Source: an uncultured Acidobacteriota bacterium
GTDB taxonomy: Bacteria; Acidobacteriota; Terriglobia; Acidiferrales; UBA7541
Assembly (NCBI GenBank): GCA_963702795.1
Contig: CAVPDY010000004.1
Coordinates: 358,847 to 422,846 of the forward strand
DNA: 64,000 nucleotides
Direction of reading: 5' to 3'
This document shows, piece by piece, positions 1-64,000 of the stretch. The translations under genes and the position numbers were made by a program. Under the pieces are notes generated by a model. It searched no databases and had not been told where the DNA came from. It saw nothing but the letters and a program-made list of their open reading frames with translations. Within the stretch, counting starts at the first letter, position 1. Each line of letters starts with the position of its first letter.

Positions 1-1974
1 TCATCGGTATATGCCTTCGGCACCCTGGTCGTGGTCGTACTGGCTGGCCTGGGGCTCGGCAGCGGCGTCTACAGCCGTACGCTGCGAACGGCAACCGCCG
101 AGGAACACAGGCGATGGTTTGCCATCCTCGAATTCCTGATTGCGTGCACCTCTGCTGTCTCCTTGATCATTCTGCCGCGGATTCCATTCCTGTTTATTCG
201 CTACTTCCCTTTGTTTCGAGACGCTTTTCGCTGGCAGATTGCCGCGCACTTCGTTGCGGCGGCGATGGTGGCCCTGGCTCCCTCGCTGCTATTCGGCGCG
301 ACGTTTCCGGCGGTCGTCGGCAGCCTCGGTGGCTCTACGGCTCGTTTTGGCCGGACGATTGGCGCCGCGTACGTGGCGAATACGATTGGCACCGTCGCGG
401 GAGCCGGCTTGGCTGGCTTCGTCCTGATCCCAACGATTGGCTTGCGCGCCACCATGACTCTGGGCGTGCTGGCAACGGCCGCCGCCGGCTTCGCCATTTG
501 GTGGCGGATCACACCGGCGAGACTGCTGCGGATCGCCGAACTTACGCCGGCACTCGCCGCTCTCTTCATCATCGCGCTGCTGCCTGCCTGGCCGCGAGAG
601 GTGTTCGCGGCCGGCATCGGTTTCTTCGCGCCTCGCCTCGAGAGCAACGAGACACTCGCCGACGTGGTGAGCAGCATGCGGCTGCTCTACTATCGCGACG
701 GCATCAACACCACCATCTCCGTCGACCAAACCGGCCAAAGCCTCTTCTACCGCTCGAATGGCAAGACCGACGCCTCGACCGACCCGGTCGACATGGCCAA
801 CCAGTTGCTCCTCGGCCACCTCCCGATGCTTCTGCATCCGGCGCCGCGCGATGTCTTCGTGCTCGGCCTCGGCACCGGAGTCACTGCCGCCGCCATCGCG
901 CGCTATCCCGTGCAGCACATCGACATCGTCGAACTGGAACCGGCGGCCGCCAAAGCCGCGCGCCTCTTTGCCCCCTACACCCGCAAGGTGCTCGACGATC
1001 CGCGCGTGCACCTGATCATCGGCGACGGCCGCAATCGGCTCCTCGGAATGCCCAAGAAATACGATGTGATCGTCTCGGATCCCTCCGACATCTGGGTGGC
1101 CGGCACCGGCTCACTCACCACGCTCGAGTACTACCGCATCGTCGCCGCGCGACTCAGGCCCGGCGGCATCTTCGCGCAATGGGTTCACACGCACGCCCTG
1201 CAGCCGGACGATCTCGACCTGTTGGCGGCCACCTTTCACGCGGTGTTTCCGCACATGGAGATTTGGACCTCTGCGCCCGGTAATTTGATTTTCTTGGGCA
1301 CTCGCGACTCCGTTCCTTGGGACTATTCCCGCCTCAAGCAGCGATTCTCGTCGATCACAGGCGTGGCTGATGACCTGAAAGTTGTTGGTGTGCTCGATCC
1401 TTACGCGCTGTTCGGCGCGCAGGTCCTCGGAGAAAACGAAAGCGACCGTTTCGTGCGCGACGTCGCCGGGTTGCACACCGACGATAATCCGGTTCTGGAA
1501 TTTCGCACTCCCCGCGCGCTATATCTCGACACGACGCCAATGATCGCGCAGGAACTCAGCGATTCTCGCAGCCCGGAGGCGCCGGCAATCGTCGGCTTCA
1601 ATCCCGAGCACGATCTCGATGCCCAAGGCGCCTATCTGCTGGGATTTGCGTTTGCGACAGTAGGCCAGTCGAACCCCGCCCTCACCTACATGGAACAGAG
1701 CACGAAGATGGCACCCAACAATCCGCTTTTCCTGGTAGGGCTTGGGAATCAGTACCGCGCGGCGGGTCGCACCGCCGATGCCCGCGCGGCGTACGAACAC
1801 GCGCTCGAGCTCGACATCAACAACGTGGAAGCGTTGCTCTCGCTGGGCGAGATCCGGCTCGACGAAGGCCAGTTGAAATGGACGCGCGTTCTAGCCGAGC
1901 GCGCGTTGCTGCTCGCGCCGCAGGATGCGCGGGCGCACGATCTTCTCGGAAAGCTCGACCAAGCGGAACGCTGA
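1..1974 (+). CDS. Membrane / spermidine-synthase-like (PABS-type SAM-dependent transferase) / TPR fusion protein; 5' end lies outside the window
   Basis: Frame 1 is open from nt 1 (listed ORF 31..1974). Hydrophobic N-terminal helices are followed by the class-I transferase motif VFVLGLGTGVTAAAIA...YDVIVSDPSD, then C-terminal TPR-like repeats (AAYEHALELDINNVEALLSLG). Stop is TGA at 1972-1974. Confidence 0.8.
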   Translation, partial: SSVYAFGTLVVVVLAGLGLGSGVYSRTLRTATAEEHRRWFAILEFLIACTSAVSLIILPRIPFLFIRYFPLFRDAFRWQIAAHFVAAAMVALAPSLLFGATFPAVVGSLGGSTARFGRTIGAAYVANTIGTVAGAGLAGFVLIPTIGLRATMTLGVLATAAAGFAIWWRITPARLLRIAELTPALAALFIIALLPAWPREVFAAGIGFFAPRLESNETLADVVSSMRLLYYRDGINTTISVDQTGQSLFYRSNGKTDASTDPVDMANQLLLGHLPMLLHPAPRDVFVLGLGTGVTAAAIARYPVQHIDIVELEPAAAKAARLFAPYTRKVLDDPRVHLIIGDGRNRLLGMPKKYDVIVSDPSDIWVAGTGSLTTLEYYRIVAARLRPGGIFAQWVHTHALQPDDLDLLAATFHAVFPHMEIWTSAPGNLIFLGTRDSVPWDYSRLKQRFSSITGVADDLKVVGVLDPYALFGAQVLGENESDRFVRDVAGLHTDDNPVLEFRTPRALYLDTTPMIAQELSDSRSPEAPAIVGFNPEHDLDAQGAYLLGFAFATVGQSNPALTYMEQSTKMAPNNPLFLVGLGNQYRAAGRTADARAAYEHALELDINNVEALLSLGEIRLDEGQLKWTRVLAERALLLAPQDARAHDLLGKLDQAER

Positions 1975-2003
1975 GGAGCGTTCCACTCTCTCGCTCAATA
2001 CTG

Positions 2004-2897
2004 CTACCGCGGTGTCGAAGTGGTGGCGCCGAACTTCTGCGGCTCGAATTCCTCCGGGACGTAGAAGGTCTCGATCGTATTTCCGGCAGCGGTGGCCACG
2101 ATCACCTCTTTATGGAGAGGATCGAGAACCATGCCGATGTCATTCGACTGCCGGCCCAGGGGAGCCACAATTTTGACCGGCGGCTCGGTGCTGGTTCCGC
2201 TTTCGGGGATCTTCCAGATCTCGAAGTTGTTTCCATAGTGCGTAATCAACTGCAACGTGGGCGGGTAAATGTCGTATTGATTGCCCATGCGAACCGGGCC
2301 TTTGATGATGGCCTTCGGGGGCGTGTCGCCGCTCGCCGTACGATCAAAGACGAGAATCGAACTGGTTTCCGCACCGACGCCCAAGACGGGCGCCAGAAGC
2401 AGATTGTGGATAGGGTCGACGCGGATGCACGGAGTATTGCCGCCGCCGTAGACGTTGCCGGGCGCTGCCCCCACGCTGTTATCGGTGTTCTGCTTGCCCA
2501 GTGACAGCTGGGTATGCGGGCCGCCGAGAATCCGCTTCGGAGCCACGTTGCCATTGTCCGTTCGATTGAACACTAGAATCGTTTGATCCGGCGTCGCGAT
2601 ATAGATTTCGTTGTGCACCGGGTCGATGCTCACCTTGCCCGTTGCGCCCACACCCTTGATCTGCGTCTTGTCTCCCTGGATCACTCGTAGAGGCGCTTCC
2701 TCTCCGCTGGCTGCGCCGCGGAACGACAAAATCGCTTGCGTCAGCGGGCTGGTCACTACGATCTCGTCGTGGATTCCGTCAAACGCGATGTCGTGCATCG
2801 TGCGGCCCAACAGTGATCCCTGACCTTCAATGGCCCTCAGTGGCGGGCTGTCTTCTTTCGCCGACCTGGCGAAAACCGCGATCTGCGGTTGGTTCAC
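2004..2897 (-). CDS. Beta-propeller repeat protein, distal part (no signal peptide); same frame as 2898..4295 and contiguous with it
   Basis: Listed ORF of 297 aa starting at GTG directly after the TGA of the upstream ORF. Carries the same repeat unit (SPPLRAIEGQG, EAPLRVIQGDKTQIKG, VAPKRILGGPHTQLSL, TPPKAIIKGPVRMG). No Shine-Dalgarno sequence within 5-10 nt of the GTG. Confidence 0.7.
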   Translation of the reverse strand: MNQPQIAVFARSAKEDSPPLRAIEGQGSLLGRTMHDIAFDGIHDEIVVTSPLTQAILSFRGAASGEEAPLRVIQGDKTQIKGVGATGKVSIDPVHNEIYIATPDQTILVFNRTDNGNVAPKRILGGPHTQLSLGKQNTDNSVGAAPGNVYGGGNTPCIRVDPIHNLLLAPVLGVGAETSSILVFDRTASGDTPPKAIIKGPVRMGNQYDIYPPTLQLITHYGNNFEIWKIPESGTSTEPPVKIVAPLGRQSNDIGMVLDPLHKEVIVATAAGNTIETFYVPEEFEPQKFGATTSTPR

Positions 2898-2900
2898 TCA
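2856..2900 (-). other. In-frame TGA (2898-2900) followed by two adjacent hairpins; candidate recoding or readthrough site
   Basis: Minus-strand sequence is TGA GTG AAC CAA CCG CAG ATC GCG GTT TTC GCC AGG TCG GCG AAA. Hairpin 1 is AACCGC-AGATC-GCGGTT (+11..+27 from the U of UGA). Hairpin 2 is TTTCGCC-AGGTC-GGCGAAA (+27..+45). Confidence 0.5.
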
Positions 2901-4295
2901 ATTCGGTACCAGGATTTCCTGGCGGATGGGATCGTACGTCACCGCCGCGGTCCTCCCGAAGTTCACTCCTACCTTGCTCTCTTCCGCGCTGCGAATCACA
3001 CGCAACGGCGACGCGTCGCCATCGGCCATGATCGGATACACCGTGGCCGAGGAGTTGCCGAGGTTGGAAACCCAAACCTCTTTGTTCTTGAGGTCGAGCG
3101 CCACGCCCGTCGGATTGCGCAGGCGCGTCGAAGGCCCGTGAATCACTCGGGCTGGCGCGACGTTGCCGTTCGCCTTCGGAGCGTTGGCGAAGACCAGCAC
3201 GGACTGGCCAATGTCGTTGGCAACGTACAGGTCGCCATTGTCCGGGTTGTACTTCATGCCGCCGGGCCAATCGAGCTGGGTCTTATCGCCGCTGATGGTG
3301 CGCAGCGGCTTGGCGTCGCCGTTGGCATCCAGCGCATAGACTTGAATCCCGGGCGGCAGGAATTTGCCGGTGCCGGCGGTGGTGAAATCACTGTGGTGGC
3401 CCCAGGTATTGACGAACAACAGGTGGTCCTTTTCATCCACGGTGATGCCATGGGGCGCGTCCAGCATGGTGTCGTTCCCGAGGATTCGGCGCACCGGACG
3501 GTCTTCGCCTTTGGCGTGCTTGGGGTAGACCACCACCTGCGGCGGAAATTCGACGGTCAGGAACAACTCCTGCGTCTGCTCATCGGCCGCGATGTTGTAC
3601 ACCCGGTGCGGCGTGTGCAGGATCGAGATCGGACTCTCGTCCCCTTGCGCTTCCCGCGCGAAACGCTCCATCTTGTCGCCCGTGTCCGATTCCACCGAGT
3701 AGATGTCCCCACTCACCGGGTCCACGTAGAGACCGTTATTGAATTGCAGCGCTGTGTGATCTCCCGTGACGATGCGCTTCGGCGGCGTGATGTCCGTATC
3801 GTTCTTGGGCGTCGGAGACAAGCGGTCAAAGACCCGGTAGGACCACAGGTTGTTGTCCGTCATGATCACTTCGTTGGAATTCACATCGACGGCGATCGAA
3901 CTGTAGGTTGGAGCCGTATCGCGAATCGTGCGCACTGGCAAGCGCGCGCCCTTGGCCCTCAGCTCCGCCGTCTCTTTGAGCTGCTGCTCTGTGTGGGGAA
4001 AAGAAAAATATTCGTTGGCTTGATCGCCTGGCACCCCGCCCGCTCCGCGCTGGCCGGCGGCTTGCCGTGGTTCGGTTTCCAGCTTGGCGAGCAGAGCCTG
4101 CTCCTGCGGGGAGTCCGCCGTATTCGGATTGGCGCTCGCGGATTCGTCCCACGAGCAAGCGTCGGTATTCTGGGGAAGCTGCCGGACCGACACCAAACGA
4201 GATGTGCCCTCGGGAGCGGCGCCCGCAAAGACGCCGATCGCGATCAAGGACACCGCGAGAACCATCCATTCAAATTTTCTGGGTTTCACGCGCAT
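2898..4295 (-). CDS. Secreted beta-propeller repeat protein, proximal part (signal peptide, low-complexity linker, about 6.5 blades)
   Basis: Listed ORF of 465 aa. N-terminal hydrophobic segment is MRVKPRKFEWMVLAVSLIAIGVFAGA. Repeated motif ..P.R.I.G..T.L..P.G...D occurs as AKPLRTISGDKTQLDWPGG, VAPARVIHGPSTRLRNPTG and ASPLRVIRSAEE. The ORF ends ...EILVPN-TGA in the middle of a repeat unit. Confidence 0.8.
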   Translation of the reverse strand: MRVKPRKFEWMVLAVSLIAIGVFAGAAPEGTSRLVSVRQLPQNTDACSWDESASANPNTADSPQEQALLAKLETEPRQAAGQRGAGGVPGDQANEYFSFPHTEQQLKETAELRAKGARLPVRTIRDTAPTYSSIAVDVNSNEVIMTDNNLWSYRVFDRLSPTPKNDTDITPPKRIVTGDHTALQFNNGLYVDPVSGDIYSVESDTGDKMERFAREAQGDESPISILHTPHRVYNIAADEQTQELFLTVEFPPQVVVYPKHAKGEDRPVRRILGNDTMLDAPHGITVDEKDHLLFVNTWGHHSDFTTAGTGKFLPPGIQVYALDANGDAKPLRTISGDKTQLDWPGGMKYNPDNGDLYVANDIGQSVLVFANAPKANGNVAPARVIHGPSTRLRNPTGVALDLKNKEVWVSNLGNSSATVYPIMADGDASPLRVIRSAEESKVGVNFGRTAAVTYDPIRQEILVPN

Positions 4296-4567
4296 TGGAC
4301 TCCTTGAGGCTGCCTCGCACGCACGGGAATTCGATTGATTAACTTTACGCTCGCGCCTCGGAGGAGGTCAAGCCGCGCCAGACTTATTCCAGTTCGGGTG
4401 CGCAAGGTTCGAGCACCCGCCCGGCGCTGGAATCGAGCTGCAGGTCAGGGGCACCAGTCCGTGTTTTGTGGGGAAACAGAGTGCGGGTTTACAGATCGGC
4501 GAAGACATCTGGCTCGCGTAAAGGCAGTTGGAACGAATGTATTTGTCCCGCGCAATGTCGCAGAGAT

Positions 4568-5530
4568 TTACTTGCCGGGCTTATCGAGGTTGCCTCCGCC
4601 AGCATCCGCGGCATTTTTATACAGCTCGTTATAGAGCGCTTGCTGCGAGACGGAGCAAATCATCTCGCGAATATCGAAGCTCGGCGAATTCATCCCCAAG
4701 CGGAAATTTTTCAGCGGATACCAAGGTTGCGTATACATCGTCGGGTCAGTGATCTTCAGGGTCAGATCAATGTTGAATTCGTCCACACGGTGAAAGGTTT
4801 CCTCCACGACCAAGTCGCTGCTATGCGGCCGGCCGACATTATCAATCCAGGTGCTGTCGTCCAGCCCGGTGGTTGTCACGACCAGCGTGGTATCGTCCAC
4901 CCACTTACCCACCGAGTATCCGAACCACCGCGGCTCAGTAATCACCTTGGGCAGATCCCGTCCGTCCGTCCAGATGGTGCGGAATGTCCTGGTGTTTTGA
5001 TAGAGCATCAAGACCTGATCCTTGGTTTGAACGATTTGCACCGCCCTCAGGTTGAAAAGTTCGATGCGCGGAAATCCAATCGGATCGCAGGTGTCGAAGG
5101 GATCGTTAATCTCCGTAATGGGAGCTATGTTGGTGCCAAATCCCGTTTTGTGGGACAGCATGGTCTGTTTGCCCAAAGGGGTGTACGGCATGATGGCCTC
5201 ATGCTGCGGATCGCTGGGCATGTCCCTTGGGCCGGTGAACATGACTCCGTCCCGATATGCGGGGACTGGCTCCCAAATCCCGGATAGGTCATGGAGCGGA
5301 GCAGGGCCGGGCTTCTTGCCCGTCGCTTCGATAGGCCCTTGCGGACGGTCCCAACCGTCGAGGTGTATGTTCTGGTTTTCTCCACCCGCAGCAGGCGCCG
5401 GCTGTTGGGACGTCCCCTGACCATCTCCGCCCCCTGCCCTCTGCGCGGGCGGAGCGGTTTGAGCTCGTGCTACAGAGAAGAGCGTCAGCGCCGCAAGTGC
5501 TGTTGCCAAGCCGACAAAATGCCTTAGCAT
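4568..5530 (-). CDS. Secreted protein of unknown function (paralog of 22829..23696)
   Basis: Listed ORF of 320 aa. Signal peptide is MLRHFVGLATALAALTLFSVARAQ. Shares DLSG.W, C(D/E)P.G.PRI, TDGR..P, W.G.SVG.W.GDTLV..T and D..L.I.I.DP...T.PW blocks with the ORFs at 22829/23283. Confidence 0.7.
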   Translation of the reverse strand: MLRHFVGLATALAALTLFSVARAQTAPPAQRAGGGDGQGTSQQPAPAAGGENQNIHLDGWDRPQGPIEATGKKPGPAPLHDLSGIWEPVPAYRDGVMFTGPRDMPSDPQHEAIMPYTPLGKQTMLSHKTGFGTNIAPITEINDPFDTCDPIGFPRIELFNLRAVQIVQTKDQVLMLYQNTRTFRTIWTDGRDLPKVITEPRWFGYSVGKWVDDTTLVVTTTGLDDSTWIDNVGRPHSSDLVVEETFHRVDEFNIDLTLKITDPTMYTQPWYPLKNFRLGMNSPSFDIREMICSVSQQALYNELYKNAADAGGGNLDKPGK

Positions 5531-5583
5531 TGTCTTAGTCCTCGAAGGGTGCGGGCTCTACCGCCATGCGAAAACCCAGCTGC

Positions 5584-5967
5584 CTATTTCACGTTCGAAT
5601 GCATTACGTAGCCATTGGCGAGGATAATTCTGTCGATACGTCCGATGGGCGCGCCATTTCCGGCCACGGCTGCCAGGATTACCGTAACCACATCCCCAGC
5701 TTTGAAGGTCTTGGCGTTGTAGCCAAAATTGACGAGAGTAGACGGAGCCTGGTTTTCGCAGACCCAATGCACAACGTCGCCCTTGTCATCGGTAACGTCG
5801 ACCAGCAGAAAAGTATGCGGATTGGCCCAGATCCATTTTGTCACCGTTCCCTTGACGGTGACCTCCTTGTTCACGTACGACGCGTTTCCGTGATGCGCGG
5901 ACAGTGAAACCGAAACCGCTAAGAGGCCTGCCAACATCAGCAAAGTTATCTTAAGGTTGGTTCTCAT
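5584..5967 (-). CDS. Small secreted DUF6152-like protein (signal peptide then HH motif)
   Basis: ATG at 5967 (MRTNLKITLLMLAGLLAVSVSLSA-HHGNASY) is preceded by GGAGGG. It is preferred over the listed start at 6024. The ...VTVKGTVTKWIWANPH... block matches its paralog at 22391..22801. Confidence 0.7.
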   Translation of the reverse strand: MRTNLKITLLMLAGLLAVSVSLSAHHGNASYVNKEVTVKGTVTKWIWANPHTFLLVDVTDDKGDVVHWVCENQAPSTLVNFGYNAKTFKAGDVVTVILAAVAGNGAPIGRIDRIILANGYVMHSNVK

Positions 5968-6364
5968 CTTGGCCCTCCGGGGTTTCTCTCCGGGACGCCG
6001 GGCTTTCGCTGGGTCCCAATGCACGGAAGTTTAGATCAGGAAACAGGACAAGGTCGAGCACTAAATCGCAGAATTGCCGGCGCAAAATATGGGAGCAAGT
6101 ATGGCGATAGCAAGCAGCCCATCCATGGTTTCCCTCCCGATTGTCAGCGTCCACTGCCAGTTCCGGCTGCCGGGGACGGCATGCCAGGCCGAAAATCGGT
6201 CGTGAGGCCACATTCCTATAATCACCGTCTCTCGGGACTTGGCTATGAGAACTTCCTCGTTTAGACCTGCTCCGGCGGCAAGTTCGTTGTGCCCATGGCC
6301 GGAGAAGGGTATGATGCGCGAATCTGAGGCGCGAGTCGGAAATCCCCGGTAAGGAGCGGCACGA

Positions 6365-7471
6365 ATGAAGAACTATTTTGTGGATGTGCTTTCTCTCACC
6401 TTGCTGCTCACTATTGCAACTCCAAAGGTGGCCCGCGCGCAAGGGTCCATGGCCGCGGCGCAACCGCACCTTGACAAAGCCAAGGCAGCCGCGTGGAATC
6501 CGAAAGAACCTCTCAACGACCTTACGCATTTGTACGAAGTTGTTTGCGGACCGGCAATGAGTGAGAAGGGTCCCCGGGCCGACGCGGAGCCTGGGCCACC
6601 GGAACTGCATAAGACTCCACCGCGGAACGAGTGGTACCAGGAACCGGCCAAAGTGTTCGATAACCTGTATTGGCTGGGCAGCTGGGGCAGCGCTTCCCGT
6701 GTTCCTCCAGGCCCGGGAGGACAGTCTACTTGGGCCGTCACGACGTCCGATGGAATCATCCTGATCGACAGCGGCTATGACTATAGCGCCCCCGTCTTGA
6801 TCACGGGCGGACTGAAGAAGATGGGGCTCGATCCGACCCAGATCAAGTATGTCATCCTCAGCCACGCGCACAGCGATCGTTATTGGGGATCGAAATATCT
6901 CCAAGACACCTACCATGCGCACCTCATCATGTCCGAAACGGATTGGAATGGAATCAAGATCAGTCCCGACCCTGAGGACGTGAAGCCGAAGAAGGATATG
7001 ATCGCGACCGATGGGATGAAGGTGACCTTGGGCGACACTACGCTAACCATCTACCTCACTCCGGGACATACGCCAGGCACGATCTCCACTCTCGTTCCGC
7101 TGAAGGATGGAAATCAGCGTCATCTTGGCGCGGTATGGGGAGGCATCAATGCCGGTCTCTACGGCCACGGGGTCCGCAATGGCCCGAATCTGCAAGCAGT
7201 CGACCAGATGTGGATTACATCCGCCACTCGATTCAAGGAGATTGCGGATAAGGCAGGGGTCGACACCTATCTTGCCATCCACCCTTTCTATGACAATGCA
7301 CTGGAAAAGATCCACCTGCTGCAATACCGGAAACCAGGGGAACCCAATATCATGGTGAGCAAAGACAATTTCGATCGCTTTATGACCATCATCAAGGAAT
7401 GCACCGAGGCAGAATTGGCCCGGCTAGGACCGGCGCCTGCGCAGGAGACAAAAGGACAGTCAGGACAGTAA
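6365..7471 (+). CDS. Secreted metallo-beta-lactamase-fold hydrolase
   Basis: Listed ORF of 368 aa. Has an N-terminal signal peptide, the MBL motif YVILSHAHSDRYWG, and a downstream LTPGHTPG block. Confidence 0.8.
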   Translation: MKNYFVDVLSLTLLLTIATPKVARAQGSMAAAQPHLDKAKAAAWNPKEPLNDLTHLYEVVCGPAMSEKGPRADAEPGPPELHKTPPRNEWYQEPAKVFDNLYWLGSWGSASRVPPGPGGQSTWAVTTSDGIILIDSGYDYSAPVLITGGLKKMGLDPTQIKYVILSHAHSDRYWGSKYLQDTYHAHLIMSETDWNGIKISPDPEDVKPKKDMIATDGMKVTLGDTTLTIYLTPGHTPGTISTLVPLKDGNQRHLGAVWGGINAGLYGHGVRNGPNLQAVDQMWITSATRFKEIADKAGVDTYLAIHPFYDNALEKIHLLQYRKPGEPNIMVSKDNFDRFMTIIKECTEAELARLGPAPAQETKGQSGQ

Positions 7472-7664
7472 TTTATAGCTCAGGAGTTGGGGCTGGGCCG
7501 CTCGGTGCCCGCAGCCGGCGTATACTTCAGCCGTGATCCGCGTTGGATCAGCGTCAGTGGGCTTTCGCTCACCTTAACAGTGACGAGCGTCGCCAAGGTA
7601 AGAATAGAACTTCCAAAGCAAACATTCCCAGCTGTGATTTAATACGCTTTACACAGGAACCGGA

Positions 7665-8618
7665 ATGAAGATTTGGACGGAATGGGTCGACTCACCGCAG
7701 CACATATGGCTCCGCAGAGCTATCTTCCAGATTCACCTGTGGAGCGGAATTGCCCTCGGCGTCTACGTGGTGGTGATCAGTCTCAGCGGCAGCGCGGCGG
7801 TCTTCAATCGCGAACTGTACACCGCGTTCCTGCCCCAGCCCAAAATCGTGAACATGGCCGGCACGCGCATGACGCGCGCCGAACTCAAATCGGCGGCGCA
7901 AAAAGCGCATCCGGGAGCGAGCATCGCACGCGTCGTGCTTCCGGTGGACCCGCACTACGCGGCAACGATCACGCTGGGCCTAGGCGTCAACGCCGATCAG
8001 CGGCTCTTCGATCCCTACACAGGCCTGGACATCGGCAACGCGCGGCCTTTCGGCCTTCGCATGGTGAGTTTCTTCTCCCAGCTGCACATGAATCTGCTGA
8101 TGGACTACACCGGAAGAGTCGTGAACGGCGTGGGCGGGTTCCTGGTCACCGCGCTCACCCTGACCGGAATGATTATCTGGTGGCCGGGAATCAGAAGATG
8201 GCGCGACAGCCTGACGGTTCGTTGGGACACCAACCTGAAACGCCTCAACTGGGGCCTGCACAGCGCCATCGGCTTCTGGACCTCGGCGATCGTCCTCATG
8301 TGGGCCGCCACGGGCGCTTATCTGGTGTTTCCCAAACCGTTCAACGTGCTCATCGATTCGCTGGCCGGCCGGGCGATCAGCCTGGGCCAAATGCCGCACT
8401 CGATTCACGTGGGGGACTTCGGCGGCTGGCCTGTAAAGGCCGTGTGGGTGGCTCTTGGCCTGGTGCCCCCCGCGCTCTTCGTCACGGGCTTCATCATGTG
8501 GTGGCACCGCGTGGTGCAGCCGTTCGTTCGAATGCGACTCCGCCGCGCGGTGCCAACGCAAGCGGATCTTTCCCTCCCCGAGCCGCTTTTCGAAACCGAC
8601 CGCGTCGGCCAGCCGTAA
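7665..8618 (+). CDS. PepSY-associated transmembrane protein (PiuB-like)
   Basis: Listed ORF of 317 aa. The N-terminus LRRAIFQIHLWSGIALGVYVVVISLSGSAAVFNRELY is typical of PepSY_TM proteins. About four TM helices. Confidence 0.8.
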   Translation: MKIWTEWVDSPQHIWLRRAIFQIHLWSGIALGVYVVVISLSGSAAVFNRELYTAFLPQPKIVNMAGTRMTRAELKSAAQKAHPGASIARVVLPVDPHYAATITLGLGVNADQRLFDPYTGLDIGNARPFGLRMVSFFSQLHMNLLMDYTGRVVNGVGGFLVTALTLTGMIIWWPGIRRWRDSLTVRWDTNLKRLNWGLHSAIGFWTSAIVLMWAATGAYLVFPKPFNVLIDSLAGRAISLGQMPHSIHVGDFGGWPVKAVWVALGLVPPALFVTGFIMWWHRVVQPFVRMRLRRAVPTQADLSLPEPLFETDRVGQP

Positions 8619-8697
8619 ACCTTGGGCTCAGCCTCGGCGACGGGCCGGTGCTTTAACGGGCCACCTGAGGCGCCACCATGCGTTAGCGCTGGCGAAG

Positions 8698-9123
8698 TTA
8701 TTTGGCCGGATCCTCCGGTGTAGTGGTCTCGGAAGGTTTATTGGCTTTCAGCTTAGCCAGCGATTCGTCCACGCGCTTCTTGAAGTCACCCTGGTCGTTG
8801 TGCGAAAGCCCGCTGTACATCGACACCACACTCATCTCGCACCCGGTGCCCATCGGCGCCAAGGCGACGGAGTTTTTGCCCTGGTTGATCGCGCCGCTAA
8901 TGGACCAATGAATGGAATGTTTCACATTGTAGTTGGCGGTCATTTTGTCCTCGTCACTCTGCACGTCCTTGTAGTTGTCCGGATTGGCAAGGGCGGCTTT
9001 GACCGCGCCCCAAACCTCGCTGCAAGGAACGGGATAGGTAGTCTTGTAAGTCTTGTCGCCGACACCGAACGCCGGCAGAGCAACCGAGAGCAATGTTGCT
9101 ACAAGCACAAGTCTCGTCTTCAT
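8698..9123 (-). CDS. Small secreted protein or lipoprotein, unknown function
   Basis: The internal ATG at 9123 gives MKTRLVLVATLLSVALPAFG, a signal peptide. The listed ORF extends to 9240, but that extension lacks signal-peptide character. Confidence 0.55.
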   Translation of the reverse strand: MKTRLVLVATLLSVALPAFGVGDKTYKTTYPVPCSEVWGAVKAALANPDNYKDVQSDEDKMTANYNVKHSIHWSISGAINQGKNSVALAPMGTGCEMSVVSMYSGLSHNDQGDFKKRVDESLAKLKANKPSETTTPEDPAK

Positions 9124-9325
9124 GATGGTATGTCTCCCCGGGCGAAAGCTGCTTCTTGGACTGTGAACACCGAGCCGCCATCCCCCTAGAACAACGTTAC
9201 GGTAGGGCGCTCGAAACACTTCGTCGGTGCCCCAAATCACATGTGGCGGTGACCAGCCGTCCCTTGGAAATCAGCGGACCTTGACGGGCAGCGCGAGGGA
9301 TCACAAGATTTCGCTTGAGGGGCAG

Positions 9326-9358
9326 AAAAAAACAGGGCCGGGCTGCGCGCCCGGCCCT
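9326..9358 (-). terminator. Rho-independent terminator after beta-propeller copy 2
   Basis: On the minus strand a 10-bp stem AGGGCCGGGC/GCCCGGCCCT with a 5-nt loop is followed by GTTTTTTTC. It lies 28 nt past the reconstructed stop at 9386-9388. Confidence 0.65.
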
Positions 9359-9385
9359 GCGTGTCTTGAGTCGATGAAAGCTCTG

Positions 9386-10277
9386 TTACTGCACCAGAGT
9401 GCTTACGGTGGTCGAGTTGTCGAATGCCTCCGGGACGTAGAAGGTTTCGACGGTGTTTCCGGCGGCCGTGGCTACGATCACCTCTTTGTGCAGGGGATCG
9501 AGAACCAAGCCGATGTCACCGGATTGCCGGCCCAAGGGAGCTGAAATCTTCATGGGCGGATCGGTGCTGGTGCCGCTCTCGGGAATCTTCCAAATCTCGA
9601 AGTTGTTTCCGGTGTGCGAAATCAGTTTCAGACGTGGGCGGGTAGATATCGAACTGATTACCCATGCGTACCGGGCCTTTGATCACGGCCTTCGGCGGAG
9701 TATTGCCGCTCGCCGTGCGATCAAAGATCAGGACACTCCCTCCGTTTCCAAATTGGCGGCCCACGGAAGGCACCAAAAGGAGGTTGTGCACCGGGTCGAT
9801 GCGGATGCAGGGAACGTTGCCGCCGCCGTAGACGTTTCCGCCTCCGGCGACCACGGTGTTATCGGTGTTCTGTTTACCCAGCGATAGTTGGGTGTCCGGC
9901 CCGCCCAGAACTCGCTTGGGCGCTACGTTGCCGTTGTCTGTGCGATTAAAGACCAGGATAGTCTGGTCCGGCGTGGCCAGATAAATCTCGTTGTGCACCG
10001 GGTCGATGCTCACTTTGCCCGTTGCTCCCACGCCCTTGATTTGCGTCTTGTCTCCCTGGATCACTCGAAGAGGCGCTTCCTCTCCGCTGGCTGCGCCGCG
10101 GAACGACAAAATCGCTTGCGTCAGCGGGCTGGTCACCACGATCTCGTCGTGGATTCCGTCAAACGCGATGTCGTGCATCGTGCGGCCCAACAGTGATCCC
10201 TGACCTTCGATAGCTCTCAGTGGCGGGCTGTCTTCTTTCGCCGACCTGGCGAAAACCGCGATCTGCGGTTGGTTCAC
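9386..10277 (-). pseudogene. Beta-propeller distal part, copy 2, disrupted by a 1-nt insertion near 9631
   Basis: The listed ORF 9516..10277 matches copy 1 up to DIYPPT and then diverges (SETDFAHRK...). Shifting one frame restores LKLISHTGNNFEIWKIPESGTSTDPPMKISAPLGRQSGDIGLVLDPLHKEVIVATAAGNTVETFYVPEAF..., ending at TAA 9386-9388. Copy 2 reads tttcaGacgtggg where copy 1 reads ctgcaacgtggg. Confidence 0.75.
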
Positions 10278-10280
10278 TCA
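10236..10280 (-). other. Second copy of the in-frame TGA plus double-hairpin junction
   Basis: Sequence 10216..10316 is identical to 2836..2936 at an offset of 7380. The TGA is at 10278-10280 and the GTG at 10275-10277. Confidence 0.5.
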
Positions 10281-11684
10281 ATTCGGTACCAGGATTTCCT
10301 GGCGGATGGGATCGTAGGTCACCGCCGCGGTCCTCCCGAAGTTCACTCCTACCTTGCTCTCTTCCGCGCTGCGAATGACTCGGAGCGGCGAGGCGTCGCC
10401 ATCGGCCATGATCGGATACACCGTGGCCGAGGAGTTGCCGAGATTCGAAACCCAGACTTCCCGATTCTTGAGGTCCAGCGCCACGCCCGTTGGATTGCGC
10501 AGGCGCGTGGACGGCCCGTGGATCACGCGGGCTGGCGCTACGTTGCCGTTCAGCTTCGGAGCGTTGGCGAAGACCAGGACAGACTGGCCGATGTCATTGG
10601 CGATGTATAGGTCGCCGTTTTCAGGATTGAACTTCATGCCGCCGGGCCAATCGAGCTGCGTTTTGTCGCCAGCGATCACGCGCAGGGGCTTGGCGTCGCC
10701 ATTGGCGTCCAGCGCATAGACTTGAATCGCCGGCGGCAGGAATTTGCCGGTGCCCGCGACGGTGAAATCGCTGTGGTGGCCCCAGGTATTGACGAACAGC
10801 AGGTGATCTTTCTCGTCCACGGCGATGCCGTGCGGGGCGTCCAGGCCTGTGTCGTTGCCCAGAATCCGGCGCACGGGCTTATCTTCACCCTTGGCGTGCT
10901 TGGGGTAGACCACCACCTGCGGCGGAAATTCGACGGTCAGGAACAACTCCTGCGTCTGCTCATCGGCCGCGATGTTGTACACCCGGTGCGGCGTGTGCAG
11001 GATCGAGATCGGACTCTCGTCCCCTTGCGCTTCCCGCGCGAAACGCTCCATCTTGTCGCCCGTGTCCGATTCCACCGAGTAGATGTCCCCACTCACCGGG
11101 TCCACGTAGAGACCGTTATTGAATTGCAGCGCTGTGTGATCTCCCGTGACGATGCGCTTCGGCGGCGTGATGTCCGTATCGTTCTTGGGCGTCGGAGACA
11201 AGCGGTCAAAGACGCGGTAGGACCACAGATTGTTGTCCGTCATGATCACTTCGTTGGAATTCACATCGACGGCGATCGAACTGTAGGTTGGAGCCGTATC
11301 GCGGATTGTGCGCACTGGCAAGCGCGCTCCCTTGGCTCGGAGATCCGCAGTCACGCGCAACTGCTCCGCCGTATTCGGCATTTGAAAGTAGCCGCCACCC
11401 TCAGCTTGGCCGCCCTGGCGGCCAGCAGGCCTTTGGCCTTGGGCATCAGGAGCAGGCGCCTGCTGCAACTCCGCAAGTAACGTCTCTTCCTGCGGAGAGG
11501 TAGCGGCACTATCATCGGCGGCGCTCGGCTGATCAAAATTCGCGCAGGCGTCCATATTTGCAGGAAGCTGCTGCACGGAAACCAATCGAGATGTACCCTC
11601 GGGGGAAGCACCCGCAAATACGCCGATGGCGATCACGGCTACCGCGAGGATGACCCATTCAAATTTCTTTCGCTTTACGCGCAT
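10278..11684 (-). CDS. Secreted beta-propeller repeat protein, proximal part, copy 2
   Basis: Listed ORF of 468 aa. Near-identical to 2898..4295 over the propeller region and diverged in the N-terminal low-complexity linker. Confidence 0.8.
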   Translation of the reverse strand: MRVKRKKFEWVILAVAVIAIGVFAGASPEGTSRLVSVQQLPANMDACANFDQPSAADDSAATSPQEETLLAELQQAPAPDAQGQRPAGRQGGQAEGGGYFQMPNTAEQLRVTADLRAKGARLPVRTIRDTAPTYSSIAVDVNSNEVIMTDNNLWSYRVFDRLSPTPKNDTDITPPKRIVTGDHTALQFNNGLYVDPVSGDIYSVESDTGDKMERFAREAQGDESPISILHTPHRVYNIAADEQTQELFLTVEFPPQVVVYPKHAKGEDKPVRRILGNDTGLDAPHGIAVDEKDHLLFVNTWGHHSDFTVAGTGKFLPPAIQVYALDANGDAKPLRVIAGDKTQLDWPGGMKFNPENGDLYIANDIGQSVLVFANAPKLNGNVAPARVIHGPSTRLRNPTGVALDLKNREVWVSNLGNSSATVYPIMADGDASPLRVIRSAEESKVGVNFGRTAAVTYDPIRQEILVPN

Positions 11685-11789
11685 CTTGCTACTCCTTCGG
11701 GGAACATGCTATCGGGGAAGCTCGCACGCTAAACTCCACACTCAGATGTTAAAACCTTAAACCGGCTACTCCCCCGGGTCAAGCCGCCT

Positions 11790-12890
11790 CTAGGCGGTGA
11801 TCTCCTGCGACGTGATTTGGTACTTAAAGCCGTTCGGGTCCAGGCTGTCGAGCCGGCCTTCGGACGTCTCCGCCTGCGGATACATGAGGTAGCCGACGGG
11901 CTTGCCGCTGGAACCGGGCAGCGCGACATCGTGCGCAAAGTTAAAGGCCATCCAATTCATTTCCCAGGAGCCGAATAACCGGGCGCGAGCCCGCTTCACC
12001 ATGTCGTCATCCAGAGGGCGATTTCCGGGCGGCTCCTCGAGTACCACTTTCCGAACGTCCGCCGGGTCCACGGGAACCCAACCGTAGTCCTTCAGGAAAA
12101 CCTCGGCGCGGCAGTGCTGCGCTCCGCTAACGATCTCGGACGCGGTGCCTAGGCTCTTGTAGCCCAGTTCGGACTTGGCGACGCGAATACCGTACACGTC
12201 GCGCGCGGGCAGGCCAACGGATCGCGCCAGGCCGACGTAGAGCGCGTTGAGGTCAGCACACTTGCCGCCCAGGTCCTTGGACTCGAGCATGAAGCGAATG
12301 TCGCCGACGCCGCAGCCGCGCGTCTTGGGGTCGCGGAAGGTGTTCTCGACGATCCACTCGTAGATCGCCCGCGCCTTGTCGACATCGGTCGTGGCGCCTT
12401 TGGTGATTTCGAGCGCGGTCTCCTTCACGATGCCGTCTACAGGTATGAGCTTGGTGGCTTGCAAGCAGTGGACCAGCTGCGCTCGGTCTTCCGACGGCCG
12501 CACGGGCTCGGAGAGCGCGACGGCGATGTTCTTCGTCTGGACCTGACTGGTCAGCGTGAGGACCGGCTTGACGCCTGTGGGAAACGTCGCGGCGACGATG
12601 CCAAGCGCGTCGGCCTTGCTGGCGTCGACGAGGTGGGCTTTGCCACCCTCGACCTCAAACTTGTTGCTCACAGTCCTTTGATAGGGCGTGCTGGTCATCA
12701 GGGCTGTCGGCAGCCAAACGCGCGTCTCGCCGGAGGGATTCAAGACTTCCACCCGCGTCGTGATCTCGAAGGTTCGCCAGCCGTTGCTGACCACGGGCGC
12801 CGCATCCTCCGAAAACAGGCGCTCCACCTTTGGGAACGCCAACGCTGCCGACACAACACCAGCCGACCGCAAGAAATCTCGACGTTTCAT
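11790..12890 (-). CDS. Transglutaminase-like cysteine peptidase family protein with a Tat-type signal
   Basis: Listed ORF of 366 aa. Twin-arginine N-terminus MKRRDFLRSAGVVSAALA. Cys/His/Asp core blocks are GGKCADLNALYVGLARSVGLPARDV and HCRAEVFLKDYGWVPVDPAD. Confidence 0.85.
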   Translation of the reverse strand: MKRRDFLRSAGVVSAALAFPKVERLFSEDAAPVVSNGWRTFEITTRVEVLNPSGETRVWLPTALMTSTPYQRTVSNKFEVEGGKAHLVDASKADALGIVAATFPTGVKPVLTLTSQVQTKNIAVALSEPVRPSEDRAQLVHCLQATKLIPVDGIVKETALEITKGATTDVDKARAIYEWIVENTFRDPKTRGCGVGDIRFMLESKDLGGKCADLNALYVGLARSVGLPARDVYGIRVAKSELGYKSLGTASEIVSGAQHCRAEVFLKDYGWVPVDPADVRKVVLEEPPGNRPLDDDMVKRARARLFGSWEMNWMAFNFAHDVALPGSSGKPVGYLMYPQAETSEGRLDSLDPNGFKYQITSQEITA

Positions 12891-13017
12891 GACGGGAAAT
12901 CCTCCTGAATACTAGAACCGATTGCCGCAATGTCCCTGGCGGCTCTACGGGAACATACACCGTAATCTTTGACGAGTAAACCTTCCCTTTATTGACGGTA
13001 TTCGCGGAGCGCCGGTT

Positions 13018-14739
<1,722 letters not shown>

Positions 14740-14841
14740 GAGTTCTCCGTTTCGCCCAAAACGAGCTGGTTAACTTGAGTGTCTCTTCAACTCCATCCCG
14801 CAGACTACATAGTACACGGTACGCGGCGATTGAGCCGTTCT

Positions 14842-15114
14842 TCAGCGCCTCGCAAAGTTGCTGGCATCGAACCGCAGGGAAATGACAACCTCCAGCGCTT
14901 CGCCGTCCGGATGGAGGGCCGTGACCCTGGCTGCTTGCAGACCCCTCAGGCCGTCCCAGACCTCGAACTCCACCCGCGCCCCTTCCCGCAGACTCCCCTG
15001 GCCACTGGCTTCCACGTCCGATCGATGCACGAACAATTCTTCCCCGCTCTGCCGCTCGATAAAACCCAACCCTTCACTGCTGTCAAACCACTTCACTATC
15101 CCTTGTTCTTTCAC
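14842..15114 (-). CDS. Cold-shock domain protein (CspA family with a C-terminal extension)
   Basis: Listed ORF of 90 aa. The RNP-like motif is GIVKWFDSSEGLGFIERQSGEELFVH. Confidence 0.85.
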   Translation of the reverse strand: MKEQGIVKWFDSSEGLGFIERQSGEELFVHRSDVEASGQGSLREGARVEFEVWDGLRGLQAARVTALHPDGEALEVVISLRFDASNFARR

Positions 15115-15191
15115 TCTATTTCACTCTGTTTCTTATCTTTTTTGGGCTATTTGGTGCACTGTAGTAGGGCCCTCGGTTGAACACAGAAAAT

Positions 15192-15222
15192 AAGGGCTAC
15201 AAGTGTAATCTTGCAGCCCCTT
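15192..15222 (-). terminator. Possible terminator downstream of the ECF sigma gene
   Basis: On the minus strand the sequence is AAGGGGCTGCAAG-ATTACA-CTTGTAGCCCTT followed by ATTTTCTG. The stem is imperfect and the U-tract is weak. Confidence 0.4.
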
Positions 15223-15343
15223 TGTACGAATCGAAAGGTTTTCACAAGAGCAACAAACGCACACCGATTATATCAGGCAAATGGCTTTCGCGCAGGGCGG
15301 AGTTTCCTATATTTAATGTCCCAGGTACTGCCTCCGGGCAGGA

Positions 15344-16600
15344 TCACGATATCGAGACCCGCACTTCACGCAGGCGCCGCTCGAGATACACTCGCTCGCG
15401 TTCATTGGTGACCAGCGAAAGCGCGCGCAGGTAGCTCCCGGCTGCTTGTTCGTACGATCCATTGCGGCGCAACAGATCGGCCCGGGCGGCGTGCAACAGA
15501 TGGTAATCGTCGAGGTCGCCGCTGGCGGCGAGCGCATCGATAATGTCGAGTCCCGCCTGGGGACCGTCAGCCATGGCCACGGCTACGGCGCGGTTCAGCG
15601 AGACCACCGGCGACGGATCCAGGCGCTCCAGTTCATTGTAGAAGCCCACGATCTGGCGCCAGTCGGTATCCTCAACGCGCCGTGCCTTGCAATGCTCGGC
15701 CGCGATCGCGGCCTGTAGCGCGTACCGGCTGGGCACGGTGCGAAACGCCTCCGCTACGAGAGGCAGCGCTTCGGCGATGTGCTCTCGATTCCAGCGCGTG
15801 CGATCTTGCTCCTCGAGCACAATGATGTCCCCAGCCTCATCCGTCCGAGCTTCCCGGCGTGCGTCGTGCAGGAGCATCAGCGCCAGCAGAGCCGTCGCCT
15901 CAGCGGGAGGGCGCGGCGACATCAACTGCCTGACCAGCCGGCCAAGGCGTATGGCTTCGGCCGAGAGGTCAGTCCTCATGAGCCGGTCTCCCCTCGTGGC
16001 CATGTATCCTTCGTTGAATACGAGATAGATCGCGGTCAGCACCGAATCGAGGCGCTCTGGAATCTCCGCTAGCTCGGGAATGGCGTAGGGGATTCCGGCA
16101 TCCCGGATCTTGCGCTTGGCGCGCACCAACCTTTGCGCCATCGTGGCCGTCGGCACAAGAAACGCCCTGGCAATCTCATCCGTTTCGAGTCCGCAAAGCG
16201 TCCGGAGCGTGAGCGGCACCTGCGCCTCGAGGCCTAGCGCCGGATGGCAGCAGGTAAAGATGAGCCGGAGGCGCTCGTCGGGAATCTCACCGCCGCCATA
16301 CTCCTGCGCCGGAGCCGCTTCGACCAAATCATGCGCGAGTTGCGACTGGATTTTCTCGGTAAATAGTGTCTGTCGCCGGAAACGGTCGATGGCCTTATGC
16401 CGCGCCGTCTGCACGATCCAGGCGCGCGGCGATTCCGGGACGCCAGAGACCGGCCACTGGTCCAGAGCTGCCGCAAACGCCTCTTGCGCGTACTCTTCGG
16501 CCAGATCGAAATCGCCCAGAAGCCCGATGAGCGTGGCCACGATCCGGCCCCAGTCCGAGCGGTAGACCCCTTCCACGGCGGCGACGGCATCCGTTACCAT
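15344..16600 (-). CDS. ECF-type sigma factor with a long C-terminal (TPR-like) extension, ECF42-like
   Basis: Listed ORF of 418 aa. The N-terminal sigma-2/sigma-4 regions (WIVQTARHKAIDRFRR; LRTLCGLETDEIARAFLVPTATMAQRLVRAKRKI) are followed by about 230 extra residues. It is divergently linked to three DGPF/YciI-like genes. Confidence 0.88.
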   Translation of the reverse strand: MVTDAVAAVEGVYRSDWGRIVATLIGLLGDFDLAEEYAQEAFAAALDQWPVSGVPESPRAWIVQTARHKAIDRFRRQTLFTEKIQSQLAHDLVEAAPAQEYGGGEIPDERLRLIFTCCHPALGLEAQVPLTLRTLCGLETDEIARAFLVPTATMAQRLVRAKRKIRDAGIPYAIPELAEIPERLDSVLTAIYLVFNEGYMATRGDRLMRTDLSAEAIRLGRLVRQLMSPRPPAEATALLALMLLHDARREARTDEAGDIIVLEEQDRTRWNREHIAEALPLVAEAFRTVPSRYALQAAIAAEHCKARRVEDTDWRQIVGFYNELERLDPSPVVSLNRAVAVAMADGPQAGLDIIDALAASGDLDDYHLLHAARADLLRRNGSYEQAAGSYLRALSLVTNERERVYLERRLREVRVSIS

Positions 16601-16676
16601 GAGGCGATTCTAAGATTTTTTTCGCTCCGATGTCGATTCGGGGCCAACTCGTTCGATTAACCGGTGGAGGCCGACG

Positions 16677-17033
16677 GTGAGATACATGTTGCTGATCTAC
16701 GCTGACGAGCAGGCCTGGACCGAGCCCGAGCGGCAACGGTGCTACGGGGAATCGACGGACCTGGCGCGCCAGCTCAAATCGGCTGGCCAACTCGTAGCCA
16801 CCGGCCCGCTCCAGCCCGTGGCCACCGCCACCAGCGTGCGCGTCCGCGAAGGCAAACGGACGATCACGGACGGCCCGTTTGCCGAAACCCGCGAGCAGCT
16901 CGGCGGCTATTTCCTGGTCGAAGCCAAAGATCTGGACGAAGCCATTGCCATCGCCGGCCGGATTCCCGGAGCCCGCAAAGGCACCGTCGAGATCCGGCCC
17001 GTTCTCGATCTTCCGGAATTGCATGCCCTTTAA
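16677..17033 (+). CDS. YciI-like / DGPF-domain protein
   Basis: Listed ORF of 118 aa. Motifs are MLLIYADE and ITDGPFAETREQLGGYFLVEAKDLDEA. Confidence 0.85.
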   Translation: MRYMLLIYADEQAWTEPERQRCYGESTDLARQLKSAGQLVATGPLQPVATATSVRVREGKRTITDGPFAETREQLGGYFLVEAKDLDEAIAIAGRIPGARKGTVEIRPVLDLPELHAL

Positions 17034-17063
17034 CATCCATGCGCTAAAAAAGGAGACAAAACA

Positions 17064-17483
17064 ATGCGAGTCATCGTCGTCGTCAAAGCAAGTAAAGAGT
17101 CGGAAGCAGGCGTTCTACCCAACAAGGAAATCCTCAACGAGATGGGGAAATATAACGAACAACTCGTGAGCGCCGGCGTCATGCAGGCCGCTGAAGGACT
17201 GCACCCAACCTCAAAGGGCAAGCGGGTGCGCTTCTCCGGAAAAGATCGCACCATAATCGACGGCCCCTTCGCGGAGACCAAGGAGCTCATCGCCGGTTTC
17301 TGGCTCTGGAAGGTGAAGTCAATGGAAGATGCGGTCGAATGGCTGAAACGGGCCCCCTTCGGCGGAGGAATGGAAGTCGAAATTCGCCCCATCTTTGAGG
17401 TCGAGGACTTCGGAGAAAACGCCACTCCGGAGATTCGCGAACGCGAGCAACGCCTGCGCGCGCAAGTAAACGCAAAGCGGTAA
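17064..17483 (+). CDS. YciI-like / DGPF-domain protein
   Basis: Listed ORF of 139 aa. Motif is IIDGPFAETKELIAGFWLWKVKSMEDA. Confidence 0.85.
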   Translation: MRVIVVVKASKESEAGVLPNKEILNEMGKYNEQLVSAGVMQAAEGLHPTSKGKRVRFSGKDRTIIDGPFAETKELIAGFWLWKVKSMEDAVEWLKRAPFGGGMEVEIRPIFEVEDFGENATPEIREREQRLRAQVNAKR

Positions 17484-17602
17484 GCGTCGCGAGCGAGCCG
17501 CTGTCGATTTCGCGGCCCGCCGTTCGACTATCGAGGGAAGTTCAATCTTTCAAGGATCGGTTGGACAGCAACATCGACAAAGCAAAAAAAGGAGACTTGA
17601 TC

Positions 17603-17989
17603 ATGAAATTCCTGAGCATTTACAAAACCACAGAACGCGGTGTTCCCCCCTCGCAGGAGGAAATGGCCAGAATGGGTAAGCTCATCGAGGAAGGGATGAA
17701 AGCTGGCTATCTGCTCGCCGCCGAAGGCTGCTTGCCAAGCGCGCTCGGCGCGCGCGTCCGCCAGGCAAACGGCAAAGTGACCGTCACCGACGGCCCTTTC
17801 GCCGAAACCAAGGAACTGATCTGCGGCCTGGCCATTCTCAAAGCTGATTCCAAACAGCACGCCATCGAATTGACCAAGCAATTCCTCGGCGTTGCCGGCG
17901 ACGGCGAGTGCGAGGTCCGCCAGCTCCACGAAGCCGGCCAGACCGCTCCCTGCCAAACCGAGCAGACTCACGCCACAGCAAACGCTTAA
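17603..17989 (+). CDS. YciI-like / DGPF-domain protein
   Basis: ATG at 17603 is preceded by AAGGAGA (listed ORF starts at 17561). Motif is VTDGPFAETKELICGLAILKADSKQHA. Confidence 0.8.
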   Translation: MKFLSIYKTTERGVPPSQEEMARMGKLIEEGMKAGYLLAAEGCLPSALGARVRQANGKVTVTDGPFAETKELICGLAILKADSKQHAIELTKQFLGVAGDGECEVRQLHEAGQTAPCQTEQTHATANA

Positions 17990-18100
17990 CCTGGAGCGGC
18001 GGCGCGGCAGATTGCCGTCGCTCTTCCGCGCCGCCGCAAGCATGCAAGAATGTTTGGTCCGACCGAGGAGCCGAAGCAACCACGCAGTGGATGGATTCGA

Positions 18101-20116
18101 TTACTGAGCCGTCATCGCGCGCAATCGTACTTGTCCCGCGCGGAGCGCCGCGTTGACGAACTGGCGAAAGGCCTCGTATTTGTCTGGCGGGATGCGGCTC
18201 ATGGTGAAGGACAGCGCAAAGTTGGCGAGCACAACGTTCCCGTTCGCCGAATAATCAACGTCCAACGACCCAAAATCGGATTTAACGGATGTCCTCTCGG
18301 GCACGCCACTTACGCGCATCCCGGCCGGCAGCAGGATGCGGTACTCCCCCTTCACATGATAAGGAGATCCGATTTCGAGCGGCAGAACGCGCGGCCGCGG
18401 GCTAATCTCCGGAACGGAAATTCCCGAGAGAAACAGGGGCTGGAAGAACCAGCTATCGCCGGTGGAAGCGTTCGCGAAAGCTCCGGCAAAGGAAAAATCC
18501 TCCACAACCTGGCCGCTATTGTCTTGCGTTCCGGAAACGGACGCCGTGCGGAACGCAGCCTGGTTGGCATAGCGGGCCACCCTTTCCTCAAAAGATCTTC
18601 GCATCTCGTCTTGAGAAAGGTTCCGGTAGAAAGAATGGCGATTGGCGTTGGAATCGCCGAAATATTTCTCCTCCACGGTCGCGGATCCAGCGCCTTCCGG
18701 TCCGAGCTGAATCGTGGCCCGGTATTCAACACCATTCTGCTCCGCCGGGCTCTCTGGAATCCGGCGCAAATCTCCGCGGTCCGGATAGGAAATCAGCGCG
18801 AAGACGCCCTGGTCCATGTCCGGAAGCTGGCCCAGCGGATCCAGCTCCGAGGTCGGATCGATCCAAAGAATGTGGGTCTGCGAATCGTAGGAGGGGAATC
18901 GCTCGACGGCTGGTTGCAATTCAGCGGAAACCGGCAAGGCTACAATCATGTGATCGAACGTCGCCAGCGTCGGCACACTGGGGTCAGCCTCCACGTCGCC
19001 CCGCGTGCCCACCAGTGCCGGGTAGCCCCGCAGCCCAAGGTGATCCAGCATGGTGAGCAGCAGGGTCGCTTTGTCCTTGCAATCGCCGTATTTGTTGCGG
19101 AAAACGTCCGCCGCCGGGTGCGGCTGGAACCCGCCGATTCCGATTTCGACGGCCACGTAGCGAATCTGGCGGGAGACAAATGTATAAGCAGCGTTGAGCT
19201 TGCCCAGCAAATCCGCTTGGCCGGCGGATAGGTTCTCAACTTCCGTGGCAATTTCCGGAGCGGGCTTCTCTGCCCCGCTCAGCAGCGGATGGATGGCTCG
19301 GCCGGCGTCCTCCCAGGACTGCACCGCGGCGCTCCCCTTCGGGTCGTAGTTGACGAAAACGGCGGCCGCCACGGTCTGGAATGGCGGCGCACCATCTTCG
19401 TCCGCGATCGCCGGGCGGTTCACGCTGCGGAAGAAAGCTGTGTTCGGCGTCTGACTGACCACTTCCACGCGGTCAGGGTGATTTACAAACCAGCGCAGCG
19501 AACCGGACGGGATCGACACATGCACTTCACTCAACCGCACCGGAAGGCGGCCTTCGACCAGGAACCGCTGGCCGCTCAAGGGAAGCCGTCCCGATCGAAC
19601 GATCTCATAACCCACCACAGCCCCGTCTTCGGCGCCCGCGATGTTCAGGACCTTCACGCGATCGTCGGAGAAGAGCTCGAAACTGGCGTAGCTGGCTTCT
19701 GTGGCCAGGCTTTTCTTGTCCGTCTGCAGCACGCGTCCGGAAGACGAGATGGACCAAGCCTGGATCGAGACCACCGATTCGTCGCTATTTTCATAGCCAA
19801 CCGCTTGCAGGTAGCGGTCCGCCAGTTTCAAGTTCAAAATGCGGAGCGCGCGCCGCTCCGTCTCGACAAATTTGCCCGTCGCATCCACGTTGAAATCGGT
19901 CCACTCGCCCAGGACCACGGCTGGGCTTCCGGCGCCCAACGTACCGGTGTCCACTTGCCTGGCCGACATGAGCCAATCGGGTGCCGACGCGGCGCGCTCC
20001 ACAGGGCCGGGGCCGGCGCAGACGAGCAGAATGGCCCCTGCCAGGATGCCCGCGCGGATCGCGATCCTACTGTTTGCGGAGCAGAACGACTTCCTGGTCA
20101 TGCTGGGCGACCTCAT
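18101..20116 (-). CDS. DUF3857-type protein with a transglutaminase-like core
   Basis: Listed ORF of 671 aa. Has a signal or anchor segment. The core is YGDCKDKATLLLTMLDHLGLRGYPALV...FDHMIVALPV. The start is uncertain because the ORF overlaps the upstream gene by 35-50 nt. Confidence 0.82.
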   Translation of the reverse strand: MRSPSMTRKSFCSANSRIAIRAGILAGAILLVCAGPGPVERAASAPDWLMSARQVDTGTLGAGSPAVVLGEWTDFNVDATGKFVETERRALRILNLKLADRYLQAVGYENSDESVVSIQAWSISSSGRVLQTDKKSLATEASYASFELFSDDRVKVLNIAGAEDGAVVGYEIVRSGRLPLSGQRFLVEGRLPVRLSEVHVSIPSGSLRWFVNHPDRVEVVSQTPNTAFFRSVNRPAIADEDGAPPFQTVAAAVFVNYDPKGSAAVQSWEDAGRAIHPLLSGAEKPAPEIATEVENLSAGQADLLGKLNAAYTFVSRQIRYVAVEIGIGGFQPHPAADVFRNKYGDCKDKATLLLTMLDHLGLRGYPALVGTRGDVEADPSVPTLATFDHMIVALPVSAELQPAVERFPSYDSQTHILWIDPTSELDPLGQLPDMDQGVFALISYPDRGDLRRIPESPAEQNGVEYRATIQLGPEGAGSATVEEKYFGDSNANRHSFYRNLSQDEMRRSFEERVARYANQAAFRTASVSGTQDNSGQVVEDFSFAGAFANASTGDSWFFQPLFLSGISVPEISPRPRVLPLEIGSPYHVKGEYRILLPAGMRVSGVPERTSVKSDFGSLDVDYSANGNVVLANFALSFTMSRIPPDKYEAFRQFVNAALRAGQVRLRAMTAQ

Positions 20117-22007
20117 CGAAAAATTTCTTCACGGGCGGGTAACCCTTCGGATCGTTCATGGACGTCTTCTTGAGAACCAGCGTGCGCGTACAAGTCACCG
20201 TGTCGCCGCTCTGCATACAGGAGTGCGAAAACTCGGCCATGTCGCCTTGCATATTGGCGTCGGGGGGCAGCTTTTCGACCTGAATGTCCACCGGCAACTT
20301 GAGCGTAATCGTGGTGACTTCTTTCGTGGGACTTTCAAAAAGGATGAAAGATTGCCTTTGGGTGGACTTGAACGCGGGAGAGCGATACTGGTCGCCCATC
20401 CACGGATTCAAGAGCACTTCGCCGGGTCCGCCCCCCTCGGTAATGGTGTGCGCCACGTGAGCCTTCACCACCAGCGGCTGCGCGGTGTCCCGAAAATCGG
20501 GATGCGTCACGCCCGAAACGACGGCGTCGCCACGTCCTAGCCCGAAGTAATCGGTCAGCCGCTGTTCGGCTTTGTCGGGGGTCTCATCCATCAAGTCGCT
20601 GCGAAAATCAATCGCTTCGGCGCCTTTAAGGTCCACCTCCGCGTCGCCTTCCACCTTCCAATCGGGGCTGAGCTGCAAAGAAAACTTGGAAGCGGAAACG
20701 TTATCGTCCGGGGAGCCGGCCGGAATCTCGACATCCTGAACTTTCGTTCCCTTCACCACCATGCCCGGCACGCCCCTTTCGAACCACGGCAGGTCTCCAA
20801 AAGGCGCCGCTGCGTCTGCGGCATCCGCGAATACCGGACCTTCCTTAAGATTCACGCGCACAAGCATGCGGGAAAGCTGGTCGAGGTCGGGAAATTGCTT
20901 CACCAGCGTCTGCCAATTTTGCGTGGCCGCAACCACCAGGTCGGCGTCCACCTTCACTTCCTTGAGCATGGTCACGAAGACAGCATTGATCTCGTCCGGA
21001 TCGCCGCGTTTGCCGGAAATCACCTGATCCGCAGTCCGGCTGATCCCGATTCCGCTGAGGTTGCTCGAAGTTATATTCTGTTGCAGATATTTGTAAATGG
21101 CTTGTGCGCGGCTTCGCGGGTCGGGAAGTTTCTCGGCCAGCTCTTTCGCCTTGCTGGCCGTCTCTTTGTTGCTCTTATTCATGTCGGCGACCATCCGCGA
21201 GATTTGATCGGCAACATCGTCCCATCTCTTGATGATGGGGATGATTTGGCCCGAAAACAGCACCTCCGCCGGGCTGAACATCACCATGACGGCGCGATCG
21301 CGAAATGGAACGGAAAAAGGCTCATCACGCACCGGCCGCAAATTTTGCACGGCGTAGTCTGACTCCAAGCCGAGGCTTGTCCGCTTTTGGGCGAAGCTAA
21401 TTTTGTTCGCCGTCGTATCCAGCGGGAGCTGTGACATGGCCAAGTCGGGAGTCACGGAAGTCTTCAGAGAAGACTGCAGCGTGGCCAAGCCGCGCGTATC
21501 AAAAATCCAGGCGGGCGGGTAGAACCAATCCTCGTATTGCTCGGTCTGATATTCGATGATGGCGCCGGGCTGCGCCGAGGAAAACGCAAAGCTGGTAGTC
21601 AGCATCGCGAAGTTGCCGGAGCGATAAGCCACCCCGTGAAAAACCTTCGAGGTGTCGAGAGGAATGATCTGCCCGGAAGGCAAAATCGTTCGCCCCTCGA
21701 TCTTTGTGTAGCGCAGATACTTCGGAGCCTCCAGTTCGACGGTGGCCGCATCGCGTCCCGCGTCGGTGAGAATCTTGACGCGCGTGTAGGTCACGATCTT
21801 GGTTTCCCACAGGCTCGAATCAGCGCGAAGGACCACCATCTCTCCGCGCTTGAACAAGACCAGAGCGCCCGAGCCGGGATCTAGAGCATTGGACGTCATG
21901 TTCTTTTCTGCGTCCGTCACGGGGTCCCAATCAAACGCGGCTACGCGAGGCGCACAAGACAAGAGCAACAAGACGAAAAGGAAGGGGATCCGCAATTGGC
22001 TTCGCAT
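20067..22007 (-). CDS. DUF3857/DUF3858-like secreted protein (paired with 18101..20116)
   Basis: Listed ORF of 646 aa. Signal peptide is MRSQLRIPFLFVLLLLSCAPRVAA. The N-terminal FDWDPVTDAEKNM...ALVLFKRGEM block is typical of this family. Confidence 0.78.
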   Translation of the reverse strand: MRSQLRIPFLFVLLLLSCAPRVAAFDWDPVTDAEKNMTSNALDPGSGALVLFKRGEMVVLRADSSLWETKIVTYTRVKILTDAGRDAATVELEAPKYLRYTKIEGRTILPSGQIIPLDTSKVFHGVAYRSGNFAMLTTSFAFSSAQPGAIIEYQTEQYEDWFYPPAWIFDTRGLATLQSSLKTSVTPDLAMSQLPLDTTANKISFAQKRTSLGLESDYAVQNLRPVRDEPFSVPFRDRAVMVMFSPAEVLFSGQIIPIIKRWDDVADQISRMVADMNKSNKETASKAKELAEKLPDPRSRAQAIYKYLQQNITSSNLSGIGISRTADQVISGKRGDPDEINAVFVTMLKEVKVDADLVVAATQNWQTLVKQFPDLDQLSRMLVRVNLKEGPVFADAADAAAPFGDLPWFERGVPGMVVKGTKVQDVEIPAGSPDDNVSASKFSLQLSPDWKVEGDAEVDLKGAEAIDFRSDLMDETPDKAEQRLTDYFGLGRGDAVVSGVTHPDFRDTAQPLVVKAHVAHTITEGGGPGEVLLNPWMGDQYRSPAFKSTQRQSFILFESPTKEVTTITLKLPVDIQVEKLPPDANMQGDMAEFSHSCMQSGDTVTCTRTLVLKKTSMNDPKGYPPVKKFFDEVAQHDQEVVLLRKQ

Positions 22008-22127
22008 CTCGAGACTCCTGCAACAGGCAGTGCCTGCCTGCGCGATTTTCTAACTAGGAGTACCGGGGACCCGGCGTTCTGGGCGCTAGAGTTACCTCCT
22101 CGGCCCGGGGTTGTCAATCTGAATACG

Positions 22128-22153
22128 TTGTGAGTTGCGGCAGCAACTCACAA
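22128..22153. promoter_or_regulatory. Perfect 11-bp-arm palindrome (possible operator or RNA hairpin) in a divergent intergenic region
   Basis: Sequence is TTGTGAGTTGC-GGCA-GCAACTCACAA. It lies between the start of 20067..22007 (-) and the start of 22391..22801 (+). Confidence 0.4.
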
Positions 22154-22390
22154 GGTGTTAGCGATCTTCGTCTGGCATTCGCCACCGGCGAAACGAGCAG
22201 CGGCGTCCTGTATTCTTGCGCCTTGAGTTCGAAACGCGGGCCCGCGGCCGGCAGAATGGTCTTGCTCGTCCTTGACATTCAGCCGAATGCCGAGTTAGCC
22301 TTGCGTCAGCTTTCATTGGTGTCGTATCGATTCCTTTCGCGCACGAGCGCGCTAACCCTTGGCGGTGGCAAACCTGATCGAGAGGCTCAG

Positions 22391-22801
22391 ATGAAATACA
22401 AACTTAGCGTTGCGGCGGTACTGGGAACTCTGTTGTTGTCGGCGCTTCCTGTGATGGCGCATCACTCCCTGGGGACGGAATTTCAGATGGGCAAGCCATC
22501 GGCGATCACGGGCGTCCTCTCCCGCATCGATTGGGAAAACCCGCATATTTATTGGGAGATTGACGTGAAGGAAGCGGACGGCACAGTGTCGCACTGGAAC
22601 GTGGAAGGCTTGCCGCCGAGTTATCTGCACCGCAGCGGAGTGGATCGCGCGGACATGATGACTCTGATGGGCAAGGAAGTTACAGTCCATGGGCGGTTGG
22701 CCAAGGACGGATCGAAGCTGATGTTCGCGCTGGACTTTACGCTGCCGGACGGCAAGGTGATTCCGGTCGGGCCACGTGCCGGAGACCCGAACGCTCGGTA
22801 G
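22391..22801 (+). CDS. Small secreted DUF6152-like protein, copy 2
   Basis: The ATG at 22391 gives MKYKLSVAAVLGTLLLSALPVMA-HHSLGTEF...ITGVLSRIDWENPHIYWEIDVKEADG. The listed ORF start at 22130 adds a non-protein-like extension. Confidence 0.72.
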   Translation: MKYKLSVAAVLGTLLLSALPVMAHHSLGTEFQMGKPSAITGVLSRIDWENPHIYWEIDVKEADGTVSHWNVEGLPPSYLHRSGVDRADMMTLMGKEVTVHGRLAKDGSKLMFALDFTLPDGKVIPVGPRAGDPNAR

Positions 22802-22828
22802 TCGGCGCTTGCCTGAGGGGAGGGGAGC

Positions 22829-23696
22829 ATGAAGCGAAATCACTTCGTCGGCTCATTGACGATCGCCGCAGCGGCATTGTGGACAATGTATAGCGTCCCT
22901 GCTGTCGCTCAGACCAAGTCTTCGGCGCAGGGTTCTAGCGACAAAAAGTATAATCCTCCCGCCATGCATACCGGTCAATCCGCACCGGCGCCGCACGCTG
23001 CGGACGGCCATGTGGACCTTTCGGGAATGTGGCTTGAGAAGTACGCCGCACTCGGAGCGGATACAGCGGCCGGCGGTGACGGCGCGGAAGAAGGTGGCGC
23101 CACGACGCGTTACCCGACGGACGTAATCCCCTACCAGCCCTGGGCCGCCGCGAAAGCCAAGCAATTGTTCAATTCCGGGAAGGATGACCCGCTGCTGCAC
23201 TGCGAACCCTACGGCGTGCCACGCATCTGGGGCGGGCCGCATCCGGCAAGACTCATCCAGCTTCCCGGAGAACTGGTGATCCTTGTATGAGAGGGATACC
23301 GCCTACCGCATCATCCCGACCGATGGCAGGCCGCATCCGAAGGATGCCGACCCCTCCTGGATGGGCAATTCGGTGGGGACTTGGCAGGGAGACACTCTAG
23401 TCATCGACACCACGGATATCATTGAGAAATCCTGGCTAGGGACGGGAAAGAACGCGGGAGAAGGAAGCGGCTCGTTCCATAGCGATGCGCTTCACGTCAT
23501 CGAGCGAATCCGGCGTCCCGACATGGACCATCTCACGATTCAGATCACCAATGAAGATCCCAAGGTTCTCACCAAGCCGTGGGTTTTCACCTGGAATATG
23601 AACCTGGTCCCACACGAACAGATGTACGAAGACGTGACCTGCTCGAACGAGCAGGATCTTGAACACGTCGTTCCCAATCAAACCTCAGCCAAATAA
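22829..23696 (+). pseudogene. Secreted ~290-aa protein (paralog of 4568..5530) split by a 1-nt frameshift at about 23285
   Basis: Listed ORFs 22829..23290 and 23283..23696 are consecutive halves: ...LPGELVIL(V*) then (L)YERDTAYRIIPTDGRPHP. These align with ...DQVLMLYQNTRTFRTIWTDGRDLP of the intact paralog. Confidence 0.75.
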
Positions 23697-24033
23697 ATAA
23701 AGGTCGTTGACCTGGAGCCTGGAGCAGAGCCGCACCCGACGCTAAGCTCGCTCCGCGACCGGTGATCGGCTTTCTTGGACTTCTCGAACAGTTATCTTCA
23801 CTTGCGCAGCCCCGCGCGAAGCGGGCTACGCCTCGGTCAGAACGAGTCTGTCTCTGTCTACGAGTATTTCTTGCGAAAGCACAGGCTTGCCAGCCGGACT
23901 TAACTCCCGCCAACCATCCCGCAAGTAGACGCGCTCGTTAAGAGACGCCGGGAAAGATCGGAGCCTATTTGGCTGGCTTGTGGCACCGTTCAGTGCGTCT
24001 AGGTTTGCGGAGCGCACGCGCAGAGACTAAGAC

Positions 24034-24071
24034 AAAAAATAGCAAGAGGGACCTGACCCTCCAGGTCCCTC
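24034..24071 (-). terminator. Rho-independent terminator after the TonB-dependent receptor pseudogene
   Basis: On the minus strand a 10-bp stem GAGGGACCTG/CAGGTCCCTC with a 6-nt loop is followed by TTGCTATTTTTTG. It lies 34 nt past the TAA at 24105-24107. Confidence 0.6.
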
Positions 24072-24104
24072 CTGCCGAGATCGTCTCGCTATTTAGGAAG
24101 CCCT

Positions 24105-27100
24105 TTACCAGGTCAGCTTCAGGCCGAACTGGATGTGACGCGGGCCGCCCGAGCCGAGCACGGGATTGTTGCCATCGATACGTCGGGGGTGGCACAGGCG
24201 CAGCCGAACTGGCTATTGCCCGCTCCGGGGTCGACTCCGCCCCGCCTGCCGCTGGAATCGCATAGTCGGCGCGATTGAAGACATTAAAGAACTCCGCGCG
24301 GAACTGTACGCCGTATCGCTCCTTGAACCTCCAGTCCTTGGCGACCGACATGTCCACGTTGTAGTACGGCAAAACGTGGAAAATGTTGCGGGTGCCCGTG
24401 CCGATCGTTCCGAATGCGGGAGGGGTCAGAATCCCACCGTTCTGCAAATAGCAGCCAAAGTTGGCGAGCGCCGCGAGAGCAAGTGTCGCCAGTTGGCTGC
24501 CGGGCGCGTAGGGAGCCGTAGCGGCAGTGCCGCAGACGTCATGGCGGCGGCTCCGCCGAGGAAAGGAATGGTGCCCGGACCGGCTGTAAAGGCCGAGCGC
24601 GGCCCCGATGTAATTCCAGGTTTGTATGGCGGAATCAATGGAATTATTGATCTCGCCAGTACCCAGAATATCGTTCGTCTGATCCACTGGGAACCATGGC
24701 AGGCCGCTCTGGAGGCTGATGATTCCGCTCACCGACCATCCTTCGAGCATCTGTCCTGGCGACTTAATCCCGGGATGGTATAGGTCGGCGAGAAGTTAAG
24801 CCGATTGCGAATGTCGAAATCGCTATTCCCATAGCTGGAGCGCACATTCAAGCTGTCGGCGGGAAGCAGTTGCTGGCTCGTGGAATCGGCCGAGACGATG
24901 TCCAGGGCGTGAGAGAACGTGTAGCCCAAGATGAAGGAAAGCCCGTGGGTGGCGCGTTCATTCAGGGTGAGTTGAAAGCCCGTTGTAATTGGAAAAATCC
25001 TGGTTGCCCAATTGGACGATGTTGCTCAAGTAAGGGAACCGGCTGGCGTACGGCGCAGCTGCGGCTTCGTTGGCCGCGACCGCGTTGTTGAAGGCGGCGT
25101 TTTGTGGATTGCTGCCGAGCACGCCGCACTGGTCAAAAGCGATCGTGTGGGATGCGCTGGCCGCGCAAGAGGCCGCTGGCGTCAGGTTGCCAAGGCCGGA
25201 ATTCGGCATGTTATACCCAGCCCCAATCCCAGGCTGGTTGATGTCGGTCCAGGTTGCCTCGTCCCCGCCGTGCACGCCAATGTAGGCCACATCGAGCGTC
25301 AAGTTGTTGGTGATGGCGCGTTGGATGTCCAAATTCCATTGAATGGAGTACGGCTGCCGGAAGTTTGGATTAACTGCTTGAGTGCTGCACGGCGGCGAAA
25401 CAACAGCACTGGCGGTATTGACCATGTCGCTCGGCGCCAGGCAAGTAACTCCCTGAGTAATTAGCGGTCAGTCCCCAGCCGGGCATATCGTAACATTGAG
25501 CGTCGCACCAGACGGGGAATACTGAGCAGGTGGGGTTCGGCACCAGGGCGCAAGCATTCCAATTGTAATTGCCGCTCGTCAGGGGCAGCGCCTCGGCTGT
25601 ATGGGCATTTGCGGCGGTGCCGCTCTGATTGAGGCCGATACTCGGGACATTGGCCCCGAAGGGAGCAAAGCCGATGTATTCCCCGACGATTTCGGGGTTT
25701 CGCATCAGACTAGCTCCGGCGCGCACTACGGTTTTGCCGTTGCCCTGCACATCCCAGGCCAAGCCAGCGCGAGGCGAAAAGTCCCTATAGTCGGGGTTAT
25801 AGATATTCGGGAGTCGAGGTGCCCGGGCCCGCTTGTTGCACGGCAAAGGTCGTCATTGGATTCACGTTCGGATTGAAGGTGCCTTCGTAGTTGTTCTGCT
25901 CGACGGGTGGCGCCTGATACTCCCAGCGCAAGCCCAGGTTCAAGGTGAGTTTCGTCGTCACCCGGTAATCGTCCTGGGCAAAGACCGCCCACCAGTGCGC
26001 CCGTGCGACTACGTTCGGATCACCAACAAGGATCTGCCCTTTCCGCACATTGCCCGTCAGGAAAGTCTCCAAGGTCTTAAACTGCGCTTGGCCGTTGGCG
26101 TAGTTGAAGGCGTTGTTATCGTAAATAATGTCGATGAATTGAACGCCAAACTTGAAGGCGTGTTTGCCGCGCAAATACGACACGTTGTCGAGCAGGCTGA
26201 AGTTGCCTTCCGGCCCCCGGAAACCGGTGCGCTTGCCCGCTCCCAACCAGCTATTGAACGCGCCGCTGAAAACGATTTCTGGCAGTGCTCCGTAGAGCGG
26301 CTCAGTCGCCGGATTGATCCCGCTGTTGAAGCCATAGCCGCTCGGCCACGGGTTGACCGGAAAATTGTTCGCGTCCGCGGAAAGAGTCTTGGCGTCAAGG
26401 AATCCGTAACCGCCCCGGAACTCATTCACCCAGGTGGAATTCGGAGTCCAGGTCCAGTTTCCCGTCCACTGCTGGACGTTCGACGGAACATTGGCTTCCC
26501 AATTCGGCGTTAATTCGTGGTTATCGTACTGAACGAGCTGATCGGACTTGGAGATGAAATAGAAGCCGCTCAGATGGTGGTGCTGGCTGATGGCGTAGTC
26601 GCCCTTGATGAACCCGTTGTTGAGTGGTCCCGTTGTAACCAGGTTAGGGGTGTAATTGATCGACTGCGTCGGATTGTACGGGAACAGGTTCTCAACCGTG
26701 GAGGAAGGCTTCGCCACCGCGCAGGCGGTTACCAGAACCCACAGCGGTTAAGCCGGCCAATCTTGCGCTAAGGGGATTTACATTTGCCGCCCCGACCGCA
26801 TTACAAGCTCCACCATGCTGAGTGCGGGAACCCAAGCCCGGTGAGGTCCGTGGGAATCGTGTCCACATAGGGATTGGTCAGCGTCGTACGCAATCCTTCG
26901 TAGCCCATGAACCAGAAGATCTTGTCCTTGATAATCCGACCACCGCCAACCGCGCCGAACTGCTCGACGGTTGCTGCCGTGACGCTGTTTGGTCCAGGAG
27001 AATTGAAGGCGTTGCGCGCGTCGAAGGCCTGGGCATCGCGCCCAAAGGCGTACGCAGCGCCATGCAACGAGTTCGTGCCTGACTTCACGCCGACGTCAAC

Positions 27101-27844
27101 GACCGAGCCGTCGCGCCATCCGTACTCCGCCTTGGGATCTTGCTCGGTATTGAATTCCTGGATCGCATCGATGGGCAACAACGAGTTTGCATCTCCCGTG
27201 CGGTACACGCTATTGAGGGTCGTCCCGCCGTTGCTCGGGCCGATCAGAGGGATGCCTTCCACGAGCAGGAGGTCATTCCCCGAGCGCCGGCCATTGGTGC
27301 TCGATTCGCCAGCGCCAGCCCCGGGGTTCGCGACCACGCCGGGGCGCAACTGCAGCAGGCGCTCGAAGTTCCGGCCATTCAAAGGCAGCGCCAGGATGGC
27401 CTGGTTGCTGACGGTCCCGCCCAATGTCGCATCCGTGGTATCAACCGCCGGGGCTTCTGACGTCACCGTGATCGTCTGCGTCTGCGCGCCGGGCTGCAGG
27501 GTCAGGTCCACGCGAATGGTTTGACCGACCTCGACCAGCACGTTGGAACGTTCGGTCGTTTGAAAGCCCTTGGCCGCAGCGCGAACTGTATAGGTTCCAG
27601 GAGTGACGTTCGCAGCGAGGTACTGTCCGGCACTATCCGTGGTCAAATCGCGGTTAATGCCGCGCGCAATGTCGACCACCGTGACCGTGGCGCCGGCGAC
27701 GGCGCCGCCAGTCTGGTCAAACACGCCGCCTTGCAGGGCGCCTGCGCTGCCCTGAGAAAACAGAGGACCTGAAATCAAGAGGATTCCGAGCAACACTCCC
27801 AACAGCGAAGCCACTCCCCTGGAAGAAAGGACCGAACGCTCCAT
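24105..27844 (-). pseudogene. TonB-dependent receptor (CarboxypepD_reg domain, plug and barrel) broken by at least 6 frame disruptions
   Basis: The fragments are listed ORFs 26801..27844, 25797..26717, 25370..25846, 24958..25425, 24729..24929 and 23965..24750. The N-terminus has a signal peptide, then GGVFDQTGGAVAGATVTVVDIARGINRDLTTDSAGQYLAANVTPGTYTVRAAAKGFQ, then the plug block LNGRNFERLLQLRPGV. The canonical C-terminus ...NPVLGSGGPRHIQFGLKLTW-TAA is readable only in yet another frame at 24105..24170. Confidence 0.85.
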
Positions 27845-28200
27845 TGACCCACCTCCGTGGTTAGGACCCCCAAAGATGGTTGCGGAATATCACACGCTCC
27901 CGCCCATCGTCAAGCGATATATTTATGCGGGCTGTAAATAATCAGTACGATGGACCACGGGAAACCTGCAGATGCGGTGAAAATCACGCTGGACTACTTC
28001 ACAAATGAATCGGCCGCGTTTATGACTGATAAGACAAGAAAGGAGAAGAGCGCGAGCGGAAAAACAACAGGGGAGCGGAAACCCATCCAACCATTACGTG
28101 AATCGCCGCTCATCCCCGAAGAAAGGAGCGGTAGGGATCGGTGTCGGCCATGACGCCAGTACCTACAGCGTCGGCGGGAGCAAACGGGGTATTTTCGGCC

Positions 28201-29874
28201 CTATTGCCAGCGGGCTTTCGGGACGTCGCGCCGCCAGACTCTGTCAATCTGGCGCCCTACAAAGTCGCGCGTTGCTTCAACACCGCAACCCAAGTCGCGG
28301 CGCAAGTCATTCCCGGCAATGCGGAAGTCAGCAACGAAGGATCCCCAAACAGAAATCGTCTGTCTCGGCTCTGTCTTTTTCAAAGCGGCCCAGAGCGCAT
28401 CTATGGACTGAAAGCGTTTCTCGGGCTCTTTTTCCAGACATTTTAGGATTGCCGCCTCGGCATCGACGGAAAGCTCTGGCGCCATTTCGCGGGGGTGCTC
28501 GGGGATCTGTCGAAGCTGCTTCGCGGCCACGGTGACGGGAGTTTCGCCCTTGAATGGCGGTATGCCCGTAACCATCTCATAGAGCAAAAGGCCGAGAGCG
28601 TAGATATCGGTGCGCGCGTCCAGTCGTTTGCACTCCACTTGTTCAGGAGCCATGTAGGTAGGAGTGCCGAGCAGCGTGTTGGCGCTTTGACCTCCGCCTT
28701 GGAGCGGCTGCGCGATGCCGAAATCCATGATCTTCACGTTGCCGCTCCGGTCCAGCATGACGTTTGCGGGCTTCAGGTCCGTGTGCACCACGCCTTGCAT
28801 GTGCGCTTCGCGCAGGCCAGCGCAGATTTGCTGCGCAAGTTTCAGCGCATGCTGCCAGGGGAGCGGCCCATCTCGACGCAGCCTGGAAAGCAGGCTTTCT
28901 CCTTCGACGAACTCCATCGAAATATAGGGCACGCCGCTCAAGCGGCTCAGCTCATGAATTCGGCATACATTCTTATGGGTGACCTTCCTGGCCAGGCAAA
29001 CTTCTCGCTTCAAGTTCTCCTGCATGGCCGGCTCTTCGCCGATCCCGGGTTTCAGCGTCTTCAGGGCGATGATCTCGTCGGTTTCCTTGTCGTGAACCTT
29101 ATAAACGATGCCCATGCCGCCCGAGCCCACTCGCGACAGCACCTTGTACCGCGCGGGTATGCCCGAAGGGCCCTGTGCCCAGTTGACTTCGAATAAGTCC
29201 TCATTTTTCCGGATACCGATACTGACTCGCTTGAACCATTGACACTTTAGATCTGGTTCTTTGGACGCGGCCTCGTAGCATTCGCGGGAGATGAGCACCT
29301 GCCCGGCTCCCGCCTCCATCGTGATGCTCGCCGCTACGCTGACTGCCTCGCCGAAAACGTCGATCCCGCGCGGAGGGTTTGCCACACTGAAAATGCCAAT
29401 TCGCAATCCTGGTTGGCTGGCCTGCGAGTTTGAAGCCGCCAGCAGCCGTTCGATCTCCGCAGCGGCGTGGACCGCGGCCACAGGCTCCGAAAACTCCGCC
29501 AGAACGGAACCGCCAGTCTTCCTGACGACCTGTCCGTCGTGCTGCTGAATCACTCTGGCCACACGTTCGTCGCGCGCGCTGACCATTTCCCGCATGCTGG
29601 AATCGCCGCTTCGATCCAGGGACATCGTCGAACTTACACTCTCGGCAAAGAGGATAGCGACGCTCTTTGTATGACGATCGATCCCGCCGCTTTCGAGGCA
29701 GGTCGTCGAGAGATCGTCAGTGATCGAAACAGACATACCCTGCATTCTCCAACCCAAGGGTAGGCTCCCCGAAGGGACGTGCCAATGGCTTGTCGGTAAT
29801 GCGGGTTTAGTACGCTCGTACCAGAAATCGGGGTAGGACTTCCCTAGCAGGCTCCGGTGGGCAGGGCATCGCAA
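28201..29874 (-). CDS. Ser/Thr protein kinase with an N-terminal degenerate class-III cyclase-homology domain
   Basis: Listed ORF of 557 aa. The kinase motifs are YKVLSRVGSGGMGIVYKVHDK...ALK, HTDLKPANVML, DFGIA and GTPTYMAPE. The N-terminal ~170 aa resemble adenylyl/guanylyl cyclase (AILFAESVSST...GGSVLAEF...RIGIFS...VFGEAVSVAASI), but the metal-binding Asp positions are E and G. The start is uncertain; Met codons at 29745 and 29736 are plausible. Confidence 0.85.
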   Translation of the reverse strand: MRCPAHRSLLGKSYPDFWYERTKPALPTSHWHVPSGSLPLGWRMQGMSVSITDDLSTTCLESGGIDRHTKSVAILFAESVSSTMSLDRSGDSSMREMVSARDERVARVIQQHDGQVVRKTGGSVLAEFSEPVAAVHAAAEIERLLAASNSQASQPGLRIGIFSVANPPRGIDVFGEAVSVAASITMEAGAGQVLISRECYEAASKEPDLKCQWFKRVSIGIRKNEDLFEVNWAQGPSGIPARYKVLSRVGSGGMGIVYKVHDKETDEIIALKTLKPGIGEEPAMQENLKREVCLARKVTHKNVCRIHELSRLSGVPYISMEFVEGESLLSRLRRDGPLPWQHALKLAQQICAGLREAHMQGVVHTDLKPANVMLDRSGNVKIMDFGIAQPLQGGGQSANTLLGTPTYMAPEQVECKRLDARTDIYALGLLLYEMVTGIPPFKGETPVTVAAKQLRQIPEHPREMAPELSVDAEAAILKCLEKEPEKRFQSIDALWAALKKTEPRQTISVWGSFVADFRIAGNDLRRDLGCGVEATRDFVGRQIDRVWRRDVPKARWQ

Positions 29875-30010
29875 AACCCGTCCCAGGCATCGTGTTTTGC
29901 GGCGGAAAGGCCTCCTGTTTGCGCTGGGAGCTCTTTCTGGGATGACATTTCGGGCACGTTTACTTCTCCCTGTTCCAAGGCGGTACAGGCCTTCCGGTTA
30001 AGATAATCGC

Positions 30011-32716
30011 ATGGTTAGCGGTCCCGTCGTGTCCCGACACATCGGCAGGTATGAGGTCCTCGAAGAGCTCGGCCGAGGCGCGATGGGTGTCGTCTTCAAG
30101 GCGCGGGATCCTTTCATCGGGCGCATGGTCGCCGTGAAGACCATCACCATGGGAATCGCGGAGAACCCCGAACTCCTGGAGCGCTTTCGTCGCGAAGCCA
30201 TCGCAGCCGGTGGCCTGCAGCACCCCAATATCGTCACGATCTACGAAATGTCGGATTCCGATGGCCTTCCCTTCATCGCGATGGAGTACCTGGAAGGGGA
30301 GAGCATCGAGAAACTGATCAGCCGCCAATTCCCGACGCCTCTCGCGCAGAAGCTCGGTTACATCGTGCAGGCCTGCCGCGCCCTGGATTATGCCCATCGG
30401 CGCGGAGTAATTCATCGCGACATCAAGCCCGGGAATATCATGGTGACGCCCGAGGGTGTGGTGAAGGTCGTGGACTTCGGCATCGCGCGGATTACCGACT
30501 CCTCGAAGACGCAAACCGGAACCCTGTTGGGGACCGTTTCGTACATGCCGCCGGAGCAACTCCGCGGCCAGCGCGCCGACCAGCGCTCCGACATCTGGTC
30601 GCTGGGAGCCGTTCTGTACGAGCTGCTCACCGGCCGGCGAGCCTTTGACGGCGACAATCACGCGGCCATCATGATGAGCATCCTCCAAAACGAGCCGCGT
30701 GGGCTTGCAGACCTGATCACGGAGTGTCCTCCGGAACTCGAAAGTGTGGTGCGGCGGGCGCTGCAAAAAAACGACAGCCTGCGTTATCAGACGATGGAAG
30801 CGCTGCTGCTGGATCTCGAACCGATCTGGGTTTCCCTGCAGCGAGAAACGGTTCAGGAACTGGTAAGCCGCGGACGCCAATTGATGGAGAGCGGCGAATT
30901 GGCGGAGGCTGGCGAGGTGCTGCGCCAATCGTTGAGGATTGATACGGCGAATGGCACCGCCAAGGCGTTATTCGAGCAGGTCAATGCGGCTCTCGGAAGA
31001 AACCGCGCCGCTTCGCAGGAGACCGAACTGGCTGGCCGAAGTCAGGATCGCGAAACTCAGCCAGTATCAGGGCCCGGACGGGCTGAGACGGATCACGGCC
31101 TAGACGAACCCTTGCATCCAACCGTGCGTCGGGATCCGCAGTTAACGCAATACGCGGGACCGGCAAGTGAGAAGCGCCCTAGCTCCGGTGCTTTTGCGGC
31201 TCAGTCGCCGGATGCTCAGGGCAACGGCCGGCAGACGGGGTCGCAAACGCCCCTCACCAATATCGGAGCCTCGAAGCGATCGACTGGCTCGGTCTCCGCT
31301 GGGCAACGCCCGGAGACAGCACGACCTGCCATTACCCAACCCCGCGTACCCGCCGGATCCCGCGGCATCCAACCAGCGATTAGTCAACCCCCGAGAAGGC
31401 AATCAGGCGTGTACGTGGTTGGTGGGGTGGTCCTGGCCCTTGCTCTCGGAGCATTTGGATACTGGCGAATATCTGACCAACACAGACCTGTCGCGACGCC
31501 GAGCGTGAGTGAAGTTGCGCCGGAACCGGCGCCAGTCCCTGATACGGCGCCAGCCCCGAACGCGGCGCCAAGCTCAGGGGTGGCGGCAGCTCCGGCAACT
31601 CCAGCAGCCGCAGCGCCGGCGCAGGCTCCGATAACGCCAGCAGTGCAGACTGCAAACCCCAATACTGCTCAGGATACGGCCCCGCCCGCTTCGGCGTCGG
31701 TCGAGGACCAGCAGCGTCACTTGATCGACCTTGCGCATGAAGCTGCGGACTCCCACAACTACAAGGGCGCTCAATCCAGACTCGACGCAGCCGCCAAGCT
31801 GAACGGTCCTTTGAATCCGCTCATTGACGGCCTGCGGCGGCAGTTCAGCGCCGAGGCGCAAGGGGCCGAATTGCAACAAGCCGCCCGCAAGGAGCAACCG
31901 CTGTGGGATCAGGCCATGCAGGACATAGCGGCCGGTCACCTGGACGATGCCGATAAGGCGCTTCGGGAAATTCTCGTACTCCCGGAGGGCGGGCGCCACG
32001 TCGCCGATGCCGAGCGATACGTGGATCAAGTGATTCCGCGACAGCGTCGCGAGGGCGAACTCTTCGCGCAGGCCCAGGCGCAGGCCAGTTCAAACGAGGC
32101 CGGACATCTGATCAACGAGGTAAAGGCTCTCGATCAGATCCTGGCTGCGGGAGGCATTCACGACCAGGACGCCAGGCAAATGCGCGACTCCGTGATGAAG
32201 CAATTCGCGCGAAACAATGCCCGGAAAAACCGCGAGACCCTCCAGGCTGCGCCCATCGCCGACCAGTCCAAGTTTTCCCAGCTCGAAAATCAATTTCTCG
32301 AACTCATGAAGCGGGCGGACGCGCAGGCGCTCGAACAGCTACAGACGCTGCGGCCGCAGTTCAAGACGATTGCAGAGGCTGGCGGCCCTCTGACGATAGA
32401 CGCCCGCGATTATCAAAACAATGTGATTCCCAAGGCGCAAAAGGAAATCGAGTATCGCCTCGCGAATGCGGAATCCGCGGCAATCGCCAATGCCGCCTAC
32501 GAAGCGGCCGTAAAACAATACGCTCAGGCGGTCGCCGCGCAGAACACAAATGCGCTGCGTTCTCGCGTGCTTCCCGAGTTTCAACAGATCGCTGGATCAG
32601 CCAGTCCAAGGGCGCCGGAGGCGCAGCGCTTTGTGATCACTTTTATTCCGGCGGCCCTGAAGGCAGCAGACGCTCACGGAGATGCGCTCCAGTCCCAAAC
32701 AGGGCGCGGGAGGTAG
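30011..32716 (+). CDS. Membrane-anchored Ser/Thr protein kinase with a Pro/Ala-rich linker and a large helical C-terminal domain
   Basis: Listed ORF of 901 aa. The kinase motifs are IGRYEVLEELGRGAMGVVFKARD, HRDIKPGNIMV, DFGIAR and GTVSYMPPE. There is a TM segment (VYVVGGVVLALALGAFGYW), and beyond it the sequence is Ala/Gln-rich and helical. Confidence 0.9.
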   Translation: MVSGPVVSRHIGRYEVLEELGRGAMGVVFKARDPFIGRMVAVKTITMGIAENPELLERFRREAIAAGGLQHPNIVTIYEMSDSDGLPFIAMEYLEGESIEKLISRQFPTPLAQKLGYIVQACRALDYAHRRGVIHRDIKPGNIMVTPEGVVKVVDFGIARITDSSKTQTGTLLGTVSYMPPEQLRGQRADQRSDIWSLGAVLYELLTGRRAFDGDNHAAIMMSILQNEPRGLADLITECPPELESVVRRALQKNDSLRYQTMEALLLDLEPIWVSLQRETVQELVSRGRQLMESGELAEAGEVLRQSLRIDTANGTAKALFEQVNAALGRNRAASQETELAGRSQDRETQPVSGPGRAETDHGLDEPLHPTVRRDPQLTQYAGPASEKRPSSGAFAAQSPDAQGNGRQTGSQTPLTNIGASKRSTGSVSAGQRPETARPAITQPRVPAGSRGIQPAISQPPRRQSGVYVVGGVVLALALGAFGYWRISDQHRPVATPSVSEVAPEPAPVPDTAPAPNAAPSSGVAAAPATPAAAAPAQAPITPAVQTANPNTAQDTAPPASASVEDQQRHLIDLAHEAADSHNYKGAQSRLDAAAKLNGPLNPLIDGLRRQFSAEAQGAELQQAARKEQPLWDQAMQDIAAGHLDDADKALREILVLPEGGRHVADAERYVDQVIPRQRREGELFAQAQAQASSNEAGHLINEVKALDQILAAGGIHDQDARQMRDSVMKQFARNNARKNRETLQAAPIADQSKFSQLENQFLELMKRADAQALEQLQTLRPQFKTIAEAGGPLTIDARDYQNNVIPKAQKEIEYRLANAESAAIANAAYEAAVKQYAQAVAAQNTNALRSRVLPEFQQIAGSASPRAPEAQRFVITFIPAALKAADAHGDALQSQTGRGR

Positions 32717-32722
32717 GTATCA

Positions 32723-33463
32723 ATGCCTGTTCTCGTCGTAAAGTTCGAGGGTTCCGTGTTGCAAAACGTTCCGGTCAGCGACGGTCCGATCACCATCGGG
32801 CGAACGCCGGATAACTCGATTGCCATCGACAATCTCGCTGTCTCCAACCGTCACGCGCGCATCGAAGTGCAGCAGGGCCGCATGATCCTCGACGACCAAG
32901 GCAGCTTGAACGGGACTTTCGTGAACGGCCAGCGCGTGAAGCGCGCCGCCCTGAAGGATGGAGACGTCATCTCGCTTGGCAAGCATTCGATCTACGTCGA
33001 TGAAGCCGGCCGAACGGAACTCCCACACGGAGCCGTCGCACGGCCTTCCGCGAATGCGGCACAAACTCCCGCCGTGGGCGAAACCTTCATCCTGGACACG
33101 AAAACGCGGCGCGAGATGATCCAGGAACTGGCTGCCGCTGGCGAGCGTTCCCAGCTTGCGCCGACGCGAGTTCAGGTAGCGACCGCAACACGCGTGAAGG
33201 GGAAACTCGATCGGGAGGAATACCCGCTGACGAGCAAGCTCACTGTCATCGGCAAATCAGACATGGCCACCATCCGTTTGCGCGGCTGGTTCAAACCGAG
33301 CGTCGCCGCCCAGATCAACCGCCTCGACGATGGTTACTATCTCGGCGTGGGCGATCGCGTCCCTCGCGTCAACGGCCTGCCGATTACCGGGTCGACGCAA
33401 CTCCGTGACGGAGATCTCATCGACGTTTGTGGCGTGCAGTTGAAGTTTGTTATTCACGAATAG
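32723..33463 (+). CDS. Double FHA-domain protein
   Basis: Listed ORF of 246 aa. FHA 1 is ITIGRTPDNSIAIDNLAVSNRHARI...SLNGTFVNGQRV. FHA 2 is LTVIGKSDMATIRL...VNGLPITGSTQLRDGDLIDVCGVQLKF. The gene starts 7 nt after the kinase stop. Confidence 0.9.
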   Translation: MPVLVVKFEGSVLQNVPVSDGPITIGRTPDNSIAIDNLAVSNRHARIEVQQGRMILDDQGSLNGTFVNGQRVKRAALKDGDVISLGKHSIYVDEAGRTELPHGAVARPSANAAQTPAVGETFILDTKTRREMIQELAAAGERSQLAPTRVQVATATRVKGKLDREEYPLTSKLTVIGKSDMATIRLRGWFKPSVAAQINRLDDGYYLGVGDRVPRVNGLPITGSTQLRDGDLIDVCGVQLKFVIHE

Positions 33464-33826
33464 CCCTTTAGAGCCAAGAAGACTCTCCCATTGAGCTGGT
33501 TCGGCATGAGCATTTGCGAGTGCCCGGCGGGATTGATGGTGGGTGCAAGAAGAATCAGCTATTGGTCGCCAGCGCCACCGGTCGCATTATCCTCCAGCGC
33601 CGGATCGGGACCGCGGCCTTCGGCAAACGCCTTCTCCGCGGCGCGCGTGCTCGCTAGCGTGCCAAGCAGTCCGTAGTTGCCTTCGTGGCACCGCCGGGCC
33701 ACTTTGTCGGCTGGCCTGCCGAGCCGTAGCCCGCCCTACAGGCGAAGGCTGGTCCGGCCTGCGGCCCGAAAAGCGACAGGAGGTCGCTCCCGCCCTTTTT
33801 TATTTTGTAGCCGCCTGCGCTCGATG

Positions 33827-33848
33827 AAAAAAAAAAAAAAAAAAAAAA
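33827..33848. repeat. 22-nt A homopolymer
   Basis: Counted directly: tcgatg-A(22)-gcaaaatc. It lies at the transition to a lower-GC stretch upstream of the recombinase gene. Confidence 0.95.
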
Positions 33849-34264
33849 GCAAAATCAACGGCGCAGTTCATCAATCCCCAAAAATTATTCTTCAGGGCAG
33901 GCGGGCATTTTTTCTTTGTGGGATTTCATCGACTTCCTGACCATTAGTATAAGTAGAGGGGTACTCCGCAGAACCGTCCCTTCGCTGTTCCGCGCAATTC
34001 CTCACGGGAAGCCCTCCGTCCAGAGAGTCCGCCATGTCCTCCCCTAACGAAATACTCGATCTATCCCACCTCCCACCGGGTCAGGAGATCAGAGGAAGTA
34101 AGACCCTCGATCCTGACAGTTTGCTCACCTTGCGATTGATGTTTCTTCTGCTCGACCGGTGGGGCAGAGAAGCACAGTGTGCGACACCTGTTGACACTCA
34201 ATACAAAATCAGCGCAAGGTGAGCGGCACGCGCTCGGCCGCAATGTGTGCCGGCAGAGGACCAA

Positions 34265-35764
<1,500 letters not shown>

Positions 35765-36002
35765 ACGCGATGTCATAGCTTACGCTACATCGATTCCGCA
35801 GAAAAGCGTTCCGCACTCGACCCGGGTAAAACCCGCCGCTGAGGTACGCGACCAGCGCGACTCCGCACCATCCCGGCACGTACGCTGTACCTTCCCCAAA
35901 TCCTGGCTGCCCTGGCCCGCGCTCGACATCTTCGATCCGTCAACGTACTATGGATTTCCCCGGCAGCCCACGCCCTCCAAAAAACAACGAGGATATTCGG
36001 TC

Positions 36003-36722
36003 ATGATTCGTTCCGCTTCTGCTCCTGCTTGCGCGCCACGCGAGCCGCGAAAGGATTTTCCCCGCTTCGCCACGGCTGCGTCTAAGTTCCTGCGGTCTCT
36101 CCTGCTGCGAAATCTTTTCCTGCTTGCGACATTTTCTCTTTGTGTAGCGTCAAGCGCGGCAGCACAGGATCAGCCCCCGCCACAAAATCCGCCCCCGGTG
36201 ACGACCGTGGGGCCGCCGATTGCGGTTCCCTACAATCCGCCGGCCCATGCTGGCATTGCAGCCAGCCAGTGGCAGATTGCCGACGGCTACCAATTCAATC
36301 GTGTTTCCTTTCGCGGGATTTTCGCGCCCTTTGACACCAACGGCTTCAATGCCTCCGTCACTCGCTTCTTCGGCCGCGAGCTGGGCGTCGAAGGCGACGT
36401 CGGCGCCGGCTTTGCTCCGGCCACTCCCAGCGCCACCGCTGCGTCGATTTTTGTGGGCGCTGGTCCGCATCTTTCCTTTCGGGGCCGCGGCCACTTCGAG
36501 CCTTGGGTACACGGACTTCTGGGCGTGCAGCACTTTGAGTTCGGCGGCGTCAGCTTCCCGGCGAGCACTACATCCGTTGCCTGGACATTGGGCGGAGGAC
36601 TCGACTACCGCTTCGACTCGGGCTTTGCGCTGAGGTTCCAGGCAGACTACGTCGGCGCGCATTTTGCAGGCGCGTTCCAAAGAAATCTGCAGATCGCCGC
36701 CGGTGTCGTCTGGAATTTCTGA
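36003..36722 (+). CDS. Outer-membrane beta-barrel protein (OmpA/OmpW-like small porin family)
   Basis: Listed ORF of 239 aa. Has a signal sequence ending SSAAAQ, alternating amphipathic strands, and a C-terminal ...AAGVVWNF with terminal Phe. Confidence 0.72.
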   Translation: MIRSASAPACAPREPRKDFPRFATAASKFLRSLLLRNLFLLATFSLCVASSAAAQDQPPPQNPPPVTTVGPPIAVPYNPPAHAGIAASQWQIADGYQFNRVSFRGIFAPFDTNGFNASVTRFFGRELGVEGDVGAGFAPATPSATAASIFVGAGPHLSFRGRGHFEPWVHGLLGVQHFEFGGVSFPASTTSVAWTLGGGLDYRFDSGFALRFQADYVGAHFAGAFQRNLQIAAGVVWNF

Positions 36723-36767
36723 GCAGAGGAATTAACAGCACGCCGGGAACAAAAATGCGCTAATGCG

Positions 36768-37854
36768 CTAATGAATCTCGAACGGCAAAGGAATCGTTTC
36801 GGCTTCGATGTTCTTGGTGACTTTCTGAAATTTATCCAGATCGAACGGCTGGCCGATGTGATTGCCGGAAAGGTCCTCGATTCCGTTGTCAATCAACAGA
36901 TGATAGGCGCCCGCCCTCCAGGGATCGCGCGGCGTGAAGCGCCATTCCGTCTCCTGTTTGCCGACGGCCACCGTACCGTCGATTTTGCCGACGCTGCCCG
37001 CAACTTCGATCATGCGCTGCAGCAGAGCAAAATCCATCGGCTTCGGAAAATCCACCACCAAATCGGCTGAACTTCCCGCCTTAGGCGCGGTCACCCGCCA
37101 GGTCTTCGGGTCGGGCGGAATGCGATCCGCCGGGCCGCCGCGAAACGCCTTGCGATAATCCTCCGCAAGCGGCACGCCGCGCGCATCTTGCCATCCGCGG
37201 TCGATCAGCAGCGTGTACTGCTTGCCTTCCGCGATCGGCGGCCCGAGCTGCTCATTCGGCAGCACGCCGCGCTTGATTCTGCCGGGATCGAATAGCACCG
37301 TGAGCCGCGTATTGTCTTTGTCCCAAAGCTCCTGCTGAATTTCCACGAACTCGTATTTCAGCGGCTGGCCCTTTTCATCGAGCATGTGAATGTGCTGCCA
37401 GGCTTCCCCGCGGCTCATCGGCGCGGAAAAATAAATGTAAAGCTTCAGACGTGTTGCTGGGCAGCACGCCGGTGGAGGGGTAGACGTGCGTGACGTGCGT
37501 CGTCGCCGCTAGCTGCTCGCGCTTTTTCTCGAATGTCGCTGCGACGGGCTTGCTGCCGGGCGGCTCGAAGACGGCGCGGTAGCGCACGCCGGGAACCAGA
37601 GGAAACCGCGGATGAAAAACGAGCGAGTCGCCTTCGACGGCGTAGGTGCCTGCCAGCGGCGGGACATTTTCGACTGCTGCGCCACTGTAAACCCGGAAAA
37701 CTGACGACCAGCCTTGCTGCGGTTCGGCTGGGCTTGGCTTCCAGCCAACGACTCGGAAGGCGTCTCCTTCGAGTCGAATCGAAATCTCTTGCGCGGCCGC
37801 GGCCACCCCGTACAGCAGGATGACCGCAGCCAGCGCAAGCCTGATTCTCAGCAA
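36768..37854 (-). pseudogene. Secreted protein of unknown function, frameshifted near 37437
   Basis: Listed ORF 37375..37854 has a signal peptide MLRIRLALAAVILLYGVAAAAQ and runs to ...YPSTGVLPSNT. It continues in another frame as LKLYIYFSAPMSRGEAWQHIHML..., which is listed ORF 36768..37418. Confidence 0.7.
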
Positions 37855-37883
37855 GGTGCCCTTACGAACTTTCCTGCCCTGCG

Positions 37884-39027
37884 TTATGGAAGCGCGATGG
37901 CGCGCAGATCCATGTTCGATCCGCTGCCCATGACGACCAGAGCATTCGCATCATCGAGGCGCGCGAGGTGCACGACGCCCTGAAGCTGGTCGATTCTCTG
38001 GAACGGCACGCCGCCAACATCCATCACGGTCGGCGAGGTGATCGGCTTGTAGGTCTCGAGGTTATCGGCCTGGAGCTTCTGGATGCCGTTGCTCGAATTG
38101 GCGATCAGGATGAAGTTGTGGCCGCCCTTTTGATAGGGAACCATGTCGATCGGGCGATTGCCGGCGCCGAGGTCGGCGATCGTGGTGCCCTTCACCTGCG
38201 CGCCGGGCTTCAGGTCGCCCACGGGGATCTTCACCAGCGGAGTGCAGGTGTAGGCCGCGAGAATGTACTGCTGGCCCTGAATCGTGTAGGGAACAAAGGT
38301 CCGCACGGGCGCTTCGGTTTCAAAATCGCCGTGCGAGGCGTGCCAGATCTGAACCGTCGCGCCCTTCTGCGCTTGCGTGAAGGGGTACGGGATCGAGCGC
38401 AGCGCCGAGGACCATTCCTCGTTCGAGAGGCCGGCGACGATCAGGTTGCCGTTCACAAAGGCCATGTCGGTAATCGTCTGGGTGCGCGCGTTGCCGCCGA
38501 AGAAGCCGACGCTGGCGCCGTTCTTGGGCGCATCCACGAGGCTGACGGAGGCGTGCTTGACGTTATCCAGCGGGAGCGCGGTCATATTGCCGGAGCCATC
38601 TATCTTGACGATCACGCCAGCCGCATCCGGGCCGCGTCCGCGGGAAACCGAGAGGTAGGCGTTCTTCGAGATGGGATTGACCTTCACGTCGTTGATCATC
38701 ACCTGATCGGCGGAGGTTCCCAGCAGCGAAGCGACCTTGGCGTTCACGCCCTTGATGTCAAACTTCGGGAGAACCGCTGGCGGGAGTGGTGTCGCCAGTC
38801 TCGATGGCCACGACGGCGGCGCCGACGGAATCGCCAACAAAGAGGACGCCGTTCGGTCCAAAGGCGAGCGGTCCTGCGGACTGCAGTTGCACCTTGCCAG
38901 AAGTCATTTCAACAGCAGGAGCCGGCGCGGCCGGAGTGCTGCCGGCGTACATGTGAACCAGCCCAGCGGACAAGCACATCACGGCCGCCAGGGCCAACGT
39001 AAATTTTAGATAGCTAGATCGACGCAT
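37884..39027 (-). pseudogene. Secreted protein of unknown function, frameshifted near 38780
   Basis: Listed ORF 38758..39027 has a signal peptide MRRSSYLKFTLALAAVMCLSAG and runs to ...VVAIETGDTTP. Listed ORF 37884..38861 continues it one frame over as ...LPPAVLPKFDIKGVNAKVASLLG. Confidence 0.68.
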
Positions 39028-39107
39028 AGTATCTCCTCAGTGGTAAGTTTCGAGCCTCGCAAGGGTATAACACCGTTACCCGCCAAGGTCAACGCTGGAG
39101 GCAGTGT

Positions 39108-39136
39108 TGTCGCCGCAAAATGAGAATGTCCGGTTT
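39108..39136. repeat. Left inverted repeat of the IS
   Basis: TGTCGCCGCAAAATGAGAATGTCCGGTTT. Confidence 0.8.
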
Positions 39137-39165
39137 GTGCAAAGTAGAAATGTCCGGTTCCATGG

Positions 39166-40518
39166 GTGGCCGAGGGGCCCATGGAAACGGAGCGAATCAC
39201 GTTGAGTCAACGAGAACGAGACCGGTTGAAAGTGCTGCACGAAGTGGATCAGAAGCATCTGACGCAGGTCGCCGCGGCCAAGCGGCTGCAGGTAACCGAC
39301 CGCCACGTGCGGCGGATGCTGCTAGGCCTGCGCCAGCGTGGCGATGGTGCGCTCGTTCATGGACTGCGCGGGCGCCCCTCGAACCGCCGGCTGGCGGCCA
39401 AGCTCCAGGAGAAGATTCTGGCGCGGCTACGCCAGCGGTACGCGGATTTCGGCCCCACGCTGGCCGCCGAACACCTGGCCCAGGAAGGTTTCGCGGTGAG
39501 CCGGGAGACGCTGCGGAAATGGATGACCCGGGCGGCCTTGTGGCGACCGCGCCGCCAACGTGTCAAGGCCGTGCATGTGTGGCGCGAGCGCAGAGCCAGT
39601 TTCGGGGAGCTGGTGATGCAGGACAGCTCGCCGTTCCGCTGGCTGGAGAATCGCGGTCCGGCTTGCCATCTGATCGCTCTGATCGATGATGCCAGCAGTC
39701 GCCTCTGGGGACGGTTCACCGAGCAGGACACGACGGAAGAGAACCTGCGCACCCTGCAAGGATGGGTACGGCGCTATGGCCGTCCGCTGGCTCATTACAC
39801 CGATAAAAACAGCATCTTTCAAACGGCCGGTCCGCAGCCGCTTGCCGAACAACTCCGGGGAGATCCCCAGCGCACGCAGTTTGGGCGAGCGTTGCACGAA
39901 CTGGGGATCGAATGGATCGCGGCGCACAGTCCGCAAGCGAAGGGGCGTATCGAGAGACTCTTTGAAACCTTGCAGGACCGTCTGGTGAAGGAGATGCGGC
40001 TGGCCGGGATCGACAGCATCGCCGCAGCCAACCATTTCCTGGAAATGCGCTTTCTTCCCGAGTGGGAACAGCGCTTCACCGTGACGCCTCGTAGCCCGCG
40101 CAATGCTCATCGGCGGCTGGGGCCGGAGCATCGCTTGGAGGAAATTTTCAGTGTGCGCGCCGCGCGCCGGGTGGCTGCAGATCACACCGTCAGCTGGGAT
40201 GGCCATCGCTGGGGAGTCCTGCGGGAGGACGTTTGTGCGGGGCTTCGTGGAGCTGCCGTAGAGATCGAACGACGCTTAGACGGAAGCCACTGGTTGCGCT
40301 ACCGGGGCCGCTATCTCCACCTGCGTCCCTGCCCCCAACCGCTGCGGCCGTCCGCAAGTCCTTCCGGCCTACGGCCTCCAGGACTTGCGGAACGAACACC
40401 GCAACCCCAAACCAAAAGCAAACCCAAACACCATGTGCCTGCTGAGCACCCTTGGAGAAAACCATGGAAGCGGACATTTCTACCTGGCGGAAAACCGGAC
40501 ATTTCTACTTTGCGTTGA
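39166..40518 (+). CDS. DDE (rve/integrase-core) transposase with an N-terminal HTH
   Basis: Listed ORF of 450 aa. The N-terminus is TLSQRERDRLKVLHEVDQKHLTQVAAAKRLQVTDRHVRRML...GLRGRPSNRR. The catalytic blocks are LIALIDDASS, HYTDKNSIF and RIERLFETLQDRLVKE. Confidence 0.9.
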   Translation: MAEGPMETERITLSQRERDRLKVLHEVDQKHLTQVAAAKRLQVTDRHVRRMLLGLRQRGDGALVHGLRGRPSNRRLAAKLQEKILARLRQRYADFGPTLAAEHLAQEGFAVSRETLRKWMTRAALWRPRRQRVKAVHVWRERRASFGELVMQDSSPFRWLENRGPACHLIALIDDASSRLWGRFTEQDTTEENLRTLQGWVRRYGRPLAHYTDKNSIFQTAGPQPLAEQLRGDPQRTQFGRALHELGIEWIAAHSPQAKGRIERLFETLQDRLVKEMRLAGIDSIAAANHFLEMRFLPEWEQRFTVTPRSPRNAHRRLGPEHRLEEIFSVRAARRVAADHTVSWDGHRWGVLREDVCAGLRGAAVEIERRLDGSHWLRYRGRYLHLRPCPQPLRPSASPSGLRPPGLAERTPQPQTKSKPKHHVPAEHPWRKPWKRTFLPGGKPDISTLR

Positions 40519-40520
40519 CA
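40492..40520. repeat. Right inverted repeat of the IS
   Basis: The reverse complement is TGTCAACGCAAAGTAGAAATGTCCGGTTT. Confidence 0.8.
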
Positions 40521-40671
40521 CGCTGGAGGCAGTGTAGAAGGCAACGGTCGAAAAGCATTGTGCTCAAGCCAGGAACAACGCAAGGCAAAACCGTTGCTCG
40601 CTTCACGAATGCAACCAGCATCCCGATGAGCTGAAACAGTCACCACTTATCGGCGATCCGGGTGTTAGAGG

Positions 40672-42957
40672 TCACAGTTGGTCCACTCTCATCCAGTCGT
40701 CGAGATCCCGAGGGTGCGGCATTCGTCCTGTCGATTTCCATTGGTCGAACGCGTGGACAAATAGACGGCAACTGACCTGGCTTTCTTGATCGGTTGAGAT
40801 AAGTCCACGAGCCCTTTCGGCCAGGGCGTCAATGTTGACGTATCGGGAAAAATCCTCCAAGGCAAATCTGTACGTGCTATCTACAACTCGATCCCCCTCG
40901 ATTCTGTTCATCCCTTCAGTAAACGCCCTCAGGAGGGACAAGAAAGCGGAGTCGGGTTCCACGGTCTCGGCAACCCAAGTCCTTACTTCCTCTTCGGTGG
41001 TCCAATTGCACCAGAACTTCAGGATGTATCGAAGTCGCGGATGTGACAGCAGTTCCGAGCGCGTGGCTCTCCTGATCTTGTCGACGCATGCGTCCTTAAG
41101 AAGTCCTGCGTCCTCGCTGGAAAACAAGGGATCGATAGCCTTCTGGCGTTCTTCGTCAGATGATTCGAACGAAATCATCGGCAAATATAAGGCTGTGGTA
41201 TTTGCGATCGCCTCGCGCAGCGCATTGCCTCTAAGTTCAGCGGGGCGTCGTCGTAGAACGGCCTCGACGATCAAGACGGCTTGTATTTCTGGCGAAACTC
41301 GCGCGACACCACCGGATGACGGGACGAATAGTTCTCCCTCGGCGTCGAATAGGGCTGTGATAAAGGGTAGCGTGGTGTGCTCATTCACGATGGACGAGCT
41401 TTGCGCCTGCAACCGCACGATGGCCGCGCTGAGAAGCCCCTTTTCGTGGAAGTCTCTGAGCTTTTGAGCGACCCCCTGTCGGTCCCCTAAGACCACCAGT
41501 GCCACAAGGGAGGAGAATTCGCTGTCCGAGAGGTCCTCGGGGGACAGCGAGAACCTAAAATAGCGTTCAAATATTTCGGGGTGACACGGCCTCAAATCTT
41601 TTAGCCATTCGCTTCGGAAGGCGCTGGCCGAAATTTGTGACCCACTTAGTGCGACAGCTACAGGAGGGAAAACGGTCTCGATAATGCTCCTTGCGCTGGC
41701 TCTGTGGCTGGCGCTTTCAAGGAGGGCCTCTGCGCGTTGCTTCTTCCCTTCTGGGAGTCCCACGATCGATCCATGTTCGCCCGTCAGAAGCGCCCTTTCG
41801 GCGTGGAGCTTTTGATAAAGGGCCGGTTCGTACTGCCGCAAAACCTCAAGAGCAATAAGGTCGACCGGGTCGGCGTCGAAAGAGTCACCGCTCTTGTATA
41901 GTTCAAAATAAAATGAGAGCGCGTTCCCAAATCTCTTTACGTCTCGAAGTGTCTGGAAGTACGGCAAGACGCCGCGAAAGAAAAGCTTGGCCCAGCGCGG
42001 GCTGTTGAACCGTTTGTCTGCCGGGCTCCCCTGGACAACCTTGCTCACGACCGACTCAACAGCCGCCTCCAGCTCTTTGGCGCTAATCTTGGGAATATCA
42101 AAACCAACCTGAACAATTTTGGACAGGAACTGGGCTCCATCGACTTCGTCGTTTCGGGACAACGCAAGTTCGACTGTGTCCCTCTGAAAGAGCAATAAAT
42201 AGACCAAGCTGGGGAAATCGGCGTTTGCCTTAACCAGTTGGAACACCATCCTGACCTCTTCCGGCGTGAGCCGATCAAGATCGTCGACGACGACTAAAAC
42301 AGTTTTTCCCAGCTTCGCCATCAATAACCCAAGGTCGGTCTTGAGATCGTTAATGCCCTTGCGAGAAGCTTCCGCTTTCGCAGTGAGGTACGCCGCGACC
42401 TTGTCTGCCGCATCGCCGAACATCCCCAGTACACTCGCGATGGCGAGGGCCGCAATTCCAAAAATTACACGCGTGGTGTGAAAATACGAACTGTCCAGTC
42501 CAACAGGGGATACACCCAAGAGACCAGCGAGAACTAGAGACCCAATCAGCAGCTTTCGTAGGTGACCTGTAATTGAGGCGGCAGCAGATAGCATCGCGCC
42601 ATACATCCGAACTGTTCTCGCAGTCTCGGTTGCATCTTTACTCCTCGGGTCAGCACCGATCTTTGTGGATAGCTCCGCAAAAAACCCTTCAAATACCCTG
42701 TCTTGCGCCGCCCATTCCCACGGCGTGAACTCGAGCGGCGTGGTATGAGAACCCTACCGCGAGAGGGCATCTAGAACCATGTTTTTGAGCGAGGATTTCC
42801 CGGCGCCCCATGGGCCGTAGATCGCCAATACAAGGCTATCGTGCCCGCCCCATTGGTCTATGACTTTCGCGAGCGCCCTCGCGAATCCAGCCCTGCCCAA
42901 CTGGTCCTCGGCTAGGGTCTTGATGGGCCTTTCGGATGCGAATAAATGATCTGTCAT
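40672..42957 (-). pseudogene. KAP-family P-loop NTPase interrupted by one in-frame TAG (42754-42756)
   Basis: The ATG at 42957 gives MTDHLFASERPIKTLAEDQLGRAGFARALAKVI...LAIYGPWGAGKSSLKNMV (Walker A), ending LDALSR-TAG. The same frame continues GSHTTPLEFTPWEWAAQDRVFEGFF..., through the TM insertion typical of KAP proteins, then VLVVVDDLDRLTPEEV (Walker B). This is listed ORF 40672..42606. Confidence 0.85.
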
Positions 42958-43136
42958 CTTTAAATCGATGAGGCTTCCTGGCTCTGCGCCCTCACGTGGT
43001 AGAGCCGTCGCGGATTGTAACTCACAAGGCGCTTCCGAGGGCGGGTGGAGAAATCGTATGACAAACGAGGACGCACACGATAGGTTTTTATGCATGGAGA
43101 CAGCGAAGGTCTTCTGCGCACGGCAGATTTAGGAGG

Positions 43137-43337
43137 GAGCAACGTTTCCCAGAAGCCGCTCGATTGCTGGCGCTCGAACTGTACCGCGAGGATAAGGTCT
43201 CGATGGAACGCGCCGCCGAGCTATGCCGGACGCCCCTCGCCGCCTTTGAGGATTTTGCCGCGATGCGCAGTATTCCGCCCCTGCCGGGTGCCCCATCTTT
43301 CGCTCGCGAAAGGTGGGTCCTTTCTTCGTTCGAATGA
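43137..43337 (+). pseudogene. UPF0175-like (putative antitoxin) fragment lacking an N-terminus
   Basis: An unlisted frame reads EQRFPEAARLLALELYREDKVSMERAAELCRTPLAAFEDFAAMRSIPPL...-TGA. The LLALELYREGK.S...AAEL pattern is characteristic of UPF0175. Only a TTG at 43164 could serve as a start. Confidence 0.45.
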
Positions 43338-43519
43338 CTCAACGCTTTCGAACAAATCAATCCAAACCGGACCCAGCCGTTGGGTCCGGCTCACCTTGCT
43401 GCCGCAGGCCGTCGCGGAGCCGTCAGCGCAGCGACATTCCGGGCACTGCGGCTACTCGCGCACGCGCCCCACCCGAATAGCAAGAACGCCGGGAGCCCCA
43501 TCTGTCGCGGCAGCGACAG

Positions 43520-43756
43520 GTGGGTCCTTGTGCGCATTTTCGAGCGAAGTCTCACCAGCGCTATCGCCTCTTTTTCCGCTTTTCGAGCAAGGACAAAATA
43601 ATTGTCTACGTCTGGATCGAGGGTGAATCGACGTTGCGCAAGGCCGGGTCCAAGACGGATGCCTGCGCCGTCTTCAAAGCCATGCTGAAGGCCCGAAACC
43701 CGCCGCAATCGCTCGAGGCCCTGCTCCGCCGCGCCAGGGAGATGAGCGGCCGGTAA
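43520..43756 (+). pseudogene. C-terminal fragment of a YhaV-family toxin
   Basis: Listed ORF of 78 aa. HFRAKSHQRYRLFFRFSSKDKIIVYVWIEGESTLRKAGSKTDACAVFKAMLKARNPP matches the conserved C-terminal half of YhaV-type RNase toxins. The upstream ~180 nt show N-terminal-like pieces only in other frames, and a TAG lies in frame. Confidence 0.55.
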
Positions 43757-43936
43757 ACGAACGATGGCTGCCTGATCGCTGGCCGCGTTCGAAAACGCTC
43801 ACCCGCTTCCCAAACGGCCAACATCTCTTCGAAACCCATGTGCAGGCCGATCCCACCCATCGACAGGTGGATACTGATCGCAGGTCCTGGTACTGCTCCC
43901 CGCCGATTCGAAACTAGTACCATAAAGTAATAATTG

Positions 43937-43965
43937 TTTACAAAGATACCATTTTATGCTAGCAT
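43937..43965 (+). promoter_or_regulatory. Possible sigma-70-type promoter in an AT-rich patch
   Basis: TTTACA, a 17-nt spacer, then TAGCAT, about 220 nt upstream of the ATG at 44183. Pattern match only. Confidence 0.3.
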
Positions 43966-44182
43966 CTCGTATGACGCTCGCACTTCCCCTCCCCGCAGGC
44001 CACTACAATCTCGCAAACTCCTTCTCTCGCCCTGCGCTCTTTGCTCGCTCTTTTCGCTCTTGTGCATCGGCTCAACTCTTAACCTCACTGTTTTCAATCC
44101 CGTGCGCACTCTTTGAAAAAACCACCAGGGAGGGGGTAGGGGACGCACGAAAGTCAAAAATCTCACAAGGAGGCACAAAAAC

Positions 44183-44770
44183 ATGAAGACCCAGGCCCGC
44201 AAACAGGAAAAACAGGAAGACAATACAGATAGACCGACCGGAAATCGCTGCCGCTATCGCACTCCTACCGGACGCCGCTGCCGCGCCAAGCGCTCCAGCC
44301 CCAGTTCCCCTTTTTGCGCGCACCACCGCGCCATGGCCAAGAAGGCGCCCCTCGACGATATCGCTGCCGACCTCACCGCCCGGCTCAAGGATATTCGCGC
44401 CTCCATGCAATCCGCCGAGGGCGTCCACAACTTGCTCGCCGAACTCTACGTTCTCCTGGCCCAGGACCGCGTCTCTCCCCGCCGTGCCGCCGTGATGGCT
44501 TACCTATCCAGCCTCCTGCTCCGCACGCTTCCCGATGACGGCGCAGACGCAGAAGCACCGAGGACCGAGTATAAGTTTATTTTCGATCGCGTTCCCAAAC
44601 CCGAAGTCGAGGCCGCCGGCCCGATCACCGATGAGTCACAGCTAACCGAGCACTGGCCGGGCGCGATGTACACCGTGCGCACCACCTATGGCCCGGCCCC
44701 TAAACCTAAAGAGGATGCCGCACTCGACGAAAGTGAAGCCATCGCGAATTTCAAAGCCATTTCCACTTGA
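44183..44770 (+). CDS. Hypothetical protein with a basic N-terminal Cys/His motif
   Basis: Listed ORF of 195 aa, preceded by AAGGAGG. The N-terminus is RCRYRTPTGRRCRAKRSSPSSPFCAHH (C-x9-C-x12-C-x2-H). No family recognised. Confidence 0.55.
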   Translation: MKTQARKQEKQEDNTDRPTGNRCRYRTPTGRRCRAKRSSPSSPFCAHHRAMAKKAPLDDIAADLTARLKDIRASMQSAEGVHNLLAELYVLLAQDRVSPRRAAVMAYLSSLLLRTLPDDGADAEAPRTEYKFIFDRVPKPEVEAAGPITDESQLTEHWPGAMYTVRTTYGPAPKPKEDAALDESEAIANFKAIST

Positions 44771-44991
44771 AAGGAACGTCTGTCGGTGCGGGCCGTCTAA
44801 GCCGGCGGCGCCTGCTCCGGGACGGAAGCCTTGGACAGGGCGCTCACAAACGATCAAGTCGCCGCAACCAATGATGGCTTGACAGGCATCTCTATCGTTG
44901 TACGATATAGTTAAGCGAGAAGTCACTTGGACGACAGCAGGAGCCGGCGCTTCCTTTTGGTGTCCCTCACGATTTCTTGGACTGACTGCGT

Positions 44992-45384
44992 ATGGAGGGA
45001 GCAATGATGAGGGTACTCATCGTCGACGATAATTTCGGATATCGCAGGCTGCTGCGGCGGGTGCTGGAGGCGCAGCGGGATGTGGCGCTGGTGTTCGAGG
45101 CGGCCGACGGCGAAGAAGGCTTTCGACTGGCGAAGGAATTCAAGCCCGACATCGTGCTGATGGACATCGATATGCCCGGAGCCGACACGGACGGACTGGA
45201 GGCGACGCGGCGCATCAAGGAAGGCCTGGACGGCGCCGCCGTGGTCATCCTGTCGGCCCAGGACAGCGAAACGTATCGACAGCGCGCCGCGGAATGCGGC
45301 GCGGACGCTTATCTGCCAAAGGGCGTTTCGATTTTCGAGATTCTGTCGGCCATCCGCCAGGTGCAACCGACCAAGGCCGCGTAA
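44992..45384 (+). CDS. Stand-alone response-regulator receiver domain (CheY-like)
   Basis: Listed ORF of 130 aa. Motifs are RVLIVDDNFGYRRLL, DIVLMDIDMPG, VVILSAQD and YLPKG. Confidence 0.9.
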   Translation: MEGAMMRVLIVDDNFGYRRLLRRVLEAQRDVALVFEAADGEEGFRLAKEFKPDIVLMDIDMPGADTDGLEATRRIKEGLDGAAVVILSAQDSETYRQRAAECGADAYLPKGVSIFEILSAIRQVQPTKAA

Positions 45385-45549
45385 GAACACGACCGCCCCT
45401 TGCTCGCAAGGGGTAGCGCGCGTTGCGGCCGGCCGCCCGCGCTTTTGCTGCGCTTGAGTGCGCTTGACGTTTGAGTCTTGGAACTGCAAGGCCACAGGTT
45501 TCAAAGTGCGAAACCTGGGCACCCGCAGCCCGCGTCCGCAGAAAATCCC

Positions 45550-46125
45550 CTAAGTTGACGGCTCGTAGCAGAGGAAGACATTGCCGTTGCCGAAGGTTCG
45601 CGACTTGACCAACCTCAAAGGCAGCCTGTCGCTCATGCCGTCGAACATCGTTTTGCCAGGGGTTTTGCCGGCGCCCAGAGCGATGGGGATCACCACCATC
45701 TGGTATTCATCGATCAAGCGTTCTTGGGCTAATTGCGAGACGATGCTCGCGCTTCCCAAAATCGCCAGACCCGCGGCGGAATCTTTTTTCATCTGGCGCA
45801 CGGCTGCAACGATGTCGCCCTGGACCAGCGTCGTATTGTTCCAGGAGGCGTGGTCCAGGGTTCGCGAGAAGACGACCTTGGGGCGATTGTTCATGCGTTC
45901 GGCGACGGCGGGCATTTGCTGAGCGGCTTGTGGCGTCGGCCAGAAGCTGCGCATGAGGTCGTAGGTGACGCGGCCGAACAGGAGCGTGCCTCCGCCGCTG
46001 GCGTTTCCGGCGACGAAGGCGTTCCATTCAGCGTCGTCGCGGGACTTGGCCCAAGACATGTCGCCGTGGCTGTCAGCGATATAGCCATCAATCGAGACCA
46101 TATTAAAAACGATGAGTTTTGCCAT
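45550..46125 (-). CDS. Dihydrofolate-reductase-like (RibD C-terminal domain) family protein
   Basis: The ATG at 46125 follows GGAGGATC. The sequence is MAKLIVFNMVSIDGYIAD...LLFGRVTYDLM...KVVFSRTL...LAILGSASIVSQL...IDEYQMVVIPIALG. Confidence 0.85.
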   Translation of the reverse strand: MAKLIVFNMVSIDGYIADSHGDMSWAKSRDDAEWNAFVAGNASGGGTLLFGRVTYDLMRSFWPTPQAAQQMPAVAERMNNRPKVVFSRTLDHASWNNTTLVQGDIVAAVRQMKKDSAAGLAILGSASIVSQLAQERLIDEYQMVVIPIALGAGKTPGKTMFDGMSDRLPLRLVKSRTFGNGNVFLCYEPST

Positions 46126-46232
46126 GCCTTGATCCTCCATCTCTTCTTCGTAACGCCTTGACACGAGACAGCTGCTGGCATATGTTTTGGTGCCCACCGG
46201 GAAGCAACTCCAACCTACACGAGGGATGGCGC

Positions 46233-47411
46233 TTGAGCAAAGGATCAGCACGATTTTTCGCGCGTAGATTGTTCACAGATATCGCGTTGGGCTTCCTGGC
46301 TTTGTGCGCTGTGGTTTTGGCCGGCGCCACTGGCTTGCGGGCGCAGGGCGGCGCTGCGAAGGCGGAGCCGGATACCGTGGTGTACGCGGATGGGGAGAAG
46401 CTGGCCGGGCATTTCGAGGGCTTGATCGGTGGAGCGGCTAAATTCAAGAGCGACACGGTCGGAGAAATCACCATCGACCTGAGCAAGATCCAGGAGCTGC
46501 ACAGCTCGCAACGATTTGCGGTGATCAGGAACGGCGTAAAACTTGCCAAGGGGGAAACGGACGGCAAGGTTCTTCGCGGAACCATCTCGATTGCCAATCA
46601 AACCGTTACGGTTGATCCTGGCAACGGGCTGCCCACGCAGACCATCAAGGTCGGCGACGTGGGCAATATCGTTGATGAGGCCAGCTTCTTAAAGGCGCTG
46701 CAGAGTACGGGAATTTTGCACGATTGGAAGGGCGCGGTGGCCGTGGGCGCGTCGCTGGTCGAGGCGACGCAGAACAGCGTGAGCTTCAACACGACGGTGA
46801 ACCTGGTCCGCGCGATACCTCCTCCAGATGAAAACTGGCTCCCCGCGAGCAATCGGACATTGGTGGCGTTCAGCGACTCGTATGGCAAGGTGACGCAGCC
46901 GGGCACGCCAACAGTGGAAACGTCGATCTTCCATGCGGGGGCGGAGCGAGACGAGTACTTCGGCTCGAACGTGTATGCGTTTGGCTCGGTGGCCTTCGAT
47001 CACAACTTTTCGCAGGGCCTCGATTTGCAGCAGACGTATGGCGGAGGCTTCGGCTGGACCTTGATCAAGGAGGCCAAGCAGACGCTGGACTTGAAGGGCA
47101 GCATCGACTACGAACGGCAATCATTTGACGTGCCGGCGCTGGATCATAGCCTGGCGGTGTCCGTTTTCGCCGAGGACTATGCGCGAACGCTCGTGCATGG
47201 CATCGCGCTCAACGAGCAGCTTTCCGTGACCCCGGCCTGGACGCAGACGCAGGCCTACTCGGCGTATGCGAGCGTCGGGCTGGTCTTCCCGGTGTACAAG
47301 AGGTTCGGGTTCACCGTGAACGCCATCGATTCGTTCCTGAATGATCCGCCACCGGCGTTCAAGAAGAATTCGGTGCAGTTCACGACCGGGATTAGCTACA
47401 CGCTGCCTTAA
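46233..47411 (+). CDS. Outer-membrane beta-barrel protein, DUF481-like
   Basis: Listed ORF 46119..47411. Its 5' end would overlap the divergent gene, so the TTG at 46233 (signal peptide ...FLALCAVVLAGATGLRAQ) is preferred. The C-terminal two-thirds show alternating beta-strand patterns ending FTTGISYTLP. Confidence 0.6.
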   Translation: MSKGSARFFARRLFTDIALGFLALCAVVLAGATGLRAQGGAAKAEPDTVVYADGEKLAGHFEGLIGGAAKFKSDTVGEITIDLSKIQELHSSQRFAVIRNGVKLAKGETDGKVLRGTISIANQTVTVDPGNGLPTQTIKVGDVGNIVDEASFLKALQSTGILHDWKGAVAVGASLVEATQNSVSFNTTVNLVRAIPPPDENWLPASNRTLVAFSDSYGKVTQPGTPTVETSIFHAGAERDEYFGSNVYAFGSVAFDHNFSQGLDLQQTYGGGFGWTLIKEAKQTLDLKGSIDYERQSFDVPALDHSLAVSVFAEDYARTLVHGIALNEQLSVTPAWTQTQAYSAYASVGLVFPVYKRFGFTVNAIDSFLNDPPPAFKKNSVQFTTGISYTLP

Positions 47412-47784
47412 TTGACGGATTGCTCCCCTCGTTGTAACAGCGGCTTGGCGAGCCGGAACCCCGCAGGATTTCGATAGGGCCAATCGAAAAAGCGAATTTT
47501 ACATTTTGTTCAGGTCAGGTTACTAATAGCGTGGCAGTTCGTGCCTCAAGCTGCGCTTTTTCGGCTGTGCGCGCCGGGCATGGGGCGCGGGGCCGGGCGC
47601 AGGGGCTGCTGACCGCGGGCGGGGCATTACGGGGAGCGAATAAACCTCAGGTCGCTCCAGTCATCATTTTGACTCCAGACCCAAGAGAGGTCCTTCGTTC
47701 GGGGACTCACTCAGGACGACCACCCTTCATAGGGTGGTCGCTTTACAACATGATGCGGGCATGGTATTCAGGACTGATCAAGAA

Positions 47785-50700
47785 ATGAGCGAAAACTACC
47801 CAATTTTGGGCCTTCCGAAGGCACAAGGGCTGTATCGCCCGGAGCATGAGCACGATGGCTGCGGCATCGGCTTTGTGGCCGATATTCAGGGCCGGAAGTC
47901 GCACGACATCGTCATGAAGGGCGTGCAGATCCTGATCAACCTCACGCATCGCGGCGCGTGCGGATGCGATCCGCAGACCGGGGATGGCGCCGGGATTCTG
48001 ATCCAGATACCGCACGCGTTTTTCGAGCGCGAATGCAAGCGGCTGGGATTTGCGCTGCCGGCGGCGGGCGAATACGGCGTGGGGATGGTGTTCCTTCCCG
48101 TCGATCCGCACGAGAGGATTCTCTGCGAGGGAATCCTGGAGAAGATTGCCAAGGAAGAAGGGTTGAGCGTGCTGGGCTGGCGCGACACGCCGGTCAACGG
48201 GAACACGATTGGGCGGCTGGCGCGCAGTTCGCAACCTTATATCGAGCAGATTTTCATCAAGGGCGCGCCGGGGATGGACGAGGACGCGCTGGAGCGCAAG
48301 CTGTACGTGGTGCGGAAGCGCGCGGAAGCGGAGGTCGGGGAGTCGGACTTCAAGGAGAAGGAATTCTTCTACCTGCCGTCGCTTTCGTCGCGGACGATTG
48401 TCTATAAAGGGCTTTTGCTGGCGCCACAGATCACGGACTTCTACAAGGAATTGCTGGACAACGACGTGACCAGCGCGCTGTGCCTGGTGCACCAGCGCTT
48501 CTCGACCAATACGTTTCCGAGCTGGAAGCTGGCGCACCCCTACCGTTACGTCTGCCACAACGGCGAGATCAACACGCTGCGCGGGAACATGAACTGGATG
48601 TACGCGCGGCAGTCGGTGCTGGCGACGCCGCTTTTCGGCGAAGACATGAAAAAGCTGCTGCCGATCATCACGTTGGGCGGCAGCGATTCGGCGATGCTGG
48701 ACAACGCCGTGGAGCTGCTGACGCTGGCGGGACGCAGCCTGCCGCACGTGATGTCCATGCTGATTCCGGAGGCGTGGGATCACGACGCGACCATGCCGGA
48801 GGACGTCAAGGGATTCTACGAATACCACGCTTCGTTGATGGAGCCGTGGGACGGGCCCGCGGCGGTGGCGTTCACCGACGGGCGCGTGATCGGCGCGAAG
48901 CTGGATCGCAACGGGCTGCGTCCGGGGCGCTATCTGGTGACCAAGGACGGCCTGGTGGTGATGGCCTCGGAAGCGGGCGTGCTGCCGGTGAAGCCGGAGG
49001 ACGTGCGCATGAAGGGGCGGCTGGCGCCGGGGCGCATGCTGCTGGTTGATACCGAGCAGAAGCGCTTGATCTCGGATGAGGAGGTCAAGAAGGCTCTGGC
49101 GGCGCAGCAGCCTTACGCGCAATGGGTGAAGGAAAACCAGATCACGCTCGACCACCTTCCGACTCCGACGCGCGTGCATCCGACCGATCATGCCACGATG
49201 CTGATGCGGCAGCGCGCGTTCGGCTACACGGACGAGGACCTGAAGACGATTCTGCTGCCCTGCGCCACGGACGCGCAAGAGCCGGTTGGCTCGATGGGCA
49301 TCGATACGCCGCTGGCGTGCCTATCCGACCAGCCGCAACTGCTGTTCAACTATTTCAAGCAGACCTTCGCGCAAGTGACCAACCCGGCGATCGATCCGAT
49401 CCGCGAGGGCCTGGTGATGTCCCTCAACAGCTACATCGGCTCGGAGGGAAACATCCTCGAAGAGACGCCGCAGAATACGCACATGCTGAAGTTGCGCCAC
49501 CCGATCATCTCCAACTGGAGACTGGAAAAACTGCGGCGCGTGAGCTGGGGCAACTTCCTGGCGACCACGCTGCCGATGCATTTCCGAGTCGAAGGCGGAG
49601 AACAGCGCCTGGAGCAGGCGGTGGAAACTTTGTGCCGGCGCGCGTCGCTGGCGGTGCAGGCCGGCTACACGCTGCTGATTCTCTCCGACCGCGGCGTGGA
49701 CGAAGAGTACGCCGCGATCCCCAGCCTGCTGGCGCTCTCGGCCGTGCACAACCATCTGATTCGCGAGAAGACGCGCAATCAAGTGGCGCTGATCGTGGAA
49801 TCGGGAGAGCCGCGCGAGGTGATGCACTACGCGCTGCTGCTGGGCTACGGGGCGAGCGCCGTGAATCCATACCTGGCGATCGAAACTTTGGAAGACATGC
49901 ATCGCAGCGGCCTCTTCCCCGCCGGATATACCTGGGACAAGGTCTTCAAAAACTATATGAAGGCGATAGACAAAGGCCTTCTCAAAACTTTTTCGAAGAT
50001 GGGGATTTCGACGCTGCAGAGTTATCAGGGTGCGCAGATTTTCGAGGCCATAGGGCTGGAGCGCTCGCTGGTGGAACGCTACTTCACCGGCACGGCTTCG
50101 CGCATCGAGGGCGTGAGCCTGGCGGTGCTGGCGCGCGAGGCGCTGATCAAGCACCAATTCGCCATGCAGCCGCCCGGCGAATCGGAAACGGAGCTGCGCG
50201 TCGGGGGAGAATACCAATATCGGGTGCGCGGCGAGCGTCACCTGCTCAACCCGACGACGGTGAGCAAGCTGCAGCACGCGGTGAGGACGTCGAAGTTCGA
50301 GACGTTCCAGGAATTCGCGGCCGTGGTGAACCAGCAAAATCGCGACCTGCAGATGCTGCGCGGGATGTTCGACTTCAAGTCGGATGCGCCGCCAGTGCCG
50401 CTGGAGGAAGTTGAGCCCGCGGCGGAGATCGTCAAGCGCTTTGCGACTGGGGCGATGTCGTTTGGCTCGATCAGCAAGGAAGCGCACGAAACGCTGGCGA
50501 TCGCCATGAACCGCATCGGCGGAAAATCCAATACGGGCGAGGGCGGCGAAGATGAGGCGCGCTTCAAGCCGGATGCGAACGGCGACCTGCGACGCAGCGC
50601 GATTAAGCAAGTGGCTTCGGCGCGGTTTGGCGTGACCACCAATTACCTCGTCAATGCAGATGATTTGCAGATCAAGATCGCGCAGGGCGCCAAGCCCGGC

Positions 50701-52368
50701 GAAGGCGGGCAACTGCCAGGGCACAAGGTGGACGATTTCATTGCCAAGGTGCGCCACTCGATCCCCGGCGTCGGACTGATTTCGCCGCCGCCGCACCATG
50801 ATATTTATTCGATCGAGGACCTGGCGCAACTGATTTACGACCTGAAGAACGCCAATTCGCGCGCGCGAATTTCGGTGAAGCTGGTCGCGGAAGTGGGCGT
50901 AGGAACGGTGGCTGCGGGCGTGGCCAAGGCTCACGCCGACGTGATTTTGATCAGCGGGTACGACGGCGGGACGGGCGCCTCGCCGATCAGCTCGATCCGA
51001 CATGCGGGCGTGCCGTGGGAGCTGGGGCTTTCCGAAACGCAGCAGGTGCTGGTGATGAACGATTTGCGCAGCCGCGTGCGGCTGCAAGTGGACGGCAAGC
51101 TGCAGACCGGCCGAGACGTGGCCATCGCCGCACTGCTGGGCGCCGAGGAGTTCGGCTTCTCGACCGCGCCACTGATCTCGATGGGCTGCATCATGATGCG
51201 CAAATGCCACCTGAACACCTGCCCGGTGGGCGTGGCCACGCAGGACCCGGAACTGCGCAAGAAGTTCCAGGGGCAGCCGGAACACGTAATCAATTTCTTT
51301 TTCTTCGTGGCGGAGGATTTGCGGCGGGTGATGGCGCAGTTGGGATTCCGCACGGTGGACGAGATGGTCGGGCGGGTGGATTGCCTGGTGCAACGGAAAG
51401 ACGTCGAGCACTGGAAGGCCAAAGGGATTGATCTCTCGGCGGTGATCTACAATCCGCCGATGCCGAGGCACGTGGGCCGCAGGCGGACGCAAGCGCAAGA
51501 CCATGGCCTGGAAGCGGCGCTCGATCACAAGATTATTCCGCAGGCGCGGGAGTCGATCGAGAAGGGCCTGCCCATATCGCTCAGCCTGCCGATCAGCAAC
51601 GTGCACCGCACCGTAGGCGCCATGCTGAGCGGCGAAATCGCGCGAGTTCACGGCGGGGAGGGGCTGCCGGATGACACGATCCGCGTTCAGTTCAGCGGAT
51701 GCGCGGGACAAAGCTTCGGCGCGTTTTTGGCCAAGGGTGTGACGCTGACGCTCGAAGGCGAAGCCAACGATTACGTGGGCAAGGGGCTTTCCGGCGGCAG
51801 GCTGGTGATTTATCCACCGCGGGCGTCGGAATTCGTGCCCGAGGAAAACATTTTGGTGGGTAACGTCTGCCTGTACGGCGCGACCAGCGGCGAGGTTTTC
51901 TTCAATGGCATGGGGGGCGAGCGCTTCGCCGTACGCAACTCCGGGGCCACCGCTGTAGTGGAAGGCGTGGGCGACCACGGATGCGAGTACATGACTAATG
52001 GGCTCGTGGTGGTGCTGGGCAACACGGGCCGGAATTTCGCCGCGGGCATGACCGGCGGCATCGCGTACGTGCTGGACCAGAGCGGAAAATTTGAGACGGT
52101 GAGCTGCAATCGTGCCGAAGTGGACCTTGAGCCCGTGGTTGCACCGCAAGATATCGAGACGTTGCATCGATTGATCAGCCGCCACGGCGAACTGACGGGC
52201 AGTCCGCAGGCCAAATGGATTTTGCAGAATTGGGAGGCCACGCTGCCGAAGTTCATCAAGGTATTCCCGCACGAGTACAAGCGCGTGCTGGGGATCCCGC
52301 GTGTTTCGGCTGGCGTGCTGGTGGCGCAAGCAGCGGCGCAGTCGAGTGGGCCGGTGATTCGTGGGTAA
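47785..52368 (+). CDS. gltB: Glutamate synthase large subunit
   Basis: The ATG at 47785 gives MSENYP...[16 protein letters not shown], with the Ntn amidotransferase Cys. FMN and Fe-S blocks ([36 protein letters not shown]) and a C-terminal GXGXG domain follow. Confidence 0.97.
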
Positions 52369-53773
52369 AGTCACCGGATTCAAGGAATATACGCGCGAAG
52401 CGCCGACGCGGCGAGCGGTCGCGGAGCGGCTGCACGACTACCTCGAGGTCTATCAGCCGTTCCCGGATGAAAAGGTGCGCCTGCAAGCGGCGCGCTGCAT
52501 GGATTGCGGCATTCCCTTCTGCCATACCGGATGCCCGGTCACCAACATCATTCCGGACTGGAATGACCTGGTTTATCGCGACCACTGGAAGGAAGCGATC
52601 CGGGTGCTGCATTCGACGAACAACTTTCCGGAGTTTACCGGGCGCATCTGCCCAGCTCCTTGCGAAGCCGCGTGCGTGCTGGGGATCAACGAACCGCCGG
52701 TGACGATCAAGGTGATCGAGAAGACGATCGTGGAGCGGGCTTGGGAAGAGGGCTGGATCAAACCCGAGCCGCCGACGCGGCGCAGCGGCAAGCATATCGC
52801 GGTCGTCGGCTCCGGACCGGCGGGCCTGGCGGCGTCGCAACAGCTCAATCGGGCTGGGCATTGGGTGACGCTCTTCGAGAAGAACGATCGCATTGGCGGG
52901 TTGCTGCGCTACGGCATACCGGACTTCAAGCTGGAGAAGCACGTTGTGGACCGGCGGCTGGACCAGATGACGGCCGAGGGCGTCCGCTTTCAGACGCGCA
53001 CGCACATCGGCAAGGATCTTCCAGCGGAGAATCTGCGGCGTGAGTTTGACGCGGTGCTGCTGACGGGAGGCGCGGAGGCGCCGCGCGATTTGACTGTTCC
53101 GGGGCGCGAGCTAAAGGGCATTCATTTCGCGATGGAATTTCTGCCGCAGCAGAACAAGCGCAATGTCGGGGATAAAGTGCCGGACCAGATTTTGGCCACG
53201 GGCAAACACGTGGTGATTATCGGAGGCGGCGACACGGGCGCGGACTGCCTGGGCACAACGCACCGGCATGGACCGAAATCGGTGAGCCAATTCGAGATTA
53301 TGCCGCTGCCGCCGCCGGAACGTTCGCCGAGCACGCCTTGGCCGTTGTGGCCGCTGCAATTGCGCACCGAGAGCTCGCACGAAGAGGGTGGCGACCGGGC
53401 ATGGTCGATCGCCACGACGAAATTTACCGGCGACGCGAAGGGCAACGTGAAGCAGCTTCATGCGATCAAGGTGGGCCCGCCGCCGAAGTTCGAGCCGATT
53501 CCGGGCACTGAGTTCGTGATGGACGCGGATTTAGTCCTGCTGGCGCTGGGGTTCACCGGGCCGGTGCGGCAGGGCATGATCGAGCAGTTCGGCGTGAACC
53601 TGGATGCGCGGGGCAACGTTGCGACGGAGAATTACATGAGTTCTGTGCCGGGCGTCTTTGCCGCTGGCGACATGCGCCGCGGGCAATCGCTTGTCGTGTG
53701 GGCCATTTCGGAGGGCCGCAAGGCCGCGGCCGCCATCGATACCTACCTCATGGGCAGCACGCTGCTGAAGTAG
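52361..53773 (+). CDS. gltD: Glutamate synthase small subunit (NADPH)
   Basis: Listed ORF of 470 aa. The Fe-S Cys clusters are [12 protein letters not shown] and [10 protein letters not shown]. The dinucleotide-binding motifs are [11 protein letters not shown] and [11 protein letters not shown]. It overlaps the gltB stop by 8 nt. Confidence 0.95.
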
Positions 53774-53887
53774 GCAGGCTGCGGCGTCAAAGCAAGCTCC
53801 CCTCGTTCACCTCAGAGTCGTCGACAAACCATTGCGATACTGCGGGGCCTATCCGAATTCAAGCGGAACAGGCAGCCAGCTTGCGGA

Positions 53888-54751
53888 TTATGTGGTCCAA
53901 GATGGAGTTTTGGGGGAACTGACGTACGCGGCGCCGCAGCGAAAGAGCTTTTGCTCCTTTAGTTCCTGGACGAAAACGATTTGTGCGGGAACAAAGATAT
54001 TTGACGGACCCGGTGAGTAGGGCGCCGATACTTCGATCATCGACTTTTCCGCGTAGCCGGTGCGGCTTTTAAAACGCAGCCCTCCTCGCGACACGTCTTC
54101 GCAGAAAACGATCTCGTCCCCGGAATCAGGATGGCGGATACAGGCCTGAAAGCTCACTTTGGTGCGCAGGTGTTTGCGCCTATTTTGGGGGCGTGGCCGG
54201 AGGGGTGGAGACGGGGATGGCTTCGGGTCTGGCTTTGGTTGAGGGGCAACTGACACCTCGATATCGCCCAGAGCCTGCCTCCAAACGGTTGCGGAGCCGC
54301 AGCGTTTGCAGGGCCGCCGCACAGAGTCGTTGGCCGCGTAGATGTCCGATTCGAGGTCGCTCAGGTCAACGATCTCGCGACCCTTACACCCGCTGCACTC
54401 GAGCAACAAGCGGCCGGCTGCTTTCTCAGATTCCGTCAGAGGCGGAAATTCGATCCCCCAGAAGTCGGTGGTGGGATTCAGAAAGGCGAGGCCGTAGGTG
54501 TAGCGATCAGCTTGAGATCCGATCACACCAACGACACGGACCTCGACCTCTTTGTTCGTGTCCGGGCGGCGAATGACCATCTCTTGTTCCGGGGCTAGTT
54601 TGTAGTGTGAGACAACTCCGGCCCCGTCCCGGCTGACGACGACGGTATTGGTCTGCTCCGAGAAAACCGTGCCGTCCAGGTCGCTTCCGATCAGGAAAAT
54701 AGCAATCTCTTTGGGGATTCGGCCACTTCGACGGACACCATCCGGAGGCAT
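53888..54751 (-). CDS. PilZ - zinc ribbon - PilZ protein (putative c-di-GMP receptor)
   Basis: Listed ORF 53888..54973. The Met at 54751 is preferred because it avoids a 92-nt overlap with the upstream gene. PilZ signatures are RRSGRIP...VSRDGAG and RRKHLRT...DVSRGGL, separated by CSGC...CKRC. Confidence 0.72.
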   Translation of the reverse strand: MPPDGVRRSGRIPKEIAIFLIGSDLDGTVFSEQTNTVVVSRDGAGVVSHYKLAPEQEMVIRRPDTNKEVEVRVVGVIGSQADRYTYGLAFLNPTTDFWGIEFPPLTESEKAAGRLLLECSGCKGREIVDLSDLESDIYAANDSVRRPCKRCGSATVWRQALGDIEVSVAPQPKPDPKPSPSPPLRPRPQNRRKHLRTKVSFQACIRHPDSGDEIVFCEDVSRGGLRFKSRTGYAEKSMIEVSAPYSPGPSNIFVPAQIVFVQELKEQKLFRCGAAYVSSPKTPSWTT

Positions 54752-54881
54752 GCTCGCCACCCGCTCGGAGCGCAATGAATCGTTCGAAGGGTACTCGTAA
54801 TCCCTCGCGCGAGTCACTGATTTTTTGGATTCGGCCAATCGGTGTTTCCACGGGCGCGTGAGAGAAAGCGCTCTGGAGGGC

Positions 54882-56237
54882 TTACATTTTCGGGGAAACG
54901 GATATGCGGACACGACTTGCAACGGGACGACCATCCTTGAATGCGGGAATAAACTTCCATTCCCCGGTCGCATCCATCAAGTGGGCGTCAGCCTCTTTCG
55001 GATTGTCGACCAGTCCGGCGGAGCGCACTTTTCCGGCGGAATCAATCACCACATCGAGAAGCACTTCCTCCGACGAAACCATGGAAACCGGAGACCAGAG
55101 CTGGATCGGCATAGGTAGGACGAGGTCCGGCTTCCTAGCTTCCGCATTGCCCATTCCGTCGAACATTCGCCTCCGGCCAATGGAAATTACCGTTGGAGGG
55201 CCGCCGCCTTGGGGGCGAATCCCGTCGAAGATTTCTACGTGTTCCTTGCGGCCCGTGGCAACTGCCGCCGATGCGCCGTCCACTTGAGCGCGGATGCCGC
55301 GATCGCGGGCTTGCAAGATTGCGGCACGAATTCGGTCCACATCGGCGGCGGGCCACATGTCGGAAAGCGCATGCCAGGCCTCCTGTTCGCGGCCGCTGTA
55401 CAGGTACGACCATACGATTTCCAATACCTTGAATTTTATGCCTAGCAGGTAGTCGTTCTGGCGCAACTCCTCCCGCGAGGAAAAATCGGCCGGGGCTAAC
55501 GTGCCATCGCTGCTTTTGAAATCGCTGAGCTGCTGCACGTCAAGACCGGCGCGTACCTTGGCTATTTGCTGGTCAAAATAGGGCTGGAACTCGGCGCTTA
55601 CATCGAGCAACTGACCGTTGGTAAAGCGCAGAACGATGGGCGGCGGAAAGTCGAGCTGCCTGACGTCGAAGTGCTCGAAACCATCCACCGCAGCCGAATC
55701 GTCGGTCCAGATTTCGACGCGGCCGTCGAGGTCGGTGTCCGCAGCGCTGAAGGAATCCGCGCCCGCGATGGTGCGCAAGAGCCTCGGCGGCTTCTCGAGG
55801 GAGTAAATCTGGTAGGACATGCAGCATCCGGCGTCGGATTTCTTCACTTGGATCGCAGCGACTGGCACACCCACGCCAAGATCGGCGCCGAACGCGTCGA
55901 CATCGATCCGGGCGGCAGCGGTGGCGACGACCAGCTTTTGCTTGTTCCAACTGAGCTCTGCCTCGCAGGCTCTTATCGCTAGTTCCCCATTTCTGGCCGC
56001 CGTCACGCTCACTTTTACGCCGGTGTGGAATTCGGACTCGAAGCTGCCGGTGCCGGCGCTGCAAACCACTTCGTGAGCCTGAGCATGGCAGACGCTTGCC
56101 GTGACGCAGAGAAGCACGAAGCATGCGAGAGCCATCGCGCGGCGGAGGAATTGCGCCGGCGTGATCCGCGCACGAGTGCCGCAAACGTCGCTATGGTAGG
56201 TAACCGCCACGGCTTTGCTAGCAATCCTACTCCACAT
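54882..56237 (-). CDS. Secreted hypothetical protein with a TonB-C-like terminal domain
   Basis: Listed ORF of 451 aa. Has a hydrophobic N-terminal segment ALACFVLLCVTASVCHAQA. The C-terminal VVIDSAGKVRSAGLVDNPK...FIPAFKDGRPVASRVRISV resembles the TonB C-terminal fold. Confidence 0.55.
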   Translation of the reverse strand: MWSRIASKAVAVTYHSDVCGTRARITPAQFLRRAMALACFVLLCVTASVCHAQAHEVVCSAGTGSFESEFHTGVKVSVTAARNGELAIRACEAELSWNKQKLVVATAAARIDVDAFGADLGVGVPVAAIQVKKSDAGCCMSYQIYSLEKPPRLLRTIAGADSFSAADTDLDGRVEIWTDDSAAVDGFEHFDVRQLDFPPPIVLRFTNGQLLDVSAEFQPYFDQQIAKVRAGLDVQQLSDFKSSDGTLAPADFSSREELRQNDYLLGIKFKVLEIVWSYLYSGREQEAWHALSDMWPAADVDRIRAAILQARDRGIRAQVDGASAAVATGRKEHVEIFDGIRPQGGGPPTVISIGRRRMFDGMGNAEARKPDLVLPMPIQLWSPVSMVSSEEVLLDVVIDSAGKVRSAGLVDNPKEADAHLMDATGEWKFIPAFKDGRPVASRVRISVSPKM

Positions 56238-56409
56238 CGGCGGAAAGTGCTTGCTGCTTAAGCGCCGGAGCGCGGTTGCGGAAACATGGTTGGGACGTGC
56301 TGCGCCGAACGTGCATTGTTGGTAGCGGCGCCACGAATAGGAATAGGGCTGGACGGGCTTTGGTGGTTACATTGGAGGATAGTAAGTCGTCCCTTCCAGA
56401 GGAGAAAAA

Positions 56410-57285
56410 GTGCGAAAAATAACATCGTTCGTGTTGGCGCTGCTAGGTCTCGTTGGCCTCCCGAGCTTGTGTACTGCGCAATCGCAAGATGTTCTGGTCG
56501 CGGCTGACACTGGAGTTTTAACTGCCGGAGCCGCGGGACTGGCTGGGTCCGCTGAGCCGGCAGCGCCCGTCGCTGCTATTCCAGAACCAGGGGCGACTCC
56601 GCCGAAGACACGAAGTTCGCGCGAGGCCAGAGTGGGAATCGGGGTGAGGGCTTCGACGCTGGGAATCGGGGGTGAAGTGGCGGTCCGAGTCCTGAACAGA
56701 GCGAATGTGCGAGCTGGATTCAACGTGCTGGGCTTGAGCCACGGCTTTTCCAGCGATGGAATTGACTACTCCGCGAGTCTGCACCTGCGATCGGCGGACG
56801 CGCATTTCGACTATTTTCTGCTGGGTCCACTGCATATCAGTCCAGGGGTATTGCTTTACAACGGCGATACGCTGAGCGGCAGCGCCATCGCTTCCAGCGG
56901 GCAAACGTTCACAGTGAATGGCACGGAATATGAAAGCTCTACGTCCAATCCGATTGCCGCCGCGGTCGCGGCGAACGTCAACAAGGTGGCGCCGGAAATT
57001 CTCATCGGGGTCGGGAATTTGGTTCCGCGGGGCAGCAGGCACTGGAGTATCAACGCGGAGTTTGGCGTTGCTTACGAGGGGTCGCCCAAAATAACGTTCG
57101 GACTGACCGGCATGGCGTGCATGCCTCCCAACACCAGCGGGCCTACCTGCGTGGACGCCGGCACCGACCCAACGATACAAAGCAATGTCGCGGCGCAACA
57201 AGCGAAGTACAATCATGATGCGTCGGAGCAATTCTATTACCGCCTGTGGCCGGTGCTTTCGATCGGGTTTGGCTACGCTTTCTGA
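56410..57285 (+). CDS. Outer-membrane beta-barrel protein, unknown function
   Basis: Listed ORF of 291 aa. Signal peptide is MRKITSFVLALLGLVGLPSLCTAQ. The C-terminus is WPVLSIGFGYAF. Confidence 0.6.
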   Translation: MRKITSFVLALLGLVGLPSLCTAQSQDVLVAADTGVLTAGAAGLAGSAEPAAPVAAIPEPGATPPKTRSSREARVGIGVRASTLGIGGEVAVRVLNRANVRAGFNVLGLSHGFSSDGIDYSASLHLRSADAHFDYFLLGPLHISPGVLLYNGDTLSGSAIASSGQTFTVNGTEYESSTSNPIAAAVAANVNKVAPEILIGVGNLVPRGSRHWSINAEFGVAYEGSPKITFGLTGMACMPPNTSGPTCVDAGTDPTIQSNVAAQQAKYNHDASEQFYYRLWPVLSIGFGYAF

Positions 57286-57424
57286 GGCGCGGCTGGCGCA
57301 CGCATTTTGCGGCCAAGACGCTTCGCGCTGCCGAAACGAGCGGTTCGTTGTGTCGAGCGCGGGGAAAATGTAGGATACGCATGGCATGGCAAAGAGGAAT
57401 ATCCGCTCACCGGAGGAGCGCACC

Positions 57425-58186
57425 GTGAAATATCTATTTGGGTTGGTTGTCGCCTTGTTTCTTGTGCTCGGCAATGCGCCTGGCACCCGTGCGCAGGACG
57501 AAGTCACTTTCCTGATTCCGGCCCCAACCAAGGTCGTCATGGATAAATTGCTGCCGGCTTTTGAAGCCAAGACGGGATACAAGGTGAAGGTGACCTACGG
57601 CATGAGCATGACCACGCGGGACCAGGTGGCGAAAGGCGAACCTTTTGACGTGCCTGTGATGCGGGCGCCTTACGATGCTGCGCTGGCCTCGGGCAACATC
57701 ATTCCGAGCAGCGGGACCACGATTGCGAGCTTTGTCGCGGGCGTAGGCGTGCGCAAGGGCGCGCCGAAGCCGGACATTTCGACGCCGGAAGCCGTCAAGA
57801 AAATGCTGCTCGACGCGAAGTCCGTAATCTATTCGGACCCAGCCGCGGGGACTGTTGGAGTCCTGACGCAGGACATGTTCGAGAAGCTGGGCATTACCGA
57901 GCAGATGAAGGCAAAGAGCACGATCGTGCCGAATAGCGGTCCGTCGCAGGCGGCGGTGGCCAGCGGCGAAAAAGAGCTGTGCCTGGCCTATGTGAGCGAC
58001 ATGCGCAACCCCGGCATCGACGTCGTAGGGCCGCTGCCGCGTGAGGTTGCTGCTACGGATGATTTGGTTGGGTTCGTGTCTTCCCATGCGACAAATCCCA
58101 AGGCTGCCAAGGCGCTTTTGGACTTTCTTTCGTCGCCTGAAGCGGCGCCGTTTTATAAGCAAGGCGGGATGAAGCCGGGGCACTGA
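57425..58186 (+). CDS. Periplasmic substrate-binding protein, ModA-like (no cognate permease nearby)
   Basis: The GTG at 57425 follows GGAGGA. A signal peptide (KYLFGLVVALFLVLGNAPGTRAQ) is followed by LLPAFEAKTGYKVKVTYG...GEPFDV, a type-2 PBP pattern. Confidence 0.68.
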   Translation: MKYLFGLVVALFLVLGNAPGTRAQDEVTFLIPAPTKVVMDKLLPAFEAKTGYKVKVTYGMSMTTRDQVAKGEPFDVPVMRAPYDAALASGNIIPSSGTTIASFVAGVGVRKGAPKPDISTPEAVKKMLLDAKSVIYSDPAAGTVGVLTQDMFEKLGITEQMKAKSTIVPNSGPSQAAVASGEKELCLAYVSDMRNPGIDVVGPLPREVAATDDLVGFVSSHATNPKAAKALLDFLSSPEAAPFYKQGGMKPGH

Positions 58187-58208
58187 GCTTGGCGCGGTGC
58201 CGACTCCG

Positions 58209-58646
58209 CTATTTCTGCAGTAGGAGCAGCCGCTCCGAAATGAGCCTTGAGTGAGGGAAATCCAGGGGTATACGCACGACTTCACCGCTCTTCAGATGAA
58301 AGCACAGTCCTTTGAATGCACGAATACGAAGAGCGAAGGCCGCTCCAACGGTGCACTGCTCGACAGAAATGACATCGGCCAGGTTGACCCGAACGGGCGT
58401 CGACAAGGCAGGCCGGTATAGCAGGGCCCCATCCGTAAAGATTAGGGCTCTTCTTCTCTCGATGAAGGCTCTTCCGGAAAGCCAAATCATTGCGAGGATG
58501 ATGTACCAAGCCCTGAATGCGGGAATTGAGAGCAGGGTGATGCTGAGGGCCAAGACGACAAAAAATCCGGTCAAGGACTGCCGATACACCTCCTTGGCGC
58601 CGACTTCTCCGGCAGACCACCGTTCAGAGAGACTGGCCAACGTCAA
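58209..58646 (-). CDS. Small membrane protein, unknown function
   Basis: Listed ORF of 145 aa with two predicted TM helices (FFVVLALSITLLSIPAF; WYIILAMIWLSG) and a soluble C-terminal domain. Confidence 0.5.
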   Translation of the reverse strand: MTLASLSERWSAGEVGAKEVYRQSLTGFFVVLALSITLLSIPAFRAWYIILAMIWLSGRAFIERRRALIFTDGALLYRPALSTPVRVNLADVISVEQCTVGAAFALRIRAFKGLCFHLKSGEVVRIPLDFPHSRLISERLLLLQK

Positions 58647-58782
58647 GGTCCTCCGACCGGCTTAATCTCACGTCAAATCCAGTCGAGTATAGGCCAAGCT
58701 GATCAGAATGCGACTCGCTAACTAGACTGCTCGCGGAGATGCAATCGGGGGCGGATTCCGCTAGAATGCCCATTCTAATATT

Positions 58783-59694
58783 ATGGATTTCGATCAGCTG
58801 AATACGTTTGTCGAGGTGGCCAAGCACGGCAGCTTTTCGCTGGCTGGGCGCAAGGTTTTCCGGTCGCAGTCGGCGGTGAGCGCCCAGATTCGGCAGCTGG
58901 AGCAGGAGTATGGCGAGAAGCTCTTCGGGCGGCTGGGGAAATCGGTGCGGCTGACGCCTGCGGGCGAGGTGCTGTTCGAGTACGCCAACCGCTTCCTGGA
59001 GCTACGGCTGGAGTCGCTGCGGGCCGTGGCCGATCAGTCCACTACCCCGCGGGGCGTGATCACCATCGGGGCCAATGAAGCCACCTGCCTGTATGTGCTT
59101 CCCGACGTCTTCGGGAAATACCAGCACCTTTATCCCGACGTGCAGATCAGCATTTACCGCAATTTCAGCCACAAGATTTTGCAGCGCGTGGAAGACGGCA
59201 CGATCGACCTGGGCATCGTCACGCTGCCGGTGAAATCGCCCAGCTTGAAGGTGCATTCGATCTATCGCGACCGCGTGGTGCTGATGGTCAGTCCGAAAAA
59301 TCCGCTGGCCAAGCTGAAAACCGCGACCGCCAAGGATATCGCCAGCCAGCCGCTGATTTTTCCCAAGACCGGATTCACGCGCCAGGTGCTGGACAAGTAT
59401 TTCCGCCCGTACGTCGCCAATCTGCGCATCGCCATGGAATTGCCCAGCATCACGATGATCAAACGCTTCGTGGGCGCGAACCTGGGCGTTTCGCTCATCA
59501 GCGAGGGCTTTGCGGGCGACGACGTGCGCGCCGGGCGCGTGAAGCTGATTCCGCTCAAGGACGTCGATCTGTCGCGGGAGTTGGGCCTGATCTACCGCCG
59601 CGATCGCCATCTGCCGCGGGCGGCCAGCGCGTTCGTGGAATTGATCCGGCAGCCTGATACGATCGACTTCGAGCACGTCAAGAGCGCGACTTAA
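58783..59694 (+). CDS. LysR-family transcriptional regulator
   Basis: Listed ORF of 303 aa. The HTH region is MDFDQLNTFVEVAKHGSFSLAGRKVFRSQSAVSAQIRQLEQEYG. A LysR substrate-binding domain follows. Confidence 0.92.
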   Translation: MDFDQLNTFVEVAKHGSFSLAGRKVFRSQSAVSAQIRQLEQEYGEKLFGRLGKSVRLTPAGEVLFEYANRFLELRLESLRAVADQSTTPRGVITIGANEATCLYVLPDVFGKYQHLYPDVQISIYRNFSHKILQRVEDGTIDLGIVTLPVKSPSLKVHSIYRDRVVLMVSPKNPLAKLKTATAKDIASQPLIFPKTGFTRQVLDKYFRPYVANLRIAMELPSITMIKRFVGANLGVSLISEGFAGDDVRAGRVKLIPLKDVDLSRELGLIYRRDRHLPRAASAFVELIRQPDTIDFEHVKSAT

Positions 59695-59784
59695 TCTACG
59701 CGGGCTGCAAATACGGCCCAGACCCGATTTGCGCGGGCTGCGAGTACCGCCCGCACCCGCAAACCGCATCGCGACGGAGACTTT

Positions 59785-60174
59785 ATGGCCTCATCGGAGT
59801 ATCTGCTCAAGACGGAACCTTCTGAATACTCGTTCGAGGATCTGCGGAGCGACGGAACGACGGAATGGGATGGAGTGTCGAATCCCGTGGCGCTCAAGAA
59901 TCTTCGGGAGATGCAGCCGGGAGTCAAGTTGGTCATCTACGAGACCGGGGAGCACAAGAGCGCGGTCGGAACAGCGTCGGTCGTCTCGGTGGACGCGTCG
60001 AATCCCAAGAATCCGGTGGTGAAGATCAAGGCCGGAAAGGCGCTGGCGAAGCCGGTATCGCTGGCGGAGATCAAAGCCAACCCGATCTTTGCGGATTCTC
60101 CCCTGGTGCGGCAAGGAAGGCTGTCGGTCGTGCCCTTGACGGCAGCCCAATATAAAGCTCTGACCGGCGGCTAA
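59785..60174 (+). CDS. EVE (PUA-like) domain protein
   Basis: Listed ORF of 129 aa. The sequence is YLLKTEPSEYSFEDLRSDGTTEWDGVSNPVALKNLREMQPG. Confidence 0.8.
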   Translation: MASSEYLLKTEPSEYSFEDLRSDGTTEWDGVSNPVALKNLREMQPGVKLVIYETGEHKSAVGTASVVSVDASNPKNPVVKIKAGKALAKPVSLAEIKANPIFADSPLVRQGRLSVVPLTAAQYKALTGG

Positions 60175-60192
60175 TTTCACGCGGCCCGAATC

Positions 60193-60900
60193 GTGAACAC
60201 ACAACAGCTTGCGCTCGGCGCCGTCTGGTACGTCGCGTTTCTCTTTTCCACCACCTGCCACGAAGCGGCGCACGCCCTCATCGCGAAATGGGGCGGCGAC
60301 ATGACGGCTGCCGAGGGCGGCCAGGTCACACTCAATCCGATTCCTCATATACGGCGCTCGCCGTTTGGGATGGTGGTGATGCCGATCCTCTCGTTTGCTC
60401 TAGGGGGATGGATGATCGGATGGGCCAGCGCGCCCTTCGATCCCAACTGGGAGCGCAGCCATCCGCGCCGCGCGGCCCGCATGGCGCTGGGCGGACCGGC
60501 AGCCAATTTCACGATCATGCTGCTGGCGGCCTTGGCGATCCGTATCGGACTGATGCTGGGATATTTCGCCGTACCCCTGTCGATCACCGGCTATTCGACG
60601 CTGGTGCAGCCGGCCTCGGGGGGCGATCCGACCTTTGCGACTTCGGTGCTCAGTATTCTCTTCGTGCTGAATTTGCTGCTGGGGACGTTCAACCTGCTAC
60701 CGGTGCCTCCGCTGGACGGGCATTCCGCCATCATGCTGCTGATGCCGGAACGGACCGCCCTGCGTTATCTCGACATCGTGCGCGGAGGCCAATACGCGCT
60801 GCTCGGGCTGATCGTGGCCTGGTACGCCTACGGATATGTCTTTAACTCGGTGTTCGGCTTGGCGCTGCATCTGCTCTACGCGGGGAGCAAGTACGGATGA
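60193..60900 (+). CDS. Site-2 protease (M50) family membrane metalloprotease
   Basis: Listed ORF of 235 aa. The HExxH motif lies in a TM helix (TCHEAAHALIAKWGG), and NLLPVPPLDGH follows downstream. Confidence 0.85.
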   Translation: MNTQQLALGAVWYVAFLFSTTCHEAAHALIAKWGGDMTAAEGGQVTLNPIPHIRRSPFGMVVMPILSFALGGWMIGWASAPFDPNWERSHPRRAARMALGGPAANFTIMLLAALAIRIGLMLGYFAVPLSITGYSTLVQPASGGDPTFATSVLSILFVLNLLLGTFNLLPVPPLDGHSAIMLLMPERTALRYLDIVRGGQYALLGLIVAWYAYGYVFNSVFGLALHLLYAGSKYG

Positions 60901-61006
60901 GCGTGGCTGCGCCCGATCGCACGGGGCAAAGTCGTTGTATCCAGCGCGGGAGAAGTGTAGGATTCCCGATATTCCAGCATTGAGGCGCACGCATGGAGGA
61001 GGGATC

Positions 61007-62545
61007 ATGGCAAGAAAACCCTGGATATCCCGGGCGTTTATGTTGGTGCTGGCTTTGGCGCTCGTTTCGGGAGTCGCATCCGCACAGGACGCCAAAACCG
61101 TGATTCAAAATGCCCAAAAGGCCATGGGCGATGCCAAGTCCATCCAGTATTCCGGCACCGGCACCATGGGCGGGTTCGGACAGAACTGGAATCCCAACGT
61201 CGCGTGGCATCCCACGATGATCACCAGCTATACGCGAACGATTGACTATGTGAACGTCGCCTCGCGCGAGGAAATCACGCGCACGCAGGAGAATCCGCCC
61301 GCGAAGGGCGGCGAAGCTCCCTTTGCAGGAGAGCAGAAGCAAACCAACTTCGTCGGCGGAGGCGGATGGGCCTGGAACGCGCCTCCTCCGAATCAGCCGG
61401 AATTGCCCATCGGGGCCGCGCCGGGAGGTATCGGTGTGCCGGCCCCGGCCGCCTCGGAAGAGAGGGCGCTGCAGATTTGGCTGACACCGCATGGTTTCCT
61501 GCGAGCGGCAGCGCAGGGCAAGGCCACCGTCAGCCAGGGCAACGAGGGCGGGAAGAAGGTCACCGTGGTGACGTTCATGGATGACAACGGCCACAAGATC
61601 GTCGGAGATATCGATGATCAGAACATGGTGATCAAGGTCGATTCCTGGCTGCCCAATCCCGTGCTCGGCGACATGCTGGTCGAGACGACCTACACCGACT
61701 ACAAGGACTTTGGCGGCGTCAAGTTTCCCGGACACATTGTGCAAAAGGAAGGCGGCTGGCCGGTGCTGGACCTAACCGTGACGAGTGCGAAAGCCAATAT
61801 ACCGAATGCGTTTATTCAGGTTGCGGGCAATGCGATCGGGGAAGAACTGCCGCCGGTCAACGTCGTGGCGCAGAAAATGGCTGACGGGGTGTGGTTCCTG
61901 GGCGGCGGGACGCACAACAGCGTGCTGATCGAATTCAAGGACTACGTCGCCGTGGTCGAAGCACCACTGAACGATGCGCGTTCCGAGGGCGTGATGGACC
62001 AAGTGAAGATGCTCGTGCCCAACAAGCCGATCAAGTACGTGTTCAACACGCACCACCACTTCGATCACTCGGGCGGTCTGCGGGCCTACGTGGCTGCGGG
62101 CGCCACGATCATCACCAACGAGGGCAATAAGGCCTTCTACGAGGCGGCCTGGAAGGCGCCGCGCACGCTTCAGCCGGACATGCTGTCGCAGAATCCCAAG
62201 CCGGCGACGTTCATCACCTTCAAGGACAAATACGTGCTGACCGACGGCACTCGCTCGCTGGAGATCTACAAGCTGCAGGGCGACAATCATAACGAACTGA
62301 TGAGCATCGGGTACCTGCCCAAGGAGAAGATCCTGATCGAGGCGGACGACTTCACGCCGCCAGCGCCGGGCGGTCCCGCGCCGGTGCCCGTGGCGATGGG
62401 CTTTGCGAACAATCTGTACGACAATTTGCAGCGGTTGAAGCTGCAGGTGGATATGATTGCGCCGCTGCACGGGAATCCGGCGCCGATGTCCACGATGCTG
62501 AAGATACTCGGCAAGACGCAGTCCGCCGAGCTAAGATCCAACTAA
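61007..62545 (+). CDS. Secreted protein: N-terminal domain of unknown function fused to an MBL-fold domain
   Basis: The ATG at 61007 follows GGAGGAGGG (listed ORF starts at 60836). Signal peptide is MARKPWISRAFMLVLALALVSGVASAQ. The MBL motif is YVFNTHHHFDHSGGLRAY. Confidence 0.8.
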   Translation: MARKPWISRAFMLVLALALVSGVASAQDAKTVIQNAQKAMGDAKSIQYSGTGTMGGFGQNWNPNVAWHPTMITSYTRTIDYVNVASREEITRTQENPPAKGGEAPFAGEQKQTNFVGGGGWAWNAPPPNQPELPIGAAPGGIGVPAPAASEERALQIWLTPHGFLRAAAQGKATVSQGNEGGKKVTVVTFMDDNGHKIVGDIDDQNMVIKVDSWLPNPVLGDMLVETTYTDYKDFGGVKFPGHIVQKEGGWPVLDLTVTSAKANIPNAFIQVAGNAIGEELPPVNVVAQKMADGVWFLGGGTHNSVLIEFKDYVAVVEAPLNDARSEGVMDQVKMLVPNKPIKYVFNTHHHFDHSGGLRAYVAAGATIITNEGNKAFYEAAWKAPRTLQPDMLSQNPKPATFITFKDKYVLTDGTRSLEIYKLQGDNHNELMSIGYLPKEKILIEADDFTPPAPGGPAPVPVAMGFANNLYDNLQRLKLQVDMIAPLHGNPAPMSTMLKILGKTQSAELRSN

Positions 62546-62609
62546 GGGCTGTCGTGCTCCTGTGGGATTCTGATTAAGGTATTCGAGGCGTTTTTTCGAG
62601 GAGGCCATC

Positions 62610-64000
62610 ATGGCAAGAAGAACCCGGCTGTTCGTCACATTCGCGTTTGCAATGGCATTGGCGCTTGTCGCGGGAGTTGCGTCCGCGCAAGACGCGAAGA
62701 CCGTCATTCAAAATGCCCAGCAAGCCATGGGCAAAGCAAACTCAATCCAGTATTCAGGCACGGGCACTGCAGGCGGAGTGGGACAGAACTGGAATCCCAA
62801 TGTCCCGTGGCACGCCACGATCGTGACGAAATATACGCGAACGATCGATTACGTGAACGGCTCCTCGACGGAGGACATGACGCGCACGCAGAAGGAGCCG
62901 CCAGACAAGGGCGGGGAGGCTCCGTTTGCCGGCGAACAGCATTTGGTCACCATGGTCAGCGGCGACACAGCTTGGAACAAAGTGGAAATACCGGCGGACC
63001 TTGGGTCGGCCGGTATGGTGGGCGCTCCTGCGCCTGCGGCCGCCGAGGAGCGGGAGTTACAGATTTTGCTGACGCCGCATGGCTTCCTGCGAGCGGCGGC
63101 CGAGGGCAAGGCCACCGTCAGCCAGGGCAACGAGGGCGGGAAGAAGGTCGCCGTGGTGACGTTCATGGATGACAACGGCCACAAGATCGTCGGAGATATC
63201 GACGATCAGAACATGGTGATCAAGGTTGATTCCTGGCTGCCCAATCCGGTGCTCGGCGACATGCTGGTCGAGACTACCTACACCGACTACAAGGATTTTG
63301 GGAGCATCAAGTTTCCCACCCACATCGTGCAGAAGCAGGGCGGCTGGCCGGTGCTGGACCTAACCGTGACGGACGTGAAAGCCAACATACCGAACGCCTT
63401 CTTGCAAGTCGCGGGCAACGCGATTGGGGCTCCCCTGCCGCCGGTCAACGTGGTGGCGCAGAAGATGGCTGACGGGGTGTGGTTCCTGGGCGGCGGAACG
63501 CACAATAGCGTGCTGATCGAATTCAAGGACTACGTCGCCGTGGTCGAAGCGCCGTTGAACGATGCGCGTTCCCAGGGCGTGATGGACCAGGTGAAGATGC
63601 TGGTGCCCAACAAGCCCATCAAGTACGTGTTCAACACGCATCACCATTTCGATCATTCCGGCGGTCTGCGGGCCTATGTGGCTGCGGGCGCCACGATCAT
63701 CACCAACGAGGGCAATAAGGCCTTCTACGAGACAGCCTGGAAGGCCCCGCGCACGCTGCAGCCGGACATGCTGTCGCAGAATCCCAAGCCGGCGACGTTC
63801 ATCACCTTCAAGGATAAATATGTGCTGACCGACGGCACTCGCTCGCTGGAGATCTACAAGCTACAGGGCGACAATCACAACGAACTGATGAGCATCGGAT
63901 ACCTGCCCAAGGAAAAGATCCTGATCGAGGCGGATGACTTCACGCCGCCAGCTCCGGGCGGTCCTGCGCCGGTACCGGTTGCGATGGGCTTTGCCAACAA
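62610..64000 (+). CDS. Tandem paralog of 61007..62545 (3' end outside the window); absent from the supplied ORF track
   Basis: Hand translation from the ATG at 62610 (after GAGGAGG) gives MARRTRLFVTFAFAMALALVAGVASAQDAKTVIQNAQQAMGKANSIQYSGTG...FNTHHHFDHSGGLRAY...PVPVAMGFAN. The frame stays open to nt 64000. Confidence 0.8.
   Translation, partial: MARRTRLFVTFAFAMALALVAGVASAQDAKTVIQNAQQAMGKANSIQYSGTGTAGGVGQNWNPNVPWHATIVTKYTRTIDYVNGSSTEDMTRTQKEPPDKGGEAPFAGEQHLVTMVSGDTAWNKVEIPADLGSAGMVGAPAPAAAEERELQILLTPHGFLRAAAEGKATVSQGNEGGKKVAVVTFMDDNGHKIVGDIDDQNMVIKVDSWLPNPVLGDMLVETTYTDYKDFGSIKFPTHIVQKQGGWPVLDLTVTDVKANIPNAFLQVAGNAIGAPLPPVNVVAQKMADGVWFLGGGTHNSVLIEFKDYVAVVEAPLNDARSQGVMDQVKMLVPNKPIKYVFNTHHHFDHSGGLRAYVAAGATIITNEGNKAFYETAWKAPRTLQPDMLSQNPKPATFITFKDKYVLTDGTRSLEIYKLQGDNHNELMSIGYLPKEKILIEADDFTPPAPGGPAPVPVAMGFAN

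Follow-up and report, generated by a model that had tools for sequence, protein, structure and literature searches.

A predicted selenocysteine codon in an exported beta-propeller family of soil Acidobacteriota

Most catalogued bacterial selenoproteins are oxidoreductases with a thioredoxin fold or a metal cofactor. At the level of decoding, the closest described system is fdhF of E. coli, which, like the gene analyzed here, contains an in-frame UGA followed, within the coding region, by a hairpin whose small apical loop starts with (A)GGUC; the original prediction on this DNA had given the fdhF loop as GGUC, and this is correct. According to the published criteria for bacterial SECIS elements, the loop comprises 3-9 nt and the stem 4-16 bp, the spacing from the UGA is 16-37 nt, the minimum free energy is -7.5 kcal/mol or lower, and a G within the first two loop positions is followed by G or U (PMC13188914). 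Acidobacteria include selenocysteine users (PMC1794560, PMC12013277, PMC13582414).

In the window, i.e., the whole stretch of 64,000 nucleotides that was analyzed, the minus-strand gene at 2004..4295 can be read as 763 codons, from an ATG at 4295 to a TAG at 2006..2004, with a putative selenocysteine (Sec) UGA at codon 466. Around the loop, GCA-GGUC-UGC of fdhF corresponds to GCC-AGGUC-GGC of the window gene (loop region CAGGUCUG in fdhF and CCAGGUCGG in the window gene), and the decoding logic of fdhF, with SelB and tRNA-Sec, is presumably common to the two. Unlike fdhF, the window gene has its loop 30 nt from the UGA (18 nt in fdhF), a spacer filled by a conserved mini-hairpin of 4-6 bp, and a predicted stem without a bulged U; the two proteins are unrelated, and the proposed Sec does not coordinate Mo within a UHxP motif. 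Compared to the bSECISearch consensus (PMC13188914), nothing is contradictory: the spacing is among the larger ones permitted, and there is an extra conserved hairpin upstream.

The interrupted frame and its relatives

The first open reading frame (ORF; 2898..4295, minus strand) encodes 465 aa with the C-terminus ...EILVPN, followed by the TGA at 2900..2898 (feature 2898..2900, minus strand), which we read as selenocysteine, residue 466, from the aligned codons and the Cys homologues. The next in-frame codon is the GTG at 2897..2895, which opens a second ORF (2004..2897) of 297 aa. Inspection of the sequence revealed AAGGAG 4 nt upstream of the ATG at 4295 and no purine-rich Shine-Dalgarno sequence upstream of the GTG, and full-length Cys homologues of 700-816 aa, uninterrupted across the site, match the 763-codon product end to end in alignment. 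The original prediction had claimed a split EILVPN-TGA-GTG within one frame, a GTG that lacks a Shine-Dalgarno sequence, and two ORFs that make up one protein of ~763 aa, and all of this agrees with our results. We put the probability that 2004..4295 is a single selenoprotein gene, in which the UGA is decoded as selenocysteine via a downstream SECIS element, at roughly 0.92.

TGA terminates 16 of the 47 long ORFs selected in the window, or about 14 when the TGAs of the family itself are excluded; therefore, the genetic code is not reassigned, consistent with the earlier remark that other genes of the window stop at TGA. A search of the whole window for further in-frame TGA candidates returned two copies of this gene only, the remaining matches being antisense frames of real genes.

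The comparison set consisted of 62 related genomic loci, nearly all from Acidobacteriota/Terriglobia MAGs, with 70 TGA sites that represent 62 distinct Sec-form sequences. The tblastn check of the aligned codon, suggested with the original prediction, yielded TGA at 70 sites, TGT/TGC at 3 sites and no other codon in these loci. Cys occupies the site in 29/29 full-length database homologues (LVPN-C-VNHPQIA), and TGT/TGC was found at 43 metagenomic sites, which were chosen with a Cys-specific pattern. No sense codon other than Cys was seen in the 62 loci, the 29 full-length homologues or the metagenomic sites; uninterrupted orthologues with a non-Cys sense codon, which had been named in advance as evidence against selenocysteine, were thus not encountered. 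In the databases, 89 of the 120 best clusters terminate at ...PN, and an NCBI entry identical to the first ORF of the window is among the proteins truncated at the site; among the 50%-identity representatives, 22 stop at the site, 11 have Cys, and none has any other residue. The number of copies per MAG is 3-5, i.e., a strong paralogue expansion; the Terriglobia chromosome OZ240237.1 (3.76 Mb, complete) has 3. We infer that the family was ancestrally of the Sec form and that Sec-to-Cys conversion occurred repeatedly. Judging from the sequences, the family, which is large and belongs to soil Acidobacteriota, almost certainly consists of exported beta-propeller selenoproteins. It should be noted that both window copies have Gln three residues after the Sec position, where nearly all relatives have His.

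An arrangement of two genes, in which translation would terminate at the TGA and re-initiate at the adjoining GTG to make the second half (UGAGUG coupling), is in line with the two ORFs annotated by gene callers and with the GTG found immediately after the TGA, in the window as well as in 54/62 of the distinct Sec forms. Nevertheless, this arrangement is not supported because the codon after the TGA is GTA or GTC, neither of which is a start codon, in the other 8/62; the original prediction had listed orthologues that are always two genes with their own starts as a further outcome that would count against selenocysteine. In addition to the missing Shine-Dalgarno sequence, each homologue is one uninterrupted chain that has Cys at the site, the break falls in a turn within one predicted blade, and no export signal precedes the second half, which nonetheless belongs to the same fold. 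We therefore regard two separate genes as highly improbable.

Another copy of the gene, with 87% identity to the first, was detected by tblastn, ORFs and nucleotide alignment at 9419..11684 (minus strand), ~7 kb from copy 1; this copy, with the same TGA, was absent from the original prediction. Its TGA is located at 10278..10280 and the same putative SECIS element at 10235..10255. Downstream of the TGA, 29 of the codon changes between the two copies are synonymous and 3 are non-synonymous, and third codon positions hold 31 of the 34 base differences. Because synonymous changes prevail to this extent, the frame past the TGA is, on the evidence of this comparison, under purifying selection. A plain nonsense mutation, a pseudogene or a sequencing error would be compatible with the 1-nt insertion near 9637 in copy 2, which puts the final ~80 codons out of frame, and with the frameshifts observed in some of the MAG loci (L052, L053 and L057). 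Against such an origin, the identical TGA recurs at 70 sites across dozens of genomes, is kept in distant paralogues that are only 40-55% identical, and occurs in up to 4 copies within one locus; the frame beyond it is open (ORFs of 264-317 aa at most of the 70 sites) and under purifying selection; and there are RNA-level constraints specific to the TGA forms (see below). We give this explanation almost no weight.

Hairpins downstream of the UGA and the proposed decoding

Positions in the hairpins are counted with the U of UGA as +1. The original prediction had described two perfect hairpins, AACCGC-AGAUC-GCGGUU at +11..+27 and UUUCGCC-AGGUC-GGCGAAA at +27..+45, and both are exact. The second of these (hairpin 2; 2855..2875, minus strand) is the candidate SECIS element, as indicated by conservation, covariation and fold energy. 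It has a stem of 6-8 bp, (U)UUCGCC / GGCGAA(A), and a 5-nt apical loop AGGUC, with G at position 2 followed by G, at 30 nt from the UGA and with an energy of -10.0 kcal/mol; all these values are within the bacterial SECIS model, and the proposed comparison of the GGUC-type loop with such a model thus comes out in its favour, with covariation in addition.

Hairpin 2 is paired in 94.8% of the cells of the alignment, with compensatory changes at four pairs, CG>UA (6), GC>CG (3) and CG>AU (1), and with four pair types at 30-48. This pairing and covariation was reached by 0/500 shuffles and by no slid control. For the Arg encoded in the loop, AGG is used by 62/62 distinct Sec forms, compared to 15/26 Cys forms, the other 11/26 having CGG or CGC; in the window gene, AGG accounts for 4 of 39 Arg codons. 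All 8 stem pairs are intact in 39/62 Sec forms and in 0/26 Cys forms. These comparisons indicate that hairpin 2 is under RNA-level selection and decays in Cys forms. Together with the fit to the SECIS model, the covariation and the aligned codons in relatives support the original proposal of selenocysteine or readthrough at this UGA.

With the 12 nt immediately downstream of the UGA excluded, as if covered by the ribosome, the fold of minimum free energy consisted of both hairpins (-15.5 kcal/mol); if all 66 nt were left free, an alternative fold that pairs GUGAA with UUCGC was preferred (-21.5 vs -16.8 kcal/mol, a difference of ~4.7). An Rfam scan of 1800..4500 with E values up to 10 showed no SECIS family, only chance matches (Ysr251, isrK and others). 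This result is not counted against a SECIS function because bacterial SECIS elements are too diverse for a single model (PMC13188914).

The mini-hairpin upstream (hairpin 1; AACCGC-AGAUC-GCGGUU, 2874..2890, minus strand) has a conserved core CCGC/GCGG at 2876..2888 and is 93% paired, with little covariation. All four core pairs are present in 46/62 Sec forms and in 12/26 Cys forms. The loop, AGAUC, begins at a distance from the UGA of 13 nt in the 4-bp form that the family conserves and of 10 nt in the longer, 6-bp form of the window, both below the 16-37 nt range; as a SECIS element, this hairpin was rejected. It is probably a spacer or a helper element and not the loop that would bind SelB.

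In the decoding that we propose, the ribosome would reach the UGA at codon 466, and the hairpin 30 nt downstream would serve as a bacterial SECIS element, recruiting the SelB-GTP-Sec-tRNA(Sec) complex, these agents being deduced. Selenocysteine would then be inserted in place of termination, and translation would run for 297 further codons, giving a product of ~763 aa in which Sec takes the place of the canonical blade Asp. Searches for tRNA-Sec with ARAGORN and for selA, selB and selD by tblastn with E. coli queries found none in the 64-kb window and 1.2 Mb of related-locus flanks; this is uninformative rather than negative because the DNA searched is a small fraction of the genomes.

The UGA could also be recoded to a residue other than Sec, e.g., to Cys by a tRNA(Cys) of the selC* type together with a paralogue of SelB, or to Ser or another amino acid by allo-tRNAs. 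Acidobacterial allo-tRNAs may be nonsense suppressors, selC* tRNA(Cys) may be an opal suppressor (PMC5389517), and insertion of Cys would be compatible with the Cys homologues too. However, selC* genes were reported from Firmicutes, Thermodesulfobacteria, Nitrospirae and Proteobacteria, not from Acidobacteria (PMC5389517); general suppression would also affect the ~14 ordinary TGA stops of the window; and suppression needs no conserved, covarying hairpin with an fdhF-like GG loop. Recoding of this kind appears very unlikely, and we retain selenocysteine as the most likely residue.

Predicted fold, N-terminus and conserved cysteine

The NHL repeat model PF01436 matches the protein with 30.4 bits (Pfam cut-off, 20). 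In the AlphaFold model of a Cys homologue that is 71% identical (pLDDT 81, pTM 0.81), there are 12 sets of four strands, and the turn that connects strands 460-465 and 471-476 contains the site Cys. In tblastn, the canonical blade motif '...DLYVAN-D-IGQSVLVFA' has its Asp opposite the UGA. The position of the UGA in a turn inside a blade of a ~12-blade propeller, as originally predicted, is thus recovered from both the alignment and the homologue model. We propose that the product is an exported tandem beta-propeller of ~12 NHL-type blades, in which Sec would be located in blade 7, within a tight turn. PDB sequences searched with a profile yielded a single marginal NHL match and no related structure, Foldseek against the PDB retrieved generic tandem WD40-type propellers only, with TM of about 0.3, and neither search provided a functional lead.

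The N-terminal segment MRVKPRKFEWMVLAVSLIAIGVFAGAA (4215..4295, minus strand), basic and hydrophobic in translation and conserved in homologues, is likely a signal peptide or a membrane anchor. The only other conserved Cys is Cys47, encoded at 4155..4157 (minus strand); it is present in 29/29 full-length homologues and in 86/89 N-terminal ORFs of Sec forms, of which 80/89 have no Cys besides it. The absence of a CxxU context, pointed out in the original prediction, holds locally (N-U-V-N-Q) but does not take into account the invariant Cys47 near the N-terminus. The motif LVPN-U-VN(H/Q)PQ, with the conserved Cys 419 residues upstream, is not of the CxxU/UxxC type of thioredoxin folds. Because Cys47 is both conserved and lone, it is a candidate partner of Sec466, and the two residues may act as a redox (selenylsulfide) pair or bind a ligand jointly. 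Invariant His, Asp and Glu residues that may surround the site are H230, H282, H501, H509, D502 and E511.

Two neighbouring genes lie upstream on the minus strand: a gene for a 320-aa secreted protein at 4568..5530, supported by homologues in related loci, and a DUF6152 gene with a secreted product at 5584..6024 (Pfam DUF6152, 8e-21). Both have homologues in some 20 related loci, in many cases immediately beside family members.

Relation to known propellers and selenoproteins

The window protein shares the blade motif '...G.lyVaN/D....ilvF' with NHL, YncE-like and lactonase-type propellers (PF01436, PF08450, PF10282) and differs from them in having ~12 blades per chain compared to 6-7. Selenocysteine is not known from any of these propeller families, and the 2026 catalogue likewise contains no such case. 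Some sources label homologues as 'YncE' or '6-phosphogluconolactonase'. An identity as 6-phosphogluconolactonase, SMP-30 or lactonase was rejected, the scores being below the cut-offs for PF08450 (20.5 vs 26.3), PF10282 (20.0 vs 21.7) and the 6-phosphogluconolactonase model of NCBIfam, NF008258 (19 vs 370 bits).

The family is absent from the 2026 catalogue of 119 prokaryotic selenoprotein families, NCBIfam has no model for it, and a literature search for a bacterial selenoprotein combined with NHL, propeller, lactonase or YncE found nothing. We lean, by a narrow measure, toward considering it an uncatalogued, probably ancestrally Sec-containing, exported propeller of ~12 blades, in which Sec in place of the blade Asp would form, with Cys47, a new extracytoplasmic selenoenzyme active site present in 3-5 copies per genome in soil Terriglobia. 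If so, soil Terriglobia would be far richer in selenoproteins than is apparent from annotation, since every copy is annotated as two separate ORFs. All family members encountered being annotated in this way or as truncated proteins, the database family size, domain architecture and function predictions would consequently be wrong for hundreds of entries. An exported propeller with Sec in a blade turn would broaden the structural range of selenoenzymes. Selenium use in Acidobacteriota, a dominant soil phylum, would be connected to a multi-copy family, with a bearing on soil selenium cycling and on why these bacteria retain the costly Sec machinery. The natural Sec/Cys pairs, some within 90% identity, would offer a ready system for the study of Sec-to-Cys conversion and SECIS decay. 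Some Cys forms still have an intact SECIS element.

In the 2026 catalogue, the closest entries are predicted extracytoplasmic selenoproteins outside the thioredoxin fold, e.g., the FCYXU-type TonB-dependent receptor, UshA-like proteins and the MtrB/PioB-like barrel, which, like the window family, are exported, beta-rich and predicted to contain a single Sec. For these extracytoplasmic selenoproteins and for the window family alike, Cys homologues exist and the evidence comes from sequence alone. Unlike them, the window family has a propeller-type fold, the motif PN-U-VNHPQ and 3-5 copies per MAG, and its sampled relatives are nearly all from Acidobacteriota.

Conservation of the interrupted reading frame

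The studied gene (4295..2004, minus strand) comprises a first ORF of 465 aa (4295..2901, minus strand) with the C-terminal end ...YDPIRQEILVPN, a TGA at 2900..2898, and 297 open codons that run in the unchanged frame from the GTG right after the TGA to a TAG at 2006..2004 (minus strand); the two abutting in-frame ORFs of the original prediction were thus found. Inspection of the sequence places AAGGAG 4 nt upstream of the start ATG (4295) and no comparable motif ahead of the GTG, in line with the claim that the second ORF lacks a Shine-Dalgarno sequence. The genetic code is standard, as had been argued against a reassignment, because about 14 further long ORFs of the window (G+C 60%) stop at TGA. 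In a Pfam scan of the gene product, the NHL repeat alone exceeded the cut-off, the SGL and Lactonase models both staying under their own. Public annotation splits the gene: the NCBI/ENA entry that matches the first ORF exactly has 465 aa. A perfect 8-bp inverted repeat, GGAACGCT-CCTC-AGCGTTCC (1965..1984), sits between the convergent ends of the gene and a spermidine-synthase/TPR gene (31..1974, plus strand), overlaps the TGA stop of the latter, and is followed by no T-run.

Using the fused protein as a query against 5.8 billion protein clusters, we found that the 120 best hits include 89 clusters of 436-498 aa whose sequence stops at ...PN (nearly all at ...EILVPN); LVPN-C-VNHPQIA spans the junction in 29/29 clusters of 694-816 aa. 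L462, P464, N465, C466, V467, P470, Q471 and I472 are invariant in the alignment with full-length proteins. A genome scan, with one genome per species, yielded 62 loci, and the aligned codon in these relatives, which the original prediction had singled out for comparison, is TGA at 70 sites, with 62 distinct sequences of 66 nt among them, and TGT/TGC at 3 further sites; the ORF after the TGA has 264-317 aa in most cases. The TGA is retained in paralogues just 40-55% identical to the window protein, with motifs including VAHPQ, VNTPV and VAYPS. Multiple copies per locus are frequent (four at L026, three each at L021 and L040), and MAGs carry 3-5, for example four in MFD04492.bin.1.120 and five in CBDCFM01; Sulfopaludibacter SbA3 (TH-08apr19-233) has five and the complete chromosome OZ240237.1 three.

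Acidobacteriota or Terriglobia MAG labels are carried by 60/62 loci. The sole exceptions, L025 and L047, are short contigs. The former (label Verrucomicrobiae) has the protein motif of the Terriglobia loci L022 and L023 and matches them at every position of the 72 nt compared around the TGA; the latter (label Nitrospira) shares its protein motif with the Acidobacteria L045, L046 and L054, with 2-5 synonymous differences from each. Both labels may reflect mis-binning. Frameshifts or early stops within family members at the long-read MAG loci L052, L053, L057, L017 and L051 (short up- or downstream ORFs) appear to be assembly artefacts, not biological changes.

Across 1.84 billion representatives at 50% identity, an exhaustive HMM search (E <= 1e-30) returned 1626 proteins, a number that overstates family size because repeat-level matches to other propeller proteins are counted in. 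Among the best 150 of the 1626, the sequence terminates precisely at the site in 22, while Cys occupies it in 11 and another residue in none; at least 4 by sequence, and 5-6 by profile position, represent the downstream half as its own protein.

The window holds a second, 87% identical copy (9419..11684, minus strand; TGA at 10278..10280), with the candidate SECIS and the Gln after Sec as in the first. Over the first 130 codons past the TGA, 29 synonymous and 3 nonsynonymous codon changes separate the two copies, and 31/34 base differences are in third positions. Judging from such substitution patterns, the half after the TGA is clearly translated in the continuing frame. Compared with the first copy, the second has one extra nucleotide near 9637 that puts its last ~80 codons out of frame, which points either to an assembly error or to decay of this copy.

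A covarying hairpin downstream of the UGA

Both hairpins predicted after the UGA were found at their predicted offsets. We stacked the 62 distinct Sec-form sequences (TGA at the site) in a gap-free alignment and counted pairs per column. In hairpin 2, the candidate SECIS (columns 29-36 with 42-49, window 2875..2855, minus strand), 94.8% of cells are paired, and four pairs show compensatory changes: C-G to U-A (6 sequences), G-C to C-G (3) and C-G to A-U (1), the outer pair 30-48 occurring as four pair types. None of 500 shuffles came near the observed values, nor did any slid control. Some of the paired changes recode the peptide on both sides of the stem (FARLA to FPRLG; also FDRLS), which shows that the RNA itself is under selection in addition to the peptide it encodes. 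The loop Arg codon is AGG in 62/62 Sec forms, although AGG makes up 4/39 Arg codons of the studied gene. Hairpin 2 fits the published model for bacterial SECIS elements (quoted in PMC13188914) on all four counts: the loop has 5 nt and the stem 6-8 bp, the second loop base is a G with another G after it, 30 nt separate the UGA from the loop, and the folding energy is -10.0 kcal/mol.

Cys forms (TGT/TGC at the site) served as a control: a Cys-specific pattern retrieved 43 sites on 37 metagenome contigs, which with 3 genomic sites gave 26 distinct sequences. All 8 pairs of hairpin 2 are intact in 0/26 of these, whereas they are in 39/62 Sec forms; 17/26 Cys forms retain five pairs or fewer, and the loop Arg codon is CGG or CGC in 11/26. 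Sec-to-Cys switches are probably recent and recurrent, and very recent in some lineages, because a few Cys forms (L071, L075, L079, L095) still keep the perfect inner hairpin with its AGG codon, and because the Sec form P0125 falls into one 90%-identity cluster with P0001, a Cys homologue 71% identical to the studied protein.

Hairpin 1 (CCGC-AGAUY-GCGG), also a conserved element, is intact in 46/62 Sec forms, compared to 12/26 Cys forms. It was rejected as the SelB-binding loop, since it lies too close to the UGA and shows little covariation in the 62-sequence stack, and is probably a spacer or helper element instead. Three residues past Sec, both window copies have Gln (CAA; 2889..2891 and 10269..10271, minus strand), whereas nearly all relatives have His (CAT/CAC; VNHPQ versus VNQPQ); the underlying T-to-A change gives hairpin 1 a 6-bp stem in the window instead of one of 4 bp. 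When the 66-nt stretch of the studied gene is folded alone, the preferred fold pairs GUGAA, just past the UGA, with UUCGC; with the first 12 nt left out, hairpins 1 and 2 form the minimum-free-energy structure. A ribosome halted at the UGA would enclose the bases of GUGAA.

The conserved TGA, its pairing with Cys and the covarying SECIS-type hairpin support the candidate selenocysteine site, and we assign a probability of about 0.92 to the TGA being read as selenocysteine; the decoding mechanism would be the standard bacterial one. A nonsense mutation or pseudogene, named as the competing explanation in the original prediction, is excluded by the presence of TGA at 70 sites, the purifying pattern downstream and the conserved, covarying hairpin 2. 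Recoding of the UGA to another residue is very improbable: suppressor allo-tRNAs are known in Acidobacteria, and a selC* tRNA(Cys) in other phyla (PMC5389517), but such recoding would endanger ordinary TGA stops and leaves the covarying fdhF-like hairpin unexplained.

Protein fold, cysteines and gene neighbours

The AlphaFold model of P0001 (35-row alignment; pLDDT 81, pTM 0.81) has residues 1-96 disordered, followed by twelve four-stranded units, with Cys466 in the turn that joins strands 460-465 and 471-476, consistent with the proposed propeller of roughly 12 blades with the stop inside a blade. In the internal repeat alignment, Sec takes the position of an Asp of canonical blades (...LYVAN-D-IGQSVLVF). 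Two coupled genes meeting at the TGA are contradicted by this break inside a blade, by homologues that are single-chain proteins, by the lack of a Shine-Dalgarno sequence for the second ORF, and by GTA or GTC as the codon after the TGA in 8/62 sequences.

Exactly one Cys is present in 80/89 Sec-form N-terminal halves, in the motif RLVSVQQLPxNxDxC, ~20 residues past the hydrophobic N-terminus; 21/29 Cys forms have exactly two, this one and the site Cys. Because the protein is so Cys-poor, with one conserved Cys besides the site, we propose that Cys47 and Sec466 could work together, either as a redox pair or as a joint ligand, in an exported enzyme whose active site may be completed by the invariant H230, H282, RTMHD (498-502) and HDE (509-511).

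Genes for a DUF6152 protein and a ~320-aa secreted protein, located beside the studied gene (4568..6024, minus strand), adjoin family members in about 20 loci (among them L001, L007, L012, L013, L016, L017, L019, L026, L036, L052, L053, L087 and L103), and may form a functional module with them. They are co-directional with the family member in the window and L103, and divergent in L001 and others. A metallo-beta-lactamase-fold gene (6365..7471, plus strand) likewise recurs no more than a few kb away from family members at L022, L047, L054 and L103, the last also having SCO1/SenC and cupredoxin genes nearby.

Relation to known selenoproteins

In the literature searched, which did not extend to subscription journals, the family is nowhere described as a selenoprotein, and no paper links bacterial selenoproteins with NHL, propeller, lactonase or YncE proteins. 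The family is missing from the table of 119 families and subfamilies in a 2026 review, from the main texts of deep-Sep and BSepDB and the deep-Sep supplements, and NCBIfam has no model covering it. The literature on Acidobacteria shows only that some members use Sec: three families with four selenoproteins (PMC1794560), the Sec user Occallatibacter riparius (PMC12013277) and [NiFeSe] hydrogenase variants (PMC13582414). No tRNA-Sec, selA, selB or selD lies within the 64-kb window and 1.2 Mb of flanks of related loci. These proteins very probably constitute a large family of exported, non-thioredoxin selenoproteins, expanded through paralogues within a dominant soil phylum and at present mis-annotated everywhere.

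A search of PDB sequences gave no sequence-related solved structure, and the fold matches of the P0001 model are generic tandem propellers (TM about 0.3). The hairpin 2 loop is similar to the one in E. coli fdhF, whose GGUC, cited in the original prediction, is borne out by the genome sequence (GCA-GGUC-UGC); however, the fdhF loop lies 18 nt after the UGA, compared to 30 nt for hairpin 2.
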